Source: Escherichia coli (GTDB lineage: Bacteria > Pseudomonadota > Gammaproteobacteria > Enterobacterales > Enterobacteriaceae). From it: a DNA stretch of 64,000 bases. The notes under the pieces are model-generated. The model saw nothing but the letters and a program-made list of their open reading frames with translations. It had not been told where the DNA came from and did not search any database. This document shows, piece after piece, positions 1 through 64,000 of this stretch. The position numbers and the translations under genes are program-made. The DNA is taken from assembly GCF_003018255.1 (NCBI RefSeq), contig NZ_CP027440.1; one strand, written 5' to 3'. How positions within the stretch are numbered: the stretch's first letter is position 1; each line of letters starts with the position of its first letter.

Positions 1-79
1 CCGGAATGCACTGAAAGGACCGATTACTGCGCTGGCGGAAGATCTGGCGCAACTTCGCGGTGTGCTGGGGCTGGACTAA
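1..79 (+). CDS. efeO: 3' end of efeO (periplasmic iron-uptake protein), partial; stop TAA at 77-79
   Basis: Open frame ending ...[15 protein letters not shown] directly upstream of efeB; matches the EfeO C-terminus from memory. Confidence 0.6.
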
Positions 80-84
80 GCGTT

Positions 85-1356
85 ATGCAGTATGAAGATG
101 AAAACGGCGTGAATGAACCGTCACGCCGACGTTTACTGAAAGGGATTGGTGCGCTGGCGCTGGCGGGAAGTTGTCCGGTCGCTCATGCACAAAAAACGCA
201 AAGTGCGCCGGGTACGCTTTCACCGGATGCACGCAATGAGAAACAGCCGTTTTATGGTGAGCATCAGGCAGGGATCCTGACGCCACAACAGGCTGCAATG
301 ATGCTGGTGGCGTTTGATGTGCTTGCCAGCGATAAAGCCGATCTTGAACGGTTGTTTCGCTTGTTGACTCAGCGTTTTGCTTTTCTGACTCAGGGCGGAG
401 CGGCACCAGAAACGCCAAATCCGCGCCTGCCACCACTCGATTCCGGCATTCTTGGCGGCTACATTGCGCCCGATAATCTCACCATAACGTTATCGGTGGG
501 CCACTCATTGTTTGATGAGCGCTTTGGCCTTGCGCCACAGATGCCGAAAAAGTTGCAGAAGATGACGCGTTTCCCCAACGACTCGCTGGATGCGGCGTTA
601 TGTCATGGTGATGTGTTGCTACAAATTTGCGCCAACACCCAGGACACGGTGATCCATGCGCTGCGCGATATCATCAAACACACGCCGGATTTGCTCAGCG
701 TGCGCTGGAAGCGGGAAGGGTTTATTTCCGACCACGCGGCGCGTAGTAAAGGTAAAGAGACACCGATTAATTTGCTGGGTTTCAAAGACGGCACTGCCAA
801 TCCCGATAGCCAGAATGCGAAGTTGATGCAAAAAGTGGTGTGGGTGACGGCAGATCAGCAGGAGCCTGCGTGGACAATCGGTGGTAGCTACCAGGCGGTG
901 CGGTTGATTCAGTTTCGGGTGGAATTTTGGGACAGAACGCCGCTGAAAGAACAGCAGACGATATTTGGGCGTGATAAGCAAACCGGCGCGCCGCTGGGAA
1001 TGCAGCATGAGCATGATGTGCCTGATTACGCCAGCGATCCGGAGGGGAAGGTGATCGCGCTGGACAGCCATATCCGGCTGGCGAATCCCCGCACGCCAGA
1101 GAGTGAGTCAAGTCTGATGCTGCGTCGTGGCTACAGTTATTCGTTGGGCGTCACCAATTCCGGGCAACTCGATATGGGGCTACTGTTTGTCTGCTACCAA
1201 CACGATCTGGAAAAGGGCTTCCTGACAGTACAAAAAAGGTTGAATGGAGAGGCGCTGGAGGAATATGTCAAACCTATCGGTGGCGGCTATTTCTTTGCGC
1301 TGCCGGGTGTGAAGGACGCGAACGATTATCTCGGAAGCGCATTATTGCGGGTTTAA
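85..1356 (+). CDS. efeB: Deferrochelatase / dye-decolorizing peroxidase EfeB, Tat-secreted
   Basis: 423-aa ORF; N-terminus has a twin-arginine signal ([17 protein letters not shown]...AHA); length matches EfeB. Confidence 0.95.
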
Positions 1357-1362
1357 TGTTTT

Positions 1363-1492
1363 TAGGCGGATAAGGCGTTTACGCCGCACCAGGCGTTCGT
1401 GCGCTGATGCGACGCTTGCGCGTCTTATCATGCCTACAATCGGTGCGGGTTCGGTAGGCCGGATAAGGCGTTCACGCCGCATCCGGCAAGCT
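1363..1492. repeat. REP/BIME cluster (repetitive extragenic palindromes)
   Basis: Several copies of the GCCGGATAAGGCGTTYACGCCGCATCCGGC-type palindromic unit in alternating orientation between efeB and phoH. Confidence 0.7.
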
Positions 1493-1539
1493 TTTACCAG
1501 TACTGCGAATCCTGCTGAAAGCACACAGCTTTTTTATCA

Positions 1540-1557
1540 CTGTCATCACTTTGTCAT
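1540..1557 (+). promoter_or_regulatory. Pho box (PhoB binding site) of the phoH promoter
   Basis: CTGTCAT-cact-TTGTCAT: two 7-bp direct repeats with 4-bp spacer, matching the PhoB box consensus, upstream of phoH. Confidence 0.6.
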
Positions 1558-1981
1558 CTTTCCAGTAGAAACTAATGTCACTGAAATGGTGTTTTATGGT
1601 TAAATATAAGTGAATATATTGTTGCAATGAATGCGAGATCTGGTGTAATTATTAAGTAGCAGCGGAAGTTCCCGGCAGTGATAGTCAGTCACTATGGAGA
1701 TCGCGGATGGTAACGTCCTGTACTGGACAATGTTTTGTTAAGCAAGGCTCCACCACTCGCGGAGATTTCTCCTCCGGTAGCAACTTCGTCACTCTGTATT
1801 TTTCTCACTTCCTCTCTTTACTCGTGTTACCGACGCCGCAAACGGTGTGCGTAGCCGTTTTTCGGCATTTTATCCAAAAGCAAACTATGGCTTACAAGGA
1901 AGCCAACCCTCTGATGTTCGTGCGCATAATCGCGCTGCCAACGGCGCGTGTGATGAATACAAACAACTCAAGGTGCTCTCC

Positions 1982-2770
1982 ATGGGAAGACAAAAAGCAG
2001 TGATCAAAGCTCGTCGCGAGGCAAAACGTGTGCTGAGACGGGATTCGCGCAGCCATAAGCAGCGTGAAGAAGAATCGGTCACCTCGCTTGTGCAAATGAG
2101 CGGCGTAGAAGCCATTGGTATGGCCCGCGATAGTCGCGATACCTCGCCCATCCTCGCGCGAAATGAAGCGCAATTGCACTATCTGAAGGCTATTGAGAGT
2201 AAGCAGCTGATATTCGCCACGGGCGAAGCCGGGTGCGGAAAAACCTGGATCAGCGCAGCAAAAGCGGCAGAGGCCCTGATACATAAGGATGTCGACAGGA
2301 TTATCGTCACCCGTCCAGTTCTGCAAGCCGATGAAGATCTTGGCTTCTTACCTGGTGATATCGCAGAAAAGTTTGCTCCCTATTTTCGCCCGGTCTACGA
2401 CGTGCTGGTTCGGCGCTTAGGGGCTTCCTTTATGCAGTACTGCCTGCGACCGGAAATAGGGAAGGTGGAAATTGCGCCGTTCGCCTATATGCGTGGACGT
2501 ACCTTTGAAAATGCAGTCGTCATTCTTGACGAGGCGCAGAATGTGACTGCCGCGCAAATGAAAATGTTTTTAACCCGCCTCGGGGAGAACGTGACGGTTA
2601 TCGTCAACGGTGATATCACGCAATGCGATTTGCCTCGCGGCGTGCGCTCCGGATTAAGTGACGCGCTGGAACGTTTCGAAGAAGATGAAATGGTCGGGAT
2701 CGTCCGATTCGGTAAAGAGAATTGCGTACGTTCGGCACTTTGCCAACGTACGCTACATGCATACAGTTAA
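1982..2770 (+). CDS. phoH: Phosphate-starvation-inducible ATPase PhoH (start uncertain; see findings)
   Basis: Walker A motif GEAGCGKT and PhoH-family core; ATG at 1982 preceded by AAGG. The ORF track opens at GTG 1847 in the same frame; a separate upstream ORF (ATG 1707) is in another frame. Confidence 0.85.
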   Translation: MGRQKAVIKARREAKRVLRRDSRSHKQREEESVTSLVQMSGVEAIGMARDSRDTSPILARNEAQLHYLKAIESKQLIFATGEAGCGKTWISAAKAAEALIHKDVDRIIVTRPVLQADEDLGFLPGDIAEKFAPYFRPVYDVLVRRLGASFMQYCLRPEIGKVEIAPFAYMRGRTFENAVVILDEAQNVTAAQMKMFLTRLGENVTVIVNGDITQCDLPRGVRSGLSDALERFEEDEMVGIVRFGKENCVRSALCQRTLHAYS

Positions 2771-2819
2771 GTGTATTATCGGCGCAGAGCCCGGGCGAAC
2801 CGGGCTTTGTTTTGGGTGT

Positions 2820-3233
2820 TTATACCCGGACTAGCGTTTTTTCTGAAACCACCATTTTTATTTGTCCCTGACTGGTGAAGTGTACGCTCATCCTGTGGCT
2901 TTTTTGTAGTTGCTGATAAAGCTCATCAGGTATTGCTAAGCTCTCTGCATATTCTTGCGGCGTATATTGGTATGCTGCATGATGCTGCTGTTTTTTAAAA
3001 CGCAGCTTATTGTACAATGCCCAGACGATTAACACGACGGCATTCGCCACTGCCAGCAAAAAATAGAACTGAAGTCGGCTTCTGGCCTCGCTTTGCCAGT
3101 AATAACCCGTCAGCAGATCAATGGCGAATAAGAATATGAACAAAGCAAATAATGTCCACAAGATGGTTGTGGCAACATAATCAACCAGTAAACGTACTGG
3201 CGATTGTCGGGTCGTAATAATTAGATTGTTCAT
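2820..3233 (-). CDS. pgaD: PGA biosynthesis protein PgaD
   Basis: 137-aa membrane protein immediately downstream of pgaC; length and sequence match PgaD. Confidence 0.9.
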
Positions 3234-3234
3234 A

Positions 3235-4560
3235 TTAACCTCTCAGAATCCCACGATCGGGACTTACCCAACGAGCGCGTTGTTTTTTAGGCATCAACAT
3301 GACTCGTGTAAATGATACCAATGTCGTTGCCAGGCTTAGCATCCAGAAAATAACCGGAAACCAAATAATCCAGAAAAGCGATGAAGCCAGATTGTGCTCA
3401 TAGCGATTCTCAATTACCAGACTGACAATAAATTGCAGTAAACATAACGTGCACAATAATATTCCGGCAGTATGTGTCGCTGCGATATGTGTCAATTCAA
3501 TATTTAACGGTACACCTGCAAGTTGGACTGCGTAAATAATGAAACCGACCAGGCAGGTAAAGGCCCATATTGTCGTCAGGCAGTATTCAAAAAACAGTGG
3601 CCACATTCGAAAGTTTTCTTTTCGCCACAACCTTGTCATATTTTTGAGGAATACTTCTGCACCGCCCTGAGCCCAGCGCAGGCGCTGTTTCCACAGCCCT
3701 TTTAACGTTTCAGGCATTAATATCCAGCACAGCGCCCGTGGCTCGTAAAAAATCGTCCACTGATTCAACTGCAGCTTCCAGCTAATATCAATATCTTCGG
3801 TGATCATATCGTCACTCCAGTAACCCACTTCTGCCAGGGCGCTGCGACGAAATGCGGCAATAACACCGGAAACGGTAAATACATTTCCATAGATACGCTG
3901 GGTCCGCTTGATCAAACCAATAATTGAGGAATACTCGCCAACCTGAATTTTACCCACTAGGGTAGAACGTGTGCGAATACGAGGATTACCGGTTACGGCA
4001 CCCACACGTGGGTTGTACAACATCGGTTCCACAATATATGCCGCTGCATCGCGGTCTAATAACGCGTCGCCATCAATGCACACCAGATATTCACTTTTCG
4101 CCGCGGCAGCTCCGGTTTTAAGCGCAATGGCTTTCCCCTGGTTTTGCGCCAGATGAATGACCCGCAGACGGGGAATTTGTGCAGCCATGCGATCCAGGAT
4201 GGCACGGGTTTTGTCTGTTGAACCATCATTTACGGCAATAACTTCAATGTTCTCATAACGCTGTGCTAAAGCGGCATGTATGGTTTCCTCAACGTTTTTC
4301 TCCTCATTAAAACAGGGAATGATAATGGAGATAGATGGATTATCTTTCAACTGGGGGGCTGGTGCGTTTTCTCCCCACGGCCAGTGGCGTTCACGATAGA
4401 CCCAGAAATAGACGCCGCCAATAATCCACATAATGGACATAAAAAACGGCCAGAAGAAAACGAACCTCATCATCAGTTCACCAGAGTGAAAGTACGCTAC
4501 GCATAGAGGTATGCATAACACCAGACATAATATAAAAAACGATACGATGCGATTAATCAT
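3235..4560 (-). CDS. pgaC: Poly-beta-1,6-N-acetylglucosamine synthase PgaC (GT2 glycosyltransferase)
   Basis: 441-aa ORF with GT2 motifs ([23 protein letters not shown]). Confidence 0.95.
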
Positions 4561-6571
4561 TTTTCGGATACCAGGCTGTTGAAAACTCAGGACGAATAAC
4601 GTCTATTTCAGGTTGGTTATGCAGAAAATTGTCGGGATAATAACCATAATTTTTCACTCCATTCAGTTGTAATAGGCTCATCCAGTGAGCGAGTTGTTGT
4701 GAAGAAATAGCCTGATGCTGACCATTTTTCTGCCAGTTTTGTGCCTGTAATTCTAAAATTGATTTGTCTTTAGCCTGCGGGATGCTTTTCATCTGATTGG
4801 TCAATTGTGTTAACCATTGATCAGCCGATTTTTCTGTGACGCCTTCCATATAAGGCATAGCCATAATAGCGGTCCAGTCATAGCTTTTTAGGAAATCAGC
4901 ATAATTCTGTGCAAACCAAGCTTCACTTTCAGGTTGTATTACCGGAAGTGCAAAAATATTTCGTGCAGTTTTAACATGTGGACCACGAATGGCTTTTACG
5001 CGCGCACTAAGTTCTAAAGTGAAGTCAGTTAACGCACGACTTTTAAAGCGGGTCCACTGTTTGAATTGCTCCGGGTTTTGTCGAATTTCGCTCAGACTCC
5101 CGCTAAAGCCAGCTTGCTGATAAGCCGCGATAGCCGCTGCACTGGCATCTTCATAATCTGAAAGCAAAGCATCATCGTGGAACAATATGCCATCAAAAGC
5201 AGCATGTCCGGCAAGATCATCATATAACATGCCAACTTGTGCTCTGACCCTGTCATCGAAAGGGGAGAGACGGCGGTATTGTTCAGGATGAATTTGTGCT
5301 TTTTTCTCCCCAGTTGGTAAGTATTTTACTCGCGTTAATGTGGGATCTAAATCCCAGCTTAATACCGGCATCCACGCATAGATGTTTACACCTGAGCGGG
5401 TACGCAATTGCCAGGCAACCCGACTAAAAATATCTGCTTTCATTGGTAGCAAACGATTTGGAAACCAGACCTCTTTAACCAGCCCATCACCATCGGGATC
5501 AGCAAATGCTTGTAAATACACGGTAGATATTTGCATATCTTTTACCCTCTGAATTAGCACATCAATATTGCGATCCATTTGCTGGCGGTTTTCGTCATAA
5601 ATGTAATCAAGATCGATATGCATTACCCGTTGTAGTGGTTTTTCCTGTACGGTAATAATTTGCTGGGCAAACTCTTTTAATGAGGGATTATTGGCGATTA
5701 ATACTCGCGGAATGGAATCTAATTGCGACGCATTTGCCAAACCTGATTCAAGGGTGAAGAACATGTCATAACCGAGTTTTTTTAATTCCGCGATTGCTAT
5801 GCCATTCGCTTCGCCATAAGGCCAAACAAAAACGTGTGGATTTACCTCAGCCTTTGTACGCAGGTATTCCGTCATTTTTACAGCATCCAGACGAATTCTT
5901 TCCCGGTATTCTGCTGCGGTTTCATACCGTGCGTGGTCAGTAAAATATGCACGATTTACATATACAGGCAATAAGCTGCCGGTGGCATTAGCCTGAATAC
6001 CGTAGTGAGAATTCCATGTATGAGAAGCGACCTCAACGAGCCGGGAACGCGCAACTTCTCGCACTTGTTGCCACGTGGCAAAATATTCTCGACTGACCAT
6101 CTCATCGCCAAATTTTACTTGTTCATCCGCTGGCGTATCGACCCAACTGCCGACGGGGGCCCATACAGCAGGCCACTGGAAGGCCTGAAGAATTGGGAAG
6201 ACGCGGGTATAAAAACTCTGGTAGCCGTCATCAAAAGTCAGCACTACTGCTTTTTCCGGTAGCGGTTTTCCTCCTCGATGTGCTTCACGAATTTGAGCAA
6301 TACTGACCGGTTGATAACCGTTCTCGCGCAGCCAGGCAAATTGTTCACGCAGTGCTGATGTCCGCACTGACATAAAACGCTGGTCGGCAGCTTCGTCTTC
6401 AACGTTATGCCATGAAATCGCCACAAAACCATTATGCGGCCACGGTTGCTCGGCGAGTAAAGATTCGCGATCCTGTGGCGGTATAAATGATGTTCTTGAC
6501 TGGCTAATGCACGCAGTGAGCATAATTATACTCACCAGCATCAGGATATATTTATTTCCATTACGTAACAT
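4553..6571 (-). CDS. pgaB: PGA N-deacetylase lipoprotein PgaB
   Basis: 672-aa ORF with lipoprotein signal (LTAC) and polysaccharide deacetylase region; overlaps pgaC start by 8 nt. Confidence 0.95.
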
Positions 6572-6579
6572 ATTTATCC

Positions 6580-9003
6580 TTAAAATCTGAATGTCATATC
6601 GAATTCAACGTATAAGTTGTGTTCTCTGTCACCGTCATAAGGTCGTTTTTCCCAGCGTAGCGTTGCGCCAGCATCAATCACGTCATTCCAGCTAATACGT
6701 TGCCCGTAGCCGAGTTGGGTGACGACATCCGTGCCATAATGTTTTTGCCAGGAGGCACCAACACCTGCGCTGAAGATTTGCTCCCAGCTATTTTCATAGC
6801 TTCGCCATAACAAATGACTTGCCTCAAATGCCGGAACAATATCGAACGTTTTTATAGGGTTGTAGTATGGAGTGTCGTGTTCTGTATTTTGTTCGTAATA
6901 CAGATTGGGTAGGAAATCGACAATCAAATATGGTGAAGACCAGATGCGTTCCTGACCCTCAAGTGAGACTTCCTGACGCTGGTTACTGTCGGAAAAATCA
7001 GTGAAAGCCCAGGAGACACCGTACTTACGCCGCTCATTTTGATACCAGCGAACATAAGCCTGAGCACTGTTGCCTGTAACACCATTTTTCATTGCCCGTA
7101 ATGGAACGCGGTGAGAGAGGCGTTCCAGTTGCGAACCAATACGCCAGTTATCATTAAAATCATACCAGCCAGACAGGCGCGCGCCGGGTTTATGCTCATG
7201 ATTGAAAACGCGTTCAGCGTACTCCGCCTCGAGCCAGATATTACGTGACCGCCACTCAACACCCGCCAGCCAGTCGCGAACAATCCCTTTTCCTTCGCTA
7301 AATTGTCCATCGGCATAACCGAATCCAGCAAAACCGCGCCAGTTATCCTTCAGCGGTGGTGAATAAACGATGGTGGTTAAGTCGACATCATGTTTACCAC
7401 TATCCGGGCCTTCGGCATCAATTCCTGTTGAACCAGCTATACGAAGCTCTGCAAGATTATGTACATCAACCGCACGTTTTAAACGTACAACGCCGGGATC
7501 TTGCGGTTCACGTTCGACAACATCGTGCGTTAAGACAGCTGCCTGCTGCCATTCTTGTAACGTTAATGCTGTCCATGCTTGTTCAACCTCCAGATTAATA
7601 TTACGTGGCTCGATCACTTCTGCTTTTTTTAATTCATTTTCTGCTGCACGAGGCCAACCGCGGGCTTGTAACACACTCGCGTAATCAATGCGCAGTCCCT
7701 GATTTCCTGGTGCGTTATAAGCAAGCTCTCTGGCTATCATTTCAGCCTGAGGAAGATCATTACTATATTTTGCTACGGTTGAGAGAAACGAATGCCCCTG
7801 TAACCAGGTATCATTCGGGATGCTCGTAGGCGTGCCCATTAACCGAAGGAAAGGCGGCGAAGTATTAATGGTATGTTGGGTGACAGTTAGCGCGCCGGGA
7901 TAATTTTCACTCTCCAGGTGGCTGTAAAAGAGATCCGCAAGTTCTTCATCGGATAAATCCGGGGCAATGGTCTCCTTGTGATAAAAGAGCTCTGTCATTA
8001 TTGACTGTGCTTTTTTTGGCTGCTGTTCTTTGAGATAAGCCGACGCAACCCAATATTGCGCCCAGGGCGGAATAATTTGCCTCGTATTTTTTAAACGCTG
8101 ATAGTGAGAAATAACGTCTTTATAACGATCGCGAGTTAATAACGCGCCAAGATGATCAACCTGAATACGCTGGTACTGGGCAGTGCGGTCTGAGTTATCG
8201 TGCCACAGAATTTCTAATGCAGCGTATTGGGCGAGGGCGCGATCGGCAATGGCATAACGTTCACTTTCACTGCGCGTAGGCATAAACGACAGTCTGATCA
8301 GTTCGGCATGAATATCAGCGCGAATATCTGGCGTTAAATTGGCATCGTCAATCGCGGCAGCTAGTTGATTATTACGTAATGCCTGCACGTATTCTGTGGG
8401 ATATTGTTGCTTAGATGCATTTTCAGGTAATGACTCTGTCATCGCCCGTAATTCATCCTGATGACGCCCCGTCAGTTTATAGATATAGGCTTCTGCGAGT
8501 AAATTGGCTTTGTCCGGCGCTCCAGATTTAAGCTGCTTAAGTTTAACCAGCGCAGTATCATAGTGACCCGCATCTGCCAGGGTTAAAATTTGTCCCCGTT
8601 GATAATCCTTATTTTGCGGCTCCAGAGAGAGCGCCTTTTGCCACAGTGTAAGCGAGTTTTGCCATTGTTGCAGGTTACGATAAGCGACGGCGACAGCTGC
8701 ATAACCACGCGCTGGTAATTGCTGATGACGGTAGCGGCTGTAAACGGTAATGACCTGTTTATCTTGCCCGGCCCATAAGGCAATTTGTAACCAGTCAGCA
8801 ATTTGGTTATTACTGAGTGTTGATTTTTGTGCAAACCATGACAAAGCTGGCTGAGTATTTCCTTTGCGAGCTTCAATAATCAATGCATCATAGGCGTTAT
8901 TAACAGCACTCTTCGCCGCGGGACTCGCTGCTAAAAATGCGGCAGTAAGAAGTTTCAAAGCCCATTTGGTTTTCGGGCACCTTTTTCTGCTACTTGAATA
9001 CAT
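6580..9003 (-). CDS. pgaA: PGA outer-membrane export porin PgaA (TPR plus beta-barrel)
   Basis: 807-aa ORF with signal peptide; length and sequence match PgaA. Confidence 0.95.
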   Translation of the reverse strand: MYSSSRKRCPKTKWALKLLTAAFLAASPAAKSAVNNAYDALIIEARKGNTQPALSWFAQKSTLSNNQIADWLQIALWAGQDKQVITVYSRYRHQQLPARGYAAVAVAYRNLQQWQNSLTLWQKALSLEPQNKDYQRGQILTLADAGHYDTALVKLKQLKSGAPDKANLLAEAYIYKLTGRHQDELRAMTESLPENASKQQYPTEYVQALRNNQLAAAIDDANLTPDIRADIHAELIRLSFMPTRSESERYAIADRALAQYAALEILWHDNSDRTAQYQRIQVDHLGALLTRDRYKDVISHYQRLKNTRQIIPPWAQYWVASAYLKEQQPKKAQSIMTELFYHKETIAPDLSDEELADLFYSHLESENYPGALTVTQHTINTSPPFLRLMGTPTSIPNDTWLQGHSFLSTVAKYSNDLPQAEMIARELAYNAPGNQGLRIDYASVLQARGWPRAAENELKKAEVIEPRNINLEVEQAWTALTLQEWQQAAVLTHDVVEREPQDPGVVRLKRAVDVHNLAELRIAGSTGIDAEGPDSGKHDVDLTTIVYSPPLKDNWRGFAGFGYADGQFSEGKGIVRDWLAGVEWRSRNIWLEAEYAERVFNHEHKPGARLSGWYDFNDNWRIGSQLERLSHRVPLRAMKNGVTGNSAQAYVRWYQNERRKYGVSWAFTDFSDSNQRQEVSLEGQERIWSSPYLIVDFLPNLYYEQNTEHDTPYYNPIKTFDIVPAFEASHLLWRSYENSWEQIFSAGVGASWQKHYGTDVVTQLGYGQRISWNDVIDAGATLRWEKRPYDGDREHNLYVEFDMTFRF

Positions 9004-9237
9004 CCTGTATTACTCCATGTATTGCCAAAATCTCTCTCTATATCTAATTACAGGTAACTGAAAAGAAAGATATTTTTGCATCTCATAATCCGTTATTAAA
9101 CGCGGAAGAGACACGTGAATTGTTGATGATGAGAAGAAGAAATGATGAGCAGATTGTCCATATAAAATCCTTTTCTCGCCCGAAAATCCATTCCAATGAT
9201 GAGGATCTTCAGGAATACGGCATAAATCCCAATGCCT
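9004..9237 (-). promoter_or_regulatory. pgaA 5' leader with multiple GGA motifs (CsrA-binding leader)
   Basis: AT-rich untranslated region upstream of the pgaA start with at least six GGA motifs on the transcribed strand, one adjacent to the start codon (GGATG). Confidence 0.5.
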
Positions 9238-9590
9238 TTTTCAAAATAAATTAGGATTAAAATAATTAAATCAGTAAATTCCGATGCATAATTTCGGATT
9301 TTTCGAAAGTCCTGATGAAAGGCAGCGCTACTGCACTCACGAATTTAATTGTTATTCCTAATGTATCTATTAATTAATGCTTTATAAGGATTTTATTATA
9401 ATCCTTTATAAGTATTTGCAAGCCTGCCTTGCAGCAAAAAATGTATAAAGCATTAAAGTGATAATAATTACATTCTGCAACTATCATCATCGGTATTGTT
9501 TGTGGGTGGATTTTCATATTGACAACAGTACAGTTCTTATATCTATTAATAATAAAAAGGGATCTACAACCTACAGGTTGGTGTAGCTTT

Positions 9591-10958
9591 ATGGAAAAAG
9601 ACTATTTGGGAATTAGTAGTACTGTATTAGTGAGCTTATTGTTTGGGCTTGCATTGGTTTTGGTTAATAGTTGGTTCAATCAGCCAACCGTTGAGGAAGT
9701 TGTTCCACGATCAACCTATCTGATGGTTATGATTGCTTTATTTTTTATCGATACTGTTGCATTTATTTTTATGCAGTTGTATTTCATTTATGACCGTAGG
9801 CAATTTTCAAACTGTATACTTAGTTTGGCTTTTCTAAGTTGTTTGATTTACTTTATTAAAACCGTCATTATCATTCAGCAAATTATTGAGGGGCGTTTGA
9901 CAAGCAGTGTTGTTCAAAATGACATTGCAATTTATTATTTGTTTCGTCAGATGAGTTTGTGCGTATTAATATTTCTGGCATTGGTAAATAAAGTTAGTGA
10001 AAACACAAAACAGCGCAATTTGTTTTCCAAAAAAGTGACTTTGTGCATAACTTTGTTTTTTGTTCTTGGGGGGCCGATAGTTGCTCACATATTTTCTAGC
10101 CATTATGAGAGCTACGATTTACACATTGCCGAGTTAACCAATAAAAATGGTCAGGTGGTTTGGAAAGCCTCATATGTTACCATAATGATTTTCATGTGGT
10201 TAACCTTGCTTTCGGTTAATCTATACTTTAATGGTTTACGCTGTGATATCTGGAACGGGGTGTCGGTGATTGCTTTTTGTGCCGTGCTGTACAATATCTC
10301 TCTGTTATTTATGAGCAGGTATAGCGTGTCCATTTGGTATATTAGTCGCACTATTGAAGTAGTCAGTAAGTTAACCGTTTTGGTAATTTTTATGTGCCAT
10401 ATATTCAGTGCGCTACGAGTAACAAAGGACATTGCACATCGCGATCCCTTAACCAATATATTTAACAGAAATTATTTTTTTAATGAACTGACGGTTCAAT
10501 CAGCATCGGCCAAAAAAAAACCTTATTGCGTCATGATTATGGATATTGACCACTTCAAAAAAGTCAACGACACCTGGGGACATCCGGTTGGCGATCAAGT
10601 GATAAAGACAGTGGTGAATATCATTGGGAAAAGCATACGACCAGATGACCTTTTAGCGCGCGTTGGCGGCGAAGAGTTTGGCGTCTTGCTGACGGAGATC
10701 GATACTGAATGTGCGAAAGCTTTAGCGGAAAGGATTCGGGAAAATGTTGAACGTTTAACTGGCGATAATCCTGAATACGCCATACCACAAAAAGTGACAA
10801 TTAGTATTGGCGCTGTTGTAACGCAGAAAAATGAGTTAAACCCTAAGGAGATCTATCAACTGGCTGATAACGCACTTTACGAGGCGAAAGAGACCGGGCG
10901 TAATAAGGTGGTAGTAAAAGAGGCAGAAATTCTTATCAACCGCAAGGATGATGAATGA
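9591..10958 (+). CDS. dgcT: Membrane-anchored diguanylate cyclase (GGDEF) YcdT/DgcT
   Basis: Multi-TM N-terminal half plus C-terminal GGDEF domain (RVGGEEFGVLL); start placed at ATG 9591 (MEKDYLGISS), downstream of the ORF-track start. Confidence 0.85.
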   Translation: MEKDYLGISSTVLVSLLFGLALVLVNSWFNQPTVEEVVPRSTYLMVMIALFFIDTVAFIFMQLYFIYDRRQFSNCILSLAFLSCLIYFIKTVIIIQQIIEGRLTSSVVQNDIAIYYLFRQMSLCVLIFLALVNKVSENTKQRNLFSKKVTLCITLFFVLGGPIVAHIFSSHYESYDLHIAELTNKNGQVVWKASYVTIMIFMWLTLLSVNLYFNGLRCDIWNGVSVIAFCAVLYNISLLFMSRYSVSIWYISRTIEVVSKLTVLVIFMCHIFSALRVTKDIAHRDPLTNIFNRNYFFNELTVQSASAKKKPYCVMIMDIDHFKKVNDTWGHPVGDQVIKTVVNIIGKSIRPDDLLARVGGEEFGVLLTEIDTECAKALAERIRENVERLTGDNPEYAIPQKVTISIGAVVTQKNELNPKEIYQLADNALYEAKETGRNKVVVKEAEILINRKDDE

Positions 10959-11020
10959 GTCTGTCGCTAGTTGTCGACCTCCGCCTGGGGCTTCTCATCC
11001 CCCAGTGTGTGAAATATACG

Positions 11021-11048
11021 AAAAAAAGCTCGCACTTTCGTACGAGCT
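11021..11048 (-). terminator. Intrinsic terminator downstream of serX
   Basis: Hairpin AGCTCG...CGAGCT followed by a U-run on the minus strand, just 3' of the tRNA. Confidence 0.45.
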
Positions 11049-11060
11049 CTTCTTTAAATA

Positions 11061-11148
11061 TGGCGGTGAGGGGGGGATTCGAACCCCCGATACGTTGCCG
11101 TATACACACTTTCCAGGCGTGCTCCTTCAGCCACTCGGACACCTCACC
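11061..11148 (-). tRNA. serX: tRNA-Ser (anticodon GGA), encoded CCA, long variable arm
   Basis: Reverse complement reads GGTGAGGTGTCCGAGTGGCTGAAGGAGCACGCCTGGAAAGTGTG...GGTTCGAATCCCCCCCTCACCGCCA; anticodon loop CUGGAAA gives anticodon GGA. Confidence 0.93.
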
Positions 11149-11182
11149 AAATTGTCGTTCCTGTCTTGCTGGAACGGGCGCT

Positions 11183-11211
11183 AATTTAGGGAAATCATGA
11201 CCTGAGGTCAA
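11183..11211 (-). promoter_or_regulatory. Putative sigma70 promoter of serX
   Basis: TTGACC - 17 nt - TAAATT on the minus strand, followed by a GC-rich discriminator, about 30 nt upstream of the mature tRNA 5' end. Confidence 0.5.
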
Positions 11212-11329
11212 CAAACTTTTTTAAAAAATCGCTCGATTATTCAAACTTCAATCAATATGCAGTTTTAATAAGCGAAATTTGCTTTTTTTGCCACCGACCA
11301 CGGATTTGTTATGCTGCTGGTCTTTGTAG

Positions 11330-12319
<990 letters not shown>

Positions 12320-12373
12320 TAAAGCATCAGGTTTCCTGCTATCCTTGGCGGGAATTGAATACAGGAGAGAGTT

Positions 12374-13111
12374 ATGTATCCCGTCGACCTTCATATGCAT
12401 ACCGTTGCCAGCACGCATGCATATAGCACATTGAGTGATTACATTGCCCAGGCCAAACAAAAGGGCATTAAACTTTTTGCGATCACCGATCATGGCCCGG
12501 ATATGGAAGATGCGCCGCATCACTGGCACTTCATTAACATGCGTATCTGGCCGCGAGTGGTTGATGGGGTTGGGATCCTGCGCGGCATCGAAGCTAACAT
12601 TAAAAATGTTGACGGTGAAATTGACTGCAGTGGCAAAATGTTTGATTCGCTGGATCTGATTATTGCCGGTTTTCATGAGCCGGTGTTTGCGCCGCATGAC
12701 AAAGCGACCAATACGCAAGCGATGATCGCCACTATCGCCAGCGGCAATGTGCATATAATAAGCCATCCCGGAAATCCGAAATATGAAATAGATGTTAAAG
12801 CCGTTGCTGAAGCAGCCGCGAAACATCAGGTGGCGCTGGAAATCAATAATTCCTCATTTTTACACTCACGTAAGGGCAGTGAAGACAACTGTCGGGCGGT
12901 AGCCGCAGCGGTACGTGACGCTGGAGGTTGGGTGGCATTAGGCTCGGATTCTCACACTGCGTTTACCATGGGGGAATTTGAAGAGTGTCTTAAAATCCTC
13001 GACGCGGTAGATTTTCCGCCAGAGCGCATTTTGAATGTTTCTCCGCGCCGCTTACTTAACTTCCTTGAATCTCGCGGTATGGCACCGATTGCGGAATTTG
13101 CAGACCTTTAA
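12374..13111 (+). CDS. ycdX: PHP-family metal-dependent phosphatase YcdX
   Basis: 245-aa ORF beginning [10 protein letters not shown] with His-rich PHP motifs. Confidence 0.93.
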
Positions 13112-13134
13112 TTACTAGTAATGGAAATATATTA

Positions 13135-13689
13135 ATGAATGAGTTTTCTATCCTCTGTCGTGTGCTGGGTTCGCTCTATTACCGCCAACCGCAAGATCCT
13201 TTACTGGTGCCGTTGTTTACCCTGATTCGTGAGGGGAAACTGGCTGCGAACTGGCCACTGGAGCAGGATGAGTTACTGACGCGTTTACAGAAAAGCTGTG
13301 ATATGACGCAAGTCTCTGCCGATTACAATGCGTTGTTTATCGGCGATGAATGTGCTGTGCCGCCATATCGTAGCGCATGGGTTGAGGGCGCAACGGAAGC
13401 GGAAGTGCGCGCTTTTCTTTCCGAACGAGGGATGCCACTAGCGGATACGCCAGCCGATCACATCGGCACATTGCTGCTTGCGGCTTCCTGGCTGGAAGAT
13501 CAGTCAACGGAAGATGAGAGCGAAGCACTGGAAACACTGTTCAGTGAGTATCTGTTACCCTGGTGTGGTGCGTTCCTTGGCAAAGTGGAGGCCCATGCAA
13601 CTACGCCTTTCTGGCGCACCATGGCACCGCTAACCCGCGATGCTATTAATGCAATGTGGGACGAGCTGGAAGAAGATTCTGAAGAGTAA
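13135..13689 (+). CDS. ycdY: TorD-family chaperone YcdY
   Basis: 184-aa ORF immediately downstream of ycdX; matches YcdY. Confidence 0.9.
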   Translation: MNEFSILCRVLGSLYYRQPQDPLLVPLFTLIREGKLAANWPLEQDELLTRLQKSCDMTQVSADYNALFIGDECAVPPYRSAWVEGATEAEVRAFLSERGMPLADTPADHIGTLLLAASWLEDQSTEDESEALETLFSEYLLPWCGAFLGKVEAHATTPFWRTMAPLTRDAINAMWDELEEDSEE

Positions 13690-13790
13690 ATGTGATCTGC
13701 ATCACTCATAACTGCAACGGGTAATTTGTTGTTGCATAAAATGTGTGCTCGATCTCATTCATGGCCGCGTTTTCTGCTATCATGCGCGGC

Positions 13791-14282
13791 ATGAACATAC
13801 TTCTCTCTATTGCAATCACAACAGGCATTCTCTCCGGTATCTGGGGATGGGTGGCTGTTTCCCTGGGCTTACTAAGCTGGGCGGGCTTCCTGGGCTGTAC
13901 GGCCTACTTTGCCTGCCCACAAGGTGGGCTGAAAGGGCTGGCGATCTCCGCTGCAACCCTGCTTAGTGGCGTGGTGTGGGCGATGGTCATTATTTACGGT
14001 AGTGCACTGGCACCACATCTGGAAATACTCGGTTATGCCATAACCGGTATTGTCGCGTTTCTGATGTGTATCCAGGCCAAACAGCTGCTGCTTTCATTTG
14101 TTCCGGGGACGTTTATAGGCGCATGCGCGACGTTTGCCGGGCAGGGTGACTGGAAACTGGTGTTACCTTCGCTGGCGCTTGGACTGGTATTTGGTTACGC
14201 AATGAAAAACAGCGGCCTGTGGTTGGCGGCGCGTAGTGCAAAGACGGCTCACCGTGAGCAGCAAATCAAAAATAAAGCGTGA
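13791..14282 (+). CDS. ycdZ: Inner membrane protein YcdZ (DUF1097)
   Basis: Hydrophobic 163-aa product from ATG 13791 (MNILLSIAITTG...); the ORF track begins 16 codons upstream. Confidence 0.85.
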   Translation: MNILLSIAITTGILSGIWGWVAVSLGLLSWAGFLGCTAYFACPQGGLKGLAISAATLLSGVVWAMVIIYGSALAPHLEILGYAITGIVAFLMCIQAKQLLLSFVPGTFIGACATFAGQGDWKLVLPSLALGLVFGYAMKNSGLWLAARSAKTAHREQQIKNKA

Positions 14283-14345
14283 GGGGCACTCACGCTTTCG
14301 CTTAAACCGTAAAATGTCGGATGATAATTCCGGCATTTTTATCTA

Positions 14346-15179
14346 TCAGGATTCCGGTGGAACCGACATATGGCGGTATTTCACTAGAATGTCATTCTGC
14401 CGTTCTGCTTTATTTTGCAAATCCCAAAGACCGCGGTCGATACCATCATTAATCAGGAAAATGACGCCTGTTTCGATAGCCGACATCAGGCACAGCATAA
14501 CGGGTTCGTTCGAGGTGTAACCTACTTCCCCTTCCAGCAAGCGCTGGTAGTCAATAAAGCGGAAGACCCCCGCCTGAACTTCATAGGAAAGTATCGTCTT
14601 ACTGGTGTTCACCGAGGAGAGGATCTCGCCGGTACTCACATTGACGACGCGCAGGTTCACGGCAATCTGATCAAGCTGGTATTGCGTGTCTGCACCGATC
14701 CCAAAATATCTTGCCCCAACCCCGCCCGATTTAACGTTGCTTTCATAACCGATAATTGAACCTTCAACCATGATATTTGCCGCCGTTAAAGATTGCAGCG
14801 GGATTCGGTTATTAATGGCAACCGTGCCGTTTTCTTGTGCCGCACGAATAATCTTGCGCTCGTTAAGCAGGTTTTGTAAGCCTTGGCGCTCCAGCGGTAT
14901 AAACCAGCGAGAATCTTTCAATGCCGTGACCAGCATTGCCGTGGCGCTTTGCGGAACAGCAGTGGAGAAGTTACTTGCCGGGTAGGGTTTAAATTGCCCG
15001 GTTTCGTCCTGAATGTTGTATACCGAAACAAAGATCTTACCCGTCGGCGCTGGCAGATGGGTCAAATCTTTGTAGCTCTGAGCACGAGGCATTAATGTCG
15101 GTCTGGCGGCTTCTTTAGGCGGGGCGGTTAAGCATCCGCTCAGTAACATGACGGCAACCAAAAGAAATAAGCGCTGCAT
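14346..15179 (-). CDS. csgG: Curli secretion channel lipoprotein CsgG
   Basis: 277-aa ORF with lipoprotein signal (LLSGC); matches CsgG. Confidence 0.95.
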   Translation of the reverse strand: MQRLFLLVAVMLLSGCLTAPPKEAARPTLMPRAQSYKDLTHLPAPTGKIFVSVYNIQDETGQFKPYPASNFSTAVPQSATAMLVTALKDSRWFIPLERQGLQNLLNERKIIRAAQENGTVAINNRIPLQSLTAANIMVEGSIIGYESNVKSGGVGARYFGIGADTQYQLDQIAVNLRVVNVSTGEILSSVNTSKTILSYEVQAGVFRFIDYQRLLEGEVGYTSNEPVMLCLMSAIETGVIFLINDGIDRGLWDLQNKAERQNDILVKYRHMSVPPES

Positions 15180-15205
15180 GATTATTTTCCTTATGAAGCT
15201 GGGGC

Positions 15206-15622
15206 TTAAAAATCGGTTGAGTTATTTTGTAAACCCGAAACCTGGATGGTCGAGGTTTGTCCGGTTTTACGATCTGTCACGTTCAACTGCAATTGACCAT
15301 CGCGGTTAGCAATATCAACAATATAATCGTTGGTCACCATGCGGCCCGGTTTACCGGTATTAATATTCGACAGTAGCCCACCCAAAATTTGTGACTGGAT
15401 GGCCTGAGTAAAGTTATCTAACGCCGAGGGCGTTTCAATACCAAAGTCATCGTTATAGCTCGGATCTTTATAAGAGTTTTGGGCCTGAGCGCTATTTAAC
15501 AAAAAAGCGCCATTATTTGGGTTACCACCAAAGTTTGGATTACGGAACTGGAAAGTCATGGTTCCAGCCCAACTTAATGGCGAAATAAGCATGAGTAGAA
15601 CTACTGCATGTTTGACACGCAT
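15206..15622 (-). CDS. csgF: Curli assembly protein CsgF
   Basis: 138-aa secreted protein in the csgDEFG operon. Confidence 0.93.
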
Positions 15623-15646
15623 TGCAGCCTCCGAACAATTTATTAT

Positions 15647-16036
15647 TTAAAATTCATCATGCGCCAAATCGCCCGTACTTAATAACGCTTGGTTTATCTG
15701 GCGACGATTTAGTGCTTCTTCAGTTTGAATCAGTGCAAAGACGACAGTTTTCTCGAAGTCTCTTTTCAACGGAAATAAAAAAGTCTGGAAAATAACGTCC
15801 TGATTCACCGTTATTGTGATCCAGCTTCCCCATCGTGCACTGGGCCTTTCATTAATCGTTAAGTTACCCGTATAGTCACTTTCCCATTTATCACTAAAGG
15901 CTCGGTAAAAATCATGGCCAATAGATGAAACAGTATGGTCAGTTAACAATCCCGGGACTTCTACCTCAACGGCGTGAAGATTCCCTGCGGCGAACAGAAA
16001 TTCTGCCGCCACAATCCAGCGTAAATAACGTTTCAT
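15647..16036 (-). CDS. csgE: Curli secretion specificity factor CsgE
   Basis: 129-aa ORF between csgD and csgF. Confidence 0.93.
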
Positions 16037-16040
16037 GGCT

Positions 16041-16691
<651 letters not shown>

Positions 16692-17444
16692 GATGAAACC
16701 CCGCTTTTTTTATTGATCGCACACCTGACAGCTGCCTCTAAAATAGAAGCACCAGAAGTACTGACAGATGTTGCACTGCTGTGTGTAGTAATAAATCAGC
16801 CCTAAATGGGTAAAATATAAAACTAATGGATTACATCTGATTTCAATCTAGCCATTACAAATCTTAAATCAAGTGTTAAACATGTAACTAAATGTAACTC
16901 GTTATATTAAAATGTTAATCTTAAGGTTTTATTAAGTTTAGAAATGATAGAAAAGTTGTACATTTGGTTTTTATTGCACAATTTTAAAAAATCATACAAA
17001 TGGTGCTAACTTACTAATAATGCATATAAAAAATATTTCGGTGTAGTCCTTTCGTCATGTAAAACGTTCTTGTTTTTTCTCCACACCTCCGTGGACAATT
17101 TTTTACTGCAAAAAGACGAGGTTTGTCACGGCTTGTGCGCAAGACATATCGCAGCAATCAGCGACGGGCAAGAAGAATGATTGTCTGGTGATTTTTGATA
17201 GCGGAAAACGGAGATTTAAAAGAAAACAAAATATTTTTTGCGTAGATAACAGCGTATTTACGTGAGTTTTAATACTTTGGTATGAACAAAAAAAGAAAAA
17301 TACAACGCGCGGGTGAGTTATTAAAAATATTTCCGCAGACATACTTTCCATCGTAACGCAGCGTTAACAAAATACAGGTTGCGTTAACAACCAAGTTGAA
17401 ATGATTTAATTTCTTAAATGTACGACCAGGTCCAGGGTGACAAC
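16692..17444. promoter_or_regulatory. csgD-csgB divergent intergenic control region (csgDEFG and csgBAC promoters, csgD 5' UTR)
   Basis: About 750 bp AT-rich non-coding DNA between divergent csgD and csgB; well known as a multi-regulator hub. Confidence 0.6.
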
Positions 17445-17900
17445 ATGAAAAACAAATTGTTATTTATGATGTTAACAATACTGGGTGCGCCTGGGATTGC
17501 AGCCGCAGCAGGTTATGATTTAGCTAATTCAGAATATAACTTCGCGGTAAATGAATTGAGTAAGTCTTCATTTAATCAGGCAGCCATAATTGGTCAAGCT
17601 GGGACTAATAATAGTGCTCAGTTACGGCAGGGAGGCTCAAAACTTTTGGCGGTTGTTGCGCAAGAAGGTAGTAGCAACCGGGCAAAGATTGACCAGACAG
17701 GAGATTATAACCTTGCATATATTGATCAGGCGGGCAGTGCCAACGATGCCAGTATTTCGCAAGGTGCTTATGGTAATACTGCGATGATTATCCAGAAAGG
17801 TTCTGGTAATAAAGCAAATATTACACAGTATGGTACTCAAAAAACGGCAATTGTAGTGCAGAGACAGTCGCAAATGGCTATTCGCGTGACACAACGTTAA
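17445..17900 (+). CDS. csgB: Minor curlin subunit (nucleator) CsgB
   Basis: 151-aa product from ATG 17445 (MKNKLLFMMLTILG...) with signal peptide and curlin repeats. Confidence 0.93.
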   Translation: MKNKLLFMMLTILGAPGIAAAAGYDLANSEYNFAVNELSKSSFNQAAIIGQAGTNNSAQLRQGGSKLLAVVAQEGSSNRAKIDQTGDYNLAYIDQAGSANDASISQGAYGNTAMIIQKGSGNKANITQYGTQKTAIVVQRQSQMAIRVTQR

Positions 17901-17940
17901 TTTCCATTCGACTTTTAAATCAATCCGATGGGGGTTTTAC

Positions 17941-18396
17941 ATGAAACTTTTAAAAGTAGCAGCAATTGCAGCAATCGTATTCTCTGGTAGCGCTCTGGCA
18001 GGTGTTGTTCCTCAGTACGGCGGCGGCGGTAACCACGGTGGTGGCGGTAATAATAGCGGCCCAAATTCAGAGCTGAACATTTACCAGTACGGTGGCGGTA
18101 ACTCTGCTCTTGCTCTGCAAGCTGACGCCCGTAACTCTGATCTGACCATTACCCAGCACGGCGGCGGTAACGGCGCAGATGTTGGCCAAGGTTCTGATGA
18201 CAGCTCAATCGATCTGACTCAGCGTGGTTTCGGCAACAGCGCTACTCTTGATCAGTGGAATGGTAAAGATTCTACTATGACTGTTAAACAGTTCGGTGGT
18301 GGTAACGGTGCTGCTGTTGACCAGACTGCATCTAACTCCAGCGTCAACGTCACTCAGGTTGGCTTTGGTAACAACGCGACCGCTCATCAGTACTAA
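17941..18396 (+). CDS. csgA: Major curlin subunit CsgA
   Basis: 151-aa ORF with signal peptide and five Ser-X5-Gln-X-Gly-X-Gly-Asn repeats. Confidence 0.95.
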   Translation: MKLLKVAAIAAIVFSGSALAGVVPQYGGGGNHGGGGNNSGPNSELNIYQYGGGNSALALQADARNSDLTITQHGGGNGADVGQGSDDSSIDLTQRGFGNSATLDQWNGKDSTMTVKQFGGGNGAAVDQTASNSSVNVTQVGFGNNATAHQY

Positions 18397-18413
18397 TACA
18401 TCCTCTGTATTAA

Positions 18414-18442
18414 AGAAACAGGGCGCAAGCCCTGTTTTTTTT
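18414..18442 (+). terminator. Intrinsic terminator after csgA
   Basis: AAACAGGGCGCAAGCCCTGTTTTTTTT: perfect hairpin plus T-run. Confidence 0.6.
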
Positions 18443-18454
18443 CGGGAGAAGAAT

Positions 18455-18838
<384 letters not shown>

Positions 18839-18839
18839 G

Positions 18840-19219
<380 letters not shown>

Positions 19220-19313
19220 GTTTCTGAACAACTCACGTTGCTGAGCAGAAAAATGCGATTTAACCAAAAAGCCTGCTGTACACTTAAGAAACAAGAAGGT
19301 GTAAGGAGGCGTT

Positions 19314-19847
19314 ATGAAAACGCGTATTCATGTTGTGCAGGGTGATATTACCAAACTGGCCGTTGATGTGATTGTGAATGCGGCTAATCCGTCATTAATG
19401 GGAGGCGGCGGCGTCGATGGGGCCATTCATCGCGCAGCGGGTCCGGCCCTGCTGGATGCCTGTTTAAAAGTCAGGCAGCAGCAGGGCGATTGCCCTACGG
19501 GGCATGCCGTTATTACGCTTGCAGGCGATCTTCCCGCGAAAGCCGTAGTGCACACCGTCGGGCCAGTCTGGCGTGGTGGTGAACAAAACGAAGACCAGCT
19601 TTTGCAGGATGCCTATCTCAATAGCCTGCGACTGGTGGCAGCAAACAGCTATACGTCAGTGGCTTTTCCTGCAATCAGTACTGGAGTTTATGGTTACCCT
19701 CGTGCGGCAGCGGCTGAAATCGCAGTAAAAACCGTTTCAGAATTTATTACCCGTCACGCTTTACCCGAACAGGTATACTTTGTCTGTTATGATGAAGAAA
19801 ACGCCCACCTCTACGAAAGACTCCTTACTCAACAAGGAGATGAATGA
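19314..19847 (+). CDS. ymdB: Macrodomain protein YmdB (O-acetyl-ADP-ribose deacetylase)
   Basis: 177-aa ORF with macro-domain motifs ([24 protein letters not shown]). Confidence 0.93.
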
Positions 19848-19848
19848 T

Positions 19849-21270
19849 TTGCCCCGGCTGGCGAGTGCGGTGCTGCCACTGTGTTCGCAACATCCCGGTC
19901 AGTGTGGCATTTTTCCTCTGGAGAAAAGTCTGGATGCGTTTGCCGCCCGGTATCGTCTGGCCGAAATGGCAGAGCATACGCTGGATGTTCAGTATTACAT
20001 CTGGCAGGACGATATGTCGGGTCGGTTACTCTTTTCCGCCCTGTTAGCCGCAGCAAAGCGTGGCGTTCGCGTCCGTTTGTTGCTGGACGACAACAATACG
20101 CCCGGACTTGACGACATTTTACGCTTGCTTGACAGTCATCCCCGCATTGAAGTCCGGCTTTTTAATCCTTTCTCGTTTCGCTTGCTACGTCCGCTTGGTT
20201 ATATCACCGACTTTTCCCGTCTCAATCGCCGTATGCACAATAAAAGTTTCACTGTCGATGGCGTGGTGACGCTGGTAGGGGGGCGAAATATTGGTGATGC
20301 CTATTTTGGGGCAGGGGAAGAGCCACTTTTTTCGGATTTAGATGTCATGGCAATAGGACCAGTTGTAGAGGACGTTGCCGATGATTTCGCCCGCTACTGG
20401 TATTGCAAATCGGTTTCACCCCTACAGCAGGTGCTGGATGTCCCGGAAGGTGAAATGGCGGATCGCATCGAGTTACCAGCATCCTGGCACAACGATGCCA
20501 TGACGCATCGTTATTTACGCAAAATGGAATCCAGCCCGTTTATAAATCATCTGGTTGATGGAACGTTGCCGCTTATCTGGGCGAAAACACGTTTATTAAG
20601 TGATGATCCGGCGAAAGGGGAAGGCAAGGCAAAACGGCATTCACTGTTACCGCAGCGCCTGTTCGATATCATGGGCTCACCCAGTGAACGCATCGATATT
20701 ATCTCTTCCTATTTTGTACCGACACGCGCAGGTGTGGCGCAACTCTTACGGATGGTGAGAAAAGGGGTAAAGATTGCGATCCTAACCAATTCTCTTGCCG
20801 CTAACGATGTTGCTGTCGTCCATGCCGGATACGCGCGCTGGCGCAAAAAATTGCTCCGCTATGGCGTGGAATTATATGAACTCAAGCCGACGCGTGAACA
20901 AAGTAGTACGTTACACGATCGCGGCATAACCGGTAATTCCGGTGCCAGCTTGCATGCTAAAACCTTTAGCATCGATGGTAAAACGGTGTTTATCGGCTCT
21001 TTCAATTTCGATCCGCGTTCAACATTGCTCAATACTGAAATGGGCTTCGTGATAGAGAGCGAAACGCTGGCACAGTTAATTGATAAACGCTTTATTCAGA
21101 GCCAGTATGATGCGGCCTGGCAGCTCCGTCTGGACAGGTGGGGACGGATCAACTGGGTTGATCGTCATGCAAAGAAAGAGATTATTCTCAAAAAAGAACC
21201 CGCCACCAGTTTCTGGAAGCGGGTTATGGTCAGACTGGCGTCGATATTGCCCGTGGAATGGTTATTATAA
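19849..21270 (+). CDS. clsC: Cardiolipin synthase C (phospholipase D family, two HKD motifs)
   Basis: Two HxKxxxxD motifs (HNKSFTVDG, HAKTFSIDG). Start placed at TTG 19849, 9 nt after AAGGAG, giving 473 aa; the in-frame ATG at 19840 overlaps the ymdB stop. Confidence 0.88.
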   Translation: MPRLASAVLPLCSQHPGQCGIFPLEKSLDAFAARYRLAEMAEHTLDVQYYIWQDDMSGRLLFSALLAAAKRGVRVRLLLDDNNTPGLDDILRLLDSHPRIEVRLFNPFSFRLLRPLGYITDFSRLNRRMHNKSFTVDGVVTLVGGRNIGDAYFGAGEEPLFSDLDVMAIGPVVEDVADDFARYWYCKSVSPLQQVLDVPEGEMADRIELPASWHNDAMTHRYLRKMESSPFINHLVDGTLPLIWAKTRLLSDDPAKGEGKAKRHSLLPQRLFDIMGSPSERIDIISSYFVPTRAGVAQLLRMVRKGVKIAILTNSLAANDVAVVHAGYARWRKKLLRYGVELYELKPTREQSSTLHDRGITGNSGASLHAKTFSIDGKTVFIGSFNFDPRSTLLNTEMGFVIESETLAQLIDKRFIQSQYDAAWQLRLDRWGRINWVDRHAKKEIILKKEPATSFWKRVMVRLASILPVEWLL

Positions 21271-21277
21271 GCGTGGC

Positions 21278-22435
21278 TTAACGGGCTGGTGCTTTATCGT
21301 TCTCACGCTTGACAACCGGTTTACCAGAGAACAAAAACTTCAGTAACGGGATGCGTAAATGAATTTCATACAGAATTATCGCAATCCCTACTACGAATAT
21401 CAGGCCACAGAGAAAACCAAGCCAGTTGGAGGTGATGTGCGGTGTAATGTATGCGCCGAAAAACAGCGTTAACGGGTGGTGAACCAGATAGATAAACAGC
21501 GATGCGTTAACAAAATAAGTCACCCGCGCTGACTGGAAGTTAAGCAAACGGTGGCCAAAGGAGAAGACCACATTCACCATCCACAGACCGAGGACCATGG
21601 TGATCACCGACTCGGTTTCGTACATCCAGGCATCGCCACTGCCATAGCGCTGGTTGAGTAAATAAGCGACAAATGCCAATGCTGCTGCAAGGGTACAGCC
21701 ACGAGACGGCGTGGTAAACAAGGCTTTAAGATGAGGGAAAATGAAAGCCAGTGCGCCGAGGATAAAGAACGGCAAATAAAATAGCGTTTGCATGACAATA
21801 AAATTGAACATGCCATTACTCAGAATGGGCGGATACACAATAAAAATCGTTCTTCTTATTACCGCATAACCGATGCCGAGGCACAAAAAAATCACCGATA
21901 GTTTTACCATCGAGAATTTTTTATTCGTTTTATCAGAATTTTCTAAATTATTTCTGATGCGTTTAAATATCCATACGCACAGCGTCGTCATGACTACTAA
22001 CACCAGTAAAAACCACAGGTGTGATATTAATTCCCAGGCCAACGTATTATATTTGTCATACAATGATAGCCCAGGCCAACTTTCCGCTTTCCCTTTGACG
22101 TATTGCAGCATAATAAATTGCGGTAATGTCAGTAGGGGGATGGCTGTTAACATCGGGATACCTACACGTTCGACACGTACTTTCCACCATTTTTTCAAGG
22201 GATAGCGTAAAAAAAGCATGTAGGAAAAGTACCCGGATATAACGAAAAATACCTGCATGCGGAACGAGTGGATGAAGTCATTAAAAAGGGTCAGCCACAA
22301 TGACGGTTCGGCGCTATTCACATGCCATGTATGGCTCGAATAGATTAAAGAAATATGAAAAGGGATCCCTAACAACATCAGCCAGGCGCGGATGGAGTCG
22401 AGGAAATATTCACGTTGCGCGGGTACTGGATTCAT
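21278..22435 (-). CDS. opgC: Osmoregulated periplasmic glucan succinyltransferase OpgC (acyltransferase-3 family membrane protein)
   Basis: 385-aa polytopic membrane protein convergent with clsC; matches OpgC/MdoC. Confidence 0.92.
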
Positions 22436-22717
22436 ATATGGTTAACTAATCTCGGATTTTTCGTCTTATCCCTGTCGGGTTATGCCTTTAGGCTTGTTGC
22501 CATAGCGACACCGACCTGACCGCGCCAGGCGCAGGCTTCAAGGTTTTTATGCATAGCATCATCGCTACCACTAACCAGAATGGAAGCGTCTGTAAGACGG
22601 TTGATAAATAAATTTGCTGGCAAACCCTACACGAAGTCGATGCTTCTGTCTTTAGGAGAAGCACGGAAAGTGAAAACGGTTGCAATCAGGTGCTTAATCC
22701 ATGAGCCAGCGTGCTGA

Positions 22718-26900
<4,183 letters not shown>

Positions 26901-26907
26901 AAACGTA

Positions 26908-27010
26908 GTTGCCTGATGCGCTACGCTTATCAGGCCTACATCGTTCCTGCAATTTATTGATTTTGCAAGATTTTGTAGGTCGGGTAAAGCGTTCACGCCG
27001 CATCCGGCAA
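26908..27010. repeat. REP/BIME element pair
   Basis: Two inverted REP units (GCCTGATGCGCTACGCTTATCAGGCC and GTAGGTCGGGTAAAGCGTTCACGCCGCATCCGGC) downstream of opgH. Confidence 0.7.
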
Positions 27011-27023
27011 AAACAACGAGCCA

Positions 27024-27058
27024 ATAAAAATACCGGCGTTATGCCGGTATTTTTTACG
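27024..27058 (+). terminator. Intrinsic terminator downstream of opgH
   Basis: TACCGGCGTTATGCCGGTATTTTTTA: hairpin plus T-run. Confidence 0.5.
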
Positions 27059-27071
27059 GAAGAGGTATCAA

Positions 27072-27299
27072 ATGCGTTTAATTGTGATGAGCATAATGGT
27101 GACCTTGCTGAGTGGCTGTGGCAGCATCATTAGTCGCACTATACCGGGGCAGGGGCATGGCAACCAATATTATCCCGGTGTGCAATGGGACGTGCGTGAC
27201 TCCGCCTGGCGTTACGTCACGATCCTTGATCTGCCATTCTCCCTGGTTTTCGATACTTTACTGCTGCCGATCGACATTCATCATGGCCCGTATGAGTGA
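27072..27299 (+). CDS. yceK: Lipoprotein YceK
   Basis: 75-aa ORF with lipobox (LLSGC). Confidence 0.85.
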   Translation: MRLIVMSIMVTLLSGCGSIISRTIPGQGHGNQYYPGVQWDVRDSAWRYVTILDLPFSLVFDTLLLPIDIHHGPYE

Positions 27300-27674
27300 T
27301 TAACGTTCATCCCACTCATCAGCTGCTGCGCGTCCTTCCTCGGTATCCAGCGGTGGCTCAAGCTGAAATTCCCCCTCGTCCCATTCATGTAATGTATTCT
27401 CTTCCTGCCACTCCTGGCGGATCTCTATCTCATCATAGTCGCCATCAAAAACACTTTGCGCGGCTTCACCGCTAAGCATAGGTAAACATTCACCTTCTTC
27501 CCCTTCGTCGGCAAAAAACTCAACTTGCCACATGATGTCGCCGTCCTGCAAAACGTATTTTTGGGCATTGAACTGTTGCACATTCGCATTTTCGGCGTCG
27601 ATGCCGGGGTTGTCTGCAAGAAATTCTTCGCGTGCAGCGTCAATGGCTTCTTCAAGCGTTGCGTACATGGTCAT
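27300..27674 (-). CDS. msyB: Acidic protein MsyB
   Basis: 124-aa highly acidic product from ATG (MTMYATLEEAIDAAR...). Confidence 0.9.
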   Translation of the reverse strand: MTMYATLEEAIDAAREEFLADNPGIDAENANVQQFNAQKYVLQDGDIMWQVEFFADEGEEGECLPMLSGEAAQSVFDGDYDEIEIRQEWQEENTLHEWDEGEFQLEPPLDTEEGRAAADEWDER

Positions 27675-27756
27675 CACGATTCTCCCTTTGAGTTGATGAG
27701 GTTTCAGGGAAAAGGATAGCTGATTCTCCGCTTTTGCAAGTATGAAAGGCGAAAAA

Positions 27757-28983
27757 TCAGTTCGATACCTGGGGTATTCGACGACGACGTAGACTGTTCC
27801 ATGAATAGACTGCGTTGAATAACACGACGCCAGCGGTGACGAGAAATACCGCTCTGAAACCGTAGTTCGCTGAAATCGCTGCTCCCATCAATGGTCCGGT
27901 AACGTTGCCAATATCACGAAACGATTGGTTATAGCTGAAGATACGCCCGGCGATTTGGTTGCTCGAGTTGTAAACCAACAGTGTCTGTACGGCGGGGAGT
28001 AGTGCACCATCGGCGGCACCGAGCAAAAAACGTAAAATCCCAAGTTGTAATGGCGTCTGAACGTAAGACATTGGGATCAACAGCAGTACAGAAAAGATCA
28101 GCGCCGTAATCAGGATCTTTTCGGGTCCGATTCGATCGCCAAGTTTGCCGAGTCGTGGTGCACTTAGCAGAGCCGCCACGCCTGGCACCGAGGCGATCAT
28201 GCCACTGATAAAGGCGACGTTACTGACGTTACCCGCCAGTTCGCGGACATACAGCGTCAGAATGGGGGCAATTGAGCCCGTCGCCACCTGGATGATTAAC
28301 GTAGTGACAAACAGGCTGAGTACCAGTTTCGGGTTTTTAAGTGACGTCACCACTTCCCGCATGTGCAGCATCTCTTTTTTGCTGACCGGCTGGAATTTTT
28401 CTCTGATGCAAAACAGGGTGACGAAAAAGCAGAGTATGAGCACACTGGCGGTAATAAAGAATACCGGACGTAAGCCGTAGCTATCGGCGAGCAGGCCGCC
28501 AGCCATTGGGCCGAGCAACGCACCGCTAACGCCGCCTGTGGAAAGCGTCCCCAGCGCCCAGCCGCTTTTATTACGCGGTACTTGTGTGGCGATAAGAGCA
28601 TTAGCGTTGGGGACAAATCCGCCAAGTAACCCAAGAAGCGCCCGCAGGATCAAAAACTGCCAGATATTTTGTGCCAGTCCCATCAACACCATCACGATGC
28701 CCATGCCGAGGGCAGAGCGTAATAGCATGAGTTTTCGGCCTTTACGGTCGGCGAGTCCACCCCAAAACGGTGAGGCGATGGCCGAAAATAAAAATGTAAT
28801 GCTGAAGACAATACCGGACCACATATTCAAGGCGGAGTGGCCCGTAACGCCAAGCTGCTCAACGTAGAGGGGTAAGAAGGGCATTACCAGGCTGAAGGCG
28901 GCACCCGTAAGAAAACAGCCTAGCCAGGCGACGATCAGGTTTCGTTTCCAGTTTATAGGGGTGTCATTTTCACAGGGTGACAT
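27757..28983 (-). CDS. mdtG: MFS multidrug efflux transporter MdtG
   Basis: 408-aa, 12-TM MFS protein; matches MdtG. Confidence 0.93.
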
Positions 28984-29154
28984 AGCAATCCGCTGTTGGT
29001 GCGCCAGGCGCGGTGAACATAAGAAGAAAAGATAAGCACACTAATTATGCGCCCGACTTCCAGGGGGCGCAATCCAGAGAGCTTTTATCGCTAAATCAGG
29101 GGGATTTGCTGTGGTAATGCCGGATGCTATTCTCAAGCATCCGGCTTGGGAGAT

Positions 29155-30075
29155 TTAATAGCGTGAAGGAACGCCTTCCGGACGTGTTTTAAAGCGACGG
29201 TGTAACCACATATACTGCTCTGGTGCCATCATGATGCATTTTTCGACCACTTTGTTCATCCACGCGGCGGTAGTTTCGGCATCATCCAGCGGCGGAGAAC
29301 ACTCTGGCGGCAGCATAATCAACTGATACCCTTTGCCATCTGGCTTACGGCGTGGAACGAAGGGCACCAGACATGCGCCGGACATCCGTGCCAGCATCCA
29401 GGTTCCGGTCGTGGTCGCAGCCTGCTCAACGGCAAACAACGGGACAAAAACGCTTGAGCGCGGGCCGTAATCATGATCCGGTGCGTACCAGACCACTTCG
29501 CCTTTTTTCAGGGTTTTAATCATGCCTTTTAAATCTTTGCGGTCGAGCATCGATTTATTTGAGCGCAAACGGCCCCAGGTTTGTAGCCAGTCAATCAGTG
29601 GATTATCGTTCGGGCGGTAAACGCCAATCCCCGGTTCCTGCATACCAAACTGCCGCGCACCAAGCTCCAGTGTCAGAAAATGGATGCCAACTAACAGGAT
29701 GCCGCGTTTTTGCGCCTGCACGTCACGAATGTGTTCCATGCCGATCACTTCCGTCCAGCGGGCGATTCTGCGGTCCGGCCAGAACCACGCCATGCCGGTT
29801 TCCATCAGGCCCATGCCAACGGATTCGAAATTCTTCACCACCATTTTACGGCGTTCTTGTTCGCTCATTTCCGGGAAGCACAGTTCCAGGTTGCGATGCA
29901 CAATTTTTGCGCGTCGTTTCATAAAACGTAACGCAAGTTTTCCTAATCCACAACCGAGGCGGTAGATAACCGGGTAGGGCAATTGCACGACTAACCAAAG
30001 TACGCCAATACCCAACCAGGTTAACCAATAACGCGGATGAAGCAGTGCGGTGGAGAACTTGGGTAGATTCGTCAT
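29155..30075 (-). CDS. lpxL: Lipid A biosynthesis lauroyltransferase LpxL (HtrB)
   Basis: 306-aa product from ATG at 30075 ([17 protein letters not shown]...). Confidence 0.93.
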
Positions 30076-30299
30076 ATCAATCCTGTTTTTCAACCTATAC
30101 GGGCAATTGTATGTATTGTCGCATTTTTTCGCCCGCAACCAAAATTTGTGGCTGAAGACTGGGCGAAATTGCCGCGCTTGTAAATAACAAATAATTTTTA
30201 ATGCGCAAATGTAGCGTAAAATGTGTGGATGTTAATTATCGATAATTGCTATATCATGCCGCGGATTTTTACTTTCCCATCTCGCAGGAACCGTACACC

Positions 30300-31352
30300 A
30301 TGCCAGTGTTACACAACCGCATTTCCAACGACGCGTTAAAAGCCAAAATGTTGGCTGAGAGCGAACCGCGAACCACCATTTCGTTTTACAAGTATTTCCA
30401 CATCGCCGATCCTAAGGCGACCCGTGACGCTTTATATCAGCTGTTTACCGCGCTGGATGTTTTTGGGCGAGTGTATCTGGCGCATGAGGGCATTAACGCG
30501 CAAATCAGCGTACCTGCGAGCAATGTTGAAACATTTCGCGCGCAGCTTTATGCCTTCGACCCGGCTTTAGAGGGCTTACGCCTGAATATCGCGTTGGATG
30601 ATGACGGGAAATCCTTCTGGGTACTGCGCATGAAGGTCCGCGATCGTATCGTTGCCGACGGTATTGACGATCCTCACTTTGATGCCAGCAATGTGGGTGA
30701 GTATCTGCAAGCGGCGGAAGTGAACGCCATGCTTGACGATCCCGATGCATTGTTTATCGACATGCGTAACCACTATGAGTATGAAGTGGGGCACTTTGAA
30801 AACGCGCTGGAAATTCCGGCAGATACCTTCCGTGAGCAGCTGCCAAAAGCAGTAGAGATGATGCAGGCACATAAAGATAAAAAAATCGTTATGTACTGCA
30901 CCGGCGGCATTCGTTGTGAAAAGGCCAGTGCCTGGATGAAACATAACGGATTCAATAAAGTCTGGCATATCGAGGGCGGAATTATTGAATACGCCCGCAA
31001 GGCGCGCGAGCAGGGTTTACCGGTACGTTTTATTGGCAAAAATTTTGTTTTTGACGAGCGGATGGGCGAACGTATATCTGATGAGATTATCGCGCATTGC
31101 CACCAGTGCGGTGCGCCGTGCGACAGCCATACCAACTGTAAAAATGATGGCTGCCACCTGCTGTTTATTCAGTGTCCAGTATGTGCAGAAAAATACAAAG
31201 GTTGTTGTAGTGAAATTTGCTGCGAAGAAAGCGCGTTACCGCCAGAAGAACAGCGACGCCGTCGGGCAGGACGTGAAAATGGCAATAAGATCTTTAATAA
31301 GTCTCGTGGACGTCTGAATACAACACTGGGCATTCCTGATCCAACAGAATAA
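30300..31352 (+). CDS. yceA: Rhodanese-domain tRNA uridine(34) hydroxylase YceA/TrhO
   Basis: 350-aa product from ATG 30300 ([16 protein letters not shown]...) with rhodanese active-site Cys (YCTGGIRCE) and Cys-rich C-terminus. Confidence 0.9.
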
Positions 31353-31360
31353 ATATCATT

Positions 31361-31381
31361 GCCGGATGCGTGCCATCCGGC
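31361..31381. terminator. Hairpin between convergent yceA and yceI
   Basis: GCCGGATGCGTGCCATCCGGC palindrome in the 41-bp convergent gap. Confidence 0.45.
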
Positions 31382-31393
31382 AACATTTCACTC

Positions 31394-31969
31394 TTACTTC
31401 TGCTGTACGCCTTCCACTGAAATAATCAGATCCACTTCCTGAGAAGCTGGACCTAAATCTGTCTTGATATTGAAGTCCTTGAGCTTAATTTTGCCTTCGG
31501 CCTCGAAGCCTGCACGTTTACCACCCCATGGGTCGTCGCCCTGACCAATTAATTTCGCTTCCAGCGTGACGGGTTTGGTTACGCCATTCAGCGTCAGATC
31601 GCCGGTAATATCCAGTTCGTCACCGTCTTTCTTCACGCTGGTGGAGGTGAATGTTGCCTGTGGATATTTTGCAGTATTGAGGAAATCTGCACTGCGAAGA
31701 TGTTTATCGCGTTCGGCGTGATTAGTATCGACGCTGGTGGTGTTAATTGTCACATTCACTTTATCGGCAGCTGGATTTTTTTCATCAAAGGTAAAAGTAC
31801 CGTCGAAATCTTTAAAGGTGCCGTATAACCAGCTATAGCCAAGGTGCTGTATGCGGAAGTTAACAAAGGCGTGCTGACCTTCTTTGTCAATTTTGTAATC
31901 GGCGGCAACCGCTGAACCGGCAGAGAACATCAGGGAAGCGAAGGTTAAACCAAGCAGGCTTTTTTTCAT
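31394..31969 (-). CDS. yceI: Periplasmic polyisoprenoid-binding protein YceI
   Basis: 191-aa ORF with signal peptide; matches YceI. Confidence 0.9.
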
Positions 31970-31972
31970 TTT

Positions 31973-32539
31973 TTATACTCCATAGTCAGATGACGACTTT
32001 CCCAGCATGCGCTTCAGAGTGTCGTCTTTATCGATGAAATGATGCTTCAGGGCCATAAATCCGTGCATAACGGACAGTACTACGACGCTCCACGCGAGCC
32101 AAAAATGCAGGGCACCGGCAAAGTCAGCCTGTGCGCCAGCGTCGGCGAGGGTCGCGGGGACGTCAAACCAGCCAAAAACGCTGATCGGTTTACCATCGGC
32201 AGTTGAGATCAGATAGCCGCTGATGCCGATGGCGAACAGCAATAAGTACAATGCGAGATGTCCAGCCTTTGCGCCAAGACGAGTCATGGGCGAATAACTC
32301 TGCAGCGGACCCGGCGGTGGAGATATGACGCGCCACAGAACGCGAATAACCAGCCCCATCATTAACAAAATACCGATGCTTTTATGCAGTTCGGGTGCCT
32401 GGTGATACCAGCCATCGTAATAACTGAGCGTGACCATCCACAGACCTAAAGCAAACATGCCGTAGACAATAATTGCGCTTAGCCAATGGAAGGCCGCAGA
32501 TATAACACCATAGCGTTCAGGGGTATTTGTGAATGACAT
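31973..32539 (-). CDS. yceJ: Cytochrome b561 homolog YceJ
   Basis: 188-aa membrane protein from ATG at 32539 (MSFTNTPERYGVISAAFHW...). Confidence 0.88.
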   Translation of the reverse strand: MSFTNTPERYGVISAAFHWLSAIIVYGMFALGLWMVTLSYYDGWYHQAPELHKSIGILLMMGLVIRVLWRVISPPPGPLQSYSPMTRLGAKAGHLALYLLLFAIGISGYLISTADGKPISVFGWFDVPATLADAGAQADFAGALHFWLAWSVVVLSVMHGFMALKHHFIDKDDTLKRMLGKSSSDYGV

Positions 32540-32799
32540 AAGTGCATCCAAAACGACTTTGCGAGAGAAAGAAAATGGCGTGTCGGAGAATGAATTGCAA
32601 CACAAAAATAACAATTTGAATGATATTTATTTTTATTTCAATAATTTTGAATTAATAATGAAAGAATCTTCATAAGTTTAGTGGGTTCAGCATCAGAGAT
32701 GTCTGGTGAGTGCTGTTGAAGCAGGAATAATCTCATTCAATTTTTCACGCTAAATGAAAGGGAGATTAAATATTTGTCAGTTTATGTCAGTGCGGAAAA

Positions 32800-32940
32800 C
32801 TAAAAATAATACACATAGATCAGATCCATAATTGCCAACAATCCCCAGAGAAAAAGATAAAGCATCAGATGCTCGCGAATATTATTGATGAGATAGTGCA
32901 ACAGCCGACGCATTAAATACTCCTGTAAAAACGGCCTCAT
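32800..32940 (-). CDS. yceO: Small membrane protein YceO (46 aa)
   Basis: Minus-strand [49 protein letters not shown]; below the ORF-track length cutoff, matches YceO. Confidence 0.6.
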
Positions 32941-32960
32941 TCTGGAGGCCGTAATGATGA

Positions 32961-34079
32961 TTATTGGAAGCGGGAAAGCCTGAATGGCGTCAAATCAAAA
33001 TCGCTTTTTTTGTCTTGCGCAAAATCGGCAGCTATTTCCCCTAAAACTGACGCAAATTTAAAACCGTGCCCACTCAGGCCGGTAATGAGCAGTGTATTAT
33101 CGTGGCCGGGTAGGGTATCGATAATAAAATCTTCGTCAGGCGAATTATCATAGGTGCAGGCGGCGCCGTACAGGCAGCAACCGATACCCGGCAATACATT
33201 GCGCAAGAACGGGAAGGCTTCCGAACCATCGCTGACCACTTCCGCAAACGGAACACGTTCATCCGCTGAATGGATAACCTGGCCTCCGTTATGTTTGCCA
33301 ATCTTCAACGCGTCGTTTTCTGCCGGAAAACCATAATATTGATCGCCATTGGGAAGTTCACCGGTAAACGCCGGGAATTTATTCTTCACGCTATAGCGCC
33401 CATCGGCCTGATACCAGGCAAATACTTTGCGTACGGGCTGGACAGGCAACTCCGGGAGCAGGTCTTTTACCCATGTTCCCGCGCAGACAATCGCTTTTTT
33501 CGCCTGATACTCACCGTCAGCCGTTTCAATAGTTACGCCATCATCGTCATGACGAATTGCGGTGACCGGGCAGTTGAACAGCTGCGCACAGCCCGCTTCC
33601 TTCGCCAGTTGGATCCAGGTTTTAATCGCCAGTTCGCTGCGTAAAAAGCCGGAATCAGTCTCAAATAAGCCGATGTAGTTGTCCGGGACGCGTATTTCAG
33701 GCCAGCGGGCCATAATCCCTTGCGCATCGAGCTTTTCAACGTTGAGTTGCCATTGTTCGGCGCTGTGGGCGACGTTGGCGAGAAATGTGGAATCAGCCGG
33801 GCCAAGGTTAATGACGCCAGAGCGTACAAAAATGGGATCTTCTTCGTTGTGGCGGGAGAGTTCATCCCACAGCGTTTGCGCGCGGAGAACCAGCGGGACA
33901 TACTTTTCGCCTTCACCATAAGCATGGCGAATTAATCGCGTATCGCCGTGGTGGCTGCCGTGTTGATGCGGTGGCATATGGGCGTCGGTCATTAGCACGT
34001 TTAAACCGGCACGGGTTGCATAATACCCGGCGGCAGCGCCTACGGAACCGCTGCCAATAATGATGAGATCGTATTTCAT
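32961..34079 (-). CDS. solA: N-methyl-L-tryptophan oxidase SolA (FAD-dependent)
   Basis: 372-aa ORF with N-terminal FAD-binding GxGxxG ([14 protein letters not shown]). Confidence 0.93.
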
Positions 34080-34193
34080 TTTTTTCTCTCTGCTCTCATG
34101 GTTTAAGCAGAGTAATTAACTGAATGCAGATATACAACCCAGAAATGGTAAAGGCACCGGTGAGGTGCCTTTTGGGTGGATGGTCATGTCATG

Positions 34194-34448
34194 TTAATGA
34201 CGCCGATACTCGTTTACCGGGAAATCACCGGATTCAATTTTGGCGATTCCTGCTTCTAATATCGAAATAAATTGTCTGGCAACATCAGTGGTTAACCAGA
34301 GCGTCTGACCAACTTCAGTCCCTTCCTGCTCGGACTTATTTGGGGTCTGGTAGTGCAAACGCAACATCAGCGCATCATAGCTATCAACGGTGCTGATGTC
34401 CCACCCTACGAGCGGATGAGTCTGAATGACTTCATTATTTTTTTCCAT
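34194..34448 (-). CDS. bssS: Biofilm regulator BssS
   Basis: 84-aa product (MEKNNEVIQTHPLVGWDIST...). Confidence 0.9.
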   Translation of the reverse strand: MEKNNEVIQTHPLVGWDISTVDSYDALMLRLHYQTPNKSEQEGTEVGQTLWLTTDVARQFISILEAGIAKIESGDFPVNEYRRH

Positions 34449-34737
34449 CATGGCCCCCTAATTCGTGTTACTAGACAACGTTATTCGAGGTTCAATGCGT
34501 TTTTATCTGAAGCAACTTCAGTATACCAATAAGTAAGGGTATTCACCGAATTTTTAAAGGGGGGAACAGATAAATTTTTGCTTTTAAGATTTATATGAAC
34601 AATAAAACAGCATGTCATTCATATTTTTTTAGCATATTGTGCAATTATTTTGAGGAAGTGTAGAAATTTTGTACTCACAATTCGCAAGTAAAATAAAAAA
34701 GCCGGGGCGACCCGGCAAAAACAAAAATCACTGCATA

Positions 34738-34983
34738 TTATTCGCTGACAAACCAGTCATCGGCGCTTTCCCACGTTTCCTGGAGAATTTCGCTAATGCG
34801 CTGTTTATCTTCTTTTGTCGCGCCAATAACCGATAAATTATTCGCTGCGGCATAACGTACCGATACGTGGCCTTCATTATCAGGAAACGCATACTGAATA
34901 CGGCGGGAAAGTTCGCCAGCCAGGGCGTCAATAGCCCCAGCTGGCAATGGAGAAGTTTTCGCTATGGTGACTTCAATTCGCAT
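34738..34983 (-). CDS. dinI: DNA damage-inducible protein DinI
   Basis: 81-aa product from ATG at 34983 (MRIEVTIAKTSPLPAGAIDAL...). Confidence 0.9.
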   Translation of the reverse strand: MRIEVTIAKTSPLPAGAIDALAGELSRRIQYAFPDNEGHVSVRYAAANNLSVIGATKEDKQRISEILQETWESADDWFVSE

Positions 34984-35002
34984 AATAGCCCCCTGTTGAA
35001 TA

Positions 35003-35021
35003 TACTGGTTATTTATACAGT
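35003..35021. promoter_or_regulatory. LexA box (SOS operator) of dinI
   Basis: ACTG-N10-CAG palindrome (tACTGgttatttataCAGt) 20-38 nt upstream of the dinI start. Confidence 0.6.
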
Positions 35022-35056
35022 TAAAATAACCTAATGACAACAGGAAGCTACGATTT

Positions 35057-36103
35057 TTATTGTTTAACGGACCAGCGTACCGTTTCCCCGGCGAGGAATG
35101 GCACCAGCGTGTCATCAGTCAATGCGATGCTTTCAGCAACCTGTTGCTCTTTGCGGACCAGTTCGATGAATGTGTCGTTGACCGGCAAGCCATAGAACTG
35201 TGGGCCGTTTACAGAACAGAATGCTTCAAAGTGCTGCAGAGCATTCATCTCTTCAAAGACGGTAGCGTAACTGCCCAGCGCGGTTGGGGCGTTGAAGCAG
35301 CCCGCGCAGCCGCAGCTGCTCTCTTTGCGATGACGTGCATGCGGCGCAGAATCCGTACCGAGGAATACGCGATTAAAACCGCTGGCGACCAGTTCACGCA
35401 ATGCCTGTTGGTGGATATTGCGTTTGAGGATGGGTAGACAATACAGGTGCGGACGCACGCCACCAACCAGCATATGGTTGCGGTTAAACATCAGATGCTG
35501 CGGAGTGATGGTGGCAGCCAGCCGTTCATTTCCGTCACGGACATAGTCGGCAGCGTCTTTGGTGGTGATGTGCTCAAAAACGACTTTCAGCGCAGTCAGA
35601 CGCTGGCGTAGCGGTTCCATCACGCTTTCTATAAAGCGCGCTTCACGATCAAAAATGTCGATATCTGCATGTGTCACTTCACCATGCACCAGTAGCGGCA
35701 TACCGATTTTTTCCATGCGCTCTAATACCGGCATGATTGCGTCAACTGACGTCACGCCGTGACTGGAGTTAGTGGTTGCGTTTGCCGGGTAAAGTTTTGC
35801 AGCGGTGAACACGCCTTCGTTAAATCCGCGCTCCAGCTCATTAGGGTCTAGTGAATCTGTCAAATAACAGGTCATCAATGGGGTGAAATCATGCCCGGCA
35901 GGTACGGCGTCAAGAATGCGCTGGCGATACGCCACGGCAGCCTCAACGGTGGTCACGGGCGGAGCCAGATTGGGCATTACGATAGCCCGTCCATAAATTT
36001 CGCTGGTATACGGCACGACAGTTTTTAACATGTCGCCATCGCGGAGGTGAAGGTGCCAGTCGTCTGGGCGGCGGATCTTTAATACCTGGGATGGTGCAGT
36101 CAT
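35057..36103 (-). CDS. pyrC: Dihydroorotase PyrC
   Basis: 348-aa ORF ([24 protein letters not shown]...) with HxH metal-binding motif. Confidence 0.95.
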
Positions 36104-36164
36104 TAATCTCTATGCTCCGGCTGAAGGGATGTTTTTGCCGGACACAAAGGATAAGCGGAAACGT

Positions 36165-36180
36165 TTTCCTTTGCACGAAA
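36165..36180. promoter_or_regulatory. PurR operator in the pyrC promoter
   Basis: GGAAAACGTTTCCGC palindrome resembling the PurR box consensus, upstream of pyrC. Confidence 0.5.
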
Positions 36181-36208
36181 AATAAAGGGCGCGAATGCGC
36201 CCTCGTGA

Positions 36209-36769
36209 TTAATCAGTAAACGGAATGACAATTTCGCCTGGCTTCACTTCAATGCCTTTCGCCAGTTTCTTCGCCATTGCTTCGCCCTGGCTGCCATCTT
36301 CGCGCAGGACGTAAGCAGGTTGCTGGTTAAAGTAATTGCGTAATGTCTGGTTTAAATAGGGAAGCAACGTTTGCATCACCGTTTGCATTTTTTCCGGTTG
36401 TACCGTCGCATCGACCACTTCCATCTCTTTCAGGAAGATAGCGCCTTTTTCTTTATCAAACACGGGCAGCGCTTTCAGCTTCAGTTTCATGGTCGCTTTC
36501 TGGCTACCGAACAGGGAGTTCATGTCCAGATTGGCGTCTCCGGTTAGGGTAACCTTATTCGGCTCTTCGCGACCAATTTGGCTGGTCAGGTTTGTCAGAA
36601 CAATATGGGCGTCAGCCACGCCGGGTAAACCGATATCTTTTGAGAAATTATTATGTTTCGCAAGCGACTGGTTAATTTCTTGTTCGGTGATGGTGTATTG
36701 GGTGAGTTGATTACAGCCAACGAGCAGGCCACTGACGATCAATGCAGCGGCAAATAAAAACTTGTTCAT
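36209..36769 (-). CDS. yceB: Lipoprotein YceB (DUF1439)
   Basis: 186-aa product from ATG at 36769 (MNKFLFAAALIVSGLLVGC...) with lipobox; a GC hairpin plus U-run at 36181-36203 looks like its terminator. Confidence 0.88.
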   Translation of the reverse strand: MNKFLFAAALIVSGLLVGCNQLTQYTITEQEINQSLAKHNNFSKDIGLPGVADAHIVLTNLTSQIGREEPNKVTLTGDANLDMNSLFGSQKATMKLKLKALPVFDKEKGAIFLKEMEVVDATVQPEKMQTVMQTLLPYLNQTLRNYFNQQPAYVLREDGSQGEAMAKKLAKGIEVKPGEIVIPFTD

Positions 36770-36902
36770 GGTAGTCCTCGACATGAAATCTGCGTCAATA
36801 TCCTGACACAACGCAGCATGTGTCACCAGCGATAAACGCGCCAGCAGAAAAAACTGAAAACGGCGGCAACCCGCGAATACAGGCTGCCGCGGCGGGTCAG
36901 GA

Positions 36903-37550
36903 TTAAATCGCCATTGATGATAACAAATTGATTTGTGTCTGTTTCGCCATATTATCGCGGTAATCAGCAACGCGGCTTGGCCAGTTAATTCCGGCTACCA
37001 GCGTCAGATTACGCAGCAGCGGAAATAGCTGAATATCATCTTCCGAAAGTTCGCCATTCACGGCGTTCGGTTTGACGATCAGTTTGTCCAGCGCACGTAA
37101 ATCATCGCTGATATTCTTAATCAGACCGTCAGAGTGGGCCAGCAGGTCGGCAAAATTACCCGCGCTAGCCTCTTTCTTGTCGACGAAATATTTGCGCGCG
37201 GCGGGAGTAGAAAACTCATCAAATGCCGATTTGGCAAAACGCGGCAACAGCAGTTTGTTGGCGTAGCCATTGACCTTGCGCAGCCACTCTTCAATGGCAG
37301 GGGAACGTTTGCCGGTCAGTAACGGTTTGCCGTCGAGTTTATCGACATAGTGAACGATGTCCATGCTTTCTGGCATATAGCGGCTGTCATCTTTTTGCAG
37401 AATGGGAACCTGTTTTTGACCGACCATCCGGGTGGGTGTTTCTGCGTCGTCGTTGAGCAGAACATGTAATTCGACGGGGATATTTTTCAGGCCGAAAATC
37501 ATGCGGGCTTTGAGGCAGTAAGGGCAGTGATCGTAAATGTATAGCTTCAC
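36903..37550 (-). CDS. grxB: Glutaredoxin 2
   Basis: 215-aa ORF with CPYC active site (MKLYIYDHCPYCLKARMIF...). Confidence 0.93.
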   Translation of the reverse strand: MKLYIYDHCPYCLKARMIFGLKNIPVELHVLLNDDAETPTRMVGQKQVPILQKDDSRYMPESMDIVHYVDKLDGKPLLTGKRSPAIEEWLRKVNGYANKLLLPRFAKSAFDEFSTPAARKYFVDKKEASAGNFADLLAHSDGLIKNISDDLRALDKLIVKPNAVNGELSEDDIQLFPLLRNLTLVAGINWPSRVADYRDNMAKQTQINLLSSMAI

Positions 37551-37613
37551 GTGACTCCTCCATTTGGCTGTCAGTTCACTTTCAGTATGGAGGAGTCATG
37601 GGGGAGTATCAAA

Positions 37614-38822
37614 TCAGGCGTCGCGTTCAAGCAAACGACGCGTGGCGCGTTTCTGGCTAAACTGCCAACCCAGCGCAAGGAAAGTGAAGATGCCAATAAT
37701 GCCCAGCATCATCCACGGAAGCTCTGGCTGGTGCGCCGATTTGCCCAGGTCAAACAGCCAGCCGCCACCGATGTAACCAATAGCGCCGCCAATCGCCAGA
37801 CCCAGACGGCTAAACCCCATATAGCTGCCGCGAGCTCTTGCGTCCGCCAGCGAAGCACTTAAGGTTTCACGCGCAGGCTCGGCAATGATTGACCCGATAT
37901 AAAACAGACAAATCAGGGTGAAAAGTTGTTGCAGACCGCTGACCATGCCCACCGGCATCATGCTTAATGACATTATCAATAGCCCAGCCATCAACCGGTG
38001 TTCCAGACGAAAATGCTTTTCACTCCAGCGGGCGATAGGATAGAGCAACGTTAACGACAGACACGCTTCAATGGCATACATCCATTTAACGGCAGAGGGC
38101 GCGCCCGCCACGTCGTTGACCATAATTGGCAGCATCAGCATCACTTGTACAGCCAGCATGTAGTAACCCGCCAGCGTCAGTACATAGGTGACAAAACGCT
38201 TGTCGCGCATCACGCGGGTCATGCCTTCGCGAACGGGCGTGCGTACGGTGGAGAGTTTCCATGCCGGTAACAACCACGCATTGAACGCTGCACACAGCAC
38301 AAACAAAACTGCCCCTGTGGCGCAGACCAGGCGAAAGTCGTATTGCAACAGCCAGCTCCCCAACAATGCGCCAATGACCGCACCGGCACTGTCCTGCATC
38401 ATCAACAGCGAGAAAAAACGACCACGCTGCTGTGGACGGATTAATTTCACCACCAGCGCCGAACGCGGAGGATCAAACAACGTGCCGCCGAGTCCCGAAA
38501 GCAGGCATGAAAACCACAATAGCCACGGTTCGTGGGCGATACCCATTGTGGCGAATCCGGCGGCACGCATCAGCATACCGGTAACAATCATCGGTTTGGC
38601 ACCAAAGCGGTCGGCAATTGCACCGCCGAAAATACCCAGACCTTGCTGAATAAATTGACGTAGACCGAGGGCAATACCGACCATGACGGCGGCCCAGCCC
38701 ATTTGATCAACAAAGCGGATAGAGATCAGCGGGAAGACAACAAAGAACCCCAGCACGACCAGCATATTATCGATGAGCAGGAAATATTTACCCAGGTTCC
38801 TGGCCTGCGACACGCGGGACAT
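37614..38822 (-). CDS. mdtH: MFS multidrug resistance protein MdtH
   Basis: 402-aa product from ATG at 38822 ([21 protein letters not shown]...). Confidence 0.92.
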
Positions 38823-39057
38823 TTCCCCTCCCGGGAAATAAAAGATGAGCACTTTCTATTCTGCATTGCCGCTAAGACTTTTCCCATCACTTCGGGGACA
38901 ATATTTTTTTATCAAAACGTCGCTTTGATAGAGAGTTTTTATCAAATATGTGAATAATGCAGAAAATGGCATTCTGGACTTTTCACAGGGTCTGGTTGCG
39001 CAGGTATAGTAATACTTACAGCGTATTAAAGACGTTACGGGAAGGAGTAGGTATAGA

Positions 39058-40300
<1,243 letters not shown>

Positions 40301-40301
40301 A

Positions 40302-41225
40302 GTGAAAAAATTACGTATCGGCGTAGTGGGATTAGGCGGCATTGCGCAAAAAGCGTGGTTACCGGTGCTGGCGGCAGCGTCTGACTGGATGTTACAAGGA
40401 GCCTGGTCGCCTACGCGCGCGAAAGCCCTGCCAATTTGTGAAAGCTGGCGCATTCCTTATGCCGATTCGTTATCCAGCCTTGCCGCCAGTTGCGATGCGG
40501 TTTTTGTGCATTCCAGCACCGCCAGCCACTTTGACGTGGTCAGTACGTTACTCAATGCGGGGGTACATGTCTGTGTCGATAAACCGCTGGCAGAAAATCT
40601 GCGCGATGCTGAACGGTTGGTGGAACTGGCGGCGCGGAAAAAACTGACGTTGATGGTCGGTTTTAACCGTCGTTTCGCACCACTCTACGGAGAGTTAAAA
40701 ACGCAACTCGCCCCCGCAGCCTCGCTAAGAATGGATAAACATCGTAGCAATAGCGTCGGGCCACACGATCTTTATTTCACGTTGCTGGATGATTATTTGC
40801 ATGTGGTGGATACCGCGCTGTGGTTGTCGGGCGGCAAAGCTTCTCTGGATGGCGGTACGCTACTGACTAACGACGCTGGCGAAATGCTGTTTGCCGAGCA
40901 CCATTTTTCGGCCGGTCCTTTGCAGATCACCACCTGTATGCATCGCCGTGCCGGAAGTCAGCGTGAAACCGTGCAGGCCGTGACTGACGGTGCGCTCATC
41001 GACATTACGGATATGCGCGAATGGCGTGAGGAGCGCGGGCAGGGCGTAGTGCATAAACCGATTCCTGGTTGGCAGAGTACGCTTGAGCAACGTGGATTTG
41101 TCGGCTGTGCGCGGCACTTCATTGAATGCGTGCAAAATCAGACAGTTCCGCAAACCGCCGGCGAACAGGCAGTGCTGGCGCAACGTATCGTTGACAAGAT
41201 CTGGCGCGATGCGATGAGTGAATAA
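40302..41225 (+). CDS. yceM: Gfo/Idh/MocA-family oxidoreductase YceM (MviM)
   Basis: GTG start at 40302 giving 307 aa (MKKLRIGVVGLGGIAQKAW...) with Rossmann GxGxxG. Confidence 0.88.
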   Translation: MKKLRIGVVGLGGIAQKAWLPVLAAASDWMLQGAWSPTRAKALPICESWRIPYADSLSSLAASCDAVFVHSSTASHFDVVSTLLNAGVHVCVDKPLAENLRDAERLVELAARKKLTLMVGFNRRFAPLYGELKTQLAPAASLRMDKHRSNSVGPHDLYFTLLDDYLHVVDTALWLSGGKASLDGGTLLTNDAGEMLFAEHHFSAGPLQITTCMHRRAGSQRETVQAVTDGALIDITDMREWREERGQGVVHKPIPGWQSTLEQRGFVGCARHFIECVQNQTVPQTAGEQAVLAQRIVDKIWRDAMSE

Positions 41226-41247
41226 ACCCTGTAACATCTGGCGGTAG

Positions 41248-42870
<1,623 letters not shown>

Positions 42871-42879
42871 AAAGGCATT

Positions 42880-42900
42880 CCGGCCTGCAGTGCAGGCCGG
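42880..42900. terminator. Palindromic hairpin between convergent murJ and flgN
   Basis: CCGGCCTGCAGTGCAGGCCGG perfect inverted repeat in the 39-bp convergent gap. Confidence 0.4.
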
Positions 42901-42909
42901 AGATAATCT

Positions 42910-43326
42910 TCAGATCGAAATCTTTTTACTGCCGCGATGGGTTGTTGAGGTCTGACCGTTCGCTCCATATAGCGTCGGTTCCTGATGCGGTTTCAACATT
43001 TCCAGCGCCTGTTGATTGCGCTCAATCTGTCCTTCCAGTAACCAGCCGTTATGTTGATTCATTTGGCGTAGTTGCTGCGTTTTCACAGTAATTTCCTGCC
43101 AGCGTTGACTAATATCAACGCTATTTGCTGCATTGGGTTCTTTCCTGCGTAACTGTTCGAGGTAATCCAGCGTCGCCAGCAGAGAGCTTTTTTGTTCTGT
43201 AATCCATTGCAACTGGCTGCCGTTGATCTGCCCCATAGAGAGATGTTGCTGCTCTTGATCCATTACCGTTTTGAGATCGTTAAGCACAGCGGACATCTGG
43301 TCGAGGATCTCTGCAAGACGCGTCAT
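42910..43326 (-). CDS. flgN: Flagellar export chaperone FlgN
   Basis: 138-aa ORF downstream of flgM. Confidence 0.93.
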   Translation of the reverse strand: MTRLAEILDQMSAVLNDLKTVMDQEQQHLSMGQINGSQLQWITEQKSSLLATLDYLEQLRRKEPNAANSVDISQRWQEITVKTQQLRQMNQHNGWLLEGQIERNQQALEMLKPHQEPTLYGANGQTSTTHRGSKKISI

Positions 43327-43330
43327 ACGA

Positions 43331-43624
43331 TCAGTTACTCTGCAAGTCTTGCTGCGCTTCGTTGATCAGCGCATCGGCAATTTTGCCGGTGTCCATTTTT
43401 AGTTCACCGTTACGAATCGCTAGTTTTAACGCTTCGACACGTTCAAGATTGATATCACTGCTGCCGGGTTGCATCAGTTTTGCTTGCGCGTCGCTTAACG
43501 TCACACTGGTGCTGGTGGAGGCGGTTGTTTTTGCCGCCCGGGTGTTCGTTACCGGCGCGTCAGTGGTTTCGCGCGGTTGAACGGTGCTTACGGGCTTCAG
43601 AGGCGAAGTGCGATCAATACTCAT
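43331..43624 (-). CDS. flgM: Anti-sigma-28 factor FlgM
   Basis: 97-aa ORF ([22 protein letters not shown]...). Confidence 0.95.
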
Positions 43625-43667
43625 GGTTTATTCCTCATTGAGGGCGCTTTTATCATGTGTTGCTTAT

Positions 43668-43694
43668 TTATCGGCAAGGGACGGGTAATCTTTA
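43668..43694 (-). promoter_or_regulatory. Sigma28 (FliA) class 3 promoter for flgMN
   Basis: Minus strand reads TAAAGATT - 11 nt - GCCGATAA, matching the sigma28 consensus TAAAGTTT-N11-GCCGATAA, in the flgA-flgM gap. Confidence 0.65.
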
Positions 43695-43699
43695 ACAGC

Positions 43700-44359
43700 T
43701 TACAGGTTTATAAGAATATTCCCATCTGCATCAACAACGCCGCTGACCACTTGTCCCGATACCATGCGCACCCGCGCATTCTGTGCGACGGCAGCATTGT
43801 TCAGCGCCTGACCTTCTGCGTTGGCGCTAAACCCATCACCGCTGGCGATCACGTTGACGCGTTGTCCCGCTTTTACCCGCCATGCCTGGCGAAACTGGGT
43901 TAACTGGATAGGTTGATCGGGTGATAGATCGCGCAGGCTAACGGCATCAACAAGTTGATTGATATCCAGCACCGTACGCGGTGGCAAGGTGTCCAGCCGT
44001 CCGCGTTTCAGTTTGACATTGCCAGCTTCCAGCTTTCCTCCCCGCACAATGGGCATTGCGGCAACCACATAATTTCCTGTGGCCTGCACATTAACCTGTA
44101 AATATCGTTTGTCGTTACCGCAGCGTGCCAACACATTCACATTGCCCCACAGGCGGGAATTATTGCTCATCGAAAGCAATGGCTGCTCGCACGGCGGTAG
44201 TAGATTGGGCGCTGTACGAATAGAAACACGAACCTCATCACTTACCCCCGCGAGCTGGGCGCTAAAAAAGGTGTGCAATTGCGATGTGAGATTGCTCGCC
44301 GCACTTAACGGACTGAACAGTATCGCGATGATCGCCACGCTACGTTTTATTGCCAGCAT
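43700..44359 (-). CDS. flgA: Flagellar P-ring assembly chaperone FlgA
   Basis: 219-aa ORF with signal peptide, divergent from flgB. Confidence 0.93.
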   Translation of the reverse strand: MLAIKRSVAIIAILFSPLSAASNLTSQLHTFFSAQLAGVSDEVRVSIRTAPNLLPPCEQPLLSMSNNSRLWGNVNVLARCGNDKRYLQVNVQATGNYVVAAMPIVRGGKLEAGNVKLKRGRLDTLPPRTVLDINQLVDAVSLRDLSPDQPIQLTQFRQAWRVKAGQRVNVIASGDGFSANAEGQALNNAAVAQNARVRMVSGQVVSGVVDADGNILINL

Positions 44360-44513
44360 TTTCGCCCCCTGCCATTTCTACAACGTGAATTGTACCTGTC
44401 CGCAATGACCATCAACGGCATAAATAGCGACCCATTTTGCGTTTATTCCGCCGATAACGCGCGCGTAAAGGCATTTAAGCTGATGGCAGAATTTTGATAC
44501 CTGCGGAGGAGAT
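44360..44513. promoter_or_regulatory. flgA / flgB divergent class 2 flagellar promoter region (FlhDC-dependent)
   Basis: 154-bp divergent intergenic region between flgA and flgB; assignment from known flagellar regulon architecture. Confidence 0.5.
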
Positions 44514-44930
44514 ATGCTCGATAAGCTCGACGCCGCCTTACGTTTTCAACAAGAGGCGCTCAATCTGCGCGCCCAGCGTCAGGAAGTGCTGGCAGCAAAC
44601 ATCGCCAATGCCGATACCCCTGGTTATCAGGCGCGCGATATCGATTTTGCCAGTGAACTTAAAAAAGTCATGCAACGTGGACGGGATGCAACCAGTGTGG
44701 TTGCACTGACGATGACCTCAACGCAACACATTCCGGCGCAGGCGCTGACGCCTCCTACCGCAGAACTGCAATACCGTATTCCGGACCAGCCTTCGCTTGA
44801 CGGTAATACCGTCGATATGGATCGCGAACGCACCCAGTTTGCCGATAACAGCCTGCAATACCAGATGAGCCTTAGCGCGTTGAGCGGGCAAATCAAAGGC
44901 ATGATGAACGTTTTACAGAGCGGAAATTAA
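44514..44930 (+). CDS. flgB: Flagellar proximal rod protein FlgB
   Basis: 138-aa ORF; rod-protein N-terminal motif ([11 protein letters not shown]). Confidence 0.95.
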
Positions 44931-44933
44931 CGG

Positions 44934-45338
44934 ATGGCACTGCTGAATATTTTTGATATCGCCGGGTCGGCGTTAACTGCCCAGTCCCAGCGCCTGAACG
45001 TGGCGGCCAGTAATCTGGCGAATGCTGATAGCGTGACCGGTCCCGATGGACAGCCATATCGGGCAAAACAGGTGGTATTCCAGGTTAACGCTGCACCAGG
45101 TGCTGCGACAGGCGGCGTAAAGGTTGCCGATGTTATAGAAAGTCAGGCCCCGGACAAACTGGTTTATGAACCGGGTAATCCGCTGGCGGATGCAAAGGGC
45201 TACGTGAAAATGCCAAACGTTGATGTCGTCGGGGAGATGGTTAACACCATGTCGGCGTCACGCAGCTATCAGGCCAATGTTGAAGTGCTCAACACGGTGA
45301 AAAGCATGATGCTGAAAACCCTTACGCTCGGTCAATAA
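44934..45338 (+). CDS. flgC: Flagellar proximal rod protein FlgC
   Basis: 134-aa ORF; SNLANADS motif. Confidence 0.95.
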
Positions 45339-45349
45339 AGGAGAAAGCT

Positions 45350-46045
45350 ATGTCCATTGCGGTAACCACCACCGATCCGACAAATACCGGCGTTAGTACC
45401 ACCAGCAGTAGTTCGCTCACGGGCAGCAACGCCGCAGATTTACAAAGCAGTTTTCTGACTTTGTTGGTGGCGCAGCTGAAAAACCAGGACCCGACCAATC
45501 CAATGGAAAACAACGAGCTGACGTCGCAATTGGCTCAAATCAGCACGGTCAGCGGGATTGAAAAACTCAATACCACGCTCGGATCTATTTCCGGACAGAT
45601 TGATAACAGCCAGTCGTTACAGGCCAGTAACCTGATCGGTCACGGCGTGATGATCCCCGGCACCACTGTTCTTGCGGGAACCGGCAGTGAAGAAGGGGCT
45701 GTGACCACGACCACGCCGTTTGGTGTTGAGCTGCAACAGGCGGCAGACAAAGTTACGGCCACCATCACCGATAAAAATGGCGCGGTTGTGCGCACCATTG
45801 ATATTGGTGAACTGACCGCCGGAGTCCACAGTTTCACCTGGGACGGTACGTTGACTGACGGCACCACTGCGCCGAACGGTTCTTACAACGTAGCGATTAG
45901 CGCCAGTAACGGTGGTACACAACTGGTTGCCCAGCCGCTGCAGTTTGCTCTGGTGCAGGGTGTGATCCGCGGCAACAACGGTAATACGCTGGATCTCGGC
46001 ACTTACGGCACCACCACCCTCGACGAAGTACGGCAGATAATTTAA
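45350..46045 (+). CDS. flgD: Flagellar hook capping protein FlgD
   Basis: 231-aa ORF following flgC. Confidence 0.95.
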   Translation: MSIAVTTTDPTNTGVSTTSSSSLTGSNAADLQSSFLTLLVAQLKNQDPTNPMENNELTSQLAQISTVSGIEKLNTTLGSISGQIDNSQSLQASNLIGHGVMIPGTTVLAGTGSEEGAVTTTTPFGVELQQAADKVTATITDKNGAVVRTIDIGELTAGVHSFTWDGTLTDGTTAPNGSYNVAISASNGGTQLVAQPLQFALVQGVIRGNNGNTLDLGTYGTTTLDEVRQII

Positions 46046-46069
46046 GCCTTCACATTTCAGGAGTCAGTC

Positions 46070-47275
46070 ATGGCCTTTTCTCAAGCGGTTAGCGGATTAA
46101 ACGCTGCCGCCACCAACCTCGATGTTATTGGCAACAATATCGCCAACTCCGCCACCTACGGCTTTAAATCAGGCACGGCCTCTTTTGCCGATATGTTTGC
46201 CGGTTCGAAAGTGGGACTGGGGGTAAAAGTTGCTGGTATCACTCAGGACTTTACCGATGGCACGACCACCAACACCGGGCGAGGTCTGGACGTTGCTATC
46301 AGCCAGAACGGTTTTTTCCGTCTGGTAGACAGCAACGGTTCGGTGTTCTACAGCCGTAACGGACAATTTAAGCTGGATGAAAACCGTAACCTGGTGAATA
46401 TGCAAGGTTTACAGCTGACGGGTTACCCGGCAACCGGTACGCCGCCGACTATTCAGCAAGGGGCGAATCCGACCAATATTTCGATTCCGAATACCCTGAT
46501 GGCAGCGAAAACTACCACCACGGCGTCGATGCAGATCAACCTGAATTCCAGTGATCCGCTTCCCTCTGTTAACGCATTTGATGCTAGCAATGCGGATAGC
46601 TATAACAAAAAAGGTTCGGTGACTGTTTTCGATAGTCAGGGTAATGCTCATGACATGAGCGTCTACTTTGTGAAGACCGGGGATAATAACTGGCAGGTCT
46701 ACACCCAGGATAGCAGTGATCCAACAGGTACAGCTGAGCCTGCAATGACGCTGGTGTTTAATGCCAATGGCGTTCTGACCTCAGATCCAACAGCGAATAT
46801 TTCCACTGGCGCAATTAACGGTGCAGAACCCGCCACGTTTAGCCTGAGCTTCCTCAACTCCATGCAGCAAAATACCGGCGCTAACAACATAGTGGCAACC
46901 ACCCAGAACGGCTACAAACCGGGCGATCTGGTGAGTTATCAAATCAATGATGACGGTACGGTTGTCGGCAACTATTCCAACGAACAAACCCAACTGCTGG
47001 GGCAGATTGTACTGGCGAACTTTGCCAACAACGAAGGTCTGGCATCCGAAGGCGACAACGTCTGGTCTGCGACGCAATCTTCTGGCGTGGCGCTGTTGGG
47101 GACAGCCGGGACGGGCAACTTTGGCACCCTGACCAACGGTGCGCTGGAAGCGTCCAACGTCGATCTCAGTAAAGAACTGGTCAATATGATCGTTGCTCAG
47201 CGTAACTATCAGTCTAACGCCCAGACCATCAAAACCCAGGACCAGATCCTCAACACGCTGGTTAACTTACGCTAA
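46070..47275 (+). CDS. flgE: Flagellar hook protein FlgE
   Basis: 401-aa ORF (MAFSQAVSGLNAAATNLDVIGNNIANSAT...). Confidence 0.95.
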   Translation: MAFSQAVSGLNAAATNLDVIGNNIANSATYGFKSGTASFADMFAGSKVGLGVKVAGITQDFTDGTTTNTGRGLDVAISQNGFFRLVDSNGSVFYSRNGQFKLDENRNLVNMQGLQLTGYPATGTPPTIQQGANPTNISIPNTLMAAKTTTTASMQINLNSSDPLPSVNAFDASNADSYNKKGSVTVFDSQGNAHDMSVYFVKTGDNNWQVYTQDSSDPTGTAEPAMTLVFNANGVLTSDPTANISTGAINGAEPATFSLSFLNSMQQNTGANNIVATTQNGYKPGDLVSYQINDDGTVVGNYSNEQTQLLGQIVLANFANNEGLASEGDNVWSATQSSGVALLGTAGTGNFGTLTNGALEASNVDLSKELVNMIVAQRNYQSNAQTIKTQDQILNTLVNLR

Positions 47276-47294
47276 TCGCTGACGGGATAGCTCA

Positions 47295-48050
47295 ATGGAT
47301 CACGCAATTTATACCGCGATGGGAGCAGCCAGCCAGACGTTGAATCAACAGGCGGTAACCGCCAGTAATCTGGCCAATGCCTCAACGCCCGGTTTTCGCG
47401 CGCAGTTAAACGCCTTGCGCGCAGTGCCGGTGGAAGGGCTTTCACTGCCTACGCGCACGCTGGTAACGGCGTCAACGCCGGGTGCAGACATGACGCCCGG
47501 CAAGATGGATTACACCTCGCGCCCGCTGGACGTTGCGTTGCAGCAGGATGGCTGGCTGGCCGTGCAGACCGCTGACGGTAGCGAAGGGTATACGCGTAAT
47601 GGCAGCATTCAGGTTGATCCCACCGGGCAACTGACAATTCAGGGACATCCGGTGATAGGCGAGGCTGGGCCAATTGCTGTGCCGGAAGGGGCGGAAATCA
47701 CTATTGCTGCCGATGGCACAATCTCGGCGCTGAATCCGGGCGATCCGGCAAATACGGTTGCGCCAGTGGGGCGTCTGAAACTGGTGAAAGCCACGGGCAG
47801 CGAAGTCCAGCGCGGTGACGACGGCATTTTTCGTTTAAGCGCAGAAACCCAGACCACGCGTGGGCCGGTACTGCAGGCAGATCCAACCTTGCGTGTGATG
47901 TCGGGTGTTCTGGAAGGCAGTAACGTCAATGCCGTTGCGGCAATGAGCGACATGATTGCCAGCGCGCGGCGTTTTGAAATGCAGATGAAGGTGATCAGCA
48001 GCGTCGATGATAACGCAGGCCGAGCCAACCAACTGCTGTCGATGAGTTAA
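47295..48050 (+). CDS. flgF: Flagellar proximal rod protein FlgF
   Basis: 251-aa ORF. Confidence 0.95.
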   Translation: MDHAIYTAMGAASQTLNQQAVTASNLANASTPGFRAQLNALRAVPVEGLSLPTRTLVTASTPGADMTPGKMDYTSRPLDVALQQDGWLAVQTADGSEGYTRNGSIQVDPTGQLTIQGHPVIGEAGPIAVPEGAEITIAADGTISALNPGDPANTVAPVGRLKLVKATGSEVQRGDDGIFRLSAETQTTRGPVLQADPTLRVMSGVLEGSNVNAVAAMSDMIASARRFEMQMKVISSVDDNAGRANQLLSMS

Positions 48051-48076
48051 TTGAAAGGATACATGACAAGTATAAG

Positions 48077-48178
<102 letters not shown>

Positions 48179-48202
48179 AAGACAGATGCACTTTGTCACT
48201 AA

Positions 48203-49003
<801 letters not shown>

Positions 49004-49055
49004 GGCATAACCGGTGGCAGATTCACCGGTTTACTGATTTTTGAAGATGATAGCC

Positions 49056-49754
49056 ATGCAAAAAAACGCTGCGCATACTTATGCCATTTCCAGCTTGTTG
49101 GTGCTTTCACTAACCGGCTGCGCCTGGATACCCTCCACGCCGCTGGTACAGGGGGCGACCAGTGCACAACCGGTTCCCGGTCCGACGCCCGTCGCCAACG
49201 GTTCTATTTTCCAGTCTGCTCAGCCGATTAACTATGGCTATCAACCGCTGTTTGAAGATCGTCGACCACGCAATATTGGCGATACGCTGACCATCGTGTT
49301 GCAGGAGAACGTCAGCGCCAGCAAAAGCTCCTCTGCGAATGCCAGCCGTGACGGTAAAACTAATTTTGGCTTTGATACTGTGCCGCGCTATTTGCAGGGG
49401 CTGTTTGGTAACGCTCGTGCCGATGTCGAAGCCTCCGGTGGTAACACGTTCAACGGAAAAGGCGGGGCCAATGCCAGTAATACCTTTAGCGGCACGTTGA
49501 CGGTGACGGTTGACCAGGTACTGGTTAACGGCAACCTGCATGTGGTGGGTGAAAAACAGATCGCCATTAATCAGGGTACCGAATTTATTCGCTTCTCTGG
49601 CGTGGTTAATCCACGCACTATCAGCGGCAGCAATACCGTACCGTCTACTCAGGTGGCGGATGCGCGCATTGAATACGTAGGCAATGGCTACATTAACGAA
49701 GCGCAAAATATGGGCTGGTTGCAGCGTTTCTTTCTTAACCTGTCTCCAATGTAA
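49056..49754 (+). CDS. flgH: Flagellar L-ring lipoprotein FlgH
   Basis: 232-aa product from ATG 49056 ([22 protein letters not shown]...) with lipobox. Confidence 0.93.
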
Positions 49755-49765
49755 GTGAGGCTGTG

Positions 49766-50863
49766 GTGATTAAATTTCTCTCTGCATTAATTCTTCTACT
49801 GGTTACGACGGCGGCTCAGGCTGAGCGTATTCGCGATCTCACCAGTGTTCAGGGGGTAAGGCAAAACTCACTGATTGGCTATGGCCTGGTGGTGGGGCTG
49901 GATGGAACTGGTGACCAGACAACTCAGACGCCGTTTACCACACAAACGCTTAATAACATGCTCTCACAGCTGGGAATTACCGTTCCGACGGGCACTAATA
50001 TGCAGCTAAAAAACGTCGCTGCGGTTATGGTGACAGCGTCACTTCCACCGTTTGGACGTCAGGGGCAAACCATTGACGTGGTGGTTTCTTCCATGGGAAA
50101 TGCCAAAAGTCTGCGTGGCGGTACGTTATTGATGACACCGCTTAAGGGCGTTGACAGTCAGGTGTATGCGCTGGCGCAGGGCAATATTCTGGTTGGCGGC
50201 GCAGGGGCCTCCGCTGGCGGTAGCAGTGTTCAGGTGAACCAACTGAACGGTGGACGGATCACCAATGGTGCGGTTATTGAACGTGAATTGCCCAGCCAGT
50301 TTGGCGTCGGGAATACCCTTAATTTGCAACTTAACGACGAAGATTTCAGCATGGCACAGCAAATCGCTGACACCATCAACCGAGTGCGTGGATATGGCAG
50401 CGCCACCGCGTTGGATGCGCGGACTATTCAGGTGCGCGTACCGAGTGGCAACAGTTCCCAGGTCCGTTTCCTTGCCGATATCCAGAATATGCAGGTTAAT
50501 GTTACCCCGCAGGACGCTAAAGTAGTGATTAACTCGCGCACCGGTTCGGTGGTGATGAATCGCGAAGTGACCCTCGACAGCTGCGCGGTAGCGCAGGGAA
50601 ATCTCTCAGTAACAGTTAATCGCCAGGCCAATGTCAGCCAGCCAGATACACCGTTTGGTGGTGGACAGACTGTGGTTACTCCACAAACGCAGATCGATTT
50701 ACGCCAGAGCGGCGGTTCGCTGCAAAGCGTACGTTCCAGCGCCAGCCTCAATAACGTGGTGCGTGCGCTCAATGCGCTGGGCGCTACGCCGATGGATCTG
50801 ATGTCTATTTTGCAATCAATGCAAAGTGCGGGATGTCTGCGGGCAAAACTGGAAATCATCTGA
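49766..50863 (+). CDS. flgI: Flagellar P-ring protein FlgI
   Basis: 365-aa product from GTG 49766 ([19 protein letters not shown]...) with signal peptide. Confidence 0.93.
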
Positions 50864-51804
50864 TGATCAGCGACAGCAAACTACTGGCAAGTGCGGCCTG
50901 GGATGCACAATCGCTCAACGAACTTAAGGCGAAAGCGGGCGAAGATCCGGCGGCAAATATCCGTCCGGTGGCCCGCCAGGTGGAAGGGATGTTCGTGCAG
51001 ATGATGTTGAAAAGCATGCGCGACGCTTTACCAAAAGATGGCCTGTTCAGCAGCGAGCACACTCGCCTGTATACCAGTATGTATGACCAGCAGATTGCCC
51101 AACAGATGACGGCGGGCAAAGGTCTGGGGCTGGCAGAGATGATGGTTAAACAGATGACGCCAGAACAACCATTGCCAGAGGAGTCCACGCCAGCAGCACC
51201 GATGAAATTCCCGCTCGAAACCGTGGTGCGTTATCAAAATCAGACGCTTTCGCAGCTGGTGCAAAAGGCCGTACCACGTAACTACGATGATTCGCTGCCG
51301 GGTGACAGTAAAGCATTCCTCGCGCAACTCTCGTTGCCCGCCCAACTGGCAAGCCAGCAAAGCGGTGTGCCACATCATTTGATCCTCGCTCAGGCGGCGC
51401 TGGAATCTGGCTGGGGACAACGGCAAATCCGCCGTGAAAACGGCGAGCCGAGCTATAACCTGTTTGGCGTCAAAGCCTCTGGCAACTGGAAAGGGCCAGT
51501 CACTGAAATCACCACGACTGAATATGAAAATGGCGAAGCGAAGAAAGTAAAAGCGAAGTTTCGGGTCTACAGCTCGTATCTGGAAGCATTGTCGGATTAC
51601 GTTGGGCTGTTAACGCGTAACCCGCGCTACGCCGCCGTGACGACCGCCGCGAGTGCGGAGCAGGGGGCGCAGGCCCTACAGGACGCGGGCTATGCCACCG
51701 ATCCTCACTATGCCCGCAAACTCACCAGCATGATTCAGCAGATGAAATCGATAAGCGACAAGGTGAGCAAAACCTACAGCATGAACATTGATAATCTGTT
51801 CTGA
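50863..51804 (+). CDS. flgJ: Flagellar rod assembly protein / peptidoglycan hydrolase FlgJ
   Basis: 313-aa product; start ATG overlaps the flgI stop (TGATG); C-terminal glucosaminidase domain. Confidence 0.93.
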   Translation: MISDSKLLASAAWDAQSLNELKAKAGEDPAANIRPVARQVEGMFVQMMLKSMRDALPKDGLFSSEHTRLYTSMYDQQIAQQMTAGKGLGLAEMMVKQMTPEQPLPEESTPAAPMKFPLETVVRYQNQTLSQLVQKAVPRNYDDSLPGDSKAFLAQLSLPAQLASQQSGVPHHLILAQAALESGWGQRQIRRENGEPSYNLFGVKASGNWKGPVTEITTTEYENGEAKKVKAKFRVYSSYLEALSDYVGLLTRNPRYAAVTTAASAEQGAQALQDAGYATDPHYARKLTSMIQQMKSISDKVSKTYSMNIDNLF

Positions 51805-51809
51805 ATAAC

Positions 51810-51836
51810 TCAAGTCCGGCGGGGCGCTGCCGATAA
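51810..51836 (+). promoter_or_regulatory. Possible sigma28 promoter for flgKL
   Basis: TCAAGTCC - 11 nt - GCCGATAA; the -10 element matches sigma28 consensus exactly, the -35 only partly. Confidence 0.35.
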
Positions 51837-51869
51837 TACTCTGTAATTGAAGGCTTATAAGGAACCTCC

Positions 51870-53513
51870 ATGTCCAGCTTGATCAATAACGCCATGAGCG
51901 GACTGAACGCGGCCCAGGCGGCGTTAAATACGGCAAGTAATAATATCTCCAGCTATAACGTTGCCGGATATACCCGCCAAACCACTATTATGGCGCAGGC
52001 CAATAGCACGTTGGGCGCTGGCGGCTGGGTTGGCAATGGCGTCTACGTTTCTGGTGTGCAGCGTGAGTATGATGCGTTTATTACCAACCAGTTACGTGCT
52101 GCGCAGACGCAAAGTAGCGGCCTGACCGCCCGCTATGAGCAGATGTCGAAAATCGACAATATGCTCTCCACCAGTACCTCTTCGCTGGCAACACAGATGC
52201 AGGATTTCTTCACCAGCCTGCAAACGCTGGTGAGTAACGCGGAAGATCCGGCAGCGCGCCAGGCGCTGATTGGGAAATCAGAAGGGTTGGTGAATCAGTT
52301 TAAAACCACCGATCAATATCTGCGCGACCAGGACAAACAGGTCAATATCGCGATAGGTGCCAGCGTTGATCAGATCAACAATTACGCTAAACAAATCGCC
52401 AGCCTGAACGATCAAATCTCCCGCCTGACAGGCGTGGGGGCAGGGGCGTCACCTAACAATCTGCTGGATCAACGCGATCAACTGGTGAGCGAATTAAACC
52501 AGATTGTTGGTGTAGAAGTCAGCGTTCAGGATGGTGGCACTTATAACATCACGATGGCCAATGGTTACTCACTGGTTCAGGGAAGTACGGCTCGGCAACT
52601 GGCGGCAGTTCCTTCCAGCGCTGACCCTTCTCGTACGACTGTCGCTTATGTTGATGGGACGGCAGGCAATATTGAGATCCCGGAGAAATTACTGAATACC
52701 GGGTCGCTGGGCGGCATTCTGACATTCCGTTCTCAGGATCTGGACCAGACGCGTAATACGCTTGGACAACTGGCGCTGGCATTTGCCGAGGCTTTCAACA
52801 CCCAACACAAAGCCGGATTTGATGCTAACGGCGATGCCGGTGAAGATTTCTTTGCTATCGGTAAGCCCGCGGTTCTGCAAAACACGAAAAACAAAGGTGA
52901 CGTTGCGATCGGTGCAACGGTAACTGATGCCTCCGCGGTACTGGCGACAGATTACAAAATCTCGTTCGATAATAATCAGTGGCAGGTCACCCGCCTTGCC
53001 AGTAATACCACTTTTACGGTGACGCCGGATGCCAGCGGTAAAGTGGCATTTGATGGTCTGGAGTTGACGTTTACAGGAACGCCTGCCGTTAACGACAGCT
53101 TCACGCTGAAACCGGTAAGTGACGCCATCGTCAACATGGATGTATTAATCACCGACGAAGCGAAAATCGCCATGGCGAGCGCAGAAGATACAGGTGATAG
53201 CGACAACCGCAACGGTCAGGCCCTGCTCGATCTGCAAAGCAACAGTAAAACGGTGGGCGGTGCGAAATCCTTTAACGACGCTTATGCCTCGTTAGTGAGT
53301 GATATCGGTAATAAAACCGCGACGTTGAAAACCAGTAGCACCACGCAAGGTAATGTGGTGACGCAGCTTTCCAATCAGCAGCAGTCGATTTCCGGTGTCA
53401 ATCTCGATGAGGAGTACGGAAATCTGCAACGTTTTCAGCAGTATTACCTGGCGAATGCGCAGGTTCTGCAGACGGCAAACGCGATTTTTGATGCGCTGAT
53501 TAACATTCGCTAA
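51870..53513 (+). CDS. flgK: Flagellar hook-associated protein 1 FlgK
   Basis: 547-aa ORF. Confidence 0.95.
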   Translation: MSSLINNAMSGLNAAQAALNTASNNISSYNVAGYTRQTTIMAQANSTLGAGGWVGNGVYVSGVQREYDAFITNQLRAAQTQSSGLTARYEQMSKIDNMLSTSTSSLATQMQDFFTSLQTLVSNAEDPAARQALIGKSEGLVNQFKTTDQYLRDQDKQVNIAIGASVDQINNYAKQIASLNDQISRLTGVGAGASPNNLLDQRDQLVSELNQIVGVEVSVQDGGTYNITMANGYSLVQGSTARQLAAVPSSADPSRTTVAYVDGTAGNIEIPEKLLNTGSLGGILTFRSQDLDQTRNTLGQLALAFAEAFNTQHKAGFDANGDAGEDFFAIGKPAVLQNTKNKGDVAIGATVTDASAVLATDYKISFDNNQWQVTRLASNTTFTVTPDASGKVAFDGLELTFTGTPAVNDSFTLKPVSDAIVNMDVLITDEAKIAMASAEDTGDSDNRNGQALLDLQSNSKTVGGAKSFNDAYASLVSDIGNKTATLKTSSTTQGNVVTQLSNQQQSISGVNLDEEYGNLQRFQQYYLANAQVLQTANAIFDALINIR

Positions 53514-53524
53514 GGGGAGATAAG

Positions 53525-54478
53525 ATGCGTTTCAGTACCCAGATGATGTACCAGCAAAACATGCGTGGTATCACCAATTCTCAGGCAGAATGGATGAAGT
53601 ACGGCGAACAGATGTCGACGGGTAAGCGAGTCGTTAACCCTTCAGATGATCCCATTGCTGCATCACAAGCTGTTGTTCTCTCCCAGGCACAGGCGCAAAA
53701 CAGCCAGTACACGCTGGCGCGTACTTTCGCCACTCAAAAAGTGTCACTGGAAGAGAGTGTACTTAGCCAGGTCACCACCGCTATCCAGAATGCTCAGGAA
53801 AAAATTGTCTACGCCAGCAATGGCACCTTGAGTGACGATGACCGGGCCTCGCTGGCTACGGATATTCAGGGGCTTCGTGACCAGTTGCTGAATCTGGCGA
53901 ACACCACTGACGGTAACGGGCGCTACATTTTTGCCGGTTATAAAACAGAATCCGCACCGTTTAGCGAGGCGGATGGAAAATACGAAGGCGGAGCAGAAAG
54001 TATTAAACAACAGGTCGATGCTTCGCGTTCGATGGTGATAGGGCACACGGGTGACAAAATTTTCGACAGTATTACCAGCAACGCGGTAGCGGAACCAGAC
54101 GGTAGCGCTTCTGAAACCAATCTTTTTGCCATGCTGGATAGCGCCATCGCAGCCCTGAAAACGCCGGTCGCGGATAGCGAAGCGGATAAAGAAACCGCCG
54201 CTGCGGCACTGGATAAAACCAACCGCGGACTGAAAAACTCGCTGAACAATGTGCTGACTGTTCGCGCGGAATTAGGCACGCAGCTGAACGAACTGGAGTC
54301 GCTGGATTCATTAGGTAGCGATCGCGCTTTAGGGCAAACGCAGCAGATGAGCGATCTGGTTGATGTGGACTGGAATGCAACTATTTCATCTTACATCATG
54401 CAGCAAACGGCATTGCAGGCGTCGTATAAAGCATTTACCGATATGCAGGGATTGTCGCTCTTCCAGCTCAACAAATAA
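53525..54478 (+). CDS. flgL: Flagellar hook-associated protein 3 FlgL
   Basis: 317-aa ORF; a GC hairpin plus T-run downstream (about 54520-54556) looks like its terminator. Confidence 0.95.
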   Translation: MRFSTQMMYQQNMRGITNSQAEWMKYGEQMSTGKRVVNPSDDPIAASQAVVLSQAQAQNSQYTLARTFATQKVSLEESVLSQVTTAIQNAQEKIVYASNGTLSDDDRASLATDIQGLRDQLLNLANTTDGNGRYIFAGYKTESAPFSEADGKYEGGAESIKQQVDASRSMVIGHTGDKIFDSITSNAVAEPDGSASETNLFAMLDSAIAALKTPVADSEADKETAAAALDKTNRGLKNSLNNVLTVRAELGTQLNELESLDSLGSDRALGQTQQMSDLVDVDWNATISSYIMQQTALQASYKAFTDMQGLSLFQLNK

Positions 54479-54572
54479 TTTCGCTTTAAAACATATCATG
54501 AAACTGGGTATGTTTTGTCTGCCTGCTCTGGGATCGCCGGGGCGGGCATTTTTTTGCATGAGACATAACGAA

Positions 54573-55357
<785 letters not shown>

Positions 55358-55384
55358 AAATATATCCTTCGGCTTTGCGTGGAT

Positions 55385-55425
55385 GATAATTATACAGTAC
55401 ATGTAACGCTAATGTCATTACAGCA
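55385..55425 (-). promoter_or_regulatory. Putative promoter/operator of the toxin-antitoxin operon
   Basis: Minus strand: ATGACA - 18 nt - TATAAT, with palindromes TAATGACATTA (over the -35) and TACATGTA (in the spacer). Confidence 0.4.
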
Positions 55426-55440
55426 AAGATGCTACCCCTG

Positions 55441-55470
55441 AAATAAAAAAGCCCTGGCAGTTACCAGGGC
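55441..55470 (-). terminator. Intrinsic terminator of rne
   Basis: Minus strand reads GCCCTGGTAACTGCCAGGGC followed by TTTTTT, 20 nt after the rne stop. Confidence 0.55.
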
Positions 55471-55490
55471 TTGATTACTTGAGCTAATTA

Positions 55491-58400
55491 TTACTCAACA
55501 GGTTGCGGACGCGCAGGAGCGGCAGAGGCATGATGCGTTGCCGTATGACCACCTGCGGCACCTTTGCCTTCGAAGGCAAAAGTAGGGCGCTGCCAGTCAC
55601 TGTGACGCGGTGCCTCCGGAACATATTCCGGTGCCGGAGCGCGCGTCATTGGCGCGGTAGCGTGGTTATGCTCAACGGTGATCTCTGGTTCAACCGCGGC
55701 TACCGTTTCAACTTCTGCTGCGACTTCAGCGACGACTGGCGCGGCAGGTTGAGCAACAACTTCAGGTTCAGCAACCACAACCTCAGCAGTTTCGGCAACT
55801 TCTTCAATATCAGCCGTCTCTTCCTGCGGTTCAACCACCGGTTCTGCGTGTTCTGCAACTTCCTGGGCTACGGCAACATCAGACTCGGTAATCACCTGCG
55901 GCTGTTCAGTTACCGCGGCGGCAATTACTTCAGGATGCGTCGTTTCAGCCACTTCCGGTTGCGGTTCGGCAACCTGAACGGGGGCTTCTACAACTTCAGC
56001 CACTTCTTCAACAACTGGCGCGCTAACAACCGGTTCGACAGCGGCGGCGACAGGGACCTCAGTCACCATCGGCTGCACTTGTACTTCTTCCTGTTCGCGC
56101 TGCTCTTCGACCTGTACATCTTGCGGACGTACAATTGGATAGCGGATCCAGACTTTGCCAGAGGCCAGTTCCGGAGACGCGCACGCTACGGTCAACGGCA
56201 TTGGCGATTGGGTTGGATAACGCTCGTCACGATAGCGACGACGACGCTGACCACTCACGCGCAGGTGACGAGGCGAGCGGCGAGAACGACGCGGCATGCC
56301 ACCGTTGTCACGGTTATCAGCATTGTTCTCTTCTTGCTGTTCTGGTGCAGTTTGCGCTACGACTGGCAGCGGGACTTTCACCAGTTCTGTGCGTGGAGCT
56401 GGTGCTTCCTGAACAATTGGTTCGGCAGCGACAGTTTCTTCAACCACCGGTGCGACTACCGCTTCTTCGGCTACGCTTTGCTCGTAACGCACTTTCTGAT
56501 TGAGCTGACGCTGTTTACGACGCGGCTGAACCGGACGTACACGTTCTTCCTGTTCGGTTTCCTGAACAGATTGCTCTTCAACATTCAGCGCCTTCGCTTC
56601 TTGTTGCGCCTGACGTTTATCATCGTTACGGCGGCGGCTACGTTCACGACGCGGCGCTTGCTGCTCGTCGGTGGTACGTGCTTTTTCCGTTACCTCAGCC
56701 TGCTGACGGCTCTCACGCGTCTCGGCAGTCTGCTGCTGTGCCTGGCGACGATTACGACGGTTTTCTTCGCGATTATCGCTGCCTTCAGTACGTTCACTAC
56801 GGGTGTCGCGGCGCTCATTACGGTCACGGCGGTTGTTCTGACGAGGCTTGCGACGATCCTGTTGACGTTCCGGTTTCGCTTCTGCTTTCGGTGCTGGTTG
56901 CTCGGCCGGTTTGGTTTCTTCACCACCGCTGAACAGCGCTTTCAGTGCGCCGAAGAAGCGGCTCAACAACCCTGGTTGTGCAGGAGATGCTGGTGTTGCC
57001 GTTGCAGCTTTAGGTGCTGGGGCTACAACAGGCGCGGCAGGTTCAGCTGGGGTTGGAGCTGGCGGCACATCCGGCATGGCAAAGGTTGCCAGCGCAGGTT
57101 GTTCAGGACGCTTACGTTCAGCGAACTCTTCTTCAGACGGCAGCGCCATCGCTTCTTCATGCAGCTTCGGCAGCATGTAGCTTAAGGTTGGAGTTTCTTC
57201 CCCTTTACGCACGCGCAGCACATGGTAGTGCGGGGTTTCCATCTGATCGTTTGGCACAATCACACAGCGCACGCCGTCCTGACGAGTTTCAATCGCATTC
57301 ACTGCAGAACGTTTTTCATTCAGCAGGTAAGACGCGATTGGCACAGGAACAATGGCGTGAACTTCCTGAGTGTTCTCTTTCAGCGCTTCTTCTTCGATCA
57401 GACGCAGAATAGAGAGCGACAACGATTCGTTGTCACGCACGGTACCGGTACCGGAGCAGCGCGGGCAGACGTGATGGCTGGATTCACCCAATGATGGGCT
57501 CAGACGCTGACGGGACATTTCCAGCAGGCCAAAGCGAGAAATATGGCTGATTTGAATACGCGCCCGGTCCTGACGCACCGCTTCACGCAGACGGTTTTCT
57601 ACCGCACGCTGGTGGCGTACTGGCGTCATGTCGATGAAGTCGATAACAATCAGGCCGCCGAGGTCACGCAGGCGCAGCTGACGAGCAATCTCATCGGCAG
57701 CTTCGAGGTTGGTGTTAAACGCGGTTTCTTCGATATCGCCGCCGCGGGTCGCGCGTGCGGAGTTGATGTCGATGGCGGTTAACGCTTCGGTGCTGTCGAT
57801 AACAATGGAACCACCAGATGGCAGACGAACTTCACGCTGGAAGGCGGACTCAATCTGTGACTCAATCTGGTAGTGGCTGAACAGCGGGATCTCGCCGGTG
57901 TACAGTTTGATTTTGCTGCTGAAATCCGGGCGACCTAATGCAGCGATATGCTGGCGTGCCAGTTCGAGCACTTTCGGGTTATCGATAAGGATTTCGCCGA
58001 TATCCTGACGTAAGTAATCGCGGAATGCGCGAACGATGACGTTGCTCTCCTGATGAATCAGGAACGGAGCTGGGCGGCTTTCAGCGGCTTTTTTGATGGC
58101 TTCCCAGTGTTTCAGACGGAAGCTTAAATCCCATTGCAGCGCCTCAGCAGATTTGCCGACGCCAGCGGTGCGCACGATAAGCCCCATGCCTTCCGGCAGT
58201 TCAAGGCTTGCCAGTGCTTCTTTTAATTCGGTACGGTCGTCGCCTTCGATACGACGAGAAATGCCACCCGCGCGCGGGTTGTTCGGCATCAGAACCAGAT
58301 AGCTACCCGCCAGACTGATAAAGGTAGTTAATGCCGCGCCTTTGTTGCCGCGCTCTTCTTTATCGATCTGAACAATGACTTCCTGACCTTCACGCAACAC

Positions 58401-58676
58401 ATCTTTAATGTTGGGACGACCATGAGCACTGTAGTTAGCAGGGAAATATTCGCGGGCAATTTCTTTTAGTGGGAGGAAACCGTGACGTTCAGCGCCGTAA
58501 TCAACAAAAGCAGCTTCCAGACTCGGTTCAATGCGGGTGATTTTACCTTTGTAGATGTTTGCCTTTTTCTGCTCGTGCCCTGGACTTTCGATATCCAGGT
58601 CATACAGACGCTGCCCATCTACAAGGGCAACGCGCAACTCTTCCTGCTGAGTTGCGTTGATTAACATTCTTTTCAT
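55491..58676 (-). CDS. rne: Ribonuclease E
   Basis: 1061-aa ORF: N-terminal catalytic domain ([30 protein letters not shown]...) and Arg/Pro/Glu-rich low-complexity C-terminal scaffold. Confidence 0.97.
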
Positions 58677-59037
58677 CGTAACTTACTCATTATTCTTACA
58701 TTGACGACTAAGCTGCGGGCAAAGTAACGCCTTTCCGGGTGTGAACCGATGGCCTCGTGTCTAGTCGCGTCGCCAACCTCACGGTTATCGTCAGCTCAAA
58801 GAGGCGCAGAGTGTCGGTTGCCCGTTTTTCATGCGGAAAAACAGCGCAATTATCAAAGAAACAGACTGGGTATTACTCTCCAGAAATATTTCCATCTACC
58901 GGTAAGGACTGCAACCCGCAGCCCGCTAACTGCCTGAAAGATCAATACGTCTTACGCCATTGCTGCGTGGATGATCGGTCGGGCAAAATGGGTTATTCCG
59001 TAAAATTTCTTGTTTTAACAAGGATGGACACGGAAAC
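58677..59037 (-). promoter_or_regulatory. rne 5' untranslated leader (autoregulatory) and promoter-proximal region
   Basis: About 360 nt of non-coding sequence between the rne start and the divergent rluC region; extent taken from the known long rne leader. Confidence 0.55.
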
Positions 59038-59248
59038 GGCCTCATTATTCCACTGCAAGCCTTGTTATAGCAAGATGACTTTTACCATTTATCACCCGCT
59101 TACTCACAGTTTTTTCACTTCTTGCTGGTGATTGGTTTAATAACCATCAATAAAGTGATCACGTAGTGAAGTAATAAGGTGCAAAACTAAATATAAGCAT
59201 AGAAAAATGAGTGGCGCGAATCCTGTTGGCTAATTAGAATCGCCCACC

Positions 59249-60208
59249 ATGAAAACAGAGACTCCATCCGTAAAAATTGTTGCTATCAACGCTGACGAAG
59301 CGGGGCAACGTATCGATAACTTTTTGCGTACCCAATTGAAAGGCGTACCAAAAAGTATGATTTACCGTATTTTGCGTAAAGGCGAAGTGCGGGTGAACAA
59401 AAAACGTATTAAGCCTGAATATAAACTCGAAGCGGGTGATGAGGTGCGTATCCCACCGGTTCGCGTTGCTGAACGGGAAGAAGAGGCGGTTTCGCCACAT
59501 CTGCAAAAGGTGGCGGCGCTGGCGGACGTCATCTTATATGAAGATGACCATATCCTGGTGCTGAATAAACCTTCCGGTACGGCGGTACATGGCGGCAGTG
59601 GTTTAAGCTTCGGCGTTATCGAAGGTTTGCGGGCGTTGCGCCCGGAAGCGCGGTTCCTTGAACTGGTTCATCGTCTCGACCGGGACACTTCAGGTGTGTT
59701 GCTGGTAGCGAAAAAACGCTCGGCGTTGCGTTCTCTGCATGAGCAATTACGTGAAAAAGGGATGCAAAAAGATTACCTGGCGCTGGTGCGCGGTCAGTGG
59801 CAGTCGCATGTGAAGAGCGTTCAAGCGCCGTTGCTGAAAAATATTCTGCAAAGCGGCGAACGTATCGTGCGTGTGAGTCAGGAAGGCAAACCGTCGGAAA
59901 CACGCTTTAAAGTGGAAGAACGCTATGCTTTTGCCACCCTGGTGCGTTGTAGCCCGGTAACAGGGCGTACTCATCAGATCCGTGTGCATACACAGTATGC
60001 GGGTCATCCGATTGCCTTTGACGATCGCTACGGTGACCGTGAATTTGACAGACAGCTCACTGAAGCAGGCACAGGATTAAATCGTCTGTTCCTGCACGCC
60101 GCAGCGTTGAAGTTTACCCATCCGGGGACCGGTGAGGTGATGCGTATCGAAGCGCCGATGGATGAAGGTTTGAAGCGTTGTTTGCAAAAGCTGCGTAACG
60201 CGCGCTAA
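59249..60208 (+). CDS. rluC: 23S rRNA pseudouridine(955/2504/2580) synthase RluC
   Basis: 319-aa ORF with S4 domain and RluA-family catalytic motif (HRLDRDTSGVLLVAK). Confidence 0.93.
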   Translation: MKTETPSVKIVAINADEAGQRIDNFLRTQLKGVPKSMIYRILRKGEVRVNKKRIKPEYKLEAGDEVRIPPVRVAEREEEAVSPHLQKVAALADVILYEDDHILVLNKPSGTAVHGGSGLSFGVIEGLRALRPEARFLELVHRLDRDTSGVLLVAKKRSALRSLHEQLREKGMQKDYLALVRGQWQSHVKSVQAPLLKNILQSGERIVRVSQEGKPSETRFKVEERYAFATLVRCSPVTGRTHQIRVHTQYAGHPIAFDDRYGDREFDRQLTEAGTGLNRLFLHAAALKFTHPGTGEVMRIEAPMDEGLKRCLQKLRNAR

Positions 60209-60239
60209 TACAAGCATATAAACCTGATAATGGGCGGTT

Positions 60240-60316
60240 GGCCTTGATAAGGCGTTTACGCCGCATCAGGCCGCCAGCACCGATTGCCGGATGCGACGTA
60301 ACCGCATCCGGCGCAG
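60240..60316. repeat. REP/BIME element pair
   Basis: GGCCTTGATAAGGCGTTTACGCCGCATCAGGCC and GCCGGATGCGACGTAACCGCATCCGGC between rluC and yceF. Confidence 0.65.
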
Positions 60317-60320
60317 AAAA

Positions 60321-60905
60321 CTATCCCATCAGCGGGTTTTTCCCTTCCCGACGTAACATCTGACACAGCGCGATTAGCGGTAAACCAACCAGCGTGTTAG
60401 GATCTCGCCCCTCTAAACGCTCAAACAGCGTAATGCCAAATCCTTCACTCTTAAAGCTACCCGCGCAGTGCAGGGGATGCTCTTTACGCACGTAATTATC
60501 AATCTCCGCCTCGCTCAGGTGACGGAAATGGACGTCAAAAGGCTCCACTTCTGTTTGTAGATGCCCATTCGCCGAATTAAACAACGCCAGTCCAGTATAG
60601 AAGGTGACGATATTGCCGCTGGCTTTGCGTAATTGCAGACGGGCATTTTCTTCCGTTAACGGTTTACCGGTGATTTCGCCATCAAGAACACATACCTGGT
60701 CTGAACCAATAATTAAATGATCCGGATAACGTGACGCCAGAGATTGCGCTTTTTCTTGTGCCAGTCGAAGCACCAACTGTCGCGGTGATTCGTCGCTGCG
60801 TGGAGTTTCGTCGACCTCGGGTGCTGCACATTCAAAAGAGATTTGCAGTTTTTCCAGAAGAGCGCGACGCCAGGGCGAGGTGGAGGCTAAAATAAGTTTA
60901 GGCAT
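60321..60905 (-). CDS. yceF: Maf-like nucleotide pyrophosphatase YceF
   Basis: 194-aa product from ATG at 60905 ([20 protein letters not shown]...). Confidence 0.9.
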
Positions 60906-61091
60906 ATTTTTTTCCATCAGATATAGCGTATTGATGATAGCCATTTTAAACTATGCGCTTCGTTTTGCAGGTTGATGTTCGTTATCAGCACTGAACGAAA
61001 ATAAAGCAGTAACCCGCAATGTGTGCGAATTATTGGCAAAAGGCAACCACAGGCTGCCTTTTTCTTTGACTCTATGACGTTACAAAGTTAA

Positions 61092-61625
<534 letters not shown>

Positions 61626-61664
61626 TTGGTGCTCCCCGTTGGATCGGGGATAAACCGTAATTGA

Positions 61665-61849
<185 letters not shown>

Positions 61850-61930
61850 ATCACGCGTCTGCGTGATGAAGCTTAGTGAGGATTTTCCCCAGGCAACTGG
61901 GGAAAGACCAAACCGGGCGGCGACGATACC

Positions 61931-63001
61931 TTGACACGTCTAACCCTGGCGTTAGATGTCATGGGAGGGGATTTTGGCCCTTCCGTGACAGTGCCTGCAG
62001 CATTGCAGGCACTGAATTCTAATTCGCAACTCACTCTTCTTTTAGTCGGCAATCCCGACGCCATCACGCCATTACTTGCTAAAGCTGACTTTGAACAACG
62101 TTCGCGTCTGCAGATTATTCCTGCGCAGTCAGTTATCGCCAGTGATGCCCGGCCTTCGCAAGCTATCCGCGCCAGTCGTGGGAGTTCAATGCGCGTGGCA
62201 CTGGAGCTGGTGAAAGAAGGTCGAGCGCAAGCCTGTGTCAGTGCCGGTAATACCGGGGCGCTAATGGGGCTGGCAAAATTATTACTCAAGCCCCTGGAGG
62301 GGATTGAGCGTCCGGCGCTGGTGACGGTATTACCGCATCAGCAAAAGGGCAAAACGGTGGTCCTCGATTTAGGGGCCAACGTCGATTGTGACAGTACAAT
62401 GTTGGTGCAATTTGCCATTATGGGCTCAGTTCTGGCTGAAGAGGTGGTGGAAATTCCTAATCCTCGCGTGGCGTTGCTCAATATTGGTGAAGAAGAAGTA
62501 AAGGGTCTCGACAGTATTCGGGATGCCTCAGCGGTGCTTAAAACAATCCCTTCTATCAATTATATCGGCTATCTTGAAGCCAATGAGTTGTTAACTGGCA
62601 AGACAGATGTGCTGGTTTGTGACGGCTTTACAGGAAATGTCACATTAAAGACGATGGAAGGTGTTGTCAGGATGTTCCTTTCTCTGCTGAAATCTCAGGG
62701 TGAAGGGAAAAAACGGTCGTGGTGGCTACTGTTATTAAAGCGTTGGCTACAAAAGAGCCTGACGAGGCGATTCAGTCACCTCAACCCCGACCAGTATAAC
62801 GGCGCCTGTCTGTTAGGATTGCGCGGCACGGTGATAAAAAGTCATGGTGCAGCCAATCAGCGAGCTTTTGCGGTCGCGATTGAACAGGCAGTGCAGGCGG
62901 TGCAGCGACAAGTTCCTCAGCGAATTGCCGCTCGCCTGGAATCTGTATACCCAGCTGGTTTTGAGCTGCTGGACGGTGGCAAAAGCGGAACTCTGCGGTA
63001 G
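61931..63001 (+). CDS. plsX: Phosphate acyltransferase PlsX
   Basis: 356-aa ORF from TTG 61931 ([17 protein letters not shown]...). Confidence 0.93.
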
Positions 63002-63068
63002 CAGGACGCTGCCAGCGAACTCGCAGTTTGCAAGTGACGGTATATAACCGAAAAGTGACTGAGCGTAC

Positions 63069-64000
63069 ATGTATACGAAGATTATTGGTACTGGCAGCTA
63101 TCTGCCCGAACAAGTGCGGACAAACGCCGATTTGGAAAAAATGGTGGACACCTCTGACGAGTGGATTGTCACTCGTACCGGTATCCGCGAACGCCACATT
63201 GCCGCGCCAAACGAAACCGTTTCAACCATGGGCTTTGAAGCGGCGACACGCGCAATTGAGATGGCGGGCATTGAGAAAGACCAGATTGGCCTGATCGTTG
63301 TGGCAACGACTTCTGCTACGCACGCTTTCCCGAGCGCAGCTTGTCAGATTCAAAGCATGCTGGGCATTAAAGGTTGCCCGGCATTTGACGTTGCAGCAGC
63401 CTGCGCAGGTTTCACCTATGCATTAAGCGTAGCCGATCAATACGTGAAATCTGGGGCGGTGAAGTATGCTCTGGTCGTCGGTTCCGATGTACTGGCGCGC
63501 ACCTGCGATCCAACCGATCGTGGGACTATTATTATTTTTGGCGATGGCGCGGGCGCTGCGGTGCTGGCTGCCTCTGAAGAGCCGGGAATCATCTCCACCC
63601 ATCTGCATGCCGACGGTAGCTATGGTGAGTTGCTGACGCTGCCTAATGCTGACCGTGTGAATCCAGAGAATTCAATTCATCTGACGATGGCGGGCAACGA
63701 AGTCTTCAAGGTTGCGGTAACAGAACTGGCGCACATCGTAGATGAGACGCTGGCGGCGAATAATCTTGACCGTTCTCAACTGGACTGGCTGGTTCCGCAT
63801 CAGGCTAACCTGCGTATTATCAGTGCAACAGCGAAAAAACTCGGCATGTCGATGGACAATGTCGTGGTGACGCTGGATCGCCACGGTAATACCTCTGCGG
63901 CCTCTGTCCCGTGCGCTCTGGATGAAGCTGTACGCGACGGGCGCATTAAGCCGGGGCAGTTGGTTCTGCTTGAAGCCTTTGGCGGTGGATTCACCTGGGG
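63069..64000 (+). CDS. fabH: Beta-ketoacyl-ACP synthase III FabH, 5' partial (runs off window end)
   Basis: ATG 63069 ([34 protein letters not shown]...) with active-site Cys context (AAACAGF); not in the ORF track because no stop lies in the window. Confidence 0.93.

Follow-up and report, generated by a model that had tools for sequence, protein, structure and literature searches.

Overlapping reading frames at phoH of Escherichia coli: a conserved 262-residue core behind a leader predicted to be translated

PhoH is a widespread Pho-regulon ATPase, and in the stretch of Escherichia coli DNA analysed here (64,000 nucleotides of contig NZ_CP027440.1 from assembly GCF_003018255.1; hereafter the window) its gene is best read as two overlapping frames on one Pho-regulated transcript: a structured, cis-acting leader that is probably translated, followed by a conserved PhoH core of 262 amino acids. 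The phoH gene itself is ordinary and the problem of its annotation is already known; what is modestly new, as a side result, is the frame-flexible leader.

Reading frames, promoter signals and the start of PhoH

Inspection of the sequence and its list of open reading frames places the leader ORF at 1707..2003 on the plus strand, where it runs from ATG 1707 for 98 codons to TGA 2001-2003, in the +1 frame with respect to phoH, and shares its last 22 nt with the 5′ end of phoH. The PhoH frame is open over 1847..2770 (+), giving 307 amino acids if counted from GTG 1847, with an in-frame ATG at 1982-1984 and its stop at 2768-2770, and is blocked on the 5′ side by TAG 1778-1780, so that PhoH cannot be extended to ATG 1707. 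The original prediction had described both frames from the letters of the window, and their coordinates hold. It had also counted 1064 nt from 1707 to 2770 (2770-1707+1), one short of the 1065 nt needed for the 354 residues given for K-12 PhoH; that count is correct, and the length is confirmed by the K-12 MG1655 reference (NC_000913.3), in which phoH (b1020) is annotated with 1065 nt and 354 amino acids. The window contains no uninterrupted ORF from ATG 1707 to the phoH stop of the kind that would encode a K-12-type long PhoH.

Transcription of phoH in K-12 starts from two promoters, P1, which carries a Pho box, and P2. In the window, CTGTCATCACTTTGTCAT at 1540-1557 (+) differs by one mismatch from the pattern CTGTCAT-N4-CTGTCAT, which matches nowhere else in the 64 kb; the distance of about 150 nt that had been proposed between the Pho box and ATG 1707 agrees with this position. 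We take it to be the PhoB binding site of P1 from its homology to TGTCATCACTCTGTCATC, a PhoB site located upstream of phoH by ChIP-seq (PMC10294691). A pattern scan for sigma-70 promoters and terminators over 1450-2100 gave no promoter-like site, and P1 and P2 are therefore left without a computational placement; a footprint paper on ArcA allows a loose placement of P2. The same scan returned one antisense terminator-like match, which is the hairpin H7 described below. No Rfam family matched 1540-1998 when 1450-2250 was scanned, and hence no known cis-regulatory RNA family was recognised there, the only hits being a sub-threshold REP-like naRNA4 at 1457-1530 and noise.

Several lines of evidence support the 262-residue core read from ATG 1982 (1982..2770, stop codon included) as the conserved PhoH product, which was one of the two outcomes that the original prediction had put forward. 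The NF007827 equivalog model matches residues 9-261 (E=1e-153, 510 bits against a cut-off of 380) and the PhoH domain PF02562 matches residues 57-261 (E=2e-76, 256 bits with the cut-off at 27). Encoded at 2222-2245, the Walker A motif GEAGCGKT is invariant across 24 aligned proteins, amino acid identity of the core across the Enterobacteriaceae is 92-100%, and conservation at the three codon positions is about 0.97/0.98/0.70, a periodicity of the core that disappears upstream of 1982. The Shine-Dalgarno (SD) sequence AAGGTG at 1970-1975 and the ATG at 1982-1984 form a near-invariant block in all 84 loci, AAGGTGC..TC[CA]ATGGGAAGAC. PGAP places the start at ATG 1982 in all RefSeq genomes that were inspected, K-12 MC1061 among them, and among the records inspected the 354-residue PhoH is kept only in NC_000913.3. 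The window product corresponds exactly to the 262-residue PhoH of RefSeq (for example WP_000533536.1 and WP_000533522.1; NCBIfam NF007827, 'phosphate starvation-inducible protein PhoH'). The leader segment is left unannotated by PGAP in the genomes checked, whereas the comparative evidence below points to its translation. GTG 1847 was rejected as a start for a 307-residue form; it lacks an SD sequence and is absent from most relatives.

Ribosome profiling with retapamulin (Ribo-RET) in K-12 detected an in-frame internal start within phoH (Meydan et al., bioRxiv 10.1101/520783). In that preprint phoH is grouped with speA, yebG, yfaD and yadD, and its internal start is described as conserved, with enhanced conservation at synonymous sites. 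The ATG homologous to 1982 is likewise internal to the K-12 ORF; the window departs from the internal-start systems in that 1982 is the sole start able to yield PhoH, since the upstream part is out of frame.

Natural alleles of phoH in E. coli

K-12 phoH (NP_415539.1) and the window share the locus, between efeB and pgaD, as well as the Pho box, the upstream SD and ATG and the internal SD and ATG, but K-12 reads 354 codons continuously where the window has a 98-codon leader ORF apart from a 262-codon core. Pairwise alignment over 1500-2770 places 24 of about 38 differences within 1729-1833. They comprise substitutions and several small indels that sum to a net loss of 1 nt, the net shift falling within the variable C-rich, G-poor segment at 1779-1838, and 1850-2050 is identical in the two strains. 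The single-base indel that had been proposed as the alternative to a shorter PhoH is therefore right as to the net difference but not as to its form, since the changes come as a cluster, not as one clean indel. The evidence supports both of the proposed alternatives together: a net deletion of 1 nt and a 262-residue core product.

To place the allele in the population, 5,426 complete E. coli genomes were queried with the window 60-mer (1779-1838) and the corresponding K-12 61-mer. The window type was found in 1,964 genomes (about 36%), of which 1,945 matched at ≥99% identity, and the K-12 type in 3,413 (about 63%). Among the representatives checked, K-12, O157:H7, EC958, GW-AmxH19 and VCSW7 are in frame and Nissle, JNE23-011, 7/2, SCU-485, RM11911 and wlxctx60 are shifted; two of these, VCSW7 and wlxctx60, are mosaic recombinants. 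An error in a homopolymer or in the reads had been named as something to check, a possibility that an allele common to 1,964 complete genomes dispels. The wider explanation of this kind, that the true product has 354 residues and is obscured by faulty sequencing or assembly or by a frameshift that recently made the gene a pseudogene, draws on the span from 1707 to 2770 falling exactly 1 nt below the K-12 ORF and on T-runs close to the differing segment. It is refuted by the recurrence of the 60-nt segment at near identity across the population, and the roughly 24 clustered changes do not resemble one homopolymer slip. The PhoH domain and its own SD and ATG are intact, and E. albertii, Salmonella and Citrobacter share the phase arrangement through different shift sites; we regard the probability of such an error or pseudogene as negligible. 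The window allele is natural and common in E. coli. With the 262-residue core as the conserved protein, there is no ground for marking phoH of the window strain as frameshifted.

The split into leader and core explains the conflict between the K-12 reference (354 amino acids) and PGAP (262 amino acids), and it informs the choice of start codon when phoH is tagged, knocked out or complemented. It also offers a natural experiment. About 63% of E. coli carry the fused long form and about 36% are unable to make it, which provides ready isogenic-like material for comparison and allele classes with which to ask whether the extension or leader translation matters. A product of about 39 kDa was reportedly seen in K-12 maxicells by Kim and colleagues in 1993, and on that account the long fused PhoH would really be made in K-12 and might serve there a function missing from the window strain. 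The same work is said to have reported ATP binding or ATPase activity, for K-12 PhoH only.

Conservation and structure of the leader

The leader was surveyed at 83 Enterobacteriaceae loci, which are phylogenetically related, so that the locus counts given here overstate the number of independent observations. Every locus carries, 270-282 nt upstream of the core ATG, the motif GGAGATCGCG[AG]ATG with minor variants, and in all 83 the SD and start of the leader ORF read GGAGA-N6-ATG; in the window this corresponds to the SD at 1696-1700 and the ATG at 1707-1709, and the whole segment 1696-1709 is near-invariant. The annotated 354-residue PhoH of K-12 begins at this same ATG, and its first 92 codons correspond to the leader. 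The phase in which the ORF then meets phoH varies. At 52 of the 83 loci it is fused in frame to phoH, at 26, including the window type, it ends at +22 relative to the core start, and at five it ends at -23; a third phase, or an earlier end, was found at none. The window-like arrangement recurs in E. albertii, Salmonella and Citrobacter, and since the frameshift lies in at least three different places these are independent events. Whatever its phase, the leader ORF stays open in all relatives: each of the 83 loci is free of stops in the frame of the leader ATG, while the other two frames average 3.1 and 5.6 stops, and shuffled leader sequences are open in just 3.3% of cases. The leader has two properties expected of a coupled leader, namely a conserved SD and start codon and an ORF that is never interrupted before it comes to, or close to, the start of the downstream gene.

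By this comparison the upstream ORF is more than a product of chance, and its translation from ATG 1707 is almost certain as judged from sequence conservation. The original prediction had allowed that the region upstream of the core might be a leader if the product were short; the leader holds, but as one predicted from conservation to be translated and not as an untranslated segment. It could still be argued that this is a plain untranslated 5′ leader in which the 354-residue and 98-codon ORFs are fortuitous and the K-12 annotation is over-extended. The extension is never annotated by PGAP, shows no codon periodicity, matches no protein family and harbours covarying RNA hairpins, all of which would suit an untranslated leader. 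Such a leader would not account for an ORF that is open at every locus surveyed when its alternative frames and shuffled counterparts are not, nor for the near-invariance of the SD and ATG. Among 32 divergent species, moreover, the variable spacer measures 54 nt or departs from that length by a multiple of 3, the two exceptions being frame-shifted loci, the window and L059 (53 nt), so that indels in the in-frame species preserve the frame; the K-12 product of Kim and colleagues, mentioned above, also speaks against an untranslated leader. We consider an untranslated leader improbable. As a separate candidate within the region, a small ORF of 38 codons from ATG 1887 was rejected, its ATG being missing in Salmonella and at two further loci (L037 and L050).

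If the leader is translated, its peptide need not matter. Across the 52 in-frame loci the 92-codon extension is conserved to the same degree at all three codon positions (0.76/0.77/0.76). Over the last 100 nt of the leader, identity is 0.82 among in-frame loci and 0.90 among shifted loci, in a comparison made at equal third-position divergence of the core (0.68 and 0.70). Searches of the leader ORF against Pfam and NCBIfam gave no family match, the domain models being confined to the core, and the AlphaFold2 model obtained with 24 long-form proteins had a mean pLDDT of 36, too low to judge whether the extension is disordered. Two antisense ORFs, 1885-2151(-) and 1892-2326(-), were considered as the source of the nucleotide conservation and discarded, being interrupted at 31 and 76 of 84 loci, respectively. 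Comparison of the aligned leaders shows that the peptide sequence is not under selection and that the constraint lies on the nucleotides and the RNA hairpins. A different reading assigns the 92 residues a function in K-12-type PhoH that the window has lost, with a difference in function or regulation at the level of the protein. The fused form is indeed the majority (at 52 of 83 loci and in 63% of E. coli), and in-frame species share certain conserved residues, such as GLQGSQ.SDVRAHNR. The nucleotides that encode these residues, however, are conserved to an equal or greater degree where species read them in another frame, and the equal conservation of codon positions, the repeated loss of the extension and the coexistence and recombination of both forms within E. 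coli all weigh against a functional extension, while the AlphaFold2 model is uninformative. We therefore think a protein-level role for the extension unlikely, about as unlikely as an untranslated leader. Treating the 5′ region as a leader that is predicted to be translated and structured, and not as a protein domain, would guide the choice of expression constructs.

Support for structure in the leader RNA comes from compensatory changes. Hairpin H4 (1757-1763 paired with 1773-1778; 1757..1778, +), identified with RNAalifold and pair counts, has compensatory double changes in 3 of 6 pairs. The composite hairpin H5/H6 (1832..1869, +) has them in 7 of 7 pairs of the outer helix H5 (1832-1838 with 1863-1869) and 2 of 4 of the inner helix H6 (1843-1846 with 1854-1857); it encloses a T5 run at 1858-1862 that is T4 in E. 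albertii, Citrobacter and Salmonella. In H9 (CGCGCTG-CCAA-CGGCGCG, 1931..1948, +) 3 of 6 pairs show compensatory changes, with U-G intermediates on the plus strand, and the five pairs of H7 (GGCTT-ACAAGG-AAGCC, 1889..1904, +) are invariant across the 32 species, so that covariation is uninformative there either way. Overall, compensatory double changes affect 17 pairs in 83 cells, with G-U intermediates on the sense strand; shuffles gave 10.3±1.4 pairs and 31.8±4.6 cells, none of 500 reaching the observed values, and slid controls gave 13-25 cells. Two long-range helices that might mask the PhoH start (1669-1673 with 1984-1988, and 1703-1709 with 1915-1921) showed no covariation, and the stability of the leader folded as a single sequence did not differ from that of shuffles (z = -0.25). 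Covariation, and not thermodynamic stability, is thus what supports the predicted structure. Between the hairpins, the spacer at 1779-1831 is a C-rich, G-poor unstructured stretch of the kind found in rut sites (32% C and 9% G in the window; means of 35% and 9% in 32 divergent species).

Proposed mechanism and comparison with known systems

We propose that translation of the leader ORF (1707-2003) would begin at the universally conserved SD and ATG, about 150 nt past the Pho box, and that synthesis of the PhoH ATPase (1982-2770) would start at an SD and ATG of its own, which are likewise conserved. K-12 and about 63% of E. coli have the two frames fused in phase, which gives the annotated 354-residue PhoH. 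In the window and about 36% of E. coli, the cluster of changes at 1729-1838 (net -1 nt) puts the leader in the +1 frame, so that it stops at TGA 2001-2003, 22 nt inside phoH, and leaves the core untouched. Ribosomes on the leader may act in cis; they could shield its long C-rich, G-poor sequence from Rho-dependent termination, and/or open structure and be delivered to, or terminate near, the PhoH start, by translational coupling or re-initiation. The tolerated phases would then be only those in which the leader ORF reaches the region of the PhoH start.

Shifted strains might instead regain a long isoform by a programmed -1 frameshift at C AAA AAG (1991-1997) that rejoins the leader to phoH. 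AAA AAG at 1992-1997 lies in the leader frame, and a -1 slip at this point would enter the PhoH frame; the site is dnaX-like, flanked by an SD-like AAGGTG (15 nt upstream) and, downstream, by a weak hairpin at 2000-2017, and of the 26 loci with a leader ending at +22, 25 carry CAAAAAG. The same motif occurs at 36 of the 52 in-frame loci, however, and is thus not tied to the shift, while the +22 locus L059 has CAGAAAG and in all five -23 loci the leader ORF stops before the site. The heptamer begins with C instead of A, which departs from the canonical X XXY YYZ, and the peptide that would be fused is unconstrained. Programmed frameshifting is accordingly very unlikely, and we retain cis-acting translation of the leader as the preferred reading.

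A more specific form of this proposal, which we put forward as a tentative idea with somewhat less than an even chance of being right, is that the Enterobacteriaceae phoH leader of about 330 nt is an undescribed cis-regulatory device. It would have at least four covarying hairpins and require translation over its full length, with the peptide irrelevant and the phase free to flip (fused, +22 or -23), and would set output post-transcriptionally through Rho attenuation and/or termination-reinitiation. If so, PhoH synthesis could be tied to translational or energy status under phosphate starvation. A literature search for phoH together with Rho dependence or bicyclomycin found nothing relevant, and a paper on the MazF regulon was set aside as evidence on phoH as its match concerns ybeZ.

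Analogues of such an arrangement exist in the long-distance masking of the MS2 replicase gene by coat sequences and in the mgtL-mgtA and corA leaders, which are subject to Rho-dependent attenuation. The phoH locus resembles these coupled cistrons and leader-ORF systems in having an upstream ORF with its own SD that ends no more than about 25 nt from the downstream start, a peptide that appears unconstrained and a putatively structured leader with a C-rich, G-poor stretch. It differs in that the phoH leader ORF fills the whole leader, with about 92-98 codons where known leader peptides typically have fewer than 30, and in most relatives it forms one continuous frame with the downstream gene.

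Organisation of the phoH locus and its alleles in E. coli

The phoH locus (1707-2770, plus strand) is flanked by efeB on one side and the convergent pgaD on the other. On this strand, a leader ORF of 98 codons (1707-2003) runs from ATG 1707 to TGA 2001-2003, and the PhoH frame, which takes in GTG 1847 and ATG 1982 before its stop at 2768-2770, has an upstream stop (TAG) at 1778-1780, a layout that the original prediction had described correctly. The window's 262-aa phoH is intact, and the 98-codon leader ORF that precedes and overlaps it is a distinct frame. Upstream on the same strand, the window's 64 kb contain a single Pho box match (CTGTCATCACTTTGTCAT, 1540-1557), the counterpart of a PhoB site published for phoH from ChIP-seq data (PMC10294691). 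The efeB-phoH intergenic region also contains a REP-like palindromic element at 1457-1530, where hits to Rfam naRNA4 (RF02564), 39.5 bits on one strand and 25.8 bits on the other, stay below the gathering threshold of 59.5. In the stretch that separates the Pho box from the leader, AT-rich blocks (GAATATATTGTTGCAATGAA and GGTGTAATTA, 1590-1655) with a cross-genus conservation of 0.8-0.9 lie where the literature places an ArcA-P footprint overlapping promoter P2 (PMC3798270); a pattern scan called no sigma-70 consensus there. In the convergent gap between phoH and pgaD, a GC-rich hairpin (AGCCCGG-GCGAA-CCGGGCT, followed by TTGTTTT; 2788-2813) looks by eye like an intrinsic, possibly bidirectional, terminator, which the pattern scan left uncalled.

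As claimed, the 1707-2770 span is 1064 nt and K-12 PhoH was rightly given as 354 aa: in NC_000913.3, phoH (b1020) is 1065 nt long, encodes 354 aa and starts at the ATG homologous to 1707. The suggested single-base indel relative to K-12 held as to the net nucleotide, but pairwise alignment reveals a divergent patch rather than a single slip. Of approximately 38 differences across 1500-2770, 24 are located within 1729-1833, where several small indels total -1 nt in the window, and the two sequences have no differences from 1850 to 2050. Leader codons 8-16 (1729-1745) read QCFVKQGS or HVLDNQRA in the two E. coli allele classes, the difference from K-12 arising from a +1/-1 indel pair approximately 8 nt apart, after which the frame is restored.

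The first 12 kb of the window is 99.8% identical to E. coli strain JNE23-011, the nearest complete genome. The 60-nt segment carrying the net shift (1779-1838) is present in 1,964 of 5,426 complete E. coli genomes, at ≥99% identity in 1,945 of them, and its 61-nt K-12 counterpart in 3,413 of the same 5,426. The window arrangement is a frequent natural variant, and these counts exclude a sequencing error, including the homopolymer error raised earlier, as well as a private pseudogene or disrupted gene. In-frame representatives are K-12, O157:H7, EC958 (ST131) and GW-AmxH19, and shifted representatives Nissle, JNE23-011, 7/2, SCU-485 and RM11911. VCSW7 and wlxctx60 are mosaics of the two allele halves, with the 1729-1745 and downstream segments recombined, indicating recombination within the leader. 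Across 1200-3200 the window shows 16 differences from JNE23-011, every one of them within the phoH leader and gene (1643-2783), with 10 of the 12 coding-sequence differences at third codon positions; 1643-2783 looks like a small recombination tract over phoH.

The leader reading frame in Enterobacteriaceae

A scan of species-representative genomes identified 80 phoH loci (PhoH identity 92-100%); the usable set of 83 comprises the 79 with sufficient upstream flank, the window and three E. coli genomes. The Shine-Dalgarno (SD) sequence and ATG, GGAGATCGCG[AG]ATG (1696-1709), are kept in all 83, 270-282 nt 5' of the core ATG. In 52 loci, including Enterobacter, Klebsiella, Kosakonia, Buttiauxella, Pluralibacter, Phytobacter and K-12-type E. 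coli, the leader ORF runs in frame into phoH as a fusion. It lies in the +1 frame and ends at a conserved TGA (+19..+21) in 26, including the window, E. albertii, E. whittamii, Salmonella arizonae and diarizonae, most Citrobacter and one Enterobacter cloacae, and in the +1 frame with TAA at -26..-24 in five (Kluyvera, Pseudescherichia and relatives). Neither a third phase nor an earlier end occurs in any of the 83. The site of the shift varies by lineage: in the window it is the 1779-1831 spacer, in E. albertii, Citrobacter and Salmonella the T run at 1858-1862, shortened from T5 to T4, and in census locus L059 and the Kluyvera group it lies elsewhere. This indicates at least three or four separate origins of the shift.

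This census contradicts the view that the upstream region is a plain untranslated leader: from the conserved ATG to -27 the leader frame has no stops in 83/83 loci, against means of 3.1 and 5.6 in the other two frames, and 3.3% of shuffled leaders are open. The stop-free frame thus appears to be kept by selection, which implies, as judged from these sequences, translation of the leader ORF.

Equally, the idea that a functional N-terminal domain has been lost in the window strain is contradicted by the absence of codon periodicity in the 92-codon extension (codon-position conservation 0.76/0.77/0.76 in the 52 in-frame loci; PhoH core ~0.97/0.98/0.70) and by conservation that is independent of reading frame. 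Identity over the 3'-terminal 100 nt of the leader is 0.82 among in-frame and 0.90 among shifted loci at similar core third-position divergence (0.68 and 0.70, respectively), so the nucleotides are constrained alike, whether read as GLQGSQPSDVRAHNR or MAYKEANPLMFVRII. Pfam and NCBIfam models leave both the extension and the 98-aa product uncovered; PF02562 and the equivalog NF007827 span residues 57-261 and 9-261 of the 262-aa PhoH. The "N-terminal 92 residues" of K-12 would then be a leader free of peptide-level constraint, with translation implied by the open-frame census.

RNA structure of the leader

RNAalifold analysis of 32 diverse leaders predicted 57 pairs, with the pair formed in 96.7% of cells. 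Compensatory double changes were observed in 17 pairs (shuffles 10.3±1.4; slid controls 6-10) and 83 cells (shuffles 31.8±4.6; slid controls 13-25), neither value being reached in 500 shuffles. The predicted plus-strand hairpins comprise the covarying helices H4 (1757-1763 with 1773-1778), H5 (1832-1838 with 1863-1869; 7/7 pairs covary), H6 (1843-1846 with 1854-1857) and H9 (1931-1937 with 1942-1948), and the invariant H7 (1889-1904). G-U intermediates lie on the sense strand, as expected of RNA rather than of a DNA palindrome. Covariation was absent from two predicted long-range helices (1669-1673 with PhoH AUGGGAA, and the leader AUG with 1915-1921), single-sequence fold stability of the leader is not unusual (z = -0.25) and Rfam holds no family for it. 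The 1779-1831 spacer keeps its composition in all 32 species (C 35%, G 9%) and its length departs from 54 nt only by multiples of three, save in the window and L059, both frame-shifted, where it is 53 nt. Such C-rich, G-poor composition is typical of Rho-binding sites.

The PhoH start and the proposed role of the leader

The shorter core protein from ATG 1982, the other option originally offered, is borne out by its intact 262-aa frame, by a near-invariant AAGGTG (1970-1975) 6 nt before the ATG in all loci and by PGAP, which places the start at the homologous ATG in every PGAP-annotated RefSeq genome inspected, among them the K-12 derivative MC1061, Nissle 1917, EC958 and O157:H7. The 354- versus 262-aa discrepancy is thereby already settled de facto; in spread samples from several thousand genomes, no feature is annotated in the variable leader segment. 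Third-position conservation in core codons 1-45 (1982-2116) is 0.79-0.93, compared with 0.56-0.72 in most later blocks (84 loci), in agreement with the enhanced synonymous-site conservation published for the in-frame internal start that Ribo-RET has already detected in K-12 phoH (bioRxiv 10.1101/520783). Antisense ORFs were rejected as the cause of this constraint, since those present are not conserved. As a gene phoH is ordinary; the original finding is real and was in essence rightly read.

K-12 maxicells reportedly make a PhoH of ~39 kDa, a result ascribed to Kim et al. in 1993. In that case K-12 does produce the fused form, and the window strain would make only a ~29-kDa form plus the 98-aa leader peptide. 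We infer that leader translation acts in cis: ribosomes on the leader may shield the long C-rich leader from Rho, and/or leader translation may open the structure and deliver ribosomes to the start of PhoH, through read-through in fused loci or termination-reinitiation (+22 or -23) in the others. Such a role would account for the restriction to phases that bring ribosomes up to the PhoH start. We found no description of such an element in the searchable literature, and the added value of the analysis is evidence for a putative conserved, structured and obligatorily translated phoH leader, the phase of which relative to phoH would be evolutionarily free.

The leader-ORF frame also contains C AAA AAG (1991-1997) one codon before TGA, flanked by the phoH SD (15 nt upstream) and a weak hairpin (3 nt downstream), raising the possibility of a -1 frameshift. 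The motif also occurs outside the shifted lineages, one of which lacks it, and the resemblance of this layout to the dnaX -1 frameshift cassette is probably coincidental.

Follow-up and report, generated by a model that had tools for sequence, protein, structure and literature searches.

Poly-β-1,6-N-acetylglucosamine (PGA, also PNAG), a vaccine target, is among the major adhesins of biofilms, and the history of the pga genes therefore affects how their presence or absence in pathogens is read. We take hmsHFRS and hmsT of Yersinia to be the counterpart of the four-gene pga operon and its cyclase. In E. coli, the functions of the genes and the regulation of the spacer between pgaA and dgcT (ycdT) are already published: c-di-GMP activates the PgaC-PgaD synthase, and CsrA represses both the pga and the dgcT mRNAs, in the case of pgaA via a 234-nt leader whose length and CsrA/Rho attenuation mechanism have been described (PMC4052769). 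Published, too, are the variable presence of the locus, the fact that some E. coli strains lack pga and ycdT together, and a suspicion of horizontal transfer. Wang, in 2004, reportedly noted "features of a horizontally transferred locus" for pga. A later study found pgaABCD trees roughly congruent with those of phoH and of the species, and concluded that the operon was inherited vertically, with losses (Echeverz et al. 2017, PMC5464674). Here we analyze the pga-dgcT locus in a 64-kb stretch of E. coli DNA (the window), together with the corresponding site in relatives.

Gene Content of the Block

Positions 2820-10958 of the window hold the E. coli PGA biofilm module, pgaABCD plus the divergent dgcT. 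A first-pass annotation of this DNA had the gene content and coordinates right. pgaDCBA lies on the minus strand, dgcT/ycdT ends at 10958 on the plus strand, and serX follows. pgaD (2820..3233, minus strand, GC 0.425) encodes the small protein that partners the PgaC synthase in the inner membrane (Pfam PF13994, E = 9e-16) and matches the pgaD annotated in strain A26 at 100% identity. pgaC (3235..4560, minus strand, GC 0.460, GC3 0.475), which bears the same name in the RefSeq annotation of a near-identical genome, encodes the GT2 poly-β-1,6-GlcNAc synthase (Glycos_transf_2, PF00535, E = 1e-39). The PNAG N-deacetylase/glycoside hydrolase lipoprotein is encoded by pgaB (4553..6571, minus strand, GC 0.445, GC3 0.383), with Polysacc_deac_1 (PF01522) and GHL13 (PF14883) domains, and the outer-membrane PNAG export porin by pgaA (6580..9003, minus strand, GC 0.469, GC3 0.418), with TPR repeats and a β-barrel (PgaA_barrel, PF21197, E = 1e-137). 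These four co-directional genes carry the domains expected of a pgaABCD operon, by Pfam and by the RefSeq annotation of a 99.9% identical genome. From the ∼97% DNA identity to the characterized K-12 locus, with all frames intact, we infer that the pga genes of the window produce PNAG.

The divergent gene, dgcT (9591..10958, plus strand, GC 0.381), has the makeup of a MASE4-GGDEF diguanylate cyclase: a MASE4 membrane sensor (PF17158, E = 2.5e-70) is joined to a GGDEF domain (PF00990, E = 4e-51), the GGEEF active site at residue 359 is intact, and an RxxD I-site (RPDD, residue 350) lies five residues upstream.

The pgaA-dgcT Spacer

The spacer had been described as 515 bp long and extremely AT-rich. 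Its GC content is indeed low (32.4%), but its length is 587 bp (586 bp in K-12) because dgcT starts at the annotated ATG at 9591, which is kept in four divergent alleles; the shorter figure came from a TTG at 9519, which we rejected as the start codon. Nor is its AT level out of the ordinary, since other long regulatory spacers of the window stand at 34.1% (csgD-csgB), 32.3% (yceJ-yceO) and 34.3% GC (bssS-dinI).

Three segments make up the spacer. The pgaA 5′ untranslated leader (+1 to +234; 9004..9237, minus strand) is where CsrA binds GGA sites and where the +61..+107 hairpin and Rho-dependent attenuator lie. It matches K-12 at 230/234 nt and contains seven GGA motifs (+9, +44, +49, +68, +79, +147, and +222), along with a hairpin at +61..+107 that is predicted at -6.4 kcal/mol and would mask the rut site. 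Upstream lies the pgaA promoter region (-124 to -1; 9238..9361, minus strand, GC 0.298), placed here from the NhaR-activated -124..+234 fragment of PMC4052769. Its near-identity to K-12 points to a putative NhaR site upstream of pgaA, and the earlier proposal of an NhaR target zone agrees with published activation by, and binding of, NhaR at the pgaABCD promoter. The remaining 229 bp (9362..9590, plus strand, 29% GC) are the upstream region of dgcT, a putative promoter and leader, and it is mostly here that the spacer differs from K-12; ycdT is expressed very weakly (PMC4287979). Sliding windows over 9001-10250 stand at 32-33% GC, versus 50% for the whole window, an AT content of the kind found in H-NS-bound DNA. 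In the open literature, we found no report of H-NS occupancy or hns derepression at pgaA-ycdT, a region that had been proposed as a likely H-NS target.

Base Composition

The block is more AT-rich than its flanks, as had been proposed, with GC of 0.434 versus 0.507 and pooled GC3 of 0.419 versus 0.548 in the rest of the window. It is the lowest-GC 8-kb segment of the 64 kb, and neighboring genes are at 0.542 (efeB), 0.527 (phoH), 0.511 (ghrA), and 0.492 (ycdX). The most extreme parts are the spacer (32% GC) and dgcT (38%), the latter second lowest among the 59 genes of the window (z = -3.0). In the codon-usage check that the first-pass annotation had called for, codon choice is just mildly atypical: by codon-choice likelihood, the synonymous codons of the block genes deviate with z of -0.5 to -1.8. 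A foreign dinucleotide signature was sought in the block and not seen (δ* 40 versus a median of 36, no outlier). Moreover, the curli genes of the window are as AT-rich as the block (pooled GC3 0.419), and because these core genes match it, AT-richness alone is weak evidence of transfer.

The phoH-serX Site in Relatives

We compared the site in 80 Enterobacteriaceae PhoH-anchored loci, with breakpoints determined by blastn. Downstream of phoH, pga is absent from 79 of them. In Citrobacter (5 loci), Enterobacter soli, Yokenella, E. albertii, and E. coli E69, phoH is followed by 0.2-2.5 kb and then by serX-ghrA, a comparison that shows phoH-serX-ghrA as the likely ancestral arrangement in Enterobacteriaceae. 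In these pga-less loci, similarity to the window breaks off at 2797-2819 and is taken up again at 10961-11021 (in all of them but one, at 10961-10970); the left breakpoints of Citrobacter, Enterobacter, Yokenella, and E. albertii lie at 2811-2819. Because these breaks coincide with the ends of the block, the block appears to be a precisely bounded insertion; the comparison of locus presence across relatives suggested at the outset has thus yielded an empty phoH-serX site with breakpoints at the block ends. Within the genus, at least some empty sites are secondary, since one pga-less Escherichia locus (L008) retains 34 bp of the pgaD 3′ end.

The block lies between two terminators. On the left, the ancestral DNA would end with the phoH intrinsic terminator (2784..2813, plus strand), GCCCGG-GCGAA-CCGGGC followed by UUUGUUUU; the fold of 2771-2819 is predicted at -22.8 kcal/mol (z = -3.3). 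On the right, a 102-bp spacer, the apparently ancestral serX 3′ flank (10959..11060, minus strand), separates the block from serX and holds the serX intrinsic terminator (11021-11054; 15-bp stem plus U7, fold z = -5.7). serX itself (11061..11148, minus strand; ARAGORN; Rfam tRNA, 53.8 bits) encodes tRNA-Ser(GGA), with its 3′ end towards the block. The flank contains one copy of an "RtT-type" repeat unit (10961-11079), each unit including the final 19 nt of the tRNA. The unit occurs 2-4 times in Citrobacter and E. albertii and in four copies (one partial) beside serX in K-12, where Rfam RtT matches them; Rfam gives no RtT match in the window because one unit is present there. Over the block, the Rfam search returned the tRNA, a Ysr251 match within phoH, and otherwise sub-threshold noise.

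Judged by what lies between the two genes, the phoH-serX interval serves many genera as a hot spot for cargo. Salmonella arizonae has a 9-kb sialic-acid-type cluster there (44% GC), and S. diarizonae has a similar series of ORFs after phoH. A DUF2726 gene occupies the interval in E. albertii and at least 282 E. coli genomes; Escherichia sp. E1V33 carries orphan genes at 30% GC, and E. whittamii shows these ORFs after phoH too. Further cargo includes ycdU/IS3 in K-12 and pdeT in EDL933. In Klebsiella and Enterobacter, other genes sit between two copies of serX, and such cargo is seen in many genera.

Within E. coli, the block is present in 4,411/5,426 complete genomes (81%) and missing from 19%. 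A single 102-bp dgcT-serX unit, as in the window, is found in 1,149 of the 5,426, and the E69-type empty-site allele was not found as one piece in any complete genome. Against K-12, the block has dS of 0.05-0.13 and its flanks 0.06-0.18; this equality of within-species synonymous divergence argues that the block predates E. coli diversification.

Is the Block a tRNA Island?

The block had been read as consistent with an anciently acquired biofilm island next to a tRNA gene, and we find that it behaves as an old acquisition: its composition deviates, its presence varies among strains, and the site is empty in relatives. It lacks, however, the marks of a tRNA-targeting island. In a classical history, an integrase-bearing pga-dgcT element would have entered the 3′ end of serX, and its integrase and att sites would later have decayed. 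This history draws on the position of the block on the serX 3′ side, 102 bp off, on flanking repeat units that each include the tRNA end, on the other cargo at the same place (ycdU/IS3, pdeT, DUF2726), and on cargo lying between serX copies in many genera. The sequence itself runs against it. No integrase or recombinase ORF was found in or beside the block, which is filled by five genes with non-recombinase domains, and neither transposase nor integrase was found at its boundaries. The 19-nt serX 3′ end has no second copy in the 64-kb window, with up to 3 mismatches allowed; a scan of 2500-11400 for direct and inverted repeats gave short chance-level pairs, none at the boundaries. The junction also lies past the serX terminator, ∼100 bp beyond the tRNA and outside its gene, and no copy was seen on true plasmids or known mobile elements. 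Since integrase, att repeat, and plasmid copy are all missing, we do not regard the block as a classical tRNA island, and its origin as a decayed one seems highly improbable to us. Eleven matches labeled "plasmid" were considered in this connection; all are E. coli records of 0.16-4.9 Mb, 10 of them typed as non-mobilizable, and they are most likely chromosomal pieces and were therefore rejected as a sign of mobility.

Origin of the Block

Taken together, the site and the composition lead us to regard the 8.1-kb pga-dgcT unit as probably an old insertion, derived from an AT-rich, separate pga lineage and pre-dating the diversification of E. coli. The unit would have entered between the convergent phoH and serX terminators of the ancestral phoH-serX-ghrA arrangement, at a site that seems to gather lineage-specific, mostly AT-rich cargo across Enterobacteriaceae. 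Entry would have come before E. coli diversified, the mobility genes having since been lost or never having been there, and some strains may then have lost or replaced the block secondarily. We note the points that stand against an insertion: the published phylogeny, normal dinucleotides, mild codon bias, AT-rich curli genes, no boundary marks, and the L008 remnant.

The alternative is vertical inheritance: pgaABCD would have been present in the ancestor of Enterobacteriaceae and lost many times, for example in Salmonella, and the low GC would be a local equilibrium, set by weak expression, AT-biased mutation, and selection for nucleoid-protein binding. The similarity of the pga gene trees to the phoH and species trees (PMC5464674) speaks for this, as do the normal dinucleotide signature, the equally AT-rich curli genes, and ycdT's very low level of expression (PMC4287979). 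GC3 also holds at 0.38-0.46 in near-saturated alleles (dS 0.9-1.4 for the window versus loci L007 and L087). However, pga occurs at no fewer than five different chromosomal sites. Modules of the E. coli type are placed elsewhere in other hosts: in L087, pgaBA-dgcT adjoins cadCB, and dgcT and the pgaA-dgcT spacer are again the most AT-rich parts; in locus L090, an MCP gene and dctMQP flank pgaABCD, with pga GC3 of 0.41-0.51 versus 0.52-0.70 in the neighbors. The pga operons of Enterobacter and Citrobacter portucalensis are at yet other sites, with GC3 equal to that of their flanks. Because those operons are not AT-rich, low GC is not intrinsic to the pga genes, and because the "E. coli-type" module has a low GC content in every place where it occurs, its composition most likely reflects its source, or has long been maintained, rather than following from pga function as such.

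Protein distances also count against vertical descent. PgaA is only 42-51% identical to its counterparts in sister genera, a level that also holds for Xenorhabdus and Plesiomonas, and PgaC identity levels off at 64-70%, whether the comparison is with Citrobacter, Enterobacter, Oceanisphaera, or Pseudomonas; the E. coli-type proteins are thus equally distant from those of Citrobacter and Enterobacter and from those of Pseudomonas, Oceanisphaera, and Xenorhabdus. For the proteins of the flanks, by contrast, identity to homologues in other genera is 71-95%. With PgaA and PgaC identities at a plateau across many taxa, no donor lineage was picked out. Finally, breakpoints in the pga-less genera match the exact block ends, with no remnants seen. 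On balance, vertical inheritance with repeated loss appears unlikely, and the old insertion of a separate lineage remains our preferred account.

A more specific version of that insertion is put forward here tentatively, and the whole of it is less likely to be right than wrong. The phoH-serX interval may be a pan-Enterobacteriaceae, integrase-free cargo-exchange hot spot built on tRNA-Ser 3′-end (RtT-type) repeats, in which AT-rich cassettes (pga-dgcT, DUF2726, ycdU, the sialic-acid cluster, and the orphan genes) swap by recombination. The PGA synthase and its dedicated MASE4 cyclase might then form a portable signal-and-effector cassette whose entry into Escherichia was independent of the pga operons found in Citrobacter and Enterobacter. 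If true, this would revise the published view of Salmonella as simply having lost an ancestral pga operon.

What the analysis adds to the literature is modest: the exact bounds of the insertion between two terminators, the empty or differently filled site in sister genera, and the E. coli-type module as an apparently distinct, consistently AT-rich lineage at several sites. The last of these tempers the published picture, in which vertical inheritance was followed by loss.

Comparison with Known Systems

The locus agrees with pgaABCD-ycdT of K-12 (b1021-b1025) in its genes, their order and orientation, and its left neighbor phoH, at ∼97% nucleotide identity. K-12 differs between dgcT and serX, where IS3D, the pseudogene ymdE, ycdU, and a further three RtT-type copies (one partial) are found, and its dgcT has had the last 12 codons replaced. 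The pga operons of other Enterobacterales (Enterobacter, Citrobacter, and Klebsiella) share the four genes and their domain architecture, and in Enterobacter and the metagenomic locus L093 a MASE4-GGDEF cyclase gene adjoins pga as well. They differ in their chromosomal sites, in PgaA (42-57% identical), in the position of the cyclase gene, which is downstream (co-directional or convergent) instead of divergent as in the window, and, for Enterobacter and Citrobacter, in a host-like GC content.

With tRNA-associated islands such as those at selC, pheV, and leuX, the block has in common that it adjoins a tRNA gene on the 3′ side, that its GC is deviant and its presence variable among strains, and that relatives have empty sites; it departs from them in having no integrase and no att direct repeats, in its size of only 8 kb, and in a junction outside the tRNA gene. 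The repeat units of the serX flank, in turn, resemble the tyrT-rtT region (Rfam RF00391) in ending in the last 19 nt of a tRNA, but they flank serX rather than tyrT, and the window has a single unit.

Gene Layout of the pga-dgcT Block

The window is E. coli chromosome. Nucleotides 2500-11500 are 99.9% identical to strain A26, whose RefSeq annotation was transferred with every frame checked, and have at least a partial match in 5,425 of 5,426 complete E. coli genomes. The genes efeB (85-1356, +) and phoH (1982-2770, +) are followed by pgaD (2820-3233), pgaC (3235-4560), pgaB (4553-6571), and pgaA (6580-9003), all on the minus strand, then by the divergent dgcT (ycdT; 9591-10958, +), the tRNA-Ser(GGA) gene serX (11061-11148, -), ghrA (11381-12319, +), ycdXYZ, and the curli genes. 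All five block proteins contain their expected Pfam domains, and in DgcT the GGEEF site is intact and accompanied by an RPDD I-site. On the strand opposite the 3' part of phoH, Rfam strongly matches the Yersinia sRNA Ysr251 (190.8 bits; 2572-2765, -), which is probably a consequence of conserved phoH sequence rather than a separate gene. Elsewhere in the window, a TacT/TacA-type toxin-antitoxin pair (54573-55402, -) of a GNAT acetyltransferase (169 aa) and a DUF1778 protein (112 aa) is inserted between flgL and rne. The pair occurs in 685 of the 5,426 complete genomes, whereas in most others the match is confined to the flanks of the query, and A26 has a 194-bp gap in its place.

phoH-serX as a Probable Insertion Site

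PhoH was scanned in one genome per bacterial species, and the best 80 loci, all from Enterobacteriaceae, were kept. The pga-dgcT genes lie downstream of phoH in one of these 80, a divergent Escherichia locus (L007). In five Citrobacter loci, Enterobacter soli, Yokenella, E. albertii, Escherichia sp. E1V33, and E. coli E69, phoH is followed after 0.2-2.5 kb by serX-ghrA. The window homology of these pga-less loci spans the phoH terminator, stops at 2811-2819 in other genera, and resumes in all but one locus at 10961-10970, 3-12 nt past the dgcT stop codon. These breakpoints place the limits of the block precisely at the stop codons of pgaD and dgcT; two pre-existing convergent terminators, those of phoH (2784-2813) and serX (11021-11054), enclose it. 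The first-pass annotation had proposed an anciently acquired biofilm island abutting a tRNA gene. An old insertion is supported, whereas a classical tRNA-island mechanism is unlikely: the block has neither a recombinase gene nor boundary repeats, the serX 3' end occurs just once in the window, and the junction lies beyond the serX terminator. Eleven plasmid-database matches, E. coli records of 0.16-4.9 Mb of which 10 are typed non-mobilizable, are most likely chromosomal.

The DNA at 10961-11079 is ancestral right-hand sequence, a single repeat unit made up of the spacer and the last 19 nt of serX. Citrobacter and E. albertii carry two to four such units and K-12 carries four, one of them partial, the K-12 repeat region lying at 13962-14665 of its locus (L002). 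The Rfam family RtT (RF00391) is recognized in the K-12 copies and matches only where units are tandem; the Rfam search gave no RtT match for the single unit in the window. In many genera, two complete serX copies lie 0.3-5 kb apart, often with genes in between. The last 12 dgcT codons differ between the window (10913-10958) and K-12 (L002, 11200-11235), the window's 3' end being of the same type as that of L007. The K-12 DgcT C-terminus is probably derived, since in K-12 the altered 3' end abuts the ycdU/IS3D segment.

The phoH-serX interval is a hot spot that holds other cargo in other lineages. In Salmonella arizonae (L057, 4088-13310), it contains a sialic-acid-type cluster of ∼9 kb and 44% GC that encodes an RpiR regulator, a sodium-solute symporter, a NanM epimerase, a KdgM-type porin, an MFS transporter, and a Gfo/Idh/MocA oxidoreductase; in S. 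diarizonae (L079, 10784-20783), phoH is followed by ORFs in a similar series. A DUF2726 gene occupies the interval in E. albertii, Escherichia sp. MOD1-EC7003, and at least 282 E. coli genomes, and orphan genes of 30% GC do so in Escherichia sp. E1V33, the same ORFs following phoH in E. whittamii. Klebsiella, Enterobacter, and others carry two full serX copies with various genes in between, and K-12 has IS3D, ymdE', and ycdU beside dgcT. The direct dgcT-serX junction of the window is present in only 1,149 of the 5,426 complete E. coli genomes.

Base Composition and the pgaA-dgcT Spacer

The block (2820-10958) has a GC content of 43.4% against 50.7% in the remaining window, and a pooled GC3 of 0.419 against 0.548; no other 8-kb segment of the window is as low in GC. 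With a GC of 0.381, dgcT is second lowest among the 59 window genes; GC3 is 0.383 in pgaB and 0.418 in pgaA, and the GC of efeB, phoH, ghrA, and ycdX is 0.49-0.54. GC and codon usage thus differ from those of the flanking core genes, and the AT-richness first described stands, with four qualifications. Codon choice in the block deviates only mildly, and its dinucleotide signature is ordinary (delta* 40 versus a median of 36). Low GC in this neighborhood is not confined to the pga block, because the core curli genes csgFED/csgBAC (15206-18787) equal the block in pooled GC3 (0.419) and the 753-bp csgD-csgB spacer (16692-17444) has a GC of 34.1%.

The pgaA-dgcT spacer, given initially as 515 bp from an upstream TTG, is 587 bp long from the annotated dgcT ATG, a start kept in four alleles, the most divergent at 63%. 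Its GC of 32.4% is typical for the long regulatory spacers of the window (csgD-csgB 34.1%, yceJ-yceO 32.3%, bssS-dinI 34.3%). Mapping via the published -124..+234 promoter-leader fragment (PMC4052769) places the pgaA leader at 9237-9004 (-) and the promoter region at 9361-9238 (-), the remaining 229 bp being the dgcT upstream region. The leader is identical to K-12 at 230 of 234 positions and contains seven GGA motifs, two of them located in the left arm of the +61..+107 hairpin. Activation of pga by NhaR and repression by CsrA are published (PMC4052769 among the sources), and ycdT, whose expression is very weak, is thought to supply c-di-GMP for PGA synthesis (PMC4287979). On composition alone, H-NS binding at the spacer is plausible; we found no H-NS occupancy data for pgaA-ycdT in the open literature.

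Age and Allelic Variation

The block is found in 4,411 of the 5,426 complete E. coli genomes, 4,215 of them with at least 80% of it covered. Relative to K-12, its dS (0.05-0.13) resembles that of the flanks (0.06-0.18), so the block diversified with the species and is no recent arrival; dN/dS is 0.30 for dgcT, 0.23 for pgaB, and 0.18 for pgaA versus 0.02-0.09 for the flanks. At least two types of loss are seen, an IS1-mediated deletion after which 129 bp of pgaD remain and the DUF2726 arrangement, collinear with E. albertii. Because 34 bp of pgaD persist in Escherichia sp. E1V33, its "empty" site is secondary. In L007, dS reaches 0.9-1.3 across pgaB-pgaA-dgcT versus 0.1-0.5 in pgaC, pgaD, and the flanks. 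This hyperdivergent allele (12576-18969; ∼80% amino-acid identity) suggests old balanced variation or a recombination import; a version with 80-90% identity is present in 82 E. coli genomes. Over 85-16000, the window is a mosaic relative to A26, with pgaD through ghrA at 99.9-100%, efeB at 97.2%, phoH at 98.9%, and csgG at 98.0%, which suggests a recombination tract over the block, although A26 had been picked as the best match to this same region.

Relation to Other pga Loci and Published Work

E. coli-type pga modules also occur at other sites. One has pgaBA-dgcT beside cadCB (L087; PgaA 77% identical) and repeats the AT-rich pattern (dgcT GC 0.377, spacer 0.309); in another, pgaABCD is flanked by an MCP gene and dctMQP (L090; PgaA 74% identical), with a pga GC3 of 0.41-0.51 versus 0.52-0.70, mostly 0.59-0.70, in neighbor genes. 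The operons of Enterobacter cloacae (fabI side, with a MASE4-GGDEF gene after it) and Citrobacter portucalensis (lysS side) occupy yet other sites, and their pga GC3 equals that of the flanks, so pga genes are not inherently low in GC. The PgaA proteins of sister genera share 42-51% identity with E. coli PgaA and are no nearer to it than those of Xenorhabdus or Plesiomonas, and PgaC identities plateau at 64-70% across Citrobacter, Enterobacter, Erwinia, Oceanisphaera, and Pseudomonas. Flank proteins, in contrast, stay high across other genera (PhoH 92-95%, EfeB 78-90%, GhrA 71-81%), a pattern that fits a separate origin of E. coli-type pga better than clock-like vertical descent.

DgcT orthologues of >60% identity were found only adjoining pgaA; the next-best proteins (42-46%) include a YeaI-type paralogue and MASE4-GGDEF genes that are unlinked to pga or differently arranged. 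A MASE4-GGDEF cyclase adjoins pgaABCD downstream and in the same direction in Enterobacter (L091, 16244-17593) and convergently in a metagenomic contig (L093, 7999-9375). The synthase-cyclase pairing recurs in differing arrangements.

Cimdins et al. 2017 reported some E. coli strains that lack both pga and ycdT but retain phoH, serX, and ghrA, and they suggested acquisition (PMC5635171). Variable inserts next to ycdT were noted by Richter et al. 2014 (PMC4287979), and a 2025 preprint described the PNAG operon as variably present and subject to transfer. Our results agree with all three, and the block finding is already known in substance. They qualify the vertical inheritance with loss in Salmonella argued by Echeverz et al. 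2017 (PMC5464674): Citrobacter and Salmonella have either nothing or different cargo at the E. coli site, and the examined Citrobacter pga operons lie elsewhere.

Follow-up and report, generated by a model that had tools for sequence, protein, structure and literature searches.

The window, i.e. the whole 64-kb stretch of Escherichia coli DNA analysed here, carries on its minus strand a pgaABCD operon (2820..9003), delimited by its open reading frames and by NCBIfam equivalog matches: pgaA (6580..9003, 807 aa, AUG at 9003..9001), pgaB (4553..6571, 672 aa), pgaC (3235..4560, 441 aa) and pgaD (2820..3233, 137 aa). PgaA, PgaB, PgaC and PgaD are full length and all score above the NCBIfam equivalog cut-offs, so that the operon is intact; pgaA is also annotated by RefSeq beneath the matching sequence. 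Divergent from pgaA lies dgcT (ycdT), a diguanylate cyclase gene on the plus strand (9591..10958), identified by the RefSeq annotation of matching genomes and by a GGDEF domain match; the same divergent arrangement exists in K-12. The whole pgaA-dgcT intergenic region covers 9004..9590. Its part directly 5' of the pgaA AUG is the 234-nt untranslated leader of pgaA (9004..9237, minus strand), with +1 placed at 9237 by homology to K-12. Leader and AUG together make 237 nt on the mRNA (minus) strand, of composition A69 C40 G47 T81; with 63% A+T, this agrees with the long AT-rich leader noticed in an earlier reading made from the sequence only.

The genes around (85..2770 and 11381..15179 on the two flanks) follow the order efeB, phoH, then pgaDCBA, dgcT, tRNA-Ser, ghrA, a PHP-domain protein, a DmsD-like chaperone—which scores too low for an equivalog match—and csgG; two biofilm loci, those for PGA and curli, lie no more than about 6 kb apart. 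The tRNA-Ser(GGA) gene occupies 11061..11148 on the minus strand. Compared with strain D8, the window is 99.25% identical over 904..11074; the similarity ends at 11074, within tRNA-Ser(GGA), past which D8 carries a tyrosine-integrase / IS1 / YfjI-type island that the window does not have. This break inside the tRNA gene, together with an island present in D8 only, suggests that tRNA-Ser(GGA) may be a site of tRNA-targeted island insertion. On the dgcT side of the intergenic region (9540..9590, plus strand), the dgcT leader displays an AGGGAUC motif, then an inverted repeat, CUACAACC...GGUUGGUGUAG, just 5' of the ATG (9591). As ycdT figures among the listed CsrA targets, with one consensus site (PMC6028588, PMC4066749), pgaA and dgcT, on both sides of one intergenic region, would both be CsrA targets.

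The leader with its AUG is identical to that of K-12 at 233 of 237 positions, without indels and with the same 234-nt length. The four substitutions (C84A, C126G, G157A and C198U) all fall outside the motifs; the eight GGAs and the AGAGAGAGA run are the same in both leaders. Alignment to the characterized K-12 leader, which the sequence-only reading had proposed as a check, thus reveals no loss of a K-12 GGA site; its recognition of the known CsrA-repressed pgaA leader is borne out by this identity and by the intact pgaABCD downstream. All four substituted positions are variable among E. coli lineages.

The leader is 100% identical to that of CFT073, and its allele is common to CFT073 and about 440 other complete genomes. 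By megablast, the leader was matched in 4169 of 5426 complete E. coli genomes, with 443 genomes at 99% identity or more; over a wider region of 661 nt, identity is 100% with strain D8 and 95.8% with K-12. The leader was unmatched in the other 1257 complete genomes, and seven of the matches are on plasmids; besides, pgaA is interrupted by IS5 in one K-12 record and by an internal stop codon in strain 06-00048. The pga locus appears to be often lost or inactivated, and its leader conserved where present. The eight GGAs are invariant in 11 E. coli leaders sampled over 94-100% identity. We dropped this invariance as evidence: among leaders so close, the absence of change in 24 positions occurs fairly often by chance, a rough estimate with about 16 variable columns giving about one in five trials without any change in the 24 GGA positions.

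The pgaA promoter region (-124..-1, 9238..9361, minus strand) is taken from the fragment used as promoter in PMC4052769. It differs from K-12 by substitutions at -53, -87, -95 and -105; no difference from K-12 occurs over -52..+83, and divergence is greater in a block further upstream, at -134..-223. A simple sigma-70 scan gave no strong promoter match on the minus strand upstream of pgaA, and the sole "terminator" returned by a terminator scan was the 5' hairpin read in reverse complement, on the strand that is not transcribed. From the identity to K-12 over -52..+83, we infer that transcription starts at 9237, 234 nt 5' of the AUG. With +1 at this position, the predicted fold pairs G61 with C107, in agreement with the published coordinates.

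On the mRNA strand, the leader and AUG contain eight GGAs, with their first G at +9, +44, +49, +68, +79, +147, +222 and +233 (9229, 9194, 9189, 9170, 9159, 9091, 9016 and 9005 in the window). The sequence-only reading had announced at least six, which is correct and an undercount. It had also placed the start codon in a GGATG context, as is indeed the case: the last GGA is that of CAGGAUG at +233, and it shares its A with the start codon (9003), one base beyond 9004..9237. The number of GGAs is modestly unusual, the expectation being 2.66 +/- 1.45 in mononucleotide shuffles (P(>=8)=0.002) and 5.37 +/- 1.52 in dinucleotide-preserving shuffles (P=0.08). On the same strand of the 64-kb window, about 1% of the 237-nt windows contain at least eight GGAs, and the complementary strand of the leader contains three. 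The count is thus raised, which is suggestive but not decisive alone; it becomes meaningful because this leader is homologous to the footprinted leader of K-12.

Six CsrA sites have been reported in the 234-nt pgaA UTR (Wang et al. 2005, Mol Microbiol 56:1648, cited in PMC4052769). The 5'-proximal pair of these sites maps within +61..+81, on the left-hand arm of an imperfect hairpin that extends over +61..+107 (Figueroa-Bossi et al. 2014, PMC4052769), and deleting 61-81 takes out both (PMC4052769). In our leader, whose features are all given on the minus strand, these two sites correspond to AAGGA at +68 (BS1, AAAGGAUUU, GGA at 9168..9170), the proposed nucleation site, and to AUGGA at +79 (BS2, AUAUGGAC, GGA at 9157..9159), which is the same in the 11 E. 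coli leaders. At the other end, AUGGAG at +222 (BS5, GGA at 9014..9016), which is the Shine-Dalgarno (SD) of pgaA, and CAGGAUG at +233 (BS6, UACAGGAUGUAU, GGA at 9003..9005), which overlaps the start codon, are the same as in K-12, where both have described roles in the control by CsrA (PMC4052769, PMC7652899).

The coordinates of the footprinted sites were obtained from secondary sources, and sites 3 and 4 were rebuilt from Table 2 of Kulkarni et al. (PMC4066749), which, with reference to Wang 2005, classes ACGGA as a primary and AGAGA as a secondary type of CsrA site. The leader possesses one ACGGA, at +147, the presumed BS3 (AACGGAUUA, GGA at 9089..9091), and a single AGAGA, included in the AGAGAGAGA run at +199..+207 (9031..9039), to which we assign presumptively the non-GGA site BS4. 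The six published sites would then be five GGAs and one AGAGA, the GGAs at +9, +44 and +49 standing outside them. The latter two, 5 nt apart (9187..9194), occur in every E. coli leader sampled and are not kept in the diverged leaders considered below. The pairs +68/+79 and +222/+233 are each 11 nt apart, inside the range of 10-63 nt over which a CsrA dimer bridges its sites (PMC4052769).

In K-12, the hairpin +61..+107 (9131..9177 in the window) acts as an anti-terminator, and its right arm constitutes the 5' half of a Rho utilisation (rut) site; CsrA binding melts the hairpin and Rho then terminates (PMC4052769), an account also given in the review of Pourciau et al. (PMC7652899). In the window, its predicted structure and energy are those of K-12 (MFE -6.4 kcal/mol, ViennaRNA), C84A being located in the apical loop and leaving the predicted energy unchanged. 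The stability of the hairpin does not exceed that of shuffled sequence (z=-0.12); this is consistent with the published marginal stability that lets CsrA open it, but brings no independent thermodynamic support. The C-rich, G-poor tract at +82..+145 (9093..9156, its 3' limit being approximate), recognized by its composition and containing the rut site according to PMC4052769, contains 19 C / 5 G, with 14 YC dimers, compared with 21 C / 4 G and 15 YC in K-12; the change in C and G is due to C84A and C126G, and the tract remains strongly C-rich. G157A and C198U are outside any GGA, C198U being immediately 5' of the AGAGAGAGA (AGAGA) run. We see no reason to expect a loss of CsrA control.

The predicted MFE folds of the whole leader differ between K-12 and the window; they were not relied on, such folds being unreliable for an element that acts co-transcriptionally. 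A hairpin at the SD and AUG (AAUACAU...AUGUAUU) was also rejected: shuffled sequence folds about as well (z=-0.24), and the hairpin is not kept in Citrobacter. A search of 8800..9700, on both strands, with the covariance models of Rfam 15 gave no match at E<=1. Since we know of no Rfam family for the pgaA leader, this result has no weight against the identification.

The leader was further compared with diverged ones. A scan of genomes with PgaA returned only four loci, from which come L012, belonging to a genome labelled "E. coli" with a PgaA 80% identical, and L013 and L014, of two Citrobacter sp.; L016 (PgaA 78%) and L018 (76%) were obtained from protein homologues and their contigs. The upstream regions of Leclercia (L015), of a 57%-identical metagenomic homologue (L019) and of Enterobacter (L021, L022) were left out of the alignment as non-homologous. 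The diverged leaders measure 218-234 nt and are 44-74% identical to that of the window, for PgaA proteins 72-80% identical; a dgcT-like gene is divergent from pgaA in L012, L013, L014, L016 and L018. They contain eight GGAs in L012, six in L016 (counted by eye), seven in L018, and five and four in Citrobacter, at positions that turn over. Three blocks are nevertheless invariant in the eight aligned leaders: CAU..GGA..UAUG at the 5' end, AAAGGA (BS1), and UACAGGAUGUAU (BS6 and start codon). Elsewhere, L012, L016 and Citrobacter have GAA or GAG at BS2; L016 and L018 keep BS3, which reads GGG in L012; for BS5, L018 has GGG and Citrobacter a shift of one base; and beyond E. coli and L012 the AGAGA run is degraded. 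For the in-register E. coli GGAs kept in Citrobacter, the binomial P is about 0.02-0.07. CsrA binding was reported to nucleate at BS1, BS2 being more dispensable (PMC4052769), and the invariance of BS1 opposed to the turnover elsewhere fits this conclusion.

When the K-12-type structure is applied to the eight leaders, 81% of the cells are paired and six pairs are changed on both sides, five of them in the hairpin +61..+107 and one in the 5' hairpin. Covariation amounts to 0.177, vs 0.098 +/- 0.018 in shuffles (0/500) and 0.03-0.11 with the partners slid, for a structure derived from one of the eight aligned sequences and for only about five independent lineages. It supports the anti-terminator hairpin.

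Some of these loci deserve a separate mention. The L012 leader (NZ_JAATUR010000045.1, SCPM-O-B-8794, 3267..3500) is 74% identical, with eight GGAs at partly different positions: BS2 and BS3 are lost, and new GGAs appear at +59 and +188. L012 is either a divergent allele or a mislabelled species. In Enterobacter (L021, 932..1168; L022, 840..1070), a 76-78 aa ORF with no Pfam match on record lies directly upstream of pgaA on the same strand, replacing the long E. coli-type leader. In L016, the public PgaA call (832 aa) begins 26 codons too early, within the leader (1201..1278); the conserved start, MYSS, lies at 1279 and follows UACAGGAUG, which is also conserved.

The first of the invariant blocks belongs to a predicted 5'-terminal hairpin (+2..+19, 9219..9236), GGCAU-UGGGAUUU-AUGCC, with a GGCAU/AUGCC stem and a GGA in its loop (+9..+11, 9227..9229). 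It has an MFE of -6.7 kcal/mol, represents 94% of the ensemble and reaches z=-1.96. From E. coli to Citrobacter—whose loop is AAGGAAC—CAU..GGA..UAUG does not vary, and the stem shows one compensatory change, from G-C to A-U, in L018; this conservation equals that of BS1 and of the start-codon site, in leaders only about 44% identical. A GGA in a hairpin loop is the preferred form of CsrA target (PMC6028588, PMC8151843). This hairpin appears not to be one of the six sites, because it stands upstream of the 5'-proximal pair of PMC4052769. We tentatively raise the possibility, without holding it for probable, that it functions as a seventh element of the leader, either as a high-affinity CsrA site so far unreported or as a determinant of 5' stability, or in both ways. 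This hairpin is the sole element here that might be new, as a low-probability lead; if true, it would link CsrA to the reported destabilisation of the pga mRNA.

Altogether, 9237..9004 (minus strand) is very probably the leader of the E. coli pgaABCD mRNA, in the allele of CFT073-like strains, acting as the K-12 leader does. The latter was shown to carry six CsrA sites and to undergo translational repression and CsrA-induced Rho termination (PMC4052769, PMC7652899). By transposition from the K-12 literature, CsrA dimers would bind the GGA-containing sites of the leader. At the 5'-proximal pair (+68, +79), CsrA would melt the marginally stable hairpin +61..+107; this would expose the C-rich rut tract, and Rho would terminate within the leader. 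On the transcripts that escape, CsrA at the Shine-Dalgarno (+222) and start-codon (+233) sites would block 30S binding. The pgaA leader is more than a translational operator, its two 5'-proximal sites driving a CsrA-dependent Rho termination (PMC4052769). Our own basis is the sequence identity, the motifs, the hairpin, the C-rich tract and the operon, while CsrA binding, Rho termination and repression are carried over from the K-12 literature.

The prediction of the sequence-only reading that post-transcriptional control is probably intact can be followed for the cis-elements: every K-12 GGA, the hairpin and the C-rich tract are kept, and PgaABCD are full length. The cis-elements for CsrA control look intact; control at the level of the strain also needs csrA, csrB/csrC and rho, which, like nhaR, are all outside the 64-kb window. 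This CFT073-like strain would thus keep the complete cis apparatus by which CsrA (and through it CsrB/CsrC/McaS) and Rho restrain the PGA adhesin. This is an already known CsrA/Rho-controlled element, an ordinary feature in a common natural allele, which matters little beyond annotation. The comparison could be modestly useful to Csr specialists, as the core that stays invariant across diverged leaders consists of BS1, the start-codon site and the 5' GGA hairpin, and turnover is seen at BS2, at BS3, in the AGAGA run and at the SD site.

One may object that the GGAs cluster by accident of composition, the intergenic region being AT-rich and purine-patchy, and that they have no regulatory meaning here: eight or more GGAs are found in 8% of the dinucleotide-preserving shuffles and in about 1% of arbitrary 237-nt windows, and their invariance within E. 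coli is uninformative at 94-100% identity. This is hardly credible, however, for a leader nearly identical to one with experimental CsrA binding, site mutagenesis and Rho termination; moreover the GGAs of BS1, BS6 and the 5' hairpin do not vary even in leaders whose overall identity is only 44%, and the GGAs conserved in register from E. coli to Citrobacter (binomial P about 0.02-0.07) point the same way. The pair +68/+79 could also be mainly the SD and start of a 21-codon leader peptide (MDNLLIISSSHHQQFTCLFRV, +77..+142, 9096..9161), ribosomes shielding rut and CsrA repressing this upstream ORF instead of acting on the hairpin. Its SD would be BS1, with AAGGA 7 nt 5' of an AUG that overlaps BS2; the ORF covers the rut tract, the AAAGGAUUU.AUAUG block is kept as far as Citrobacter, and five of the six lineages have an ORF of 20-21 codons. 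But a mutant of this AUG (+77 in our numbering, nucleotide 78 in PMC4052769) was published as having no effect (Figueroa-Bossi et al., PMC4052769), by which the proposal is largely refuted. The peptide is besides poorly conserved, with two non-synonymous changes vs K-12, six vs L012 and a frameshift reducing it to 10 aa in Citrobacter L014, so that we regard a role of this ORF as very unlikely.

Another reading accepts the K-12-type control and supposes that the CFT073-type allele (A84, G126, A157 and U198, plus the four changes in the promoter fragment) shifts the CsrA/Rho set-point, PGA expression then differing from that of K-12. Possible routes are a slightly weaker rut tract, C126G and C84A costing two C's and adding one G (15 to 14 YC dimers), or a changed context beside the AGAGA site, since C198U adjoins the 5' end of the AGAGAGAGA run. 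The whole-leader MFE folds are unlike between the two alleles, although such predictions are unreliable for a co-transcriptional element; and pga expression does differ between E. coli C and K-12, though this was attributed to the CsrA level (PMC8151843). On the other hand all the changes spare the GGAs and the paired positions of the hairpin, and the same positions vary freely in E. coli lineages and in the diverged leaders, suggesting a low constraint. We consider such a shift unlikely, and retain a leader that behaves as its K-12 counterpart.

Among known systems, the CsrB/CsrC decoy sRNAs also contain many GGAs, typically in hairpin loops, and the 5'-terminal hairpin of pgaA is of such form. 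However, these RNAs are non-coding sponges with 14-18 sites (PMC8151843), whereas the pgaA motifs belong to a cis-acting mRNA leader in which only one GGA is in a stable hairpin loop. The multi-site CsrA-repressed leaders of glgC, cstA, nhaR and ydeH, of the category "multiple binding sites around the SD" (PMC4066749), resemble that of pgaA in their GGA-centred sites, one of them over the Shine-Dalgarno, and in a CsrA dimer that bridges paired sites in competition with the ribosome. By comparison, that of pgaA exceeds them greatly in length and also in number of sites, and possesses an extra Rho-dependent attenuator run by the 5'-proximal pair. The closest system is the K-12 pgaABCD 5' UTR itself. 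The window departs from it by four substitutions in the leader, four in the promoter fragment and the diverged block at -134..-223, and shares with it the locus, the 234-nt length, the GGAs, the AGAGAGAGA run, the hairpin, the SD and the start context, the rut tract being C-rich in both.

Follow-up and report, generated by a model that had tools for sequence, protein, structure and literature searches.

The 753-bp stretch between csgD and csgB in the 64-kb window analysed here (the whole piece of Escherichia coli DNA under study, 64,000 nucleotides long, which covers the efeB-pga-csg-mdo-flg-rne-fabH segment of the chromosome) is, on sequence grounds, very probably the curli control region of E. 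coli, orthologous and undamaged and present as a minor natural haplotype, and should work as it does in K-12. An intact, AT-rich control region of about 750 bp had originally been predicted at this place from the DNA alone, and the coordinates given for it prove exact. Its G+C content of 34.1% contrasts with 49.8% for the whole window, and falls to a trough of 27.7% at 16750-17049. The counterpart in K-12 MG1655 (NC_000913.3 1103197-1103950) is 754 bp long, and a global alignment of the two runs from end to end at 99.1% identity, with seven differences (six SNPs, and one T fewer in a T-run). Consistent with the prediction, this end-to-end alignment contains no IS element or other insertion in 16692-17444. 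All seven differences fall within 16919-17288, and the parts that adjoin the genes are identical to K-12: on the csgD side this covers 227 bp, with the leader, core promoter and OmpR box, and on the csgB side 156 bp, with the CsgD box. Point mutations in the OmpR or sigma-S promoter elements, which the original prediction had named as the finding that would count against it, are absent from the D1 box, the -10 and -35 elements, the 5' UTR and the CsgD box. The same 753 bp are found with 100% identity in APEC O2-211 and JNE23-011.

The region is flanked by the curli genes in divergent orientation, with csgDEFG on the minus strand and csgBAC on the plus strand, as seen from the open reading frames and their translations and from the annotation of the identical DNA in APEC O2-211 and JNE23-011 (Table 1). 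All seven genes were translated and none contains an internal stop. The intactness claimed for csgD, csgB, csgA and csgC thus extends to csgE, csgF and csgG, whose gene calls agree with the annotation in JNE23-011 and APEC O2-211. CsgD is WP_000481500.1, the allele common to the non-K-12 strains annotated (10/10), its identity having been checked directly against APEC O2-211; it differs from the K-12 protein at residues 19 and 110, and here K-12 is the odd one out. CsgA (T61A, N110D and E112T relative to K-12) and CsgC (T3A and V24M) are the same as the corresponding proteins of JNE23-011. The start of csgB is the ATG at 17445, although the listed open reading frame opens at an in-frame ATG further upstream (17418).

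Every mapped core element of the region is identical to its K-12 counterpart. The csgD leader is a target of Hfq-dependent sRNAs, and the Rfam family ES056 (RF02752), which matches its first 92 nt, was established from a 92-nt transcript that RNA-seq revealed at csgD and whose start was mapped experimentally (PMC4676190). ES056 is more simply explained as a piece of the csgD mRNA, from its 5' UTR, than as a separate gene. The primers of a fragment described as '-335 to +67' (PMC12388358) map to 17174 and 16773 and place +1 at 16839/16840. The Rfam 5' end, the mapped transcription start and the primer coordinates agree, which points to a csgD start at 16838-16840 on the minus strand. An A-to-T change in the -10 element just upstream (AATCT to ATTCT, for a -10 of TAGAAT) renders curli production constitutive in O157:H7 (PMC7232329). 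The window reads AATCT at 16845-16849, the wild-type form of the site, and its promoter should therefore be of the regulated, stationary-phase and low-temperature type.

Further upstream of the csgD start lie the activator boxes. The 24-bp sequence matched at 16875-16898 is what we take to be the OmpR D1 box, and the imperfect palindrome at 16951-16985 is presumably the MlrA site, which is said to have been described by Ogasawara (2010, FEMS Microbiol Lett). The palindrome itself carries no difference, the nearest SNPs on its two sides being those at 16919 and 17006. The positions of sites were taken from later papers quoting footprints (PMC3535384, PMC12388358, PMC13304067, PMC4894380), among them a review that places OmpR D1 near -51 (PMC13304067).

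Table 1. Features of the curli locus in the 64-kb window; distances with a minus sign are relative to the csgD transcription start
Feature	Position	Strand	Remarks
csgG	14346-15179	(-)	Curli secretion/assembly; translation identical to K-12 CsgG
csgF	15206-15622	(-)	Curli secretion/assembly; translation identical to K-12 CsgF
csgE	15647-16036	(-)	Curli secretion/assembly; translation identical to K-12 CsgE
csgD	16041-16691	(-)	Master regulator, 216 aa, full length
csgD-csgB divergent intergenic control region	16692-17444		753 bp, 34.1% G+C
csgD 5' UTR	16692-16838	(-)	147-148 nt; no K-12 difference
Rfam ES056 (RF02752)	16747-16838	(-)	First 92 nt of csgD leader; full-model match, 119.7 bits
csgD core promoter P1	16845-16872	(-)	-10 TAGATT 16850-16845; -35-like TTGATT 16872-16867; 16-bp spacer; identical to K-12
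OmpR D1 activator box	16875-16898	(-)	GTTACATTTAGTTACATGTTTAAC; about -37 to -60; exact 24-bp match; identical to K-12
Variant MqsA-type palindrome	16917-16928		AATCTTAAGGTT in the window, AACCTTAAGGTT in K-12; SNP at 16919, about -79
Presumed MlrA box	16951-16985		Imperfect palindrome AAAAGTTGTACA-N12-TGCACAATTTT; about -112 to -146; identical to K-12
Reported initial RcdA binding region	17031-17147		-192 to -308 (PMC3535384)
Haplotype SNP	17181		T here, C elsewhere; about -341
Haplotype SNP	17265		A here, G elsewhere; about -425; 180 bp upstream of csgB ATG
Putative CsgD box upstream of csgB	17310-17320	(+)	CGGGTGAGTTA; within the K-12-identical 156 bp
csgB	17445-17900	(+)	Full length; CsgB identical to K-12 protein
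csgA	17941-18396	(+)	Full length
csgC	18455-18787	(+)	Full length

On the csgB side, the motif CGGGKGAGNKA, which we take to be the CsgD-box consensus and which reportedly goes back to Zakikhany (2010), has a single match in the 64-kb window, against a chance expectation of 0.28. Because 23 of 100 shuffled sequences also gave at least one match, it is the position of this putative CsgD box, rather than the number of matches, that provides the evidence for it.

We infer binding and regulation at csgD-csgB from the K-12 and Salmonella literature, according to which a weak csgD promoter (-10 TAGATT), dependent on sigma-S and sigma-70, would drive csgDEFG. This promoter would be activated by OmpR-P at D1, by MlrA at the palindrome and by IHF, with H-NS, CpxR and RcsB acting as silencers (the RcsB site on csgD spans -31 to +54; PMC12388358). 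The 147/148-nt csgD leader would provide a landing pad for inhibitory small RNAs, and the CsgD protein would bind the CsgD box upstream of csgB to turn on csgBAC. From the same literature, the region is predicted to drive transcription of both csgD and csgB, as well as curli production, in stationary-phase cells at 28 °C.

The distribution of the region in the species was surveyed in 5426 complete E. coli genomes, with the intergenic region as query. Matches of any kind were found in 5371 genomes, and unbroken matches covering 80% or more of the length in 5329, at identities of 97.6-100%, which argues for orthology and not chance. The full-length region is the default state, present in about 98% of sequenced genomes, and for this reason its intactness is uninformative. 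The 100% identical allele occurs in at least 30 genomes (including APEC O2-211 and O78:H4 APEC strains) from chicken, turkey, pig, dog, human and water sources; the closest genome across 25 kb is JNE23-011, at 99.9%.

Damaged copies do exist, and the contrast originally drawn with laboratory lineages is a real one, since E. coli C has lost csgB and the greater part of the intergenic region to an IS5/IS1182 element (PMC6805351). In the human stool isolate S1-CAM-01-A, ISKpn26 has taken the place of csgD and most of csgE and has left only 61 bp of the intergenic region (4739-8072 of the isolate's sequence), and a second element, IS903B, lies between csgA and csgC; the curli locus of this strain is destroyed. 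A smaller lesion is seen in strain 43905 (urine, Hungary), where 10 bp equivalent to window positions 16882-16891, inside the OmpR D1 box, are gone. The tandem GTTACAT repeats of this box in the csgD promoter are thereby collapsed, and the result is likely a loss-of-activation allele in a clinical isolate. As for the window, the original observation is correct and describes a textbook region in its usual, already known state. Its importance is small: few bacterial promoters have been mapped as well as the curli control region, and E. coli normally has an intact copy.

The original prediction went on to call the strain genetically competent for curli production. This stands for the cis region and the genes, which are intact, but does not extend to the phenotype, as trans genes can abolish curli despite intact promoters: curli production needs an intact cis region but is not guaranteed by one. 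Soil isolates with csgB and csgD promoters reported to be 100% identical were curli-positive or curli-negative according to a dgcE frameshift, with about 10% of the isolates curli-negative (PMC6029578), and STEC with intact promoters were curli-negative through a prophage in mlrA or through rpoS mutations (PMC3874044, PMC7232329). A strain with an intact locus that is nevertheless curli-negative, via a defect elsewhere (in rpoS, mlrA, ompR, dgcE, dgcM or another gene), is thus a documented situation, but we consider it unlikely here, as most natural isolates (90%) are curli-positive under permissive conditions (PMC6029578) and nothing in the 64-kb window points to such a defect. None of rpoS, mlrA, ompR, dgcE, dgcM and pdeR lies within the window. 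Caution is needed, because the curli phenotype is not predicted by an intact cis region; in most cases trans-acting genes (rpoS, mlrA, dgcE and others) determine it.

The seven differences from K-12 are probably ordinary population polymorphisms, and a function-abolishing effect is not expected of them. An alignment of 12 alleles (the window, K-12, O91, O111:H8, ST2747, ST131 JJ1887, O157:H7, O139:H1, S88, 43905, JNE23-011 and APEC O2-211) shows the window in the majority state and K-12 in the minority at 17006, 17191, 17233 and 17288. Of the K-12 states, the bases at 17191 and 17288 occur in no other allele of the 12, the A at 17006 is also found in O91 and O111:H8, and the longer T-run at 17233 is also found in ST2747 and O139:H1. 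The combination of 17181T and 17265A occurs only in the window, JNE23-011 and APEC O2-211 among the 12 alleles, and identity of at least 99% over 17161-17285 is limited to 88 of 5342 matching records. Both positions lie beyond the RcdA region (-192 to -308) and upstream of the CsgD box, and we know of no mapped site at either.

The SNP at 16919 is the central base of one half site of a palindrome. The window shares its T with O91, O111, JJ1887, O139, 43905, JNE23-011 and APEC O2-211, while K-12, O157:H7 and S88 have C and ST2747 has A, making T the commonest of the three. In the 5426 genomes, 41-mer searches requiring the allele found T in 2534 (∼47%) and C in 2172 (∼40%). The T form, present in nearly half of the genomes and in many lineages, would therefore be a balanced common variant, not a special lesion. 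The K-12 palindrome (AACCT-TA-AGGTT, at -78), a non-defining feature of the region that is not present in this form in the window, was described by Soo and Wood as an MqsA operator; MqsA bound it in EMSA, and a five-base change in the other half abolished binding (PMC4894380). Footprints reported around -78 comprise CpxR boxes at -68 to -80 and -90 to -102, IHF at -37 to -96 and H-NS at +28 to -201 (PMC4894380), and 16919 falls within those of CpxR (-68 to -80), IHF and H-NS. Fraikin et al. found that mqsRA deletion or moderate MqsA overproduction was without effect on the csgD promoter (PMC6918082), and the 'broken' palindrome in about 47% of genomes fits the doubt over MqsA as a conserved csgD regulator. 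The SNP was rejected as a promoter lesion, being a common allele in a repressor site of disputed relevance (PMC6918082). If it mattered at all, it would relieve repression, and raise rather than abolish expression.

A related reading is that the haplotype is regulatory, with the C-to-T change at -79 weakening the MqsA and/or CpxR (-68 to -80) site or altering how IHF and H-NS are arranged, perhaps in concert with 17181T and 17265A, and shifting curli expression so that it is, for example, higher or less temperature-restricted. Besides the broken half of the MqsA-bound palindrome and the overlap with the CpxR, IHF and H-NS footprints (PMC4894380), this draws on reports that single-base changes in the csgD region can strongly alter curli expression (PMC7232329, PMC13304067), as in O157:H7, where one -10 base flips the phenotype (PMC7232329), and on a 2026 preprint in which intergenic polymorphisms separate rdar phenotype classes in UPEC, those at OmpR, IHF and CsgD sites being tied to semi-constitutive rdar. 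We nevertheless regard the regulatory reading as decidedly unlikely, because the T allele is so widespread, MqsA does not regulate csgD at physiological levels (PMC6918082), natural csgD promoter types differ by only ∼30% in reporter tests in a common host (PMC3874044), and 17181 and 17265 are outside every mapped site found. The preprint makes a quantitative effect possible, and it is conceivable, if very improbable, that the combination of -79T, 17181T and 17265A (found in some 88 of roughly 5340 complete genomes, often of poultry origin) changes the response of csgD/csgB to CpxR, IHF or H-NS. If true, the haplotype would mark a lineage with a different curli programme, for example with expression at 37 °C.

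We read the region as an ordinary curli control region; that it also harbours something further, such as a gene for a small protein or a plus-strand RNA that terminates at a hairpin at 17080-17095, is hardly credible and largely refuted: an 82-codon open reading frame at 17103-17351 (-) and the terminator-like hairpin with its T-run on the plus strand speak for it, but the frame spans the 17233 T-run indel and would shift in K-12 and other alleles, the two terminator-like sites found are no clear enrichment over the 0.7 ± 1.1 expected, the hairpin is a polymorphism cluster and not a conserved element, and an Rfam scan of the intergenic region at a permissive threshold returned nothing besides ES056 in the csgD leader. 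Promoter-like and terminator-like consensus matches in the intergenic region were not above the shuffled expectation, in a scan that misses the real, weak csgD promoter. The hairpin and T-run (TCCACACCTCCGTGGA CAATTTTTT) lie inside the reported RcdA region. Four sites in it (17081, 17083, 17084 and 17088) are polymorphic among the 12 alleles, with the window identical to K-12 at all four, and the three changes in the stem are transitions after which the plus strand could still pair through G-U; this hotspot is probably due to chance.

Elsewhere in the window, other Rfam matches above the gathering score are Ysr251 (2572-2765), a tRNA (11064-11148, tRNA-Ser in the JNE23-011 annotation), ES036 (26932-26974), the PyrC leader (36104-36153), the rne 5' UTR element (58701-59037) and SraB (60899-61067). 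In JNE23-011, the closest genome, tRNA-Ser and ghrA come immediately after dgcT (window positions of about 9500-11400); an IS3 copy and ycdU, which we take to lie near tRNA-Ser in K-12, appear to be absent from this part of the window. In other strains an island adjoins tRNA-Ser, and the S1-CAM-01-A sequence opens with a DUF4942 gene. Between flgL and rne (54573-55402, minus strand) there is a gene pair annotated in JNE23-011 as a GNAT-family acetyltransferase toxin and a TacA-family antitoxin; we know of no such pair in K-12.

Among known systems, the region is closest in anatomy to that of K-12 MG1655, with which it shares the flanking genes and their orientation, the core promoter, the ES056 leader, OmpR D1, the MlrA palindrome and the CsgD box, and from which it differs in length (753 versus 754 bp) by the T-run and in six SNPs, including AATCTTAAGGTT in place of K-12 AACCTTAAGGTT at 16919. 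O157:H7 ATCC 43895 carries the constitutive -10 variant ATTCT, whereas the window has the wild-type AATCT (PMC7232329). At the same locus, most of the intergenic region has been lost together with csgB in E. coli C and together with csgD in S1-CAM-01-A, in contrast to the window, which has neither an insertion nor a deletion of this kind. Salmonella enterica serovar Typhimurium, likened here by description, has the same divergent architecture, with OmpR D1 near -51, inputs from IHF, H-NS and MlrA, and a CsgD box by csgB (PMC13304067), but belongs to another genus, in which the +1 to +54 leader is poorly conserved and the effects of RcsB and H-NS differ (PMC12388358).

Follow-up and report, generated by a model that had tools for sequence, protein, structure and literature searches.

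Competing candidate translation starts of clsC at its junction with ymdB in Escherichia coli, among otherwise ordinary non-canonical and overlapping starts

The genes ymdB and clsC adjoin on the plus strand of a 64-kb stretch of Escherichia coli chromosome, which as a whole is called the window here. A first-pass annotation of the window had listed clsC among several genes with non-canonical or overlapping starts. The listed starts are real but of an ordinary kind, and E. coli annotation already includes them. Only clsC is disputed among them, with two reference annotations that place its start 60 bases apart.

Feature coordinates are given in Table 1. The ymdB gene ends in TGA at 19845–19847. 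The clsC product belongs to the phospholipase D superfamily, has Pfam PLDc_2 in two stretches and a PLDc active-site motif, and is named ClsC in RefSeq. The curated MG1655 gene (b1046, NP_415564.2; NC_000913.3 1106355–1107776) has the same TTG start, position after ymdB, and 473-aa product as the window gene, and its start at 1106355 maps to window position 19849. Two silent-type differences separate the window strain from K-12 near the junction, and the TTG reads identically in both. The RefSeq/PGAP model (e.g., WP_001563098.1) is 493 aa in length, shares frame and stop with the window gene, starts 60 nt upstream, and overlaps ymdB by 59 nt. All five E. coli records examined have ATG 19789 as the PGAP start, and in each of the 60 genomes sampled PGAP starts clsC upstream of 19836. 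This choice cannot be explained through NCBIfam, which lacks a model specific to ClsC. When the N-terminal 104 aa were used as a protein query, most matches were fragments. YmdB-ClsC fusions (651–653 aa) were considered and rejected; they consist of a frameshifted ymdB running into the clsC frame and are probably mutations or assembly errors. The idea of a lipoprotein signal was set aside, as LPLC presumably does not match the lipobox.

Table 1. Coordinates of genes, candidate starts, and junction elements in the window
Feature	Position	Strand	Remarks
pgaB/pgaC 8-nt overlap	4553..4560	-	ATGATTAA on the minus strand; INRI-seq peaks at both starts
ymdB CDS	19314..19847	+	Macrodomain O-acetyl-ADP-ribose deacetylase; from ORF list; K-12 and PGAP agree
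ATG ATG inside ymdB	19789..19794	+	ymdB +1 frame; ATG 19789 is the RefSeq/PGAP clsC start
CTCCTT, ymdB Leu-Leu codons	19821..19826	+	Complementary to the Shine-Dalgarno; predicted 6-bp hairpin
ymdB Leu codon CTT before Thr	19824..19826	+	clsC frame open only with CTT or CTC
AAGGAG Shine-Dalgarno	19834..19839	+	Within the final ymdB codons
Candidate clsC start ATG	19840..19842	+	clsC frame; abuts the Shine-Dalgarno (spacing 0); CDS would overlap the last 8 nt of ymdB (ATGAATGA)
clsC CDS, 473 aa, curated K-12 model	19849..21270	+	TTG start 19849–19851
opgG/opgH 8-nt overlap	24357..24364	+	ATGAATAA; INRI-seq peaks at both starts
yceM GTG start	40302..40304	+	TAAaGTG, 1 nt beyond the yceH stop; K-12 and PGAP agree
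flgI GTG start	49766..49768	+	K-12 and PGAP agree; in vitro INRI-seq peak
TGATG	50861..50865	+	flgI stop and flgJ ATG (50863), one base in common
plsX TTG start	61931..61933	+	K-12 and PGAP agree

All coordinates of the first-pass annotation proved correct when checked on the letters, the ORF list, and the K-12 mapping. The starts it gave for yceM, flgI, plsX, and flgJ and the overlap of opgG and opgH are those of curated K-12 and of PGAP, the latter taken from NZ_CP116067.1, which is near-identical to the window. The pga operon is absent from NZ_CP116067.1, and the pgaB/pgaC overlap was matched to curated K-12 as the one annotation that covers it. INRI-seq peaks were found in vitro for yceM, whose Pfam Rossmann domain begins at residue 4, and in four of five replicates for flgJ. 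No INRI-seq or Ribo-RET peak was found for plsX; its Pfam FA_synthesis domain runs from residue 5, and a start at the codon-11 ATG would truncate the domain. The opgG/opgH and pgaB/pgaC pairs both lack a well-spaced Shine-Dalgarno. The GTG start of grxB (37550, minus strand) was missing from the list. The 63 PGAP genes in the window start with ATG (59 genes), GTG (three), and TTG (one), with the clsC TTG added if the curated model is taken. Non-ATG starts are not enriched in the window (4–5 of 63 genes); in E. coli as a whole, they make up about 12% of starts (INRI-seq paper).

Several ORF-track starts had also been called N-terminally over-extended. This holds for yceM (TTG 40269), flgI (GTG 49763), flgJ (ATG 50833), opgH (GTG 24327), opgG (ATG 22811), and clsC (TTG 19780). 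It fails for plsX, in which TTG 61931 is the earliest canonical start of the open frame. For clsC, the upstream ORF start is not simply over-extended, as the RefSeq/PGAP ATG 19789 is conserved together with its open frame.

The curated clsC start lies in the clsC frame, 1 nt beyond the ymdB stop and 9 nt downstream of AAGGAG. The duplex of this Shine-Dalgarno with the anti-Shine-Dalgarno has an energy of −8.5 kcal/mol, and TTG is the only clsC candidate to which the spacing is usable. The hexamer occurs 14 times on both strands of the window, and its presence upstream of TTG is not a chance feature. It is formed by the ymdB Gly codon GGA; Salmonella and Citrobacter youngae have GGC or GGT, which give AAGGCG or AAGGTG. 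Complete AAGGAG was seen in E. coli and E. fergusonii only among the lineages compared. The predicted hairpin that would mask it has −6.2 kcal/mol, with a probability of 0.02 that the Shine-Dalgarno is unpaired in the −30..+40 context. The junction region folded as a whole is not significantly structured (z = −0.67), and only the local hairpin is notable.

Conservation was compared across 28 lineages. Ortholog alignment, a check named in the first-pass annotation, shows that the TTG position is ATG in six Citrobacter loci, those of the Citrobacter freundii group. Lineages with Leu at this position use TTG in seven of ten cases against a 15% background in the same genes (binomial 1.5e-4, which treats lineages as independent); the other three have TTA (two) or CTG (one). 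Of 17 further columns with invariant Leu, not one is dominated by TTG. The stop-1 nt-start layout, TGAtTTG in the window, is found as TGAtATG in Citrobacter, TGAcGTG in Cedecea, and TAAcGTG and TAAtTTG in Buttiauxella. Homology of the 473-aa model to relatives by tblastn starts at query residues 1–4, and a conserved RL motif lies no more than three codons past TTG. E. albertii has TTA and AAGGCG at the junction, and the junction start is therefore dispensable in this sister species. Of 5,426 E. coli genomes, 5,202 contain one of two exact 31-mers that span AAGGAG, ATG, and TTG, and the remaining variants sampled keep all three elements. Loss of TTG in the ~890 E. coli genomes without the exact 31-mer was considered and rejected; the common variant is a silent change of CCC to CCT.

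The upstream ATG is present with an open frame in 24 of the 28 lineages. It is the sole canonical start in Salmonella, Leclercia, Enterobacter ENT03, and Superficieibacter, and the junction offers only a poorly placed GTG in an Enterobacter MAG and Kosakonia. These six all have an ATG ~66 nt upstream with an open frame. When codons are shuffled synonymously, an open frame with ATG arises by chance with a probability of 0.2–0.3 per lineage. The ymdB Tyr codon that forms the upstream ATG is TAT in seven of seven genera, and the ymdB Leu codon before Thr is CTT or CTC in eight of eight, with the adjacent Leu codon free to vary. E. coli retains TAT and CTT, the choices that keep the upstream start and frame. 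In Citrobacter R56 and the P0137 lineage the codon is CTG, which puts a TGA into the clsC frame, and a junction start is retained in both. The upstream start or its frame is lost in these two and in C. werkmanii and B. agrestis, so that the junction start is the only option in the four. The start codon and the stop-avoiding codon are all that looks constrained in the overlap. The N-terminal extension peptide varies freely through changes that are silent in ymdB, and ymdB synonymous divergence is 0.49 in the overlap versus 0.56 elsewhere. ATG 19789 has no usable Shine-Dalgarno; the best match, CAGGUAUAC, reaches −3.8 kcal/mol at 10-nt spacing. Most of this start region is predicted to be free of pairing, and AAG AAA follows the ATG. 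Enterobacterales ClsC homologs without a ymdB neighbor still have an N-terminal tail of 15–21 aa.

Both sites are present in 20 lineages, the junction site only in four, the upstream site only in four, and no lineage has lost both. In these counts, a GTG or TTG in frame and no more than 24 nt away was enough to be scored as a junction start, which makes the class loose, and the lineages are related, so that the counts are not independent. Every E. coli genome sampled keeps both sites. The relatives suggest that both clsC start sites may work.

Published start-site data were searched for clsC. The TTG scored 0 in five in vitro INRI-seq replicates and 0 in the Meydan Ribo-RET data. On the isolated −30..+150 INRI-seq transcript, there was no peak at TTG or at the ATG 9 nt upstream. 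These zeros are weak negative evidence because INRI-seq recovers ~70% of annotated starts (INRI-seq paper) and clsC is a stationary-phase gene (PMC8027125). In the start-site data searched, no candidate clsC start has support. No match to clsC, ymdC, or b1046 was found in the supplements, where present, of TRAINSPOTTER, Salmonella riboproteogenomics, the Meydan preprint, REPARATION, and Giess et al. Translation of clsC is not addressed in the CsrA-ymdA paper. Kim & Kim 2017 name in their title the "ymdAB-clsC operon." On clones, ymdB in cis raises ClsC levels "by an unknown mechanism" (PMC8027125), and the ymdB product is not required according to the title of a 2024 paper (Sawasato & Bogdanov 2024), for which a bioRxiv search returned no relevant preprint.

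We lean modestly towards TTG 19849 as the likeliest site of clsC initiation, with coupling to ymdB, and the older ATG 19789 may also be used. Ribosomes finishing ymdB would melt the small hairpin that covers the AAGGAG Shine-Dalgarno. They would then terminate at TGA, 1 nt ahead of TTG, leading to initiation or re-initiation there. The product would be the 473-aa ClsC of the curated K-12 annotation. ATG 19789, which E. coli has kept intact, would be the more ancient start in the gene family. The junction geometry, the annotations, and the conservation across lineages are observed directly; the codon used by the ribosome, the hairpin, and the coupling we infer. Consistent with coupling are the predicted pairing of the Shine-Dalgarno with CUCCUU in ymdB, the absence of a peak on the isolated transcript, and the cis effect of ymdB.

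Three other readings were weighed. It is possible, if rather doubtful, that clsC begins at ATG 19789 (or 19792) by initiation without a Shine-Dalgarno in an AU-rich unstructured stretch and that TTG is an internal Leu codon. The uniform PGAP placement and the spread of the upstream ATG and open frame, including the four lineages with no other canonical start, fit such a start, as do the TAT and CTT/CTC codons, which are exactly the synonymous choices that preserve the ATG and its frame, and the shuffling null. So do the predicted unpaired start region with AAG AAA next and the ~20-aa N-terminal tail of relatives, even those without ymdB alongside. A start at this site would also account for the need of the ymdB 3′ end in cis. 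However, it would have to do without a usable Shine-Dalgarno in the path of ribosomes on ymdB, and the extension shows no sign of protein-level constraint. It leaves the excess of TTG at the junction and the AAGGAG seen in only E. coli and E. fergusonii unexplained, and the four lineages that lost the upstream start still keep clsC. Use of both starts, with a 493-aa ClsC made at ATG 19789 and a 473-aa one at the coupled TTG, is a credible reading that falls short of an even chance. The absence of any lineage without either site, the separate selection signature at each site, and the retention of both in every sampled E. coli genome argue for it. The loose junction class and the relatedness of the lineages weaken the counts, and the redundancy could equally be a slow handover between starts.

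The last reading, a start at ATG 19840 reached by re-initiation a few bases backward after the ymdB TGA, would yield a 476-aa ClsC and is improbable. Its 8-nt overlap ATGAATGA has the same geometry as ATGAATAA of opgG/opgH and ATGATTAA of pgaB/pgaC, pairs without a well-spaced Shine-Dalgarno, and ATG initiates more strongly than TTG. In some Citrobacter-like lineages, gene callers place the start at the corresponding ATG and annotate proteins of 476 aa, and the codon is kept in E. albertii, where TTG is absent. Against this, the ATG arises from the ymdB Asp-Glu codons GAT GAA and is probably a by-product of them. The position reads ACG, AGG, or ACC in lineages that still have TTG, and among 13 loci with Leu at the TTG position ATG is kept in eight versus TTG in ten. 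Because it abuts the Shine-Dalgarno, initiation guided by that element is impossible there, and INRI-seq reported no alternative start at this codon. The first-pass preference for TTG 19849 over ATG 19840 is borne out, as TTG is the curated K-12 start, alone has suitable Shine-Dalgarno spacing, and is better conserved.

Translationally coupled neighbors with abutting or overlapping stop and start codons include trpE-trpD and trpB-trpA. The ymdB-clsC pair resembles such pairs in lying on the same strand, with stop and start a few bases apart and the ribosome-binding site in the upstream gene. Within the window, yceH-yceM (TAAaGTG), flgI-flgJ (TGATG), opgG-opgH, and pgaB-pgaC have this layout. 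The ymdB-clsC pair differs in its weak TTG downstream start and in a second candidate start 60 nt further upstream, and the coupling is putative. IF2 and ClpB are each made in two forms from alternative in-frame starts. In-frame alternative starts that give N-terminal proteoforms have been described (bioRxiv 10.1101/520783), and clsC likewise has two conserved in-frame candidates. Unlike those cases, the upstream clsC start lies inside another gene in another frame, and the two ClsC forms are putative.

The choice of record has practical consequences. Curated K-12 gives 473 aa and RefSeq gives 493 aa in the records examined and in the main E. coli protein clusters. Depending on the record trusted, cloning clsC "from its start codon" gives one protein or another, or leaves out the native signals for translation. 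It is conceivable, at less than even odds, that two starts work: an ancestral ATG without a Shine-Dalgarno, 59 nt inside ymdB, and a younger TTG coupled to ymdB, which would produce 493-aa and 473-aa ClsC. If this is true, both sets of signals would lie inside ymdB, and ymdB would be needed in cis while its protein would not. With an upstream overlapping site and a junction site kept or lost in different lineages, clsC may be a tidy case of a start codon moving in evolution.

The cardiolipin synthase gene clsC, 3' of ymdB, is annotated from two different starts. The curated K-12 model begins at TTG 19849 (473 aa). RefSeq/PGAP models begin at ATG 19789 (493 aa; NZ_CP116067.1 and four other records) and overlap ymdB by 59 nt, and the annotated start lies upstream of 19836 in 60/60 genomes of a spread sample. 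For comparison, the curated K-12 MG1655 annotation and the PGAP annotation of NZ_CP116067.1 were transferred directly onto the window, the latter because the two sequences are collinear base for base from about 11.3 kb onward. Window positions 1-11300 carry efeB and the pga operon, as in K-12. NZ_CP116067.1, otherwise near-identical, has in their place an island with Ag43 adhesin and CbtA/YeeU toxin-antitoxin genes and an IS110-family element, adjoining tRNA-Ser. The K-12 segment IS3D, ymdE, ycdU is absent from the window. The first-pass annotation had listed loci with non-ATG or overlapping starts; all coordinates, including the positions and spacing of the ymdB-clsC elements, are right, and clsC is the only real annotation disagreement among them. 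The pgaB/pgaC starts are backed by K-12 alone because NZ_CP116067.1 lacks the pga operon.

Coordinates of the ymdB-clsC junction and of other non-ATG or overlapping starts
Feature	Position	Strand	Detail	Agreement
ymdB	19314-19847		stop TGA 19845-19847	
AAGGAG	19834-19839			
ATG in clsC frame	19840-19842			
TTG in clsC frame	19849-19851		9 nt past AAGGAG, 1 nt past ymdB stop	
yceM start	40302		GTG	curated K-12 and PGAP
flgI start	49766		GTG	curated K-12 and PGAP
plsX start	61931		TTG	curated K-12 and PGAP
flgJ start	50863		ATG, one base shared with flgI stop	curated K-12 and PGAP
opgG/opgH overlap	24357-24364		8 nt	curated K-12 and PGAP
pgaB/pgaC overlap	4553-4560	minus	8 nt	curated K-12 only

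The further claim that ORF-track starts are over-extended holds for clsC, yceM, flgI, flgJ, opgG and opgH, where the mechanical start is longer than the annotated one, and fails for plsX, where no possible start precedes the TTG in frame. In the protein read from this TTG the Pfam PlsX domain starts at residue 5, so the next ATG (codon 11) would truncate it. The Pfam Rossmann domain of YceM starts at residue 4. The dgcT ORF (9519-10958, TTG start, 479 aa) is a further, unlisted over-extended case, since the K-12 gene is shorter (1,359 nt, 452 aa). The 63 PGAP genes start with 59 ATG, 3 GTG and 1 TTG, the clsC TTG being extra under the curated model; codons other than ATG make up about 12% of starts in E. 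coli (PMC9825163), and the window is not enriched. The grxB GTG (37548-37550, minus strand) had been missed; in K-12 it gives a strong peak in INRI-seq, a published in vitro start-site map, as pgaB, pgaC, opgG, opgH, yceM, flgI and flgJ also give peaks at their annotated starts (PMC9825163). Neither TTG start (clsC, plsX) has a peak in this map, which catches about 70% of annotated starts (PMC9825163). The yceH stop and yceM start (40297-40304, TAAaGTG) are spaced like those of ymdB-clsC (TGAtTTG), with 1 nt between stop and start. Between flgL and rne, where K-12 has the small RNA FlgO alone, 54573-55357 (minus strand) encodes a GNAT acetyltransferase and a DUF1778 protein with a 4-nt overlap, which look like a toxin-antitoxin pair.

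TTG 19849 is, with somewhat better than even confidence, a working and probably the main clsC start. The 2.2 kb around the junction was matched in 5,423 of 5,426 complete E. coli genomes (several strains 100% identical), and the junction is nearly invariant: the exact 31-mer with AAGGAG, ATG and TTG occurs in 4,534 genomes, a silent CCC -> CCT variant in 668 more, and other sampled variants retain all three elements. TTG alone has a strong Shine-Dalgarno (SD) at usable spacing (duplex -8.5 kcal/mol). Junctions were compared in 28 lineages of Escherichia, Citrobacter, Salmonella, Enterobacter, Leclercia, Kosakonia, Superficieibacter, Siccibacter, Cedecea and Buttiauxella. In the Citrobacter freundii group an ATG occupies the exact TTG position (TGAtATG). 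A start near the ymdB stop is the sole option in C. werkmanii, Citrobacter R56 and the P0137 lineage, where stop codons shut the upstream frame, and in B. agrestis, where the upstream ATG is absent. Ten lineages have Leu at the TTG position, encoded by TTG in seven, TTA in two and CTG in one, against a 15% TTG share among the Leu codons of those genes (binomial P = 1.5e-4, assuming lineage independence, which holds only in part); TTG predominates in none of 17 other columns with invariant Leu. Among the 28 junctions, E. coli and E. fergusonii alone had the full AAGGAG, made by a ymdB Gly codon GGA; in Salmonella and C. youngae that codon is GGC/GGT, giving AAGGCG/AAGGTG. Initiation at the in-frame ATG 19840 is very unlikely: it immediately abuts the SD and is conserved less than TTG, being ACG, AGG or ACC in lineages that retain TTG. 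The original preference for TTG over this ATG is well supported by ortholog comparison and SD spacing.

Its implicit dismissal of the upstream start is not well supported, as that ATG and its open frame are conserved across lineages. A canonical start close to the junction is missing from Salmonella, Leclercia, Enterobacter ENT03 and Superficieibacter, and in an Enterobacter MAG and Kosakonia the sole candidate there is a badly positioned GTG. Each of these six has an ATG about 66 nt upstream in an open frame, expected by chance in only 20-30% per lineage (ymdB synonymous codon shuffling). The ymdB Tyr codon creating this ATG is TAT in 7/7 genera, and the Leu codon ahead of Thr is in 8/8 either CTT or CTC, the only Leu codons there without a stop in the clsC frame; the adjacent Leu and Tyr codons are free to vary. 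E. coli retains both choices. In one representative E. albertii genome (locus L007, about 770-790) the junction carries TTA and AAGGCG, and the upstream ATG is kept; the TTG and strong SD lost there are kept in E. fergusonii and E. coli. Of the 28 lineages, 20 retain both sites, 4 the junction start only and 4 the upstream start only; no lineage lacks both. An N-terminal tail of 15-21 aa is also present in Enterobacterales ClsC homologues that have no ymdB next to them. Speaking against a strongly functional extension peptide, ymdB-silent changes alter it freely, and synonymous divergence in the overlap (0.49) is close to that in the rest of ymdB (0.56). ATG 19789 has a weak SD match (-3.8 kcal/mol at 10 nt), and as the main start it is unlikely, though a serious contender; use of both starts, an estimate overlapping those for TTG and ATG 19789, is about as likely as ATG 19789 being the main start, or slightly more so. 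'Macro + PLD' proteins of 651-653 aa occur in public assemblies (P0121 and P0122, E. coli; P0130 and P0131, Salmonella); they are frameshifted ymdB read on into the clsC frame and show that this frame is open over a long stretch inside ymdB (146 codons in Salmonella locus L011).

In a predicted hairpin, AAGGAG pairs with CUCCUU 19821-19826 (ymdB Leu-Leu codons) over 6 bp at -6.2 kcal/mol, with P(SD unpaired) = 0.02; the entire region shows no unusual degree of structure (z = -0.67). Ribosomes at the end of ymdB would melt this hairpin and then terminate 1 nt ahead of TTG. A stop immediately before a start, with a hairpin opened by upstream ribosomes, is the classic layout of translational coupling. 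By the title of a 2024 paper, the ymdB product is reportedly not required. A review describes ClsC levels as raised by clones with ymdB 'by an unknown mechanism' (PMC8027125), and INRI-seq has no initiation peak on the isolated clsC transcript (-30..+150; PMC9825163). Coupling fits these three observations, the isolated-transcript null, the ymdB clones and the reported dispensability of the product; a start inside ymdB would fit them too. What the first pass recorded is accurate and for the most part repeats annotation that was already known.

Follow-up and report, generated by a model that had tools for sequence, protein, structure and literature searches.

Genomic context and identity of yceO

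The window that we analyzed is a 64,000-nt stretch of Escherichia coli DNA in which, on the minus strand between yceJ and solA, an ATG-initiated open reading frame of 46 codons occupies positions 32800..32940. Its upstream neighbor is solA (32961..34079, minus strand), which encodes N-methyl-L-tryptophan oxidase of the DAO family, while the cytochrome b561 family gene yceJ (31973..32539, minus strand) lies downstream, an arrangement found in some lineages only; both flanking annotations were taken from a RefSeq strain that is 100% identical to the window over 32500-33100. The reading frame had been pointed out in a preliminary description of this DNA, and the translation in the ORF list of the window is identical to the peptide given there. 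The two in-frame ATG codons that the same description recorded can both be seen in the sequence, at 32940-32938 (residue 1, hereafter ATG1) and at 32913-32911 (residue 10, hereafter ATG2). The coding sequence that we favor starts at ATG2 and comprises 37 codons followed by a TAG stop (32800..32913, minus strand).

The proposed match to YceO was borne out by several comparisons. The encoded peptide differs from the K-12 protein b1058 by one residue, a tyrosine in the window in place of Phe44 of K-12 (98% identity), and it matches the Pfam family PF10968 (DUF2770) with a score of 77.6 bits against a family cutoff of 25 (E=6.7e-22). In this match, positions 1-36 of the 36-position model align with residues 10-45 of the 46-residue reading frame. 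A search against NCBIfam returned no match for the peptide at E<=1, which does not disqualify the assignment, since the PGAP pipeline still names the product "YceO family protein" or "DUF2770 family protein". A megablast search with positions 32500-33100 retrieved the region from 5424 of 5426 complete E. coli genomes, in which the annotation everywhere reads solA, a YceO (or DUF2770) family protein, and yceJ. The reading frame in the window is thus the known and catalogued small membrane-protein gene yceO (b1058), located at its usual place between solA and yceJ. The annotations disagree on its length: the curated K-12 record (NC_000913.3) lists a 141-nt gene encoding 46 aa from ATG1, while PGAP annotates a 114-nt coding sequence in other strains, corresponding to 37 aa from ATG2. 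On the minus strand of NC_000913.3, ATG1 and ATG2 fall at positions 1119447 and 1119420, respectively.

Although yceO is indeed absent from the track of open reading frames in which it had been described as missed, this reflects only the 60-aa display cutoff of that track, and annotations of the gene exist for K-12 and across RefSeq. The same cutoff hides rpmF, for which the expected 57-aa reading frame was found at 61677..61850 on the plus strand. The further suggestion that other genes of fewer than 60 codons may be concealed in the intergenic gaps found no support in current annotation, as PGAP and the curated K-12 annotation list only yceO and rpmF below this length in the part of the window (approximately 11.3-64 kb) that is collinear with strain DETEC-S792. 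Upstream of approximately 11.3 kb, the two sequences differ. There, positions 1-11300 are wholly unlike the otherwise near-identical DETEC-S792, in which an Ag43/CbtA-YeeU island lies beside tRNA-Ser, and this part of the window is a strain-variable island region. Elsewhere in the window, a GNAT-family acetyltransferase and a DUF1778 protein form a toxin-antitoxin-like gene pair between flgL and rne (about 54573-55357, minus strand), a position occupied in K-12 by just about 195 nt and the FlgO sRNA.

yceO is a conserved protein-coding gene

Scanning a collection of genomes with a profile for the 37-aa core identified 27 loci, which belong to Escherichia spp., Huaxiibacter, Lelliottia, Enterobacter, Leclercia, Siccibacter, Silvania, and Buttiauxella. 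Among 26 sequences of equal length from several genera, the entropy at the three codon positions was 0.68, 0.22, and 1.17, respectively, so that variation is concentrated at the third position. The summed pairwise pN/pS over 26 loci was 0.26 in the yceO frame, while the two shifted frames gave 0.83 and 2.44. In a DNA alignment covering the interval between the end of solA and the beginning of yceJ, conservation sets in at the ATG2 column and ceases at the stop codon. The family is small, as an exhaustive HMMER search of 1.84 billion representative sequences returned only 59 relatives, and all those that we inspected possess the core NN(I/V)REH(L/F)M(L/I)Y and an aspartate in the transmembrane segment. 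The frame is therefore conserved in related genomes, with its 37-codon length kept, and yceO is a genuine, vertically inherited Enterobacteriaceae coding gene under purifying selection.

Published protein data point in the same direction. In a study from the Storz laboratory, an immunoblot revealed very small amounts of a chromosomal YceO-SPA fusion, lower than those from the induced plasmid by a factor of at least 10,000, and YceO is marked "+" (detected) in top-down mass spectrometry (PMC12529367).

The codon-position pattern and the published immunoblot together exclude a chance reading frame, and they bear equally on the proposal that a non-coding element is being conserved here, either a long leader or regulatory region of yceJ-yceI or a hairpin followed by a U-run within codons 14-22. 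Such an element might be suspected from the conserved non-coding blocks in the spacer downstream of yceO and from the terminator scanner, which flagged GAGCAT-N3-ATGCTC with a T-run inside the reading frame in two loci of other genera (L010 and L011). However, the low pN/pS is confined to the yceO frame, both the length and the position of the stop codon are kept, and no significant Rfam match was found within 31800-34800. Moreover, the internal hairpin, at codons 14-18, has 4.82 pairs compared with 4.17 expected from the E-H-x-M-L codons themselves, and it is lost in divergent members of the family. We consider the non-coding reading extremely unlikely, since the immunoblot and the codon-position pattern in effect rule it out. 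The internal hairpin is present in the window as well, as GAGCAT-N3-ATGCT(T/C) followed by a T-rich run at 32857-32871 (minus strand, codons 14-22), corresponding to positions 2540-2554 in both L010 and L011. RNA structure was considered as the cause of the REHLML conservation and set aside, because synonymous shuffles showed this hairpin to be mostly a by-product of the codons.

Within E. coli, yceO alleles display an in-frame length polymorphism of a CTTTAT/CTTTTT hexanucleotide at 32851-32862 (minus strand, codons 18-21 of the 37-aa form), which gives rise to the variants MLYLW, MLYLFLW, MLYLYLFLW, and MLYLYLYLFLW. Several yceO alleles in the databases have frameshifted C-termini.

A GC-rich hairpin separates solA from yceO

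A GC-rich hairpin begins 8 nt past the stop codon of solA (TAA, 32963-32961); it was identified in the minimum free energy fold as ACGGCCUC-CAGAAU-GAGGCCGU with a subsequent U-run (32927..32952, minus strand). The stem comprises 8 bp, of which 6 are GC pairs, and is followed by the tail UUUUUA; the folding energy is -14.0 kcal/mol, and 0 of 300 dinucleotide shuffles were as good. ATG1 lies across this structure, with its A and U in the loop and its G as the first base of the 3' arm.

In 25 of 28 loci, an equivalent hairpin occupies the stretch between the stop codon of solA and the ATG of yceO, and its stem sequence is lineage-specific. The stems include GGCCTC/GAGGCC, GGCTCCG/CGGAGCC, GGCTTCGG/CCGAAGCC, CCCCGGC/GCCGGGG, and CGGCCCCG/CGGGGCCG, most of them with T-rich tails, and the hairpin is likewise present in five further divergent loci (L034, L035, L040, L041, and L042). 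In 27 of the 28 loci with an intergenic gap, at most 2.7% of dinucleotide-preserving shuffles were as good as the native sequence, with a median of 0. In Buttiauxella, no such hairpin is present, and the yceO ATG follows the solA stop codon at a distance of 7 nt.

A consensus terminator scanner called the orthologous hairpins of three other genera (L010, L011, and L016) terminator-like and did not call the hairpin of the window, probably because the E. coli stem is extended by an A-U pair that leaves only four U in the tail. Searches for literature on the solA terminator or on DUF2770 yielded nothing useful, and the supplementary 3'-end tables of PMC7815308 contain no entry for yceO and no RNA 3' end at the hairpin junction; expression of solA may be too low for 3'-end detection. 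The same tables do list a 3' end inside solA, at K-12 position 1120419 (about 33912 in the window, minus strand), approximately 170 nt into the gene, which suggests premature termination that would further lower any read-through into yceO.

The hairpin is best read as the intrinsic terminator of solA, and we take it to be of moderate strength in E. coli and probably leaky. Operons with leaky terminators show a comparable layout of a GC-rich stem (6-13 bp in the yceO loci) and a T-rich tail positioned just past the upstream stop codon, with a downstream Shine-Dalgarno sequence (4-30 nt past the hairpin in the yceO loci) and a structure that is kept while the stem sequence changes. The Buttiauxella locus departs from this layout in having no hairpin, and the E. 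coli hairpin differs from a typical Rho-independent terminator in that its tail contains no more than five U, one of which is paired, and in escaping the consensus scan.

The second ATG is favored as the start codon of yceO

That the choice between the two starts was ambiguous, as stated in the preliminary description, follows from the presence of two in-frame ATG codons; the ambiguity is now largely resolved toward ATG2. When the conservation of both starts was compared, ATG2 (32913) was found as ATG in 28 of 28 loci from at least eight genera, with a 37-aa product in 26 of them. ATG1, by comparison, occurs in only four of seven Escherichia lineages, and in other genera it is missing or cut off by stop codons. 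ATG2 is preceded at a distance of 6 nt by the Shine-Dalgarno sequence AGGAG (32920..32924, minus strand), whose duplex with the 3' end of 16S rRNA reaches -6.9 kcal/mol in E. coli and ranks among the best 1.3% when 2000 positions of the locus are compared; in several other genera the corresponding duplex is weak (-3 to about 0 kcal/mol). The start favored by PGAP and the first position of the Pfam model coincide with this codon.

The alternative is that the 46-aa protein from ATG1, the form used in the curated K-12 reference NC_000913.3 and in the UniProt model, is the real E. coli product or a substantial second product, with a lineage-specific N-terminal extension of nine codons (MRPFLQEYL, 32914..32940, minus strand). 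Within Escherichia there is something to be said for it: the frame is open in all seven lineages with a pN/pS of about 0.34, below 1, the codon at position -9 is ATG in four of them and TTG in the other three, and the pattern MRPFLQ-x-x-L is mostly kept. Translation from ATG1 might perhaps result from re-initiation, if ribosomes finishing solA at its stop codon 20 nt upstream were to open the hairpin, and a terminating ribosome could indeed unfold a hairpin that begins just 8 nt from that stop. However, ATG1 (32940) has no Shine-Dalgarno sequence, its duplex energy of -1.7 kcal/mol being equal to the median of the locus, and the zone where such a sequence would be expected is 98% paired. The A and U of ATG1 are situated in the loop, which is the variable part of the hairpin (cagaat, taagtt, taaatt, aaa, and atca). 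Within Escherichia, the eight upstream codons have a pN of 0.082, fourfold that of the 37-codon core (0.022), and the conservation seen across the nine codons is explained by the hairpin arm, the U-run, and the Shine-Dalgarno sequence that they contain. Outside Escherichia, no conserved yceO extension was found: an in-frame stop lies 2-8 codons upstream in five loci, and the N-terminal extensions proposed by gene callers in other taxa share no similarity with one another.

The targeted tryptic peptide of YceO was observed solely when the 46-codon reading frame was supplied on a pBAD plasmid (PMC12529367). Since that plasmid supplies the longer frame itself, the peptide is uninformative on the native start.

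The comparative data, the strength of the Shine-Dalgarno sequence, the RNA structure, the boundary of the Pfam model, and the PGAP annotation thus agree in favoring the 37-aa start. The segment 32914..32940 is most likely an untranslated leader that overlaps the 3' arm of the hairpin, the U-run, and the Shine-Dalgarno sequence, and the length of 46 aa under which the gene was initially presented is probably wrong, the real product being the 37 residues from ATG2. We regard the 46-aa protein as an unlikely principal or substantial product; a minor 46-aa isoform in E. coli, where the upstream frame stays open, is similarly improbable. The calculated monoisotopic masses of the window allele are 4731.55 Da for the 37-aa form and 5909.14 Da for the 46-aa form, with formylation adding 27.99 Da, and the Phe44 allele of K-12 is lighter by about 16 Da.

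Synteny and transcription of yceO

In every locus that we examined, solA lies upstream of yceO on the same strand, regardless of whether yceJ-yceI are present. Downstream of yceO, yceJ is absent in loci L025, L026, L035, L036-38, and L041, and in L036-38 a single GerE-family gene is inserted between solA and yceO. Since the neighborhood pyrC-dinI-bssS-solA-yceO-(yceJ-yceI)-trhO-lpxL is syntenic as a whole, the adjacency of solA and yceO by itself argues for a functional link only weakly to moderately. In Enterobacter sp. EA-1 (L030; CP025776.1, 1400-2620), the solA sequence is distributed among three frames and yceO lacks 1 nt after NNV, with the downstream yceJ intact and aligning over its full length. 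This damage hints either at a co-decay of the solA-yceO pair or at indel errors in the assembly.

A search of the gene strand over 32400-33400, including the 490 nt upstream of yceO, revealed no match to a sigma-70-like promoter. Given this result and the position of yceO always directly behind solA, we infer that yceO is co-transcribed with solA and transcribed mainly by read-through of the moderate solA terminator. Such read-through would explain the very low level of YceO in LB.

The yceO-yceJ spacer (32540-32799) holds several conserved elements of its own. About 10 nt past the yceO stop codon (32775-32790, minus strand), CTGACAtaaaCTGACA forms a tandem direct repeat whose period is 10 nt and whose conserved form across genera is TTGACAttaaTTGACG. 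The spacer also contains the conserved blocks TCAAAAAnAnTGAAAtAAAA, GTTGCAATA, and CAcaGGCCATTTT, and its length is nearly invariant, since in many genera the distance from the yceO ATG to the start of yceJ is 375-377 nt. The spacer has no Rfam match, and from its sequence it looks like the promoter of yceJ-yceI or a putative binding site of the response-regulator type.

YceO is a predicted single-helix membrane protein

The product of ATG2 shows the pattern of its family, with a length of about 36-38 aa, an M-R-R start, the NN(I/V)REH(L/F)M(L/I)Y core, and an aspartate in the hydrophobic segment. The predicted transmembrane segment is encoded at 32803..32868 (minus strand), corresponding to codons 16-37 of the 37-aa form, and includes the invariant Asp30. 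Its hydropathy is of transmembrane grade, with a Kyte-Doolittle 19-residue maximum of 2.15 at residues 25-43 of the 46-aa form, and AlphaFold2, supplied with an alignment of 26 sequences, predicted a single continuous helix over residues 2-36 with a mean pLDDT of 93.9. The initial characterization of the product as a single-helix hydrophobic peptide is thereby upheld, and YceO, at 37 (or 46) aa and with one such helix, falls within the bounds of the small inner-membrane proteins (<=50 aa).

The segment preceding the hydrophobic stretch is amphipathic (muH 0.72), carries three Arg and two His residues, and includes the motif NN-I/V-R-E-H, while nothing follows the hydrophobic stretch at the C-terminus. 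By the positive-inside rule, YceO would adopt an N-in/C-out, tail-anchored topology with its basic N-terminal half in the cytoplasm. In the 26-sequence family alignment, Asn11, Arg13, and Asp30 are invariant, while Asn10, His15, Tyr19, and Tyr33 are at least 90% conserved. Conservation within residues 16-37 follows a 100-degree periodicity (permutation p=0.004), and the invariant and near-invariant residues His15, Tyr19, Leu22/Trp23, Leu26, Asp30, and Tyr33 line one face of the helix. Such a conserved, Asp-bearing face is the hallmark of a surface used for helix-helix packing. No YceO-like chain was found in the PDB, even at E<=10.

Being small, hydrophobic, and very weakly expressed in its native context, YceO could also be taken for a membrane-damaging peptide akin to type I toxins, silenced by RNA structure or by an antisense RNA, and in this respect it resembles the small hydrophobic single-helix peptides of the Hok, Ldr, Ibs, and TisB classes. 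One promoter-like site does lie on the opposite strand, at 32616-32645, but shuffled sequences give an expectation of 2.5 such sites; with no significant opposite-strand promoter and no Rfam match, no cis-encoded or adjacent antisense RNA is evident. Unlike the genes of these classes, yceO is a single-copy gene that is vertically inherited at a fixed syntenic position across genera, and its strongest conservation resides in the polar juxtamembrane motif and not in bulk hydrophobicity. Overexpression from pBAD for 2 h was tolerated, with no toxicity reported in the accessible text of PMC12529367. The harm reported for yceO stems from its loss rather than its gain: according to two papers citing Hobbs et al. 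2010, which place yceO among the acid-stress small proteins, the deletion is reported to be acid-sensitive, and this speaks for a beneficial function (PMC12997748, PMC8765455). On the grounds of synteny, copy number, and tolerance of overexpression, we rejected the toxin reading, which we hold to be very improbable.

A closer likeness exists to the characterized small single-transmembrane regulators of E. coli, namely AcrZ, MgtS, MgrB, CydX, and KdpF. With these, YceO shares a length of at most 50 aa, one predicted transmembrane helix, low or conditional expression, and detection by means of an SPA tag, and its conserved helical face suggests packing with a larger protein, as in AcrZ-type regulators. 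It differs from them in having no detectable sequence similarity to any of the five and no YceO-like chain in solved complexes, in a transmembrane segment that reaches the very C-terminus, and in a conservation maximum formed by the juxtamembrane NN-I/V-R-E-H motif and the membrane-embedded Asp. AcrZ, MgtS, and CydX/CydH are likewise mentioned in PMC12529367.

Discussion

The short reading frame between yceJ and solA was correctly matched to yceO in the preliminary description, an ordinary finding on an already known gene, to which the sole addition is the refinement of the start codon, with ATG1 placed inside the probable solA terminator hairpin. Taken as a whole, the explanation that we consider probable begins from a real gene with a conserved start, a hairpin in front of it, a helix with a conserved face, and a constant linkage to solA. 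To these observations it adds a terminator function for the hairpin, transcriptional read-through, a membrane topology, and the binding of a partner, all of which we infer. According to this explanation, a 37-residue inner-membrane YceO with a single helix would be translated from ATG2 by way of its own AGGAG Shine-Dalgarno sequence, and the nine upstream "codons" would represent the 3' half of the GC-rich hairpin, the U-run, and that Shine-Dalgarno sequence, the hairpin itself acting as the intrinsic terminator of solA. The yceO mRNA would arise mainly from transcripts that pass this terminator, leading to a very low protein level. YceO would then serve as a small accessory or regulatory subunit that uses its conserved face to bind a larger membrane protein or to associate with other copies of YceO, and it may contribute to survival of acid shock.

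The invariant gene order also raises the question of whether YceO is the dedicated membrane partner of the flavoenzyme SolA, with solA and yceO forming an obligate gene pair that is kept even where yceJ-yceI have been lost. We deem this quite unlikely, the evidence for it being the gene order only. Were it true, the leaky terminator, or the direct coupling seen in Buttiauxella, would set the expression ratio of SolA to YceO, and the cytoplasmic NN-R-E-H segment would dock SolA at the inner membrane. The invariant transmembrane Asp would then have a proton-linked or partner-binding role, and SolA would be tied to the reported acid-shock phenotype of yceO mutants.

There is a well-supported argument that the curated K-12 and UniProt model of 46 aa starts nine codons too early. 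The choice of start affects the design of tagged or synthetic constructs as well as the targets for mass spectrometry, and both the published pBAD construct and the targeted peptide assume 46 aa. Beyond such annotation hygiene the outcome matters little, as yceO is catalogued and its protein has been detected experimentally. For the function of this acid-stress protein, the pairing of solA with yceO and the polar helical face with its membrane-embedded Asp provide starting points.

Follow-up and report, generated by a model that had tools for sequence, protein, structure and literature searches.

The pyrC control region of Escherichia coli: a predicted terminator, a PurR box and a start-site switch within 105 bp

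The 105 bp that separate yceB from pyrC, located at positions 36104-36208 of the window (the whole stretch of 64,000 nucleotides of E. coli DNA that was analysed) and read on the minus strand, very probably represent the characterised E. coli pyrC control region, in which three functions, namely a terminator, a PurR-controlled promoter and a start-site switch, are packed together; we put the probability of this reading at about 95%. This control region is already known, being curated in Rfam and covered by reviews. As a textbook case of regulation without a dedicated repressor it has little weight as a discovery, and its value here is that of a positive control, three overlapping elements and their mechanism having been recognised from raw sequence alone. 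For the sensing of nucleotides, the binding of PurR and the repression of translation we rely on the literature, and to these we add the anatomy of the region, its identity with K-12, the Rfam match, the folds, the conservation and the coincidence with a mapped start.

Identity, layout and conservation of the region

The intergenic region coincides exactly with the range picked out by the first-pass annotation, which had described three elements packed in about 100 bp. All three are present within the 105-bp yceB-pyrC gap, and the PurR box, the leader hairpin and the terminator are all on the minus strand (Table 1). The three sequence strings that it quoted were likewise found, that of the terminator having been read from the plus strand. 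Alignment with the K-12 pyrC promoter, which it had proposed as a check, turned out to be base-for-base identical across the intergenic region: in an alignment of 201 bp to K-12 MG1655 (K-12 coordinate = window coordinate + 1,086,504) the 105 bp are 100% identical, and the sole difference is a silent change inside yceB. The gene order solA-bssS-dinI-pyrC-yceB-grxB-mdtH is the same in the window and in K-12, and the ORF carries the name pyrC in the annotation of K-12 (b1062) and of over 5,400 E. coli genomes. pyrC is among the genes needed for the growth of ExPEC in serum (PMC12858057).

Table 1. Features of the pyrC-yceB intergenic region and its borders (window coordinates)
Feature	Position	Strand	Basis or remark
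pyrC dihydroorotase ORF	36103-35057	-	ORF list; K-12 annotation b1062
pyrC start codon ATG	36103-36101	-	ORF list
yceB stop codon TAA	36211-36209	-	ORF list, sequence; K-12 yceB b1063; upstream edge of intergenic region
Predicted intrinsic terminator of grxB-yceB transcript	36204-36178	-	stem-loop and T-tract
-35 hexamer GTGCAA	36176-36171	-	3/6 matches to TTGACA; placed from the -10 and the 17-bp spacer length
PurR box AGGAAAACGTTTCCGC	36170-36155	-	16-mer filling the -35/-10 spacer
-10 hexamer TATCCT	36153-36148	-	model positions 1-6 of Rfam PyrC_leader
CTTTGTG, upstream dyad extension	36149-36143	-	complementary to CATAGAG, 36114-36108
ttgtg	36147-36143	-	from the -10 to the start sites
Candidate start sites T6 C7 C8 G9 G10	36142-36138	-	numbered from the end of the -10
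Hairpin 5' arm TCCGGC	36142-36137	-	folds of alternative 5' ends; Rfam consensus structure; CCGGC invariant 21/21
Hairpin loop	36136-36122	-	15 nt
Hairpin 3' arm GCCGGA	36121-36116	-	folds; Rfam structure; overlaps the Shine-Dalgarno
Shine-Dalgarno GGAG	36118-36115	-	11 nt before pyrC ATG
SD-to-ATG spacer CATAGAGATTA	36114-36104	-	11 nt
Rfam RF02372 PyrC_leader match	36104-36153	-	covariance model, full length

At most one mismatch to the 105-bp region was found in 5413 of 5424 E. coli genomes, and for a 501-bp query extending into the coding flanks the identity is 95-99% in most E. coli genomes. In E. albertii the intergenic region is identical at 105 of 105 positions, the pyrC DNA at 89.6% (74% at third codon positions) and yceB at 88.4%. 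Judged from these comparisons, purifying selection on the full 105 bp is very strong.

Start-site switch and leader hairpin

When 801 bp were searched against all families in Rfam, there was a sole match, RF02372 PyrC_leader, with a score of 68.7 bits (gathering score 50 bits) and E = 1.2e-10, which covers model positions 1-50 of 50 and ends at 36104, directly before the pyrC ATG and on the same strand. In its consensus structure PyrC_leader has a stem of 5 bp, CCGGC/GCCGG, which closes a 15-nt loop. Set beside RF02372 and the pyrC promoter-leader of K-12 and Salmonella, the window has the same locus, 100% of the K-12 sequence and the same 5-bp stem, with no difference between them. The pyrC promoter-leader of E. 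coli K-12 and Salmonella is reportedly the subject of Wilson et al. 1987 and 1992, Sorensen et al. 1993 and Liu and Turnbough 1994; a literature search on the PyrC leader/RF02372 returned nothing relevant. When the first 20 orthologous loci were scanned (L002-L021, which leaves out L036, a second short-loop Citrobacter locus), the gathering threshold was reached only in E. albertii and Citrobacter werkmanii, both of which have short loops. The PyrC_leader model is narrow: many more genera retain the same arms, with longer loops between them.

TCCGGC and GCCGGA, on either side of the 15-nt loop, make up the CCGG...CCGG inverted repeat, which, as the first-pass annotation had claimed, overlaps the GGAG Shine-Dalgarno (36118-36115) with its 3' arm. 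Adjacent C and G candidate starts sit 6-10 nt downstream of the -10, and the 5' arm is complete only in transcripts that begin at T6 or C7. The mapped pyrC start, NC_000913.3 1122643 on the reverse strand (SMRT-Cappable-seq, PMC6131387 supplementary data), corresponds to window position 36139, which is G9, 9 nt downstream of the -10.

Folding of the alternative 5' ends (Table 2), also suggested as a check, behaves as the switch model requires, the predicted cost of opening falling from about 9-11 kcal/mol (T/C starts) to about 4-6 kcal/mol (G starts). The opening energy is a thermodynamic prediction of the cost of exposing the stretch from SD-3 to ATG+2. It was preferred to the mean unpaired probability of GGAG (folded with 30 nt of coding sequence), a measure that did not change monotonically and in which weak alternative pairings acted as a confounder. 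The difference in opening energy between C8 and G9 is small, 0.6 kcal/mol, and in the folding model the computed switch is really one between T6/C7 and G9/G10.

Table 2. Predicted folds of pyrC transcripts by start site
Start	MFE (kcal/mol)	Predicted structure	SD-to-ATG opening (kcal/mol)
T6	-10.7	6-bp hairpin	10.8
C7	-9.1	5-bp hairpin	9.3
C8	-6.0	4-bp hairpin	6.4
G9	-5.8	residual 3-bp stem	5.8
G10	-3.1	hairpin gone	4.1

Compared with shuffled sequences, the energy of the short mRNA hairpin is not unusual (z = -0.4 to -1.0), and support for the hairpin therefore comes from its conservation, from the Rfam match and from published experiments. In the published model, as reviewed, a high CTP/GTP ratio favours C starts, the extra 5' C residues allow a hairpin sequestering the ribosome-binding site (RBS), and transcripts with G starts are translated (PMC6524683, PMC7818426). 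The lower translation of the longer transcript also alters its degradation (review PMC6524683). In the reading adopted here RNA polymerase can start transcription at any base of the run T C C G G, at a distance of 6-10 nt from the -10. At high CTP/GTP a C start would provide the 5'-CCGGC that pairs with the GCCGG over GGAG, by which ribosome binding would be blocked. At low CTP, that is under pyrimidine limitation, a start at G9 or G10 would truncate the 5' arm so that no stable hairpin could form and dihydroorotase would be translated. The start-site-switching translational control to which the first-pass annotation attributed the repeat is supported by the Rfam leader match, the reviews of the mechanism, the folds and the G9 start. 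The UTP-sensitive switches of pyrBI, codBA and upp resemble pyrC in that RNA polymerase senses a nucleotide pool without any repressor (PMC6524683). Those switches operate by slippage at T or A runs (with attenuation in addition in pyrBI), whereas in pyrC adjacent C and G starts compete and the outcome is read out in translation through the hairpin.

A scan of one genome per species yielded 33 Enterobacterales pyrC loci, and an alignment of 21 sequences was made from the window and 20 Enterobacteriaceae and Erwiniaceae orthologues. All 21 sequences share TGCAA of the -35, TAT.CT of the -10, CCGGC, GCCGGAGC and ATGA without variation. The loop that joins the arms differs in sequence, and its length is 15 to about 37 nt in the alignment and greater in more distant Enterobacterales. 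The distance from GGAG to the ATG is 11 nt in E. coli vs 7 nt in most orthologues, a longer spacing that speaks against the reading. The arrangement of the -10, five bases and CC(C)GG is kept across Enterobacterales. In Photorhabdus the 3' arm is shifted to just after the Shine-Dalgarno (TGGAGCCGG) and still pairs with CCCGGC, and in Yersinia, Pectobacterium, Hafnia and their relatives the -10, the C-run and the G at position 9 are kept, with starts of the CCCCGCC type and other predicted pairings. A covariation test of the stem in the 21 aligned sequences was uninformative, the five core pairs never varying; a four-pair extension of the stem is 89% paired overall, and its covariation score, equalled by 70 of 500 shuffles, is not significant. 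On the evidence of these alignments, the start-site/hairpin module is ancient and widespread in Enterobacterales, and the Rfam model recovers only the short-loop forms of Escherichia and Citrobacter.

Two other readings of these motifs have to be weighed. Inverted repeats of 5-6 bp and an AAACGTTT core are each common, and the hairpin energy is unremarkable, as would be expected if the three motifs had nothing to do with one another and had arisen by chance in an intergenic stretch of no special kind. Such a coincidence is ruled out by the conservation, the Rfam match and the start-site data: the Rfam E value is of the order of 1e-10, the PurR pattern is expected just 0.15 times per window, the 105/105 identity with E. 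albertii stands against 74% at the third positions of pyrC, blocks of sequence are invariant in 21 aligned sequences, and the mapped start is at G9. It is also conceivable that the dyad acts mainly at the level of DNA or of mRNA stability, either as an operator for a pyrimidine repressor or as a 5' stem that protects from decay. The dyad indeed reaches 7 nt upstream of the starts, into DNA that is not transcribed from the pyrC promoter and that the mRNA hairpin model does not need, and the degradation of the longer transcript changes as well (PMC6524683). This explanation is nevertheless highly unlikely, as the 3' arm, which never varies, coincides precisely with the Shine-Dalgarno region and the folding differences follow the start site. 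No pyrimidine repressor protein is known in E. coli, and a protective 5' stem would raise the expression from C starts, not lower it. Published genetics, according to the reviews, assign the effect to translation (PMC6524683, PMC7818426).

Promoter and PurR operator

The pyrC promoter is of a weak sigma-70 type, in which GTGCAA and TATCCT are separated by 17 bp. It was not called by a simple consensus promoter scan because the -35 matches at only 3/6 positions; since the start site is mapped, this miss does not count against the promoter. Of the 17 bases of spacer from the -35 to the -10, 16 belong to the PurR box. The box was scored with a matrix built from the 28 ChIP-chip motifs that Cho et al. 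2011 list in their Table 1 (PMC3159470), which constitutes an independent test because the 28-site table omits pyrC. At 17.0 bits the box is the top of about 128,000 positions in the 64-kb window and falls inside the range of true PurR sites scored leave-one-out (8.4-24.6 bits, median near 18.7). The pattern GNAAACGTTTNC occurs once in the 64-kb window, against 0.15 expected occurrences. The PurR-type palindrome reported in the first-pass annotation as GGAAAACGTTTCCGC is accordingly present and scores like real sites, its symmetry proving only imperfect; it has C where 27 of the 28 known sites have G (TTTCC, not TTTGC; the conserved G13). In our own view this departure plausibly explains a low PurR occupancy, and it fits the weak effect of PurR reported on pyrC, which is about 2-fold.

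Like the operators of the pur regulon (purF, purT, purHD), the pyrC box is an imperfect palindrome of 16 bp that has CG at its centre and matches ACGNAAACGTTTGCNT, and it is likewise placed between the -35 and the -10, where the site lies in 44% of PurR-regulated promoters (Cho et al., PMC3159470). It differs from them at the near-invariant G of the right half (C) and at the last position (C, not T), as well as by the weakness of the repression and by having no ChIP-chip signal. pyrC is listed as directly PurR-repressed on the strength of mutations and of binding in vitro (Choi & Zalkin 1990; Wilson & Turnbough 1990, cited in PMC3159470 and PMC6245113), the repression being modest and comparable to the three- to fourfold down-regulation of carAB P1 (PMC6245113). 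PurR was missed at pyrC in vivo by ChIP-chip, for which the authors could give no reason (PMC3159470). On the present reading PurR, with hypoxanthine or guanine bound, would sit between the -35 and the -10 and modestly lower initiation.

The box scores 14.6-19.1 bits in 17 of 17 Enterobacteriaceae sequences (the window and 16 others) and less than 7 bits in other families of Enterobacterales. As it is confined to Enterobacteriaceae, PurR control looks like a later addition, restricted to this family, to the older start-site/hairpin module. The conservation of hairpin and PurR site across enterobacterial pyrC promoters, on which the first-pass annotation had made its interpretation depend, was thus found for the arms, the -10 and the start run in 21 of 21 sequences and for the PurR box in all 17 sequences from Enterobacteriaceae.

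The ChIP-chip data, in which 13 of 15 known PurR targets were recovered and pyrC was not among them (PMC3159470), raise the question of whether the PurR-like box is still an operator in vivo. It might have decayed, or be kept for another reason such as the geometry of the spacer, the effects of purines being indirect, for instance through an influence of the GTP pool on the choice of start site. The C in place of the G found in 27 of 28 sites and the modest repression reported would agree with this. We consider it unlikely, however, as the score of the box is within the range of genuine sites and the best in the window, and as the box is kept in all 17 Enterobacteriaceae sequences, while other families have the promoter too but fill its spacer with unrelated sequence. 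Binding in vitro and mutation of the operator are on record in the literature (cited in PMC3159470 and PMC6245113), and weak occupancy of a low-affinity site accounts for the ChIP-chip miss. The pyrD leader of E. coli and Salmonella, a separate locus outside the window, has CTP/GTP-sensitive starts, a 5' RBS hairpin and modest PurR repression in common with pyrC (PMC6524683, PMC3159470, PMC7818426). Its PurR box (CGGAAAACGTTTGCGT) is closer to the consensus and was detected by ChIP-chip, whereas the pyrC box was not.

Terminator and upstream dyad extension

A terminator scan found, 4 nt past the TAA of yceB and on the same strand, the start of an 8-bp stem with 6 GC pairs and a 4-nt loop, followed by UUUAUUUUU. 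The stem-loop, GAGGGCGC-ATTC-GCGCCCTT, occupies 36204-36185, and the T-tract, TTTATTTTT, 36186-36178. The fold of this region has an energy of -17 kcal/mol (z = -3.16), a value that 1 of 200 shuffles reached. From the end of the T-tract it is 1 nt to the -35 hexamer and 7 nt to the PurR box, in agreement with the statement of the first-pass annotation that the yceB terminator hairpin and its U-run are within 30 bp. The terminator string quoted there, GGGCGCGAATGCGCCC, is present as well, and needs correction in one respect: it is the plus-strand reading, the transcribed strand having GGGCGCATTCGCGCCC (36202-36187) followed by TTTATTTTT. From the hairpin and the U-tract we infer a terminator function; placed right after the yceB stop, they would end the grxB-yceB transcript. 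The structure resembles canonical intrinsic terminators in its GC-rich 8-bp stem, 4-nt loop and U-tract after a stop codon, and differs from them in that the U-tract of the pyrC region ends one base short of the -35 of the next promoter. A bidirectional terminator was rejected, as the plus-strand side continues with CGTGATTAAT, which lacks a T-run, and no gene converges on the region.

The transcription units in the SMRT-Cappable-seq data are grxB and grxB-yceB, both from a start at 1124081, with a separate start for pyrC, and no yceB-pyrC operon is among the units listed, an absence that is consistent with termination after yceB. The placement of yceB upstream of pyrC is shared by 18 loci, comprising all 16 Enterobacteriaceae orthologues together with Erwinia. 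About 12 of these 18 yceB-pyrC loci have a convincing GC-rich hairpin and T-run at the equivalent place, with unrelated sequences, as would be typical of terminator turnover. Over the 18 syntenic orthologues the yceB-pyrC spacing is 105-198 bp, the tightest, 105 bp, being that of E. coli, E. albertii and Citrobacter, and that of the other loci 115-198 bp. A literature search on a yceB terminator found nothing relevant.

The dyad around the pyrC leader is longer than the published mRNA hairpin. CUUUGUG, immediately upstream of the candidate starts, pairs with CAUAGAG, which is located between the Shine-Dalgarno and the ATG (Table 1). As CTTTGTG lies between the -10 and the starts, it is absent from the transcripts of the pyrC promoter. 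An RNA that includes the extension forms a stem of 13 bp in which a single G is bulged (-17.8 kcal/mol, z = -4.67) and which none of 200 shuffles matches, and the 7-nt extension adds -7.7 kcal/mol compared with a mean of -2.5 for random 7-mers (p ~0.01). RNA that reads through the terminator would form this 13-bp stem and thereby bury the whole ribosome-binding region. We tentatively suggest that the extension might act as an insulator, RNA initiated upstream being folded in this manner and only the G9/G10 transcripts of the pyrC promoter remaining translatable; support for this function is modest, and we regard it as possible though rather doubtful. If true, it would explain how terminator and promoter can be packed so tightly without leakage. 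Extensions of -7 to -9 kcal/mol are found in 11 of 17 Enterobacteriaceae sequences, and not in Citrobacter, Kluyvera or other families. In most such lineages the extension pairing is AGUGC/GCACU, and in E. coli and E. albertii the partner comes from a lineage-specific 4-nt insertion.

Leader variation within the Enterobacteriaceae

E. coli and E. albertii share a lineage-specific insertion of 4 nt between the SD and the ATG of pyrC (window 36104-36114; columns 95-104 of A2, the alignment of the window with 20 Enterobacteriaceae and Erwiniaceae orthologues), where the spacer reads GCATAGAGATTAATG, as against GCATATTGATG in Citrobacter. As a result of the insertion, the distance from GGAG to the start codon is 11 nt rather than about 7; a second GAG and the extended pairing partner also arise from it. 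For an RNA initiated upstream, folding predicts a 13-bp stem of -17.8 kcal/mol (z = -4.67). A comparable dyad extension, using other sequences, is present in 11 of 17 Enterobacteriaceae sequences. We propose, as a model, that this extension may silence read-through from yceB.

Of the 5,426 genomes in the E. coli collection, all but one or two match the yceB-pyrC region. Five records labelled as plasmids contain this chromosomal region. The match begins only at base 23 of the intergenic region in some strains, an indication that the 5' arm of the terminator varies.

Positions of the features discussed, in window coordinates
Feature	Position	Strand	Remarks
Dyad extension	CTTTGTG 36143-36149; CATAGAG 36108-36114	minus	the two pair; lengthens the dyad by 7 nt on the upstream side of the mapped start sites
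LexA-box-like CTGTATAAATAACCAG	35020-35005	minus	within the pyrC-dinI gap
Terminator 3' of dinI	34716-34699	minus	sole terminator in 34699-35060
Two abutting PurR-matrix matches	16051-16082	plus	AGGTTATCGTTTGCCC, 14.2 bits; AGGAAACCGCTTGTGT, 14.7 bits
Third PurR-matrix match	16283-16298	plus	12.9 bits; about 200 bp from the adjacent pair

Leaders of more distant Enterobacterales

Upstream of locus position 2001, the pyrC loci of Yersinia, Pectobacterium, Brenneria, Hafnia, Rahnella and Acerihabitans (L016, L018, L020-L023, L025, L028) retain TATCCT, the C-run and the G at position 9, CCCCGCCG replaces CCCGGC, and a PurR box is absent. A longer interrupted stem, which includes UCAGU/ACUGA, compensates in Pectobacterium and Brenneria, and the arm on the SD side in Yersinia reads GCGG, which matches CCGC.

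In Photorhabdus (L024, L026) the 3' arm GCCGG, some 15 nt before the pyrC ATG, follows the SD (TGGAGCCGGTTTC) and, unlike in the usual arrangement, does not overlap the 5' side of the SD. Its pairing with the 5' CCCGGC, which lies at the conserved start-site position, is nevertheless retained.

Other matches to the PurR matrix

The best PurR-matrix match of Enterobacter sp. Ag1, GTGCAAACGATAACGT (read on the other strand), is shifted in register by 4 bp and overlaps the -35 element; the pyrC ATG follows about 90 nt further on. The sequence around the conserved -35, GTGCAAAC, is itself similar to a PurR half-site (CGCAAACG), so that some species may have two overlapping boxes.

After the pyrC box, the best scores in the window belong to three matches that lie in the 3' part of csgD (ORF 16041-16691, minus strand), on the strand opposite to the gene. 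These are probably due to chance, since the list of Cho et al. (PMC3159470) has no PurR ChIP peak at csgD.

The pyrC-dinI junction

Between the pyrC stop codon (35059-35057) and the dinI ATG (34983) no terminator-like site was found on the minus strand. SMRT-Cappable-seq (PMC6131387) recorded a pyrC-dinI co-transcript starting at the pyrC start site, as well as a 3' end inside dinI, at K-12 coordinate 1121414 (window 34910).
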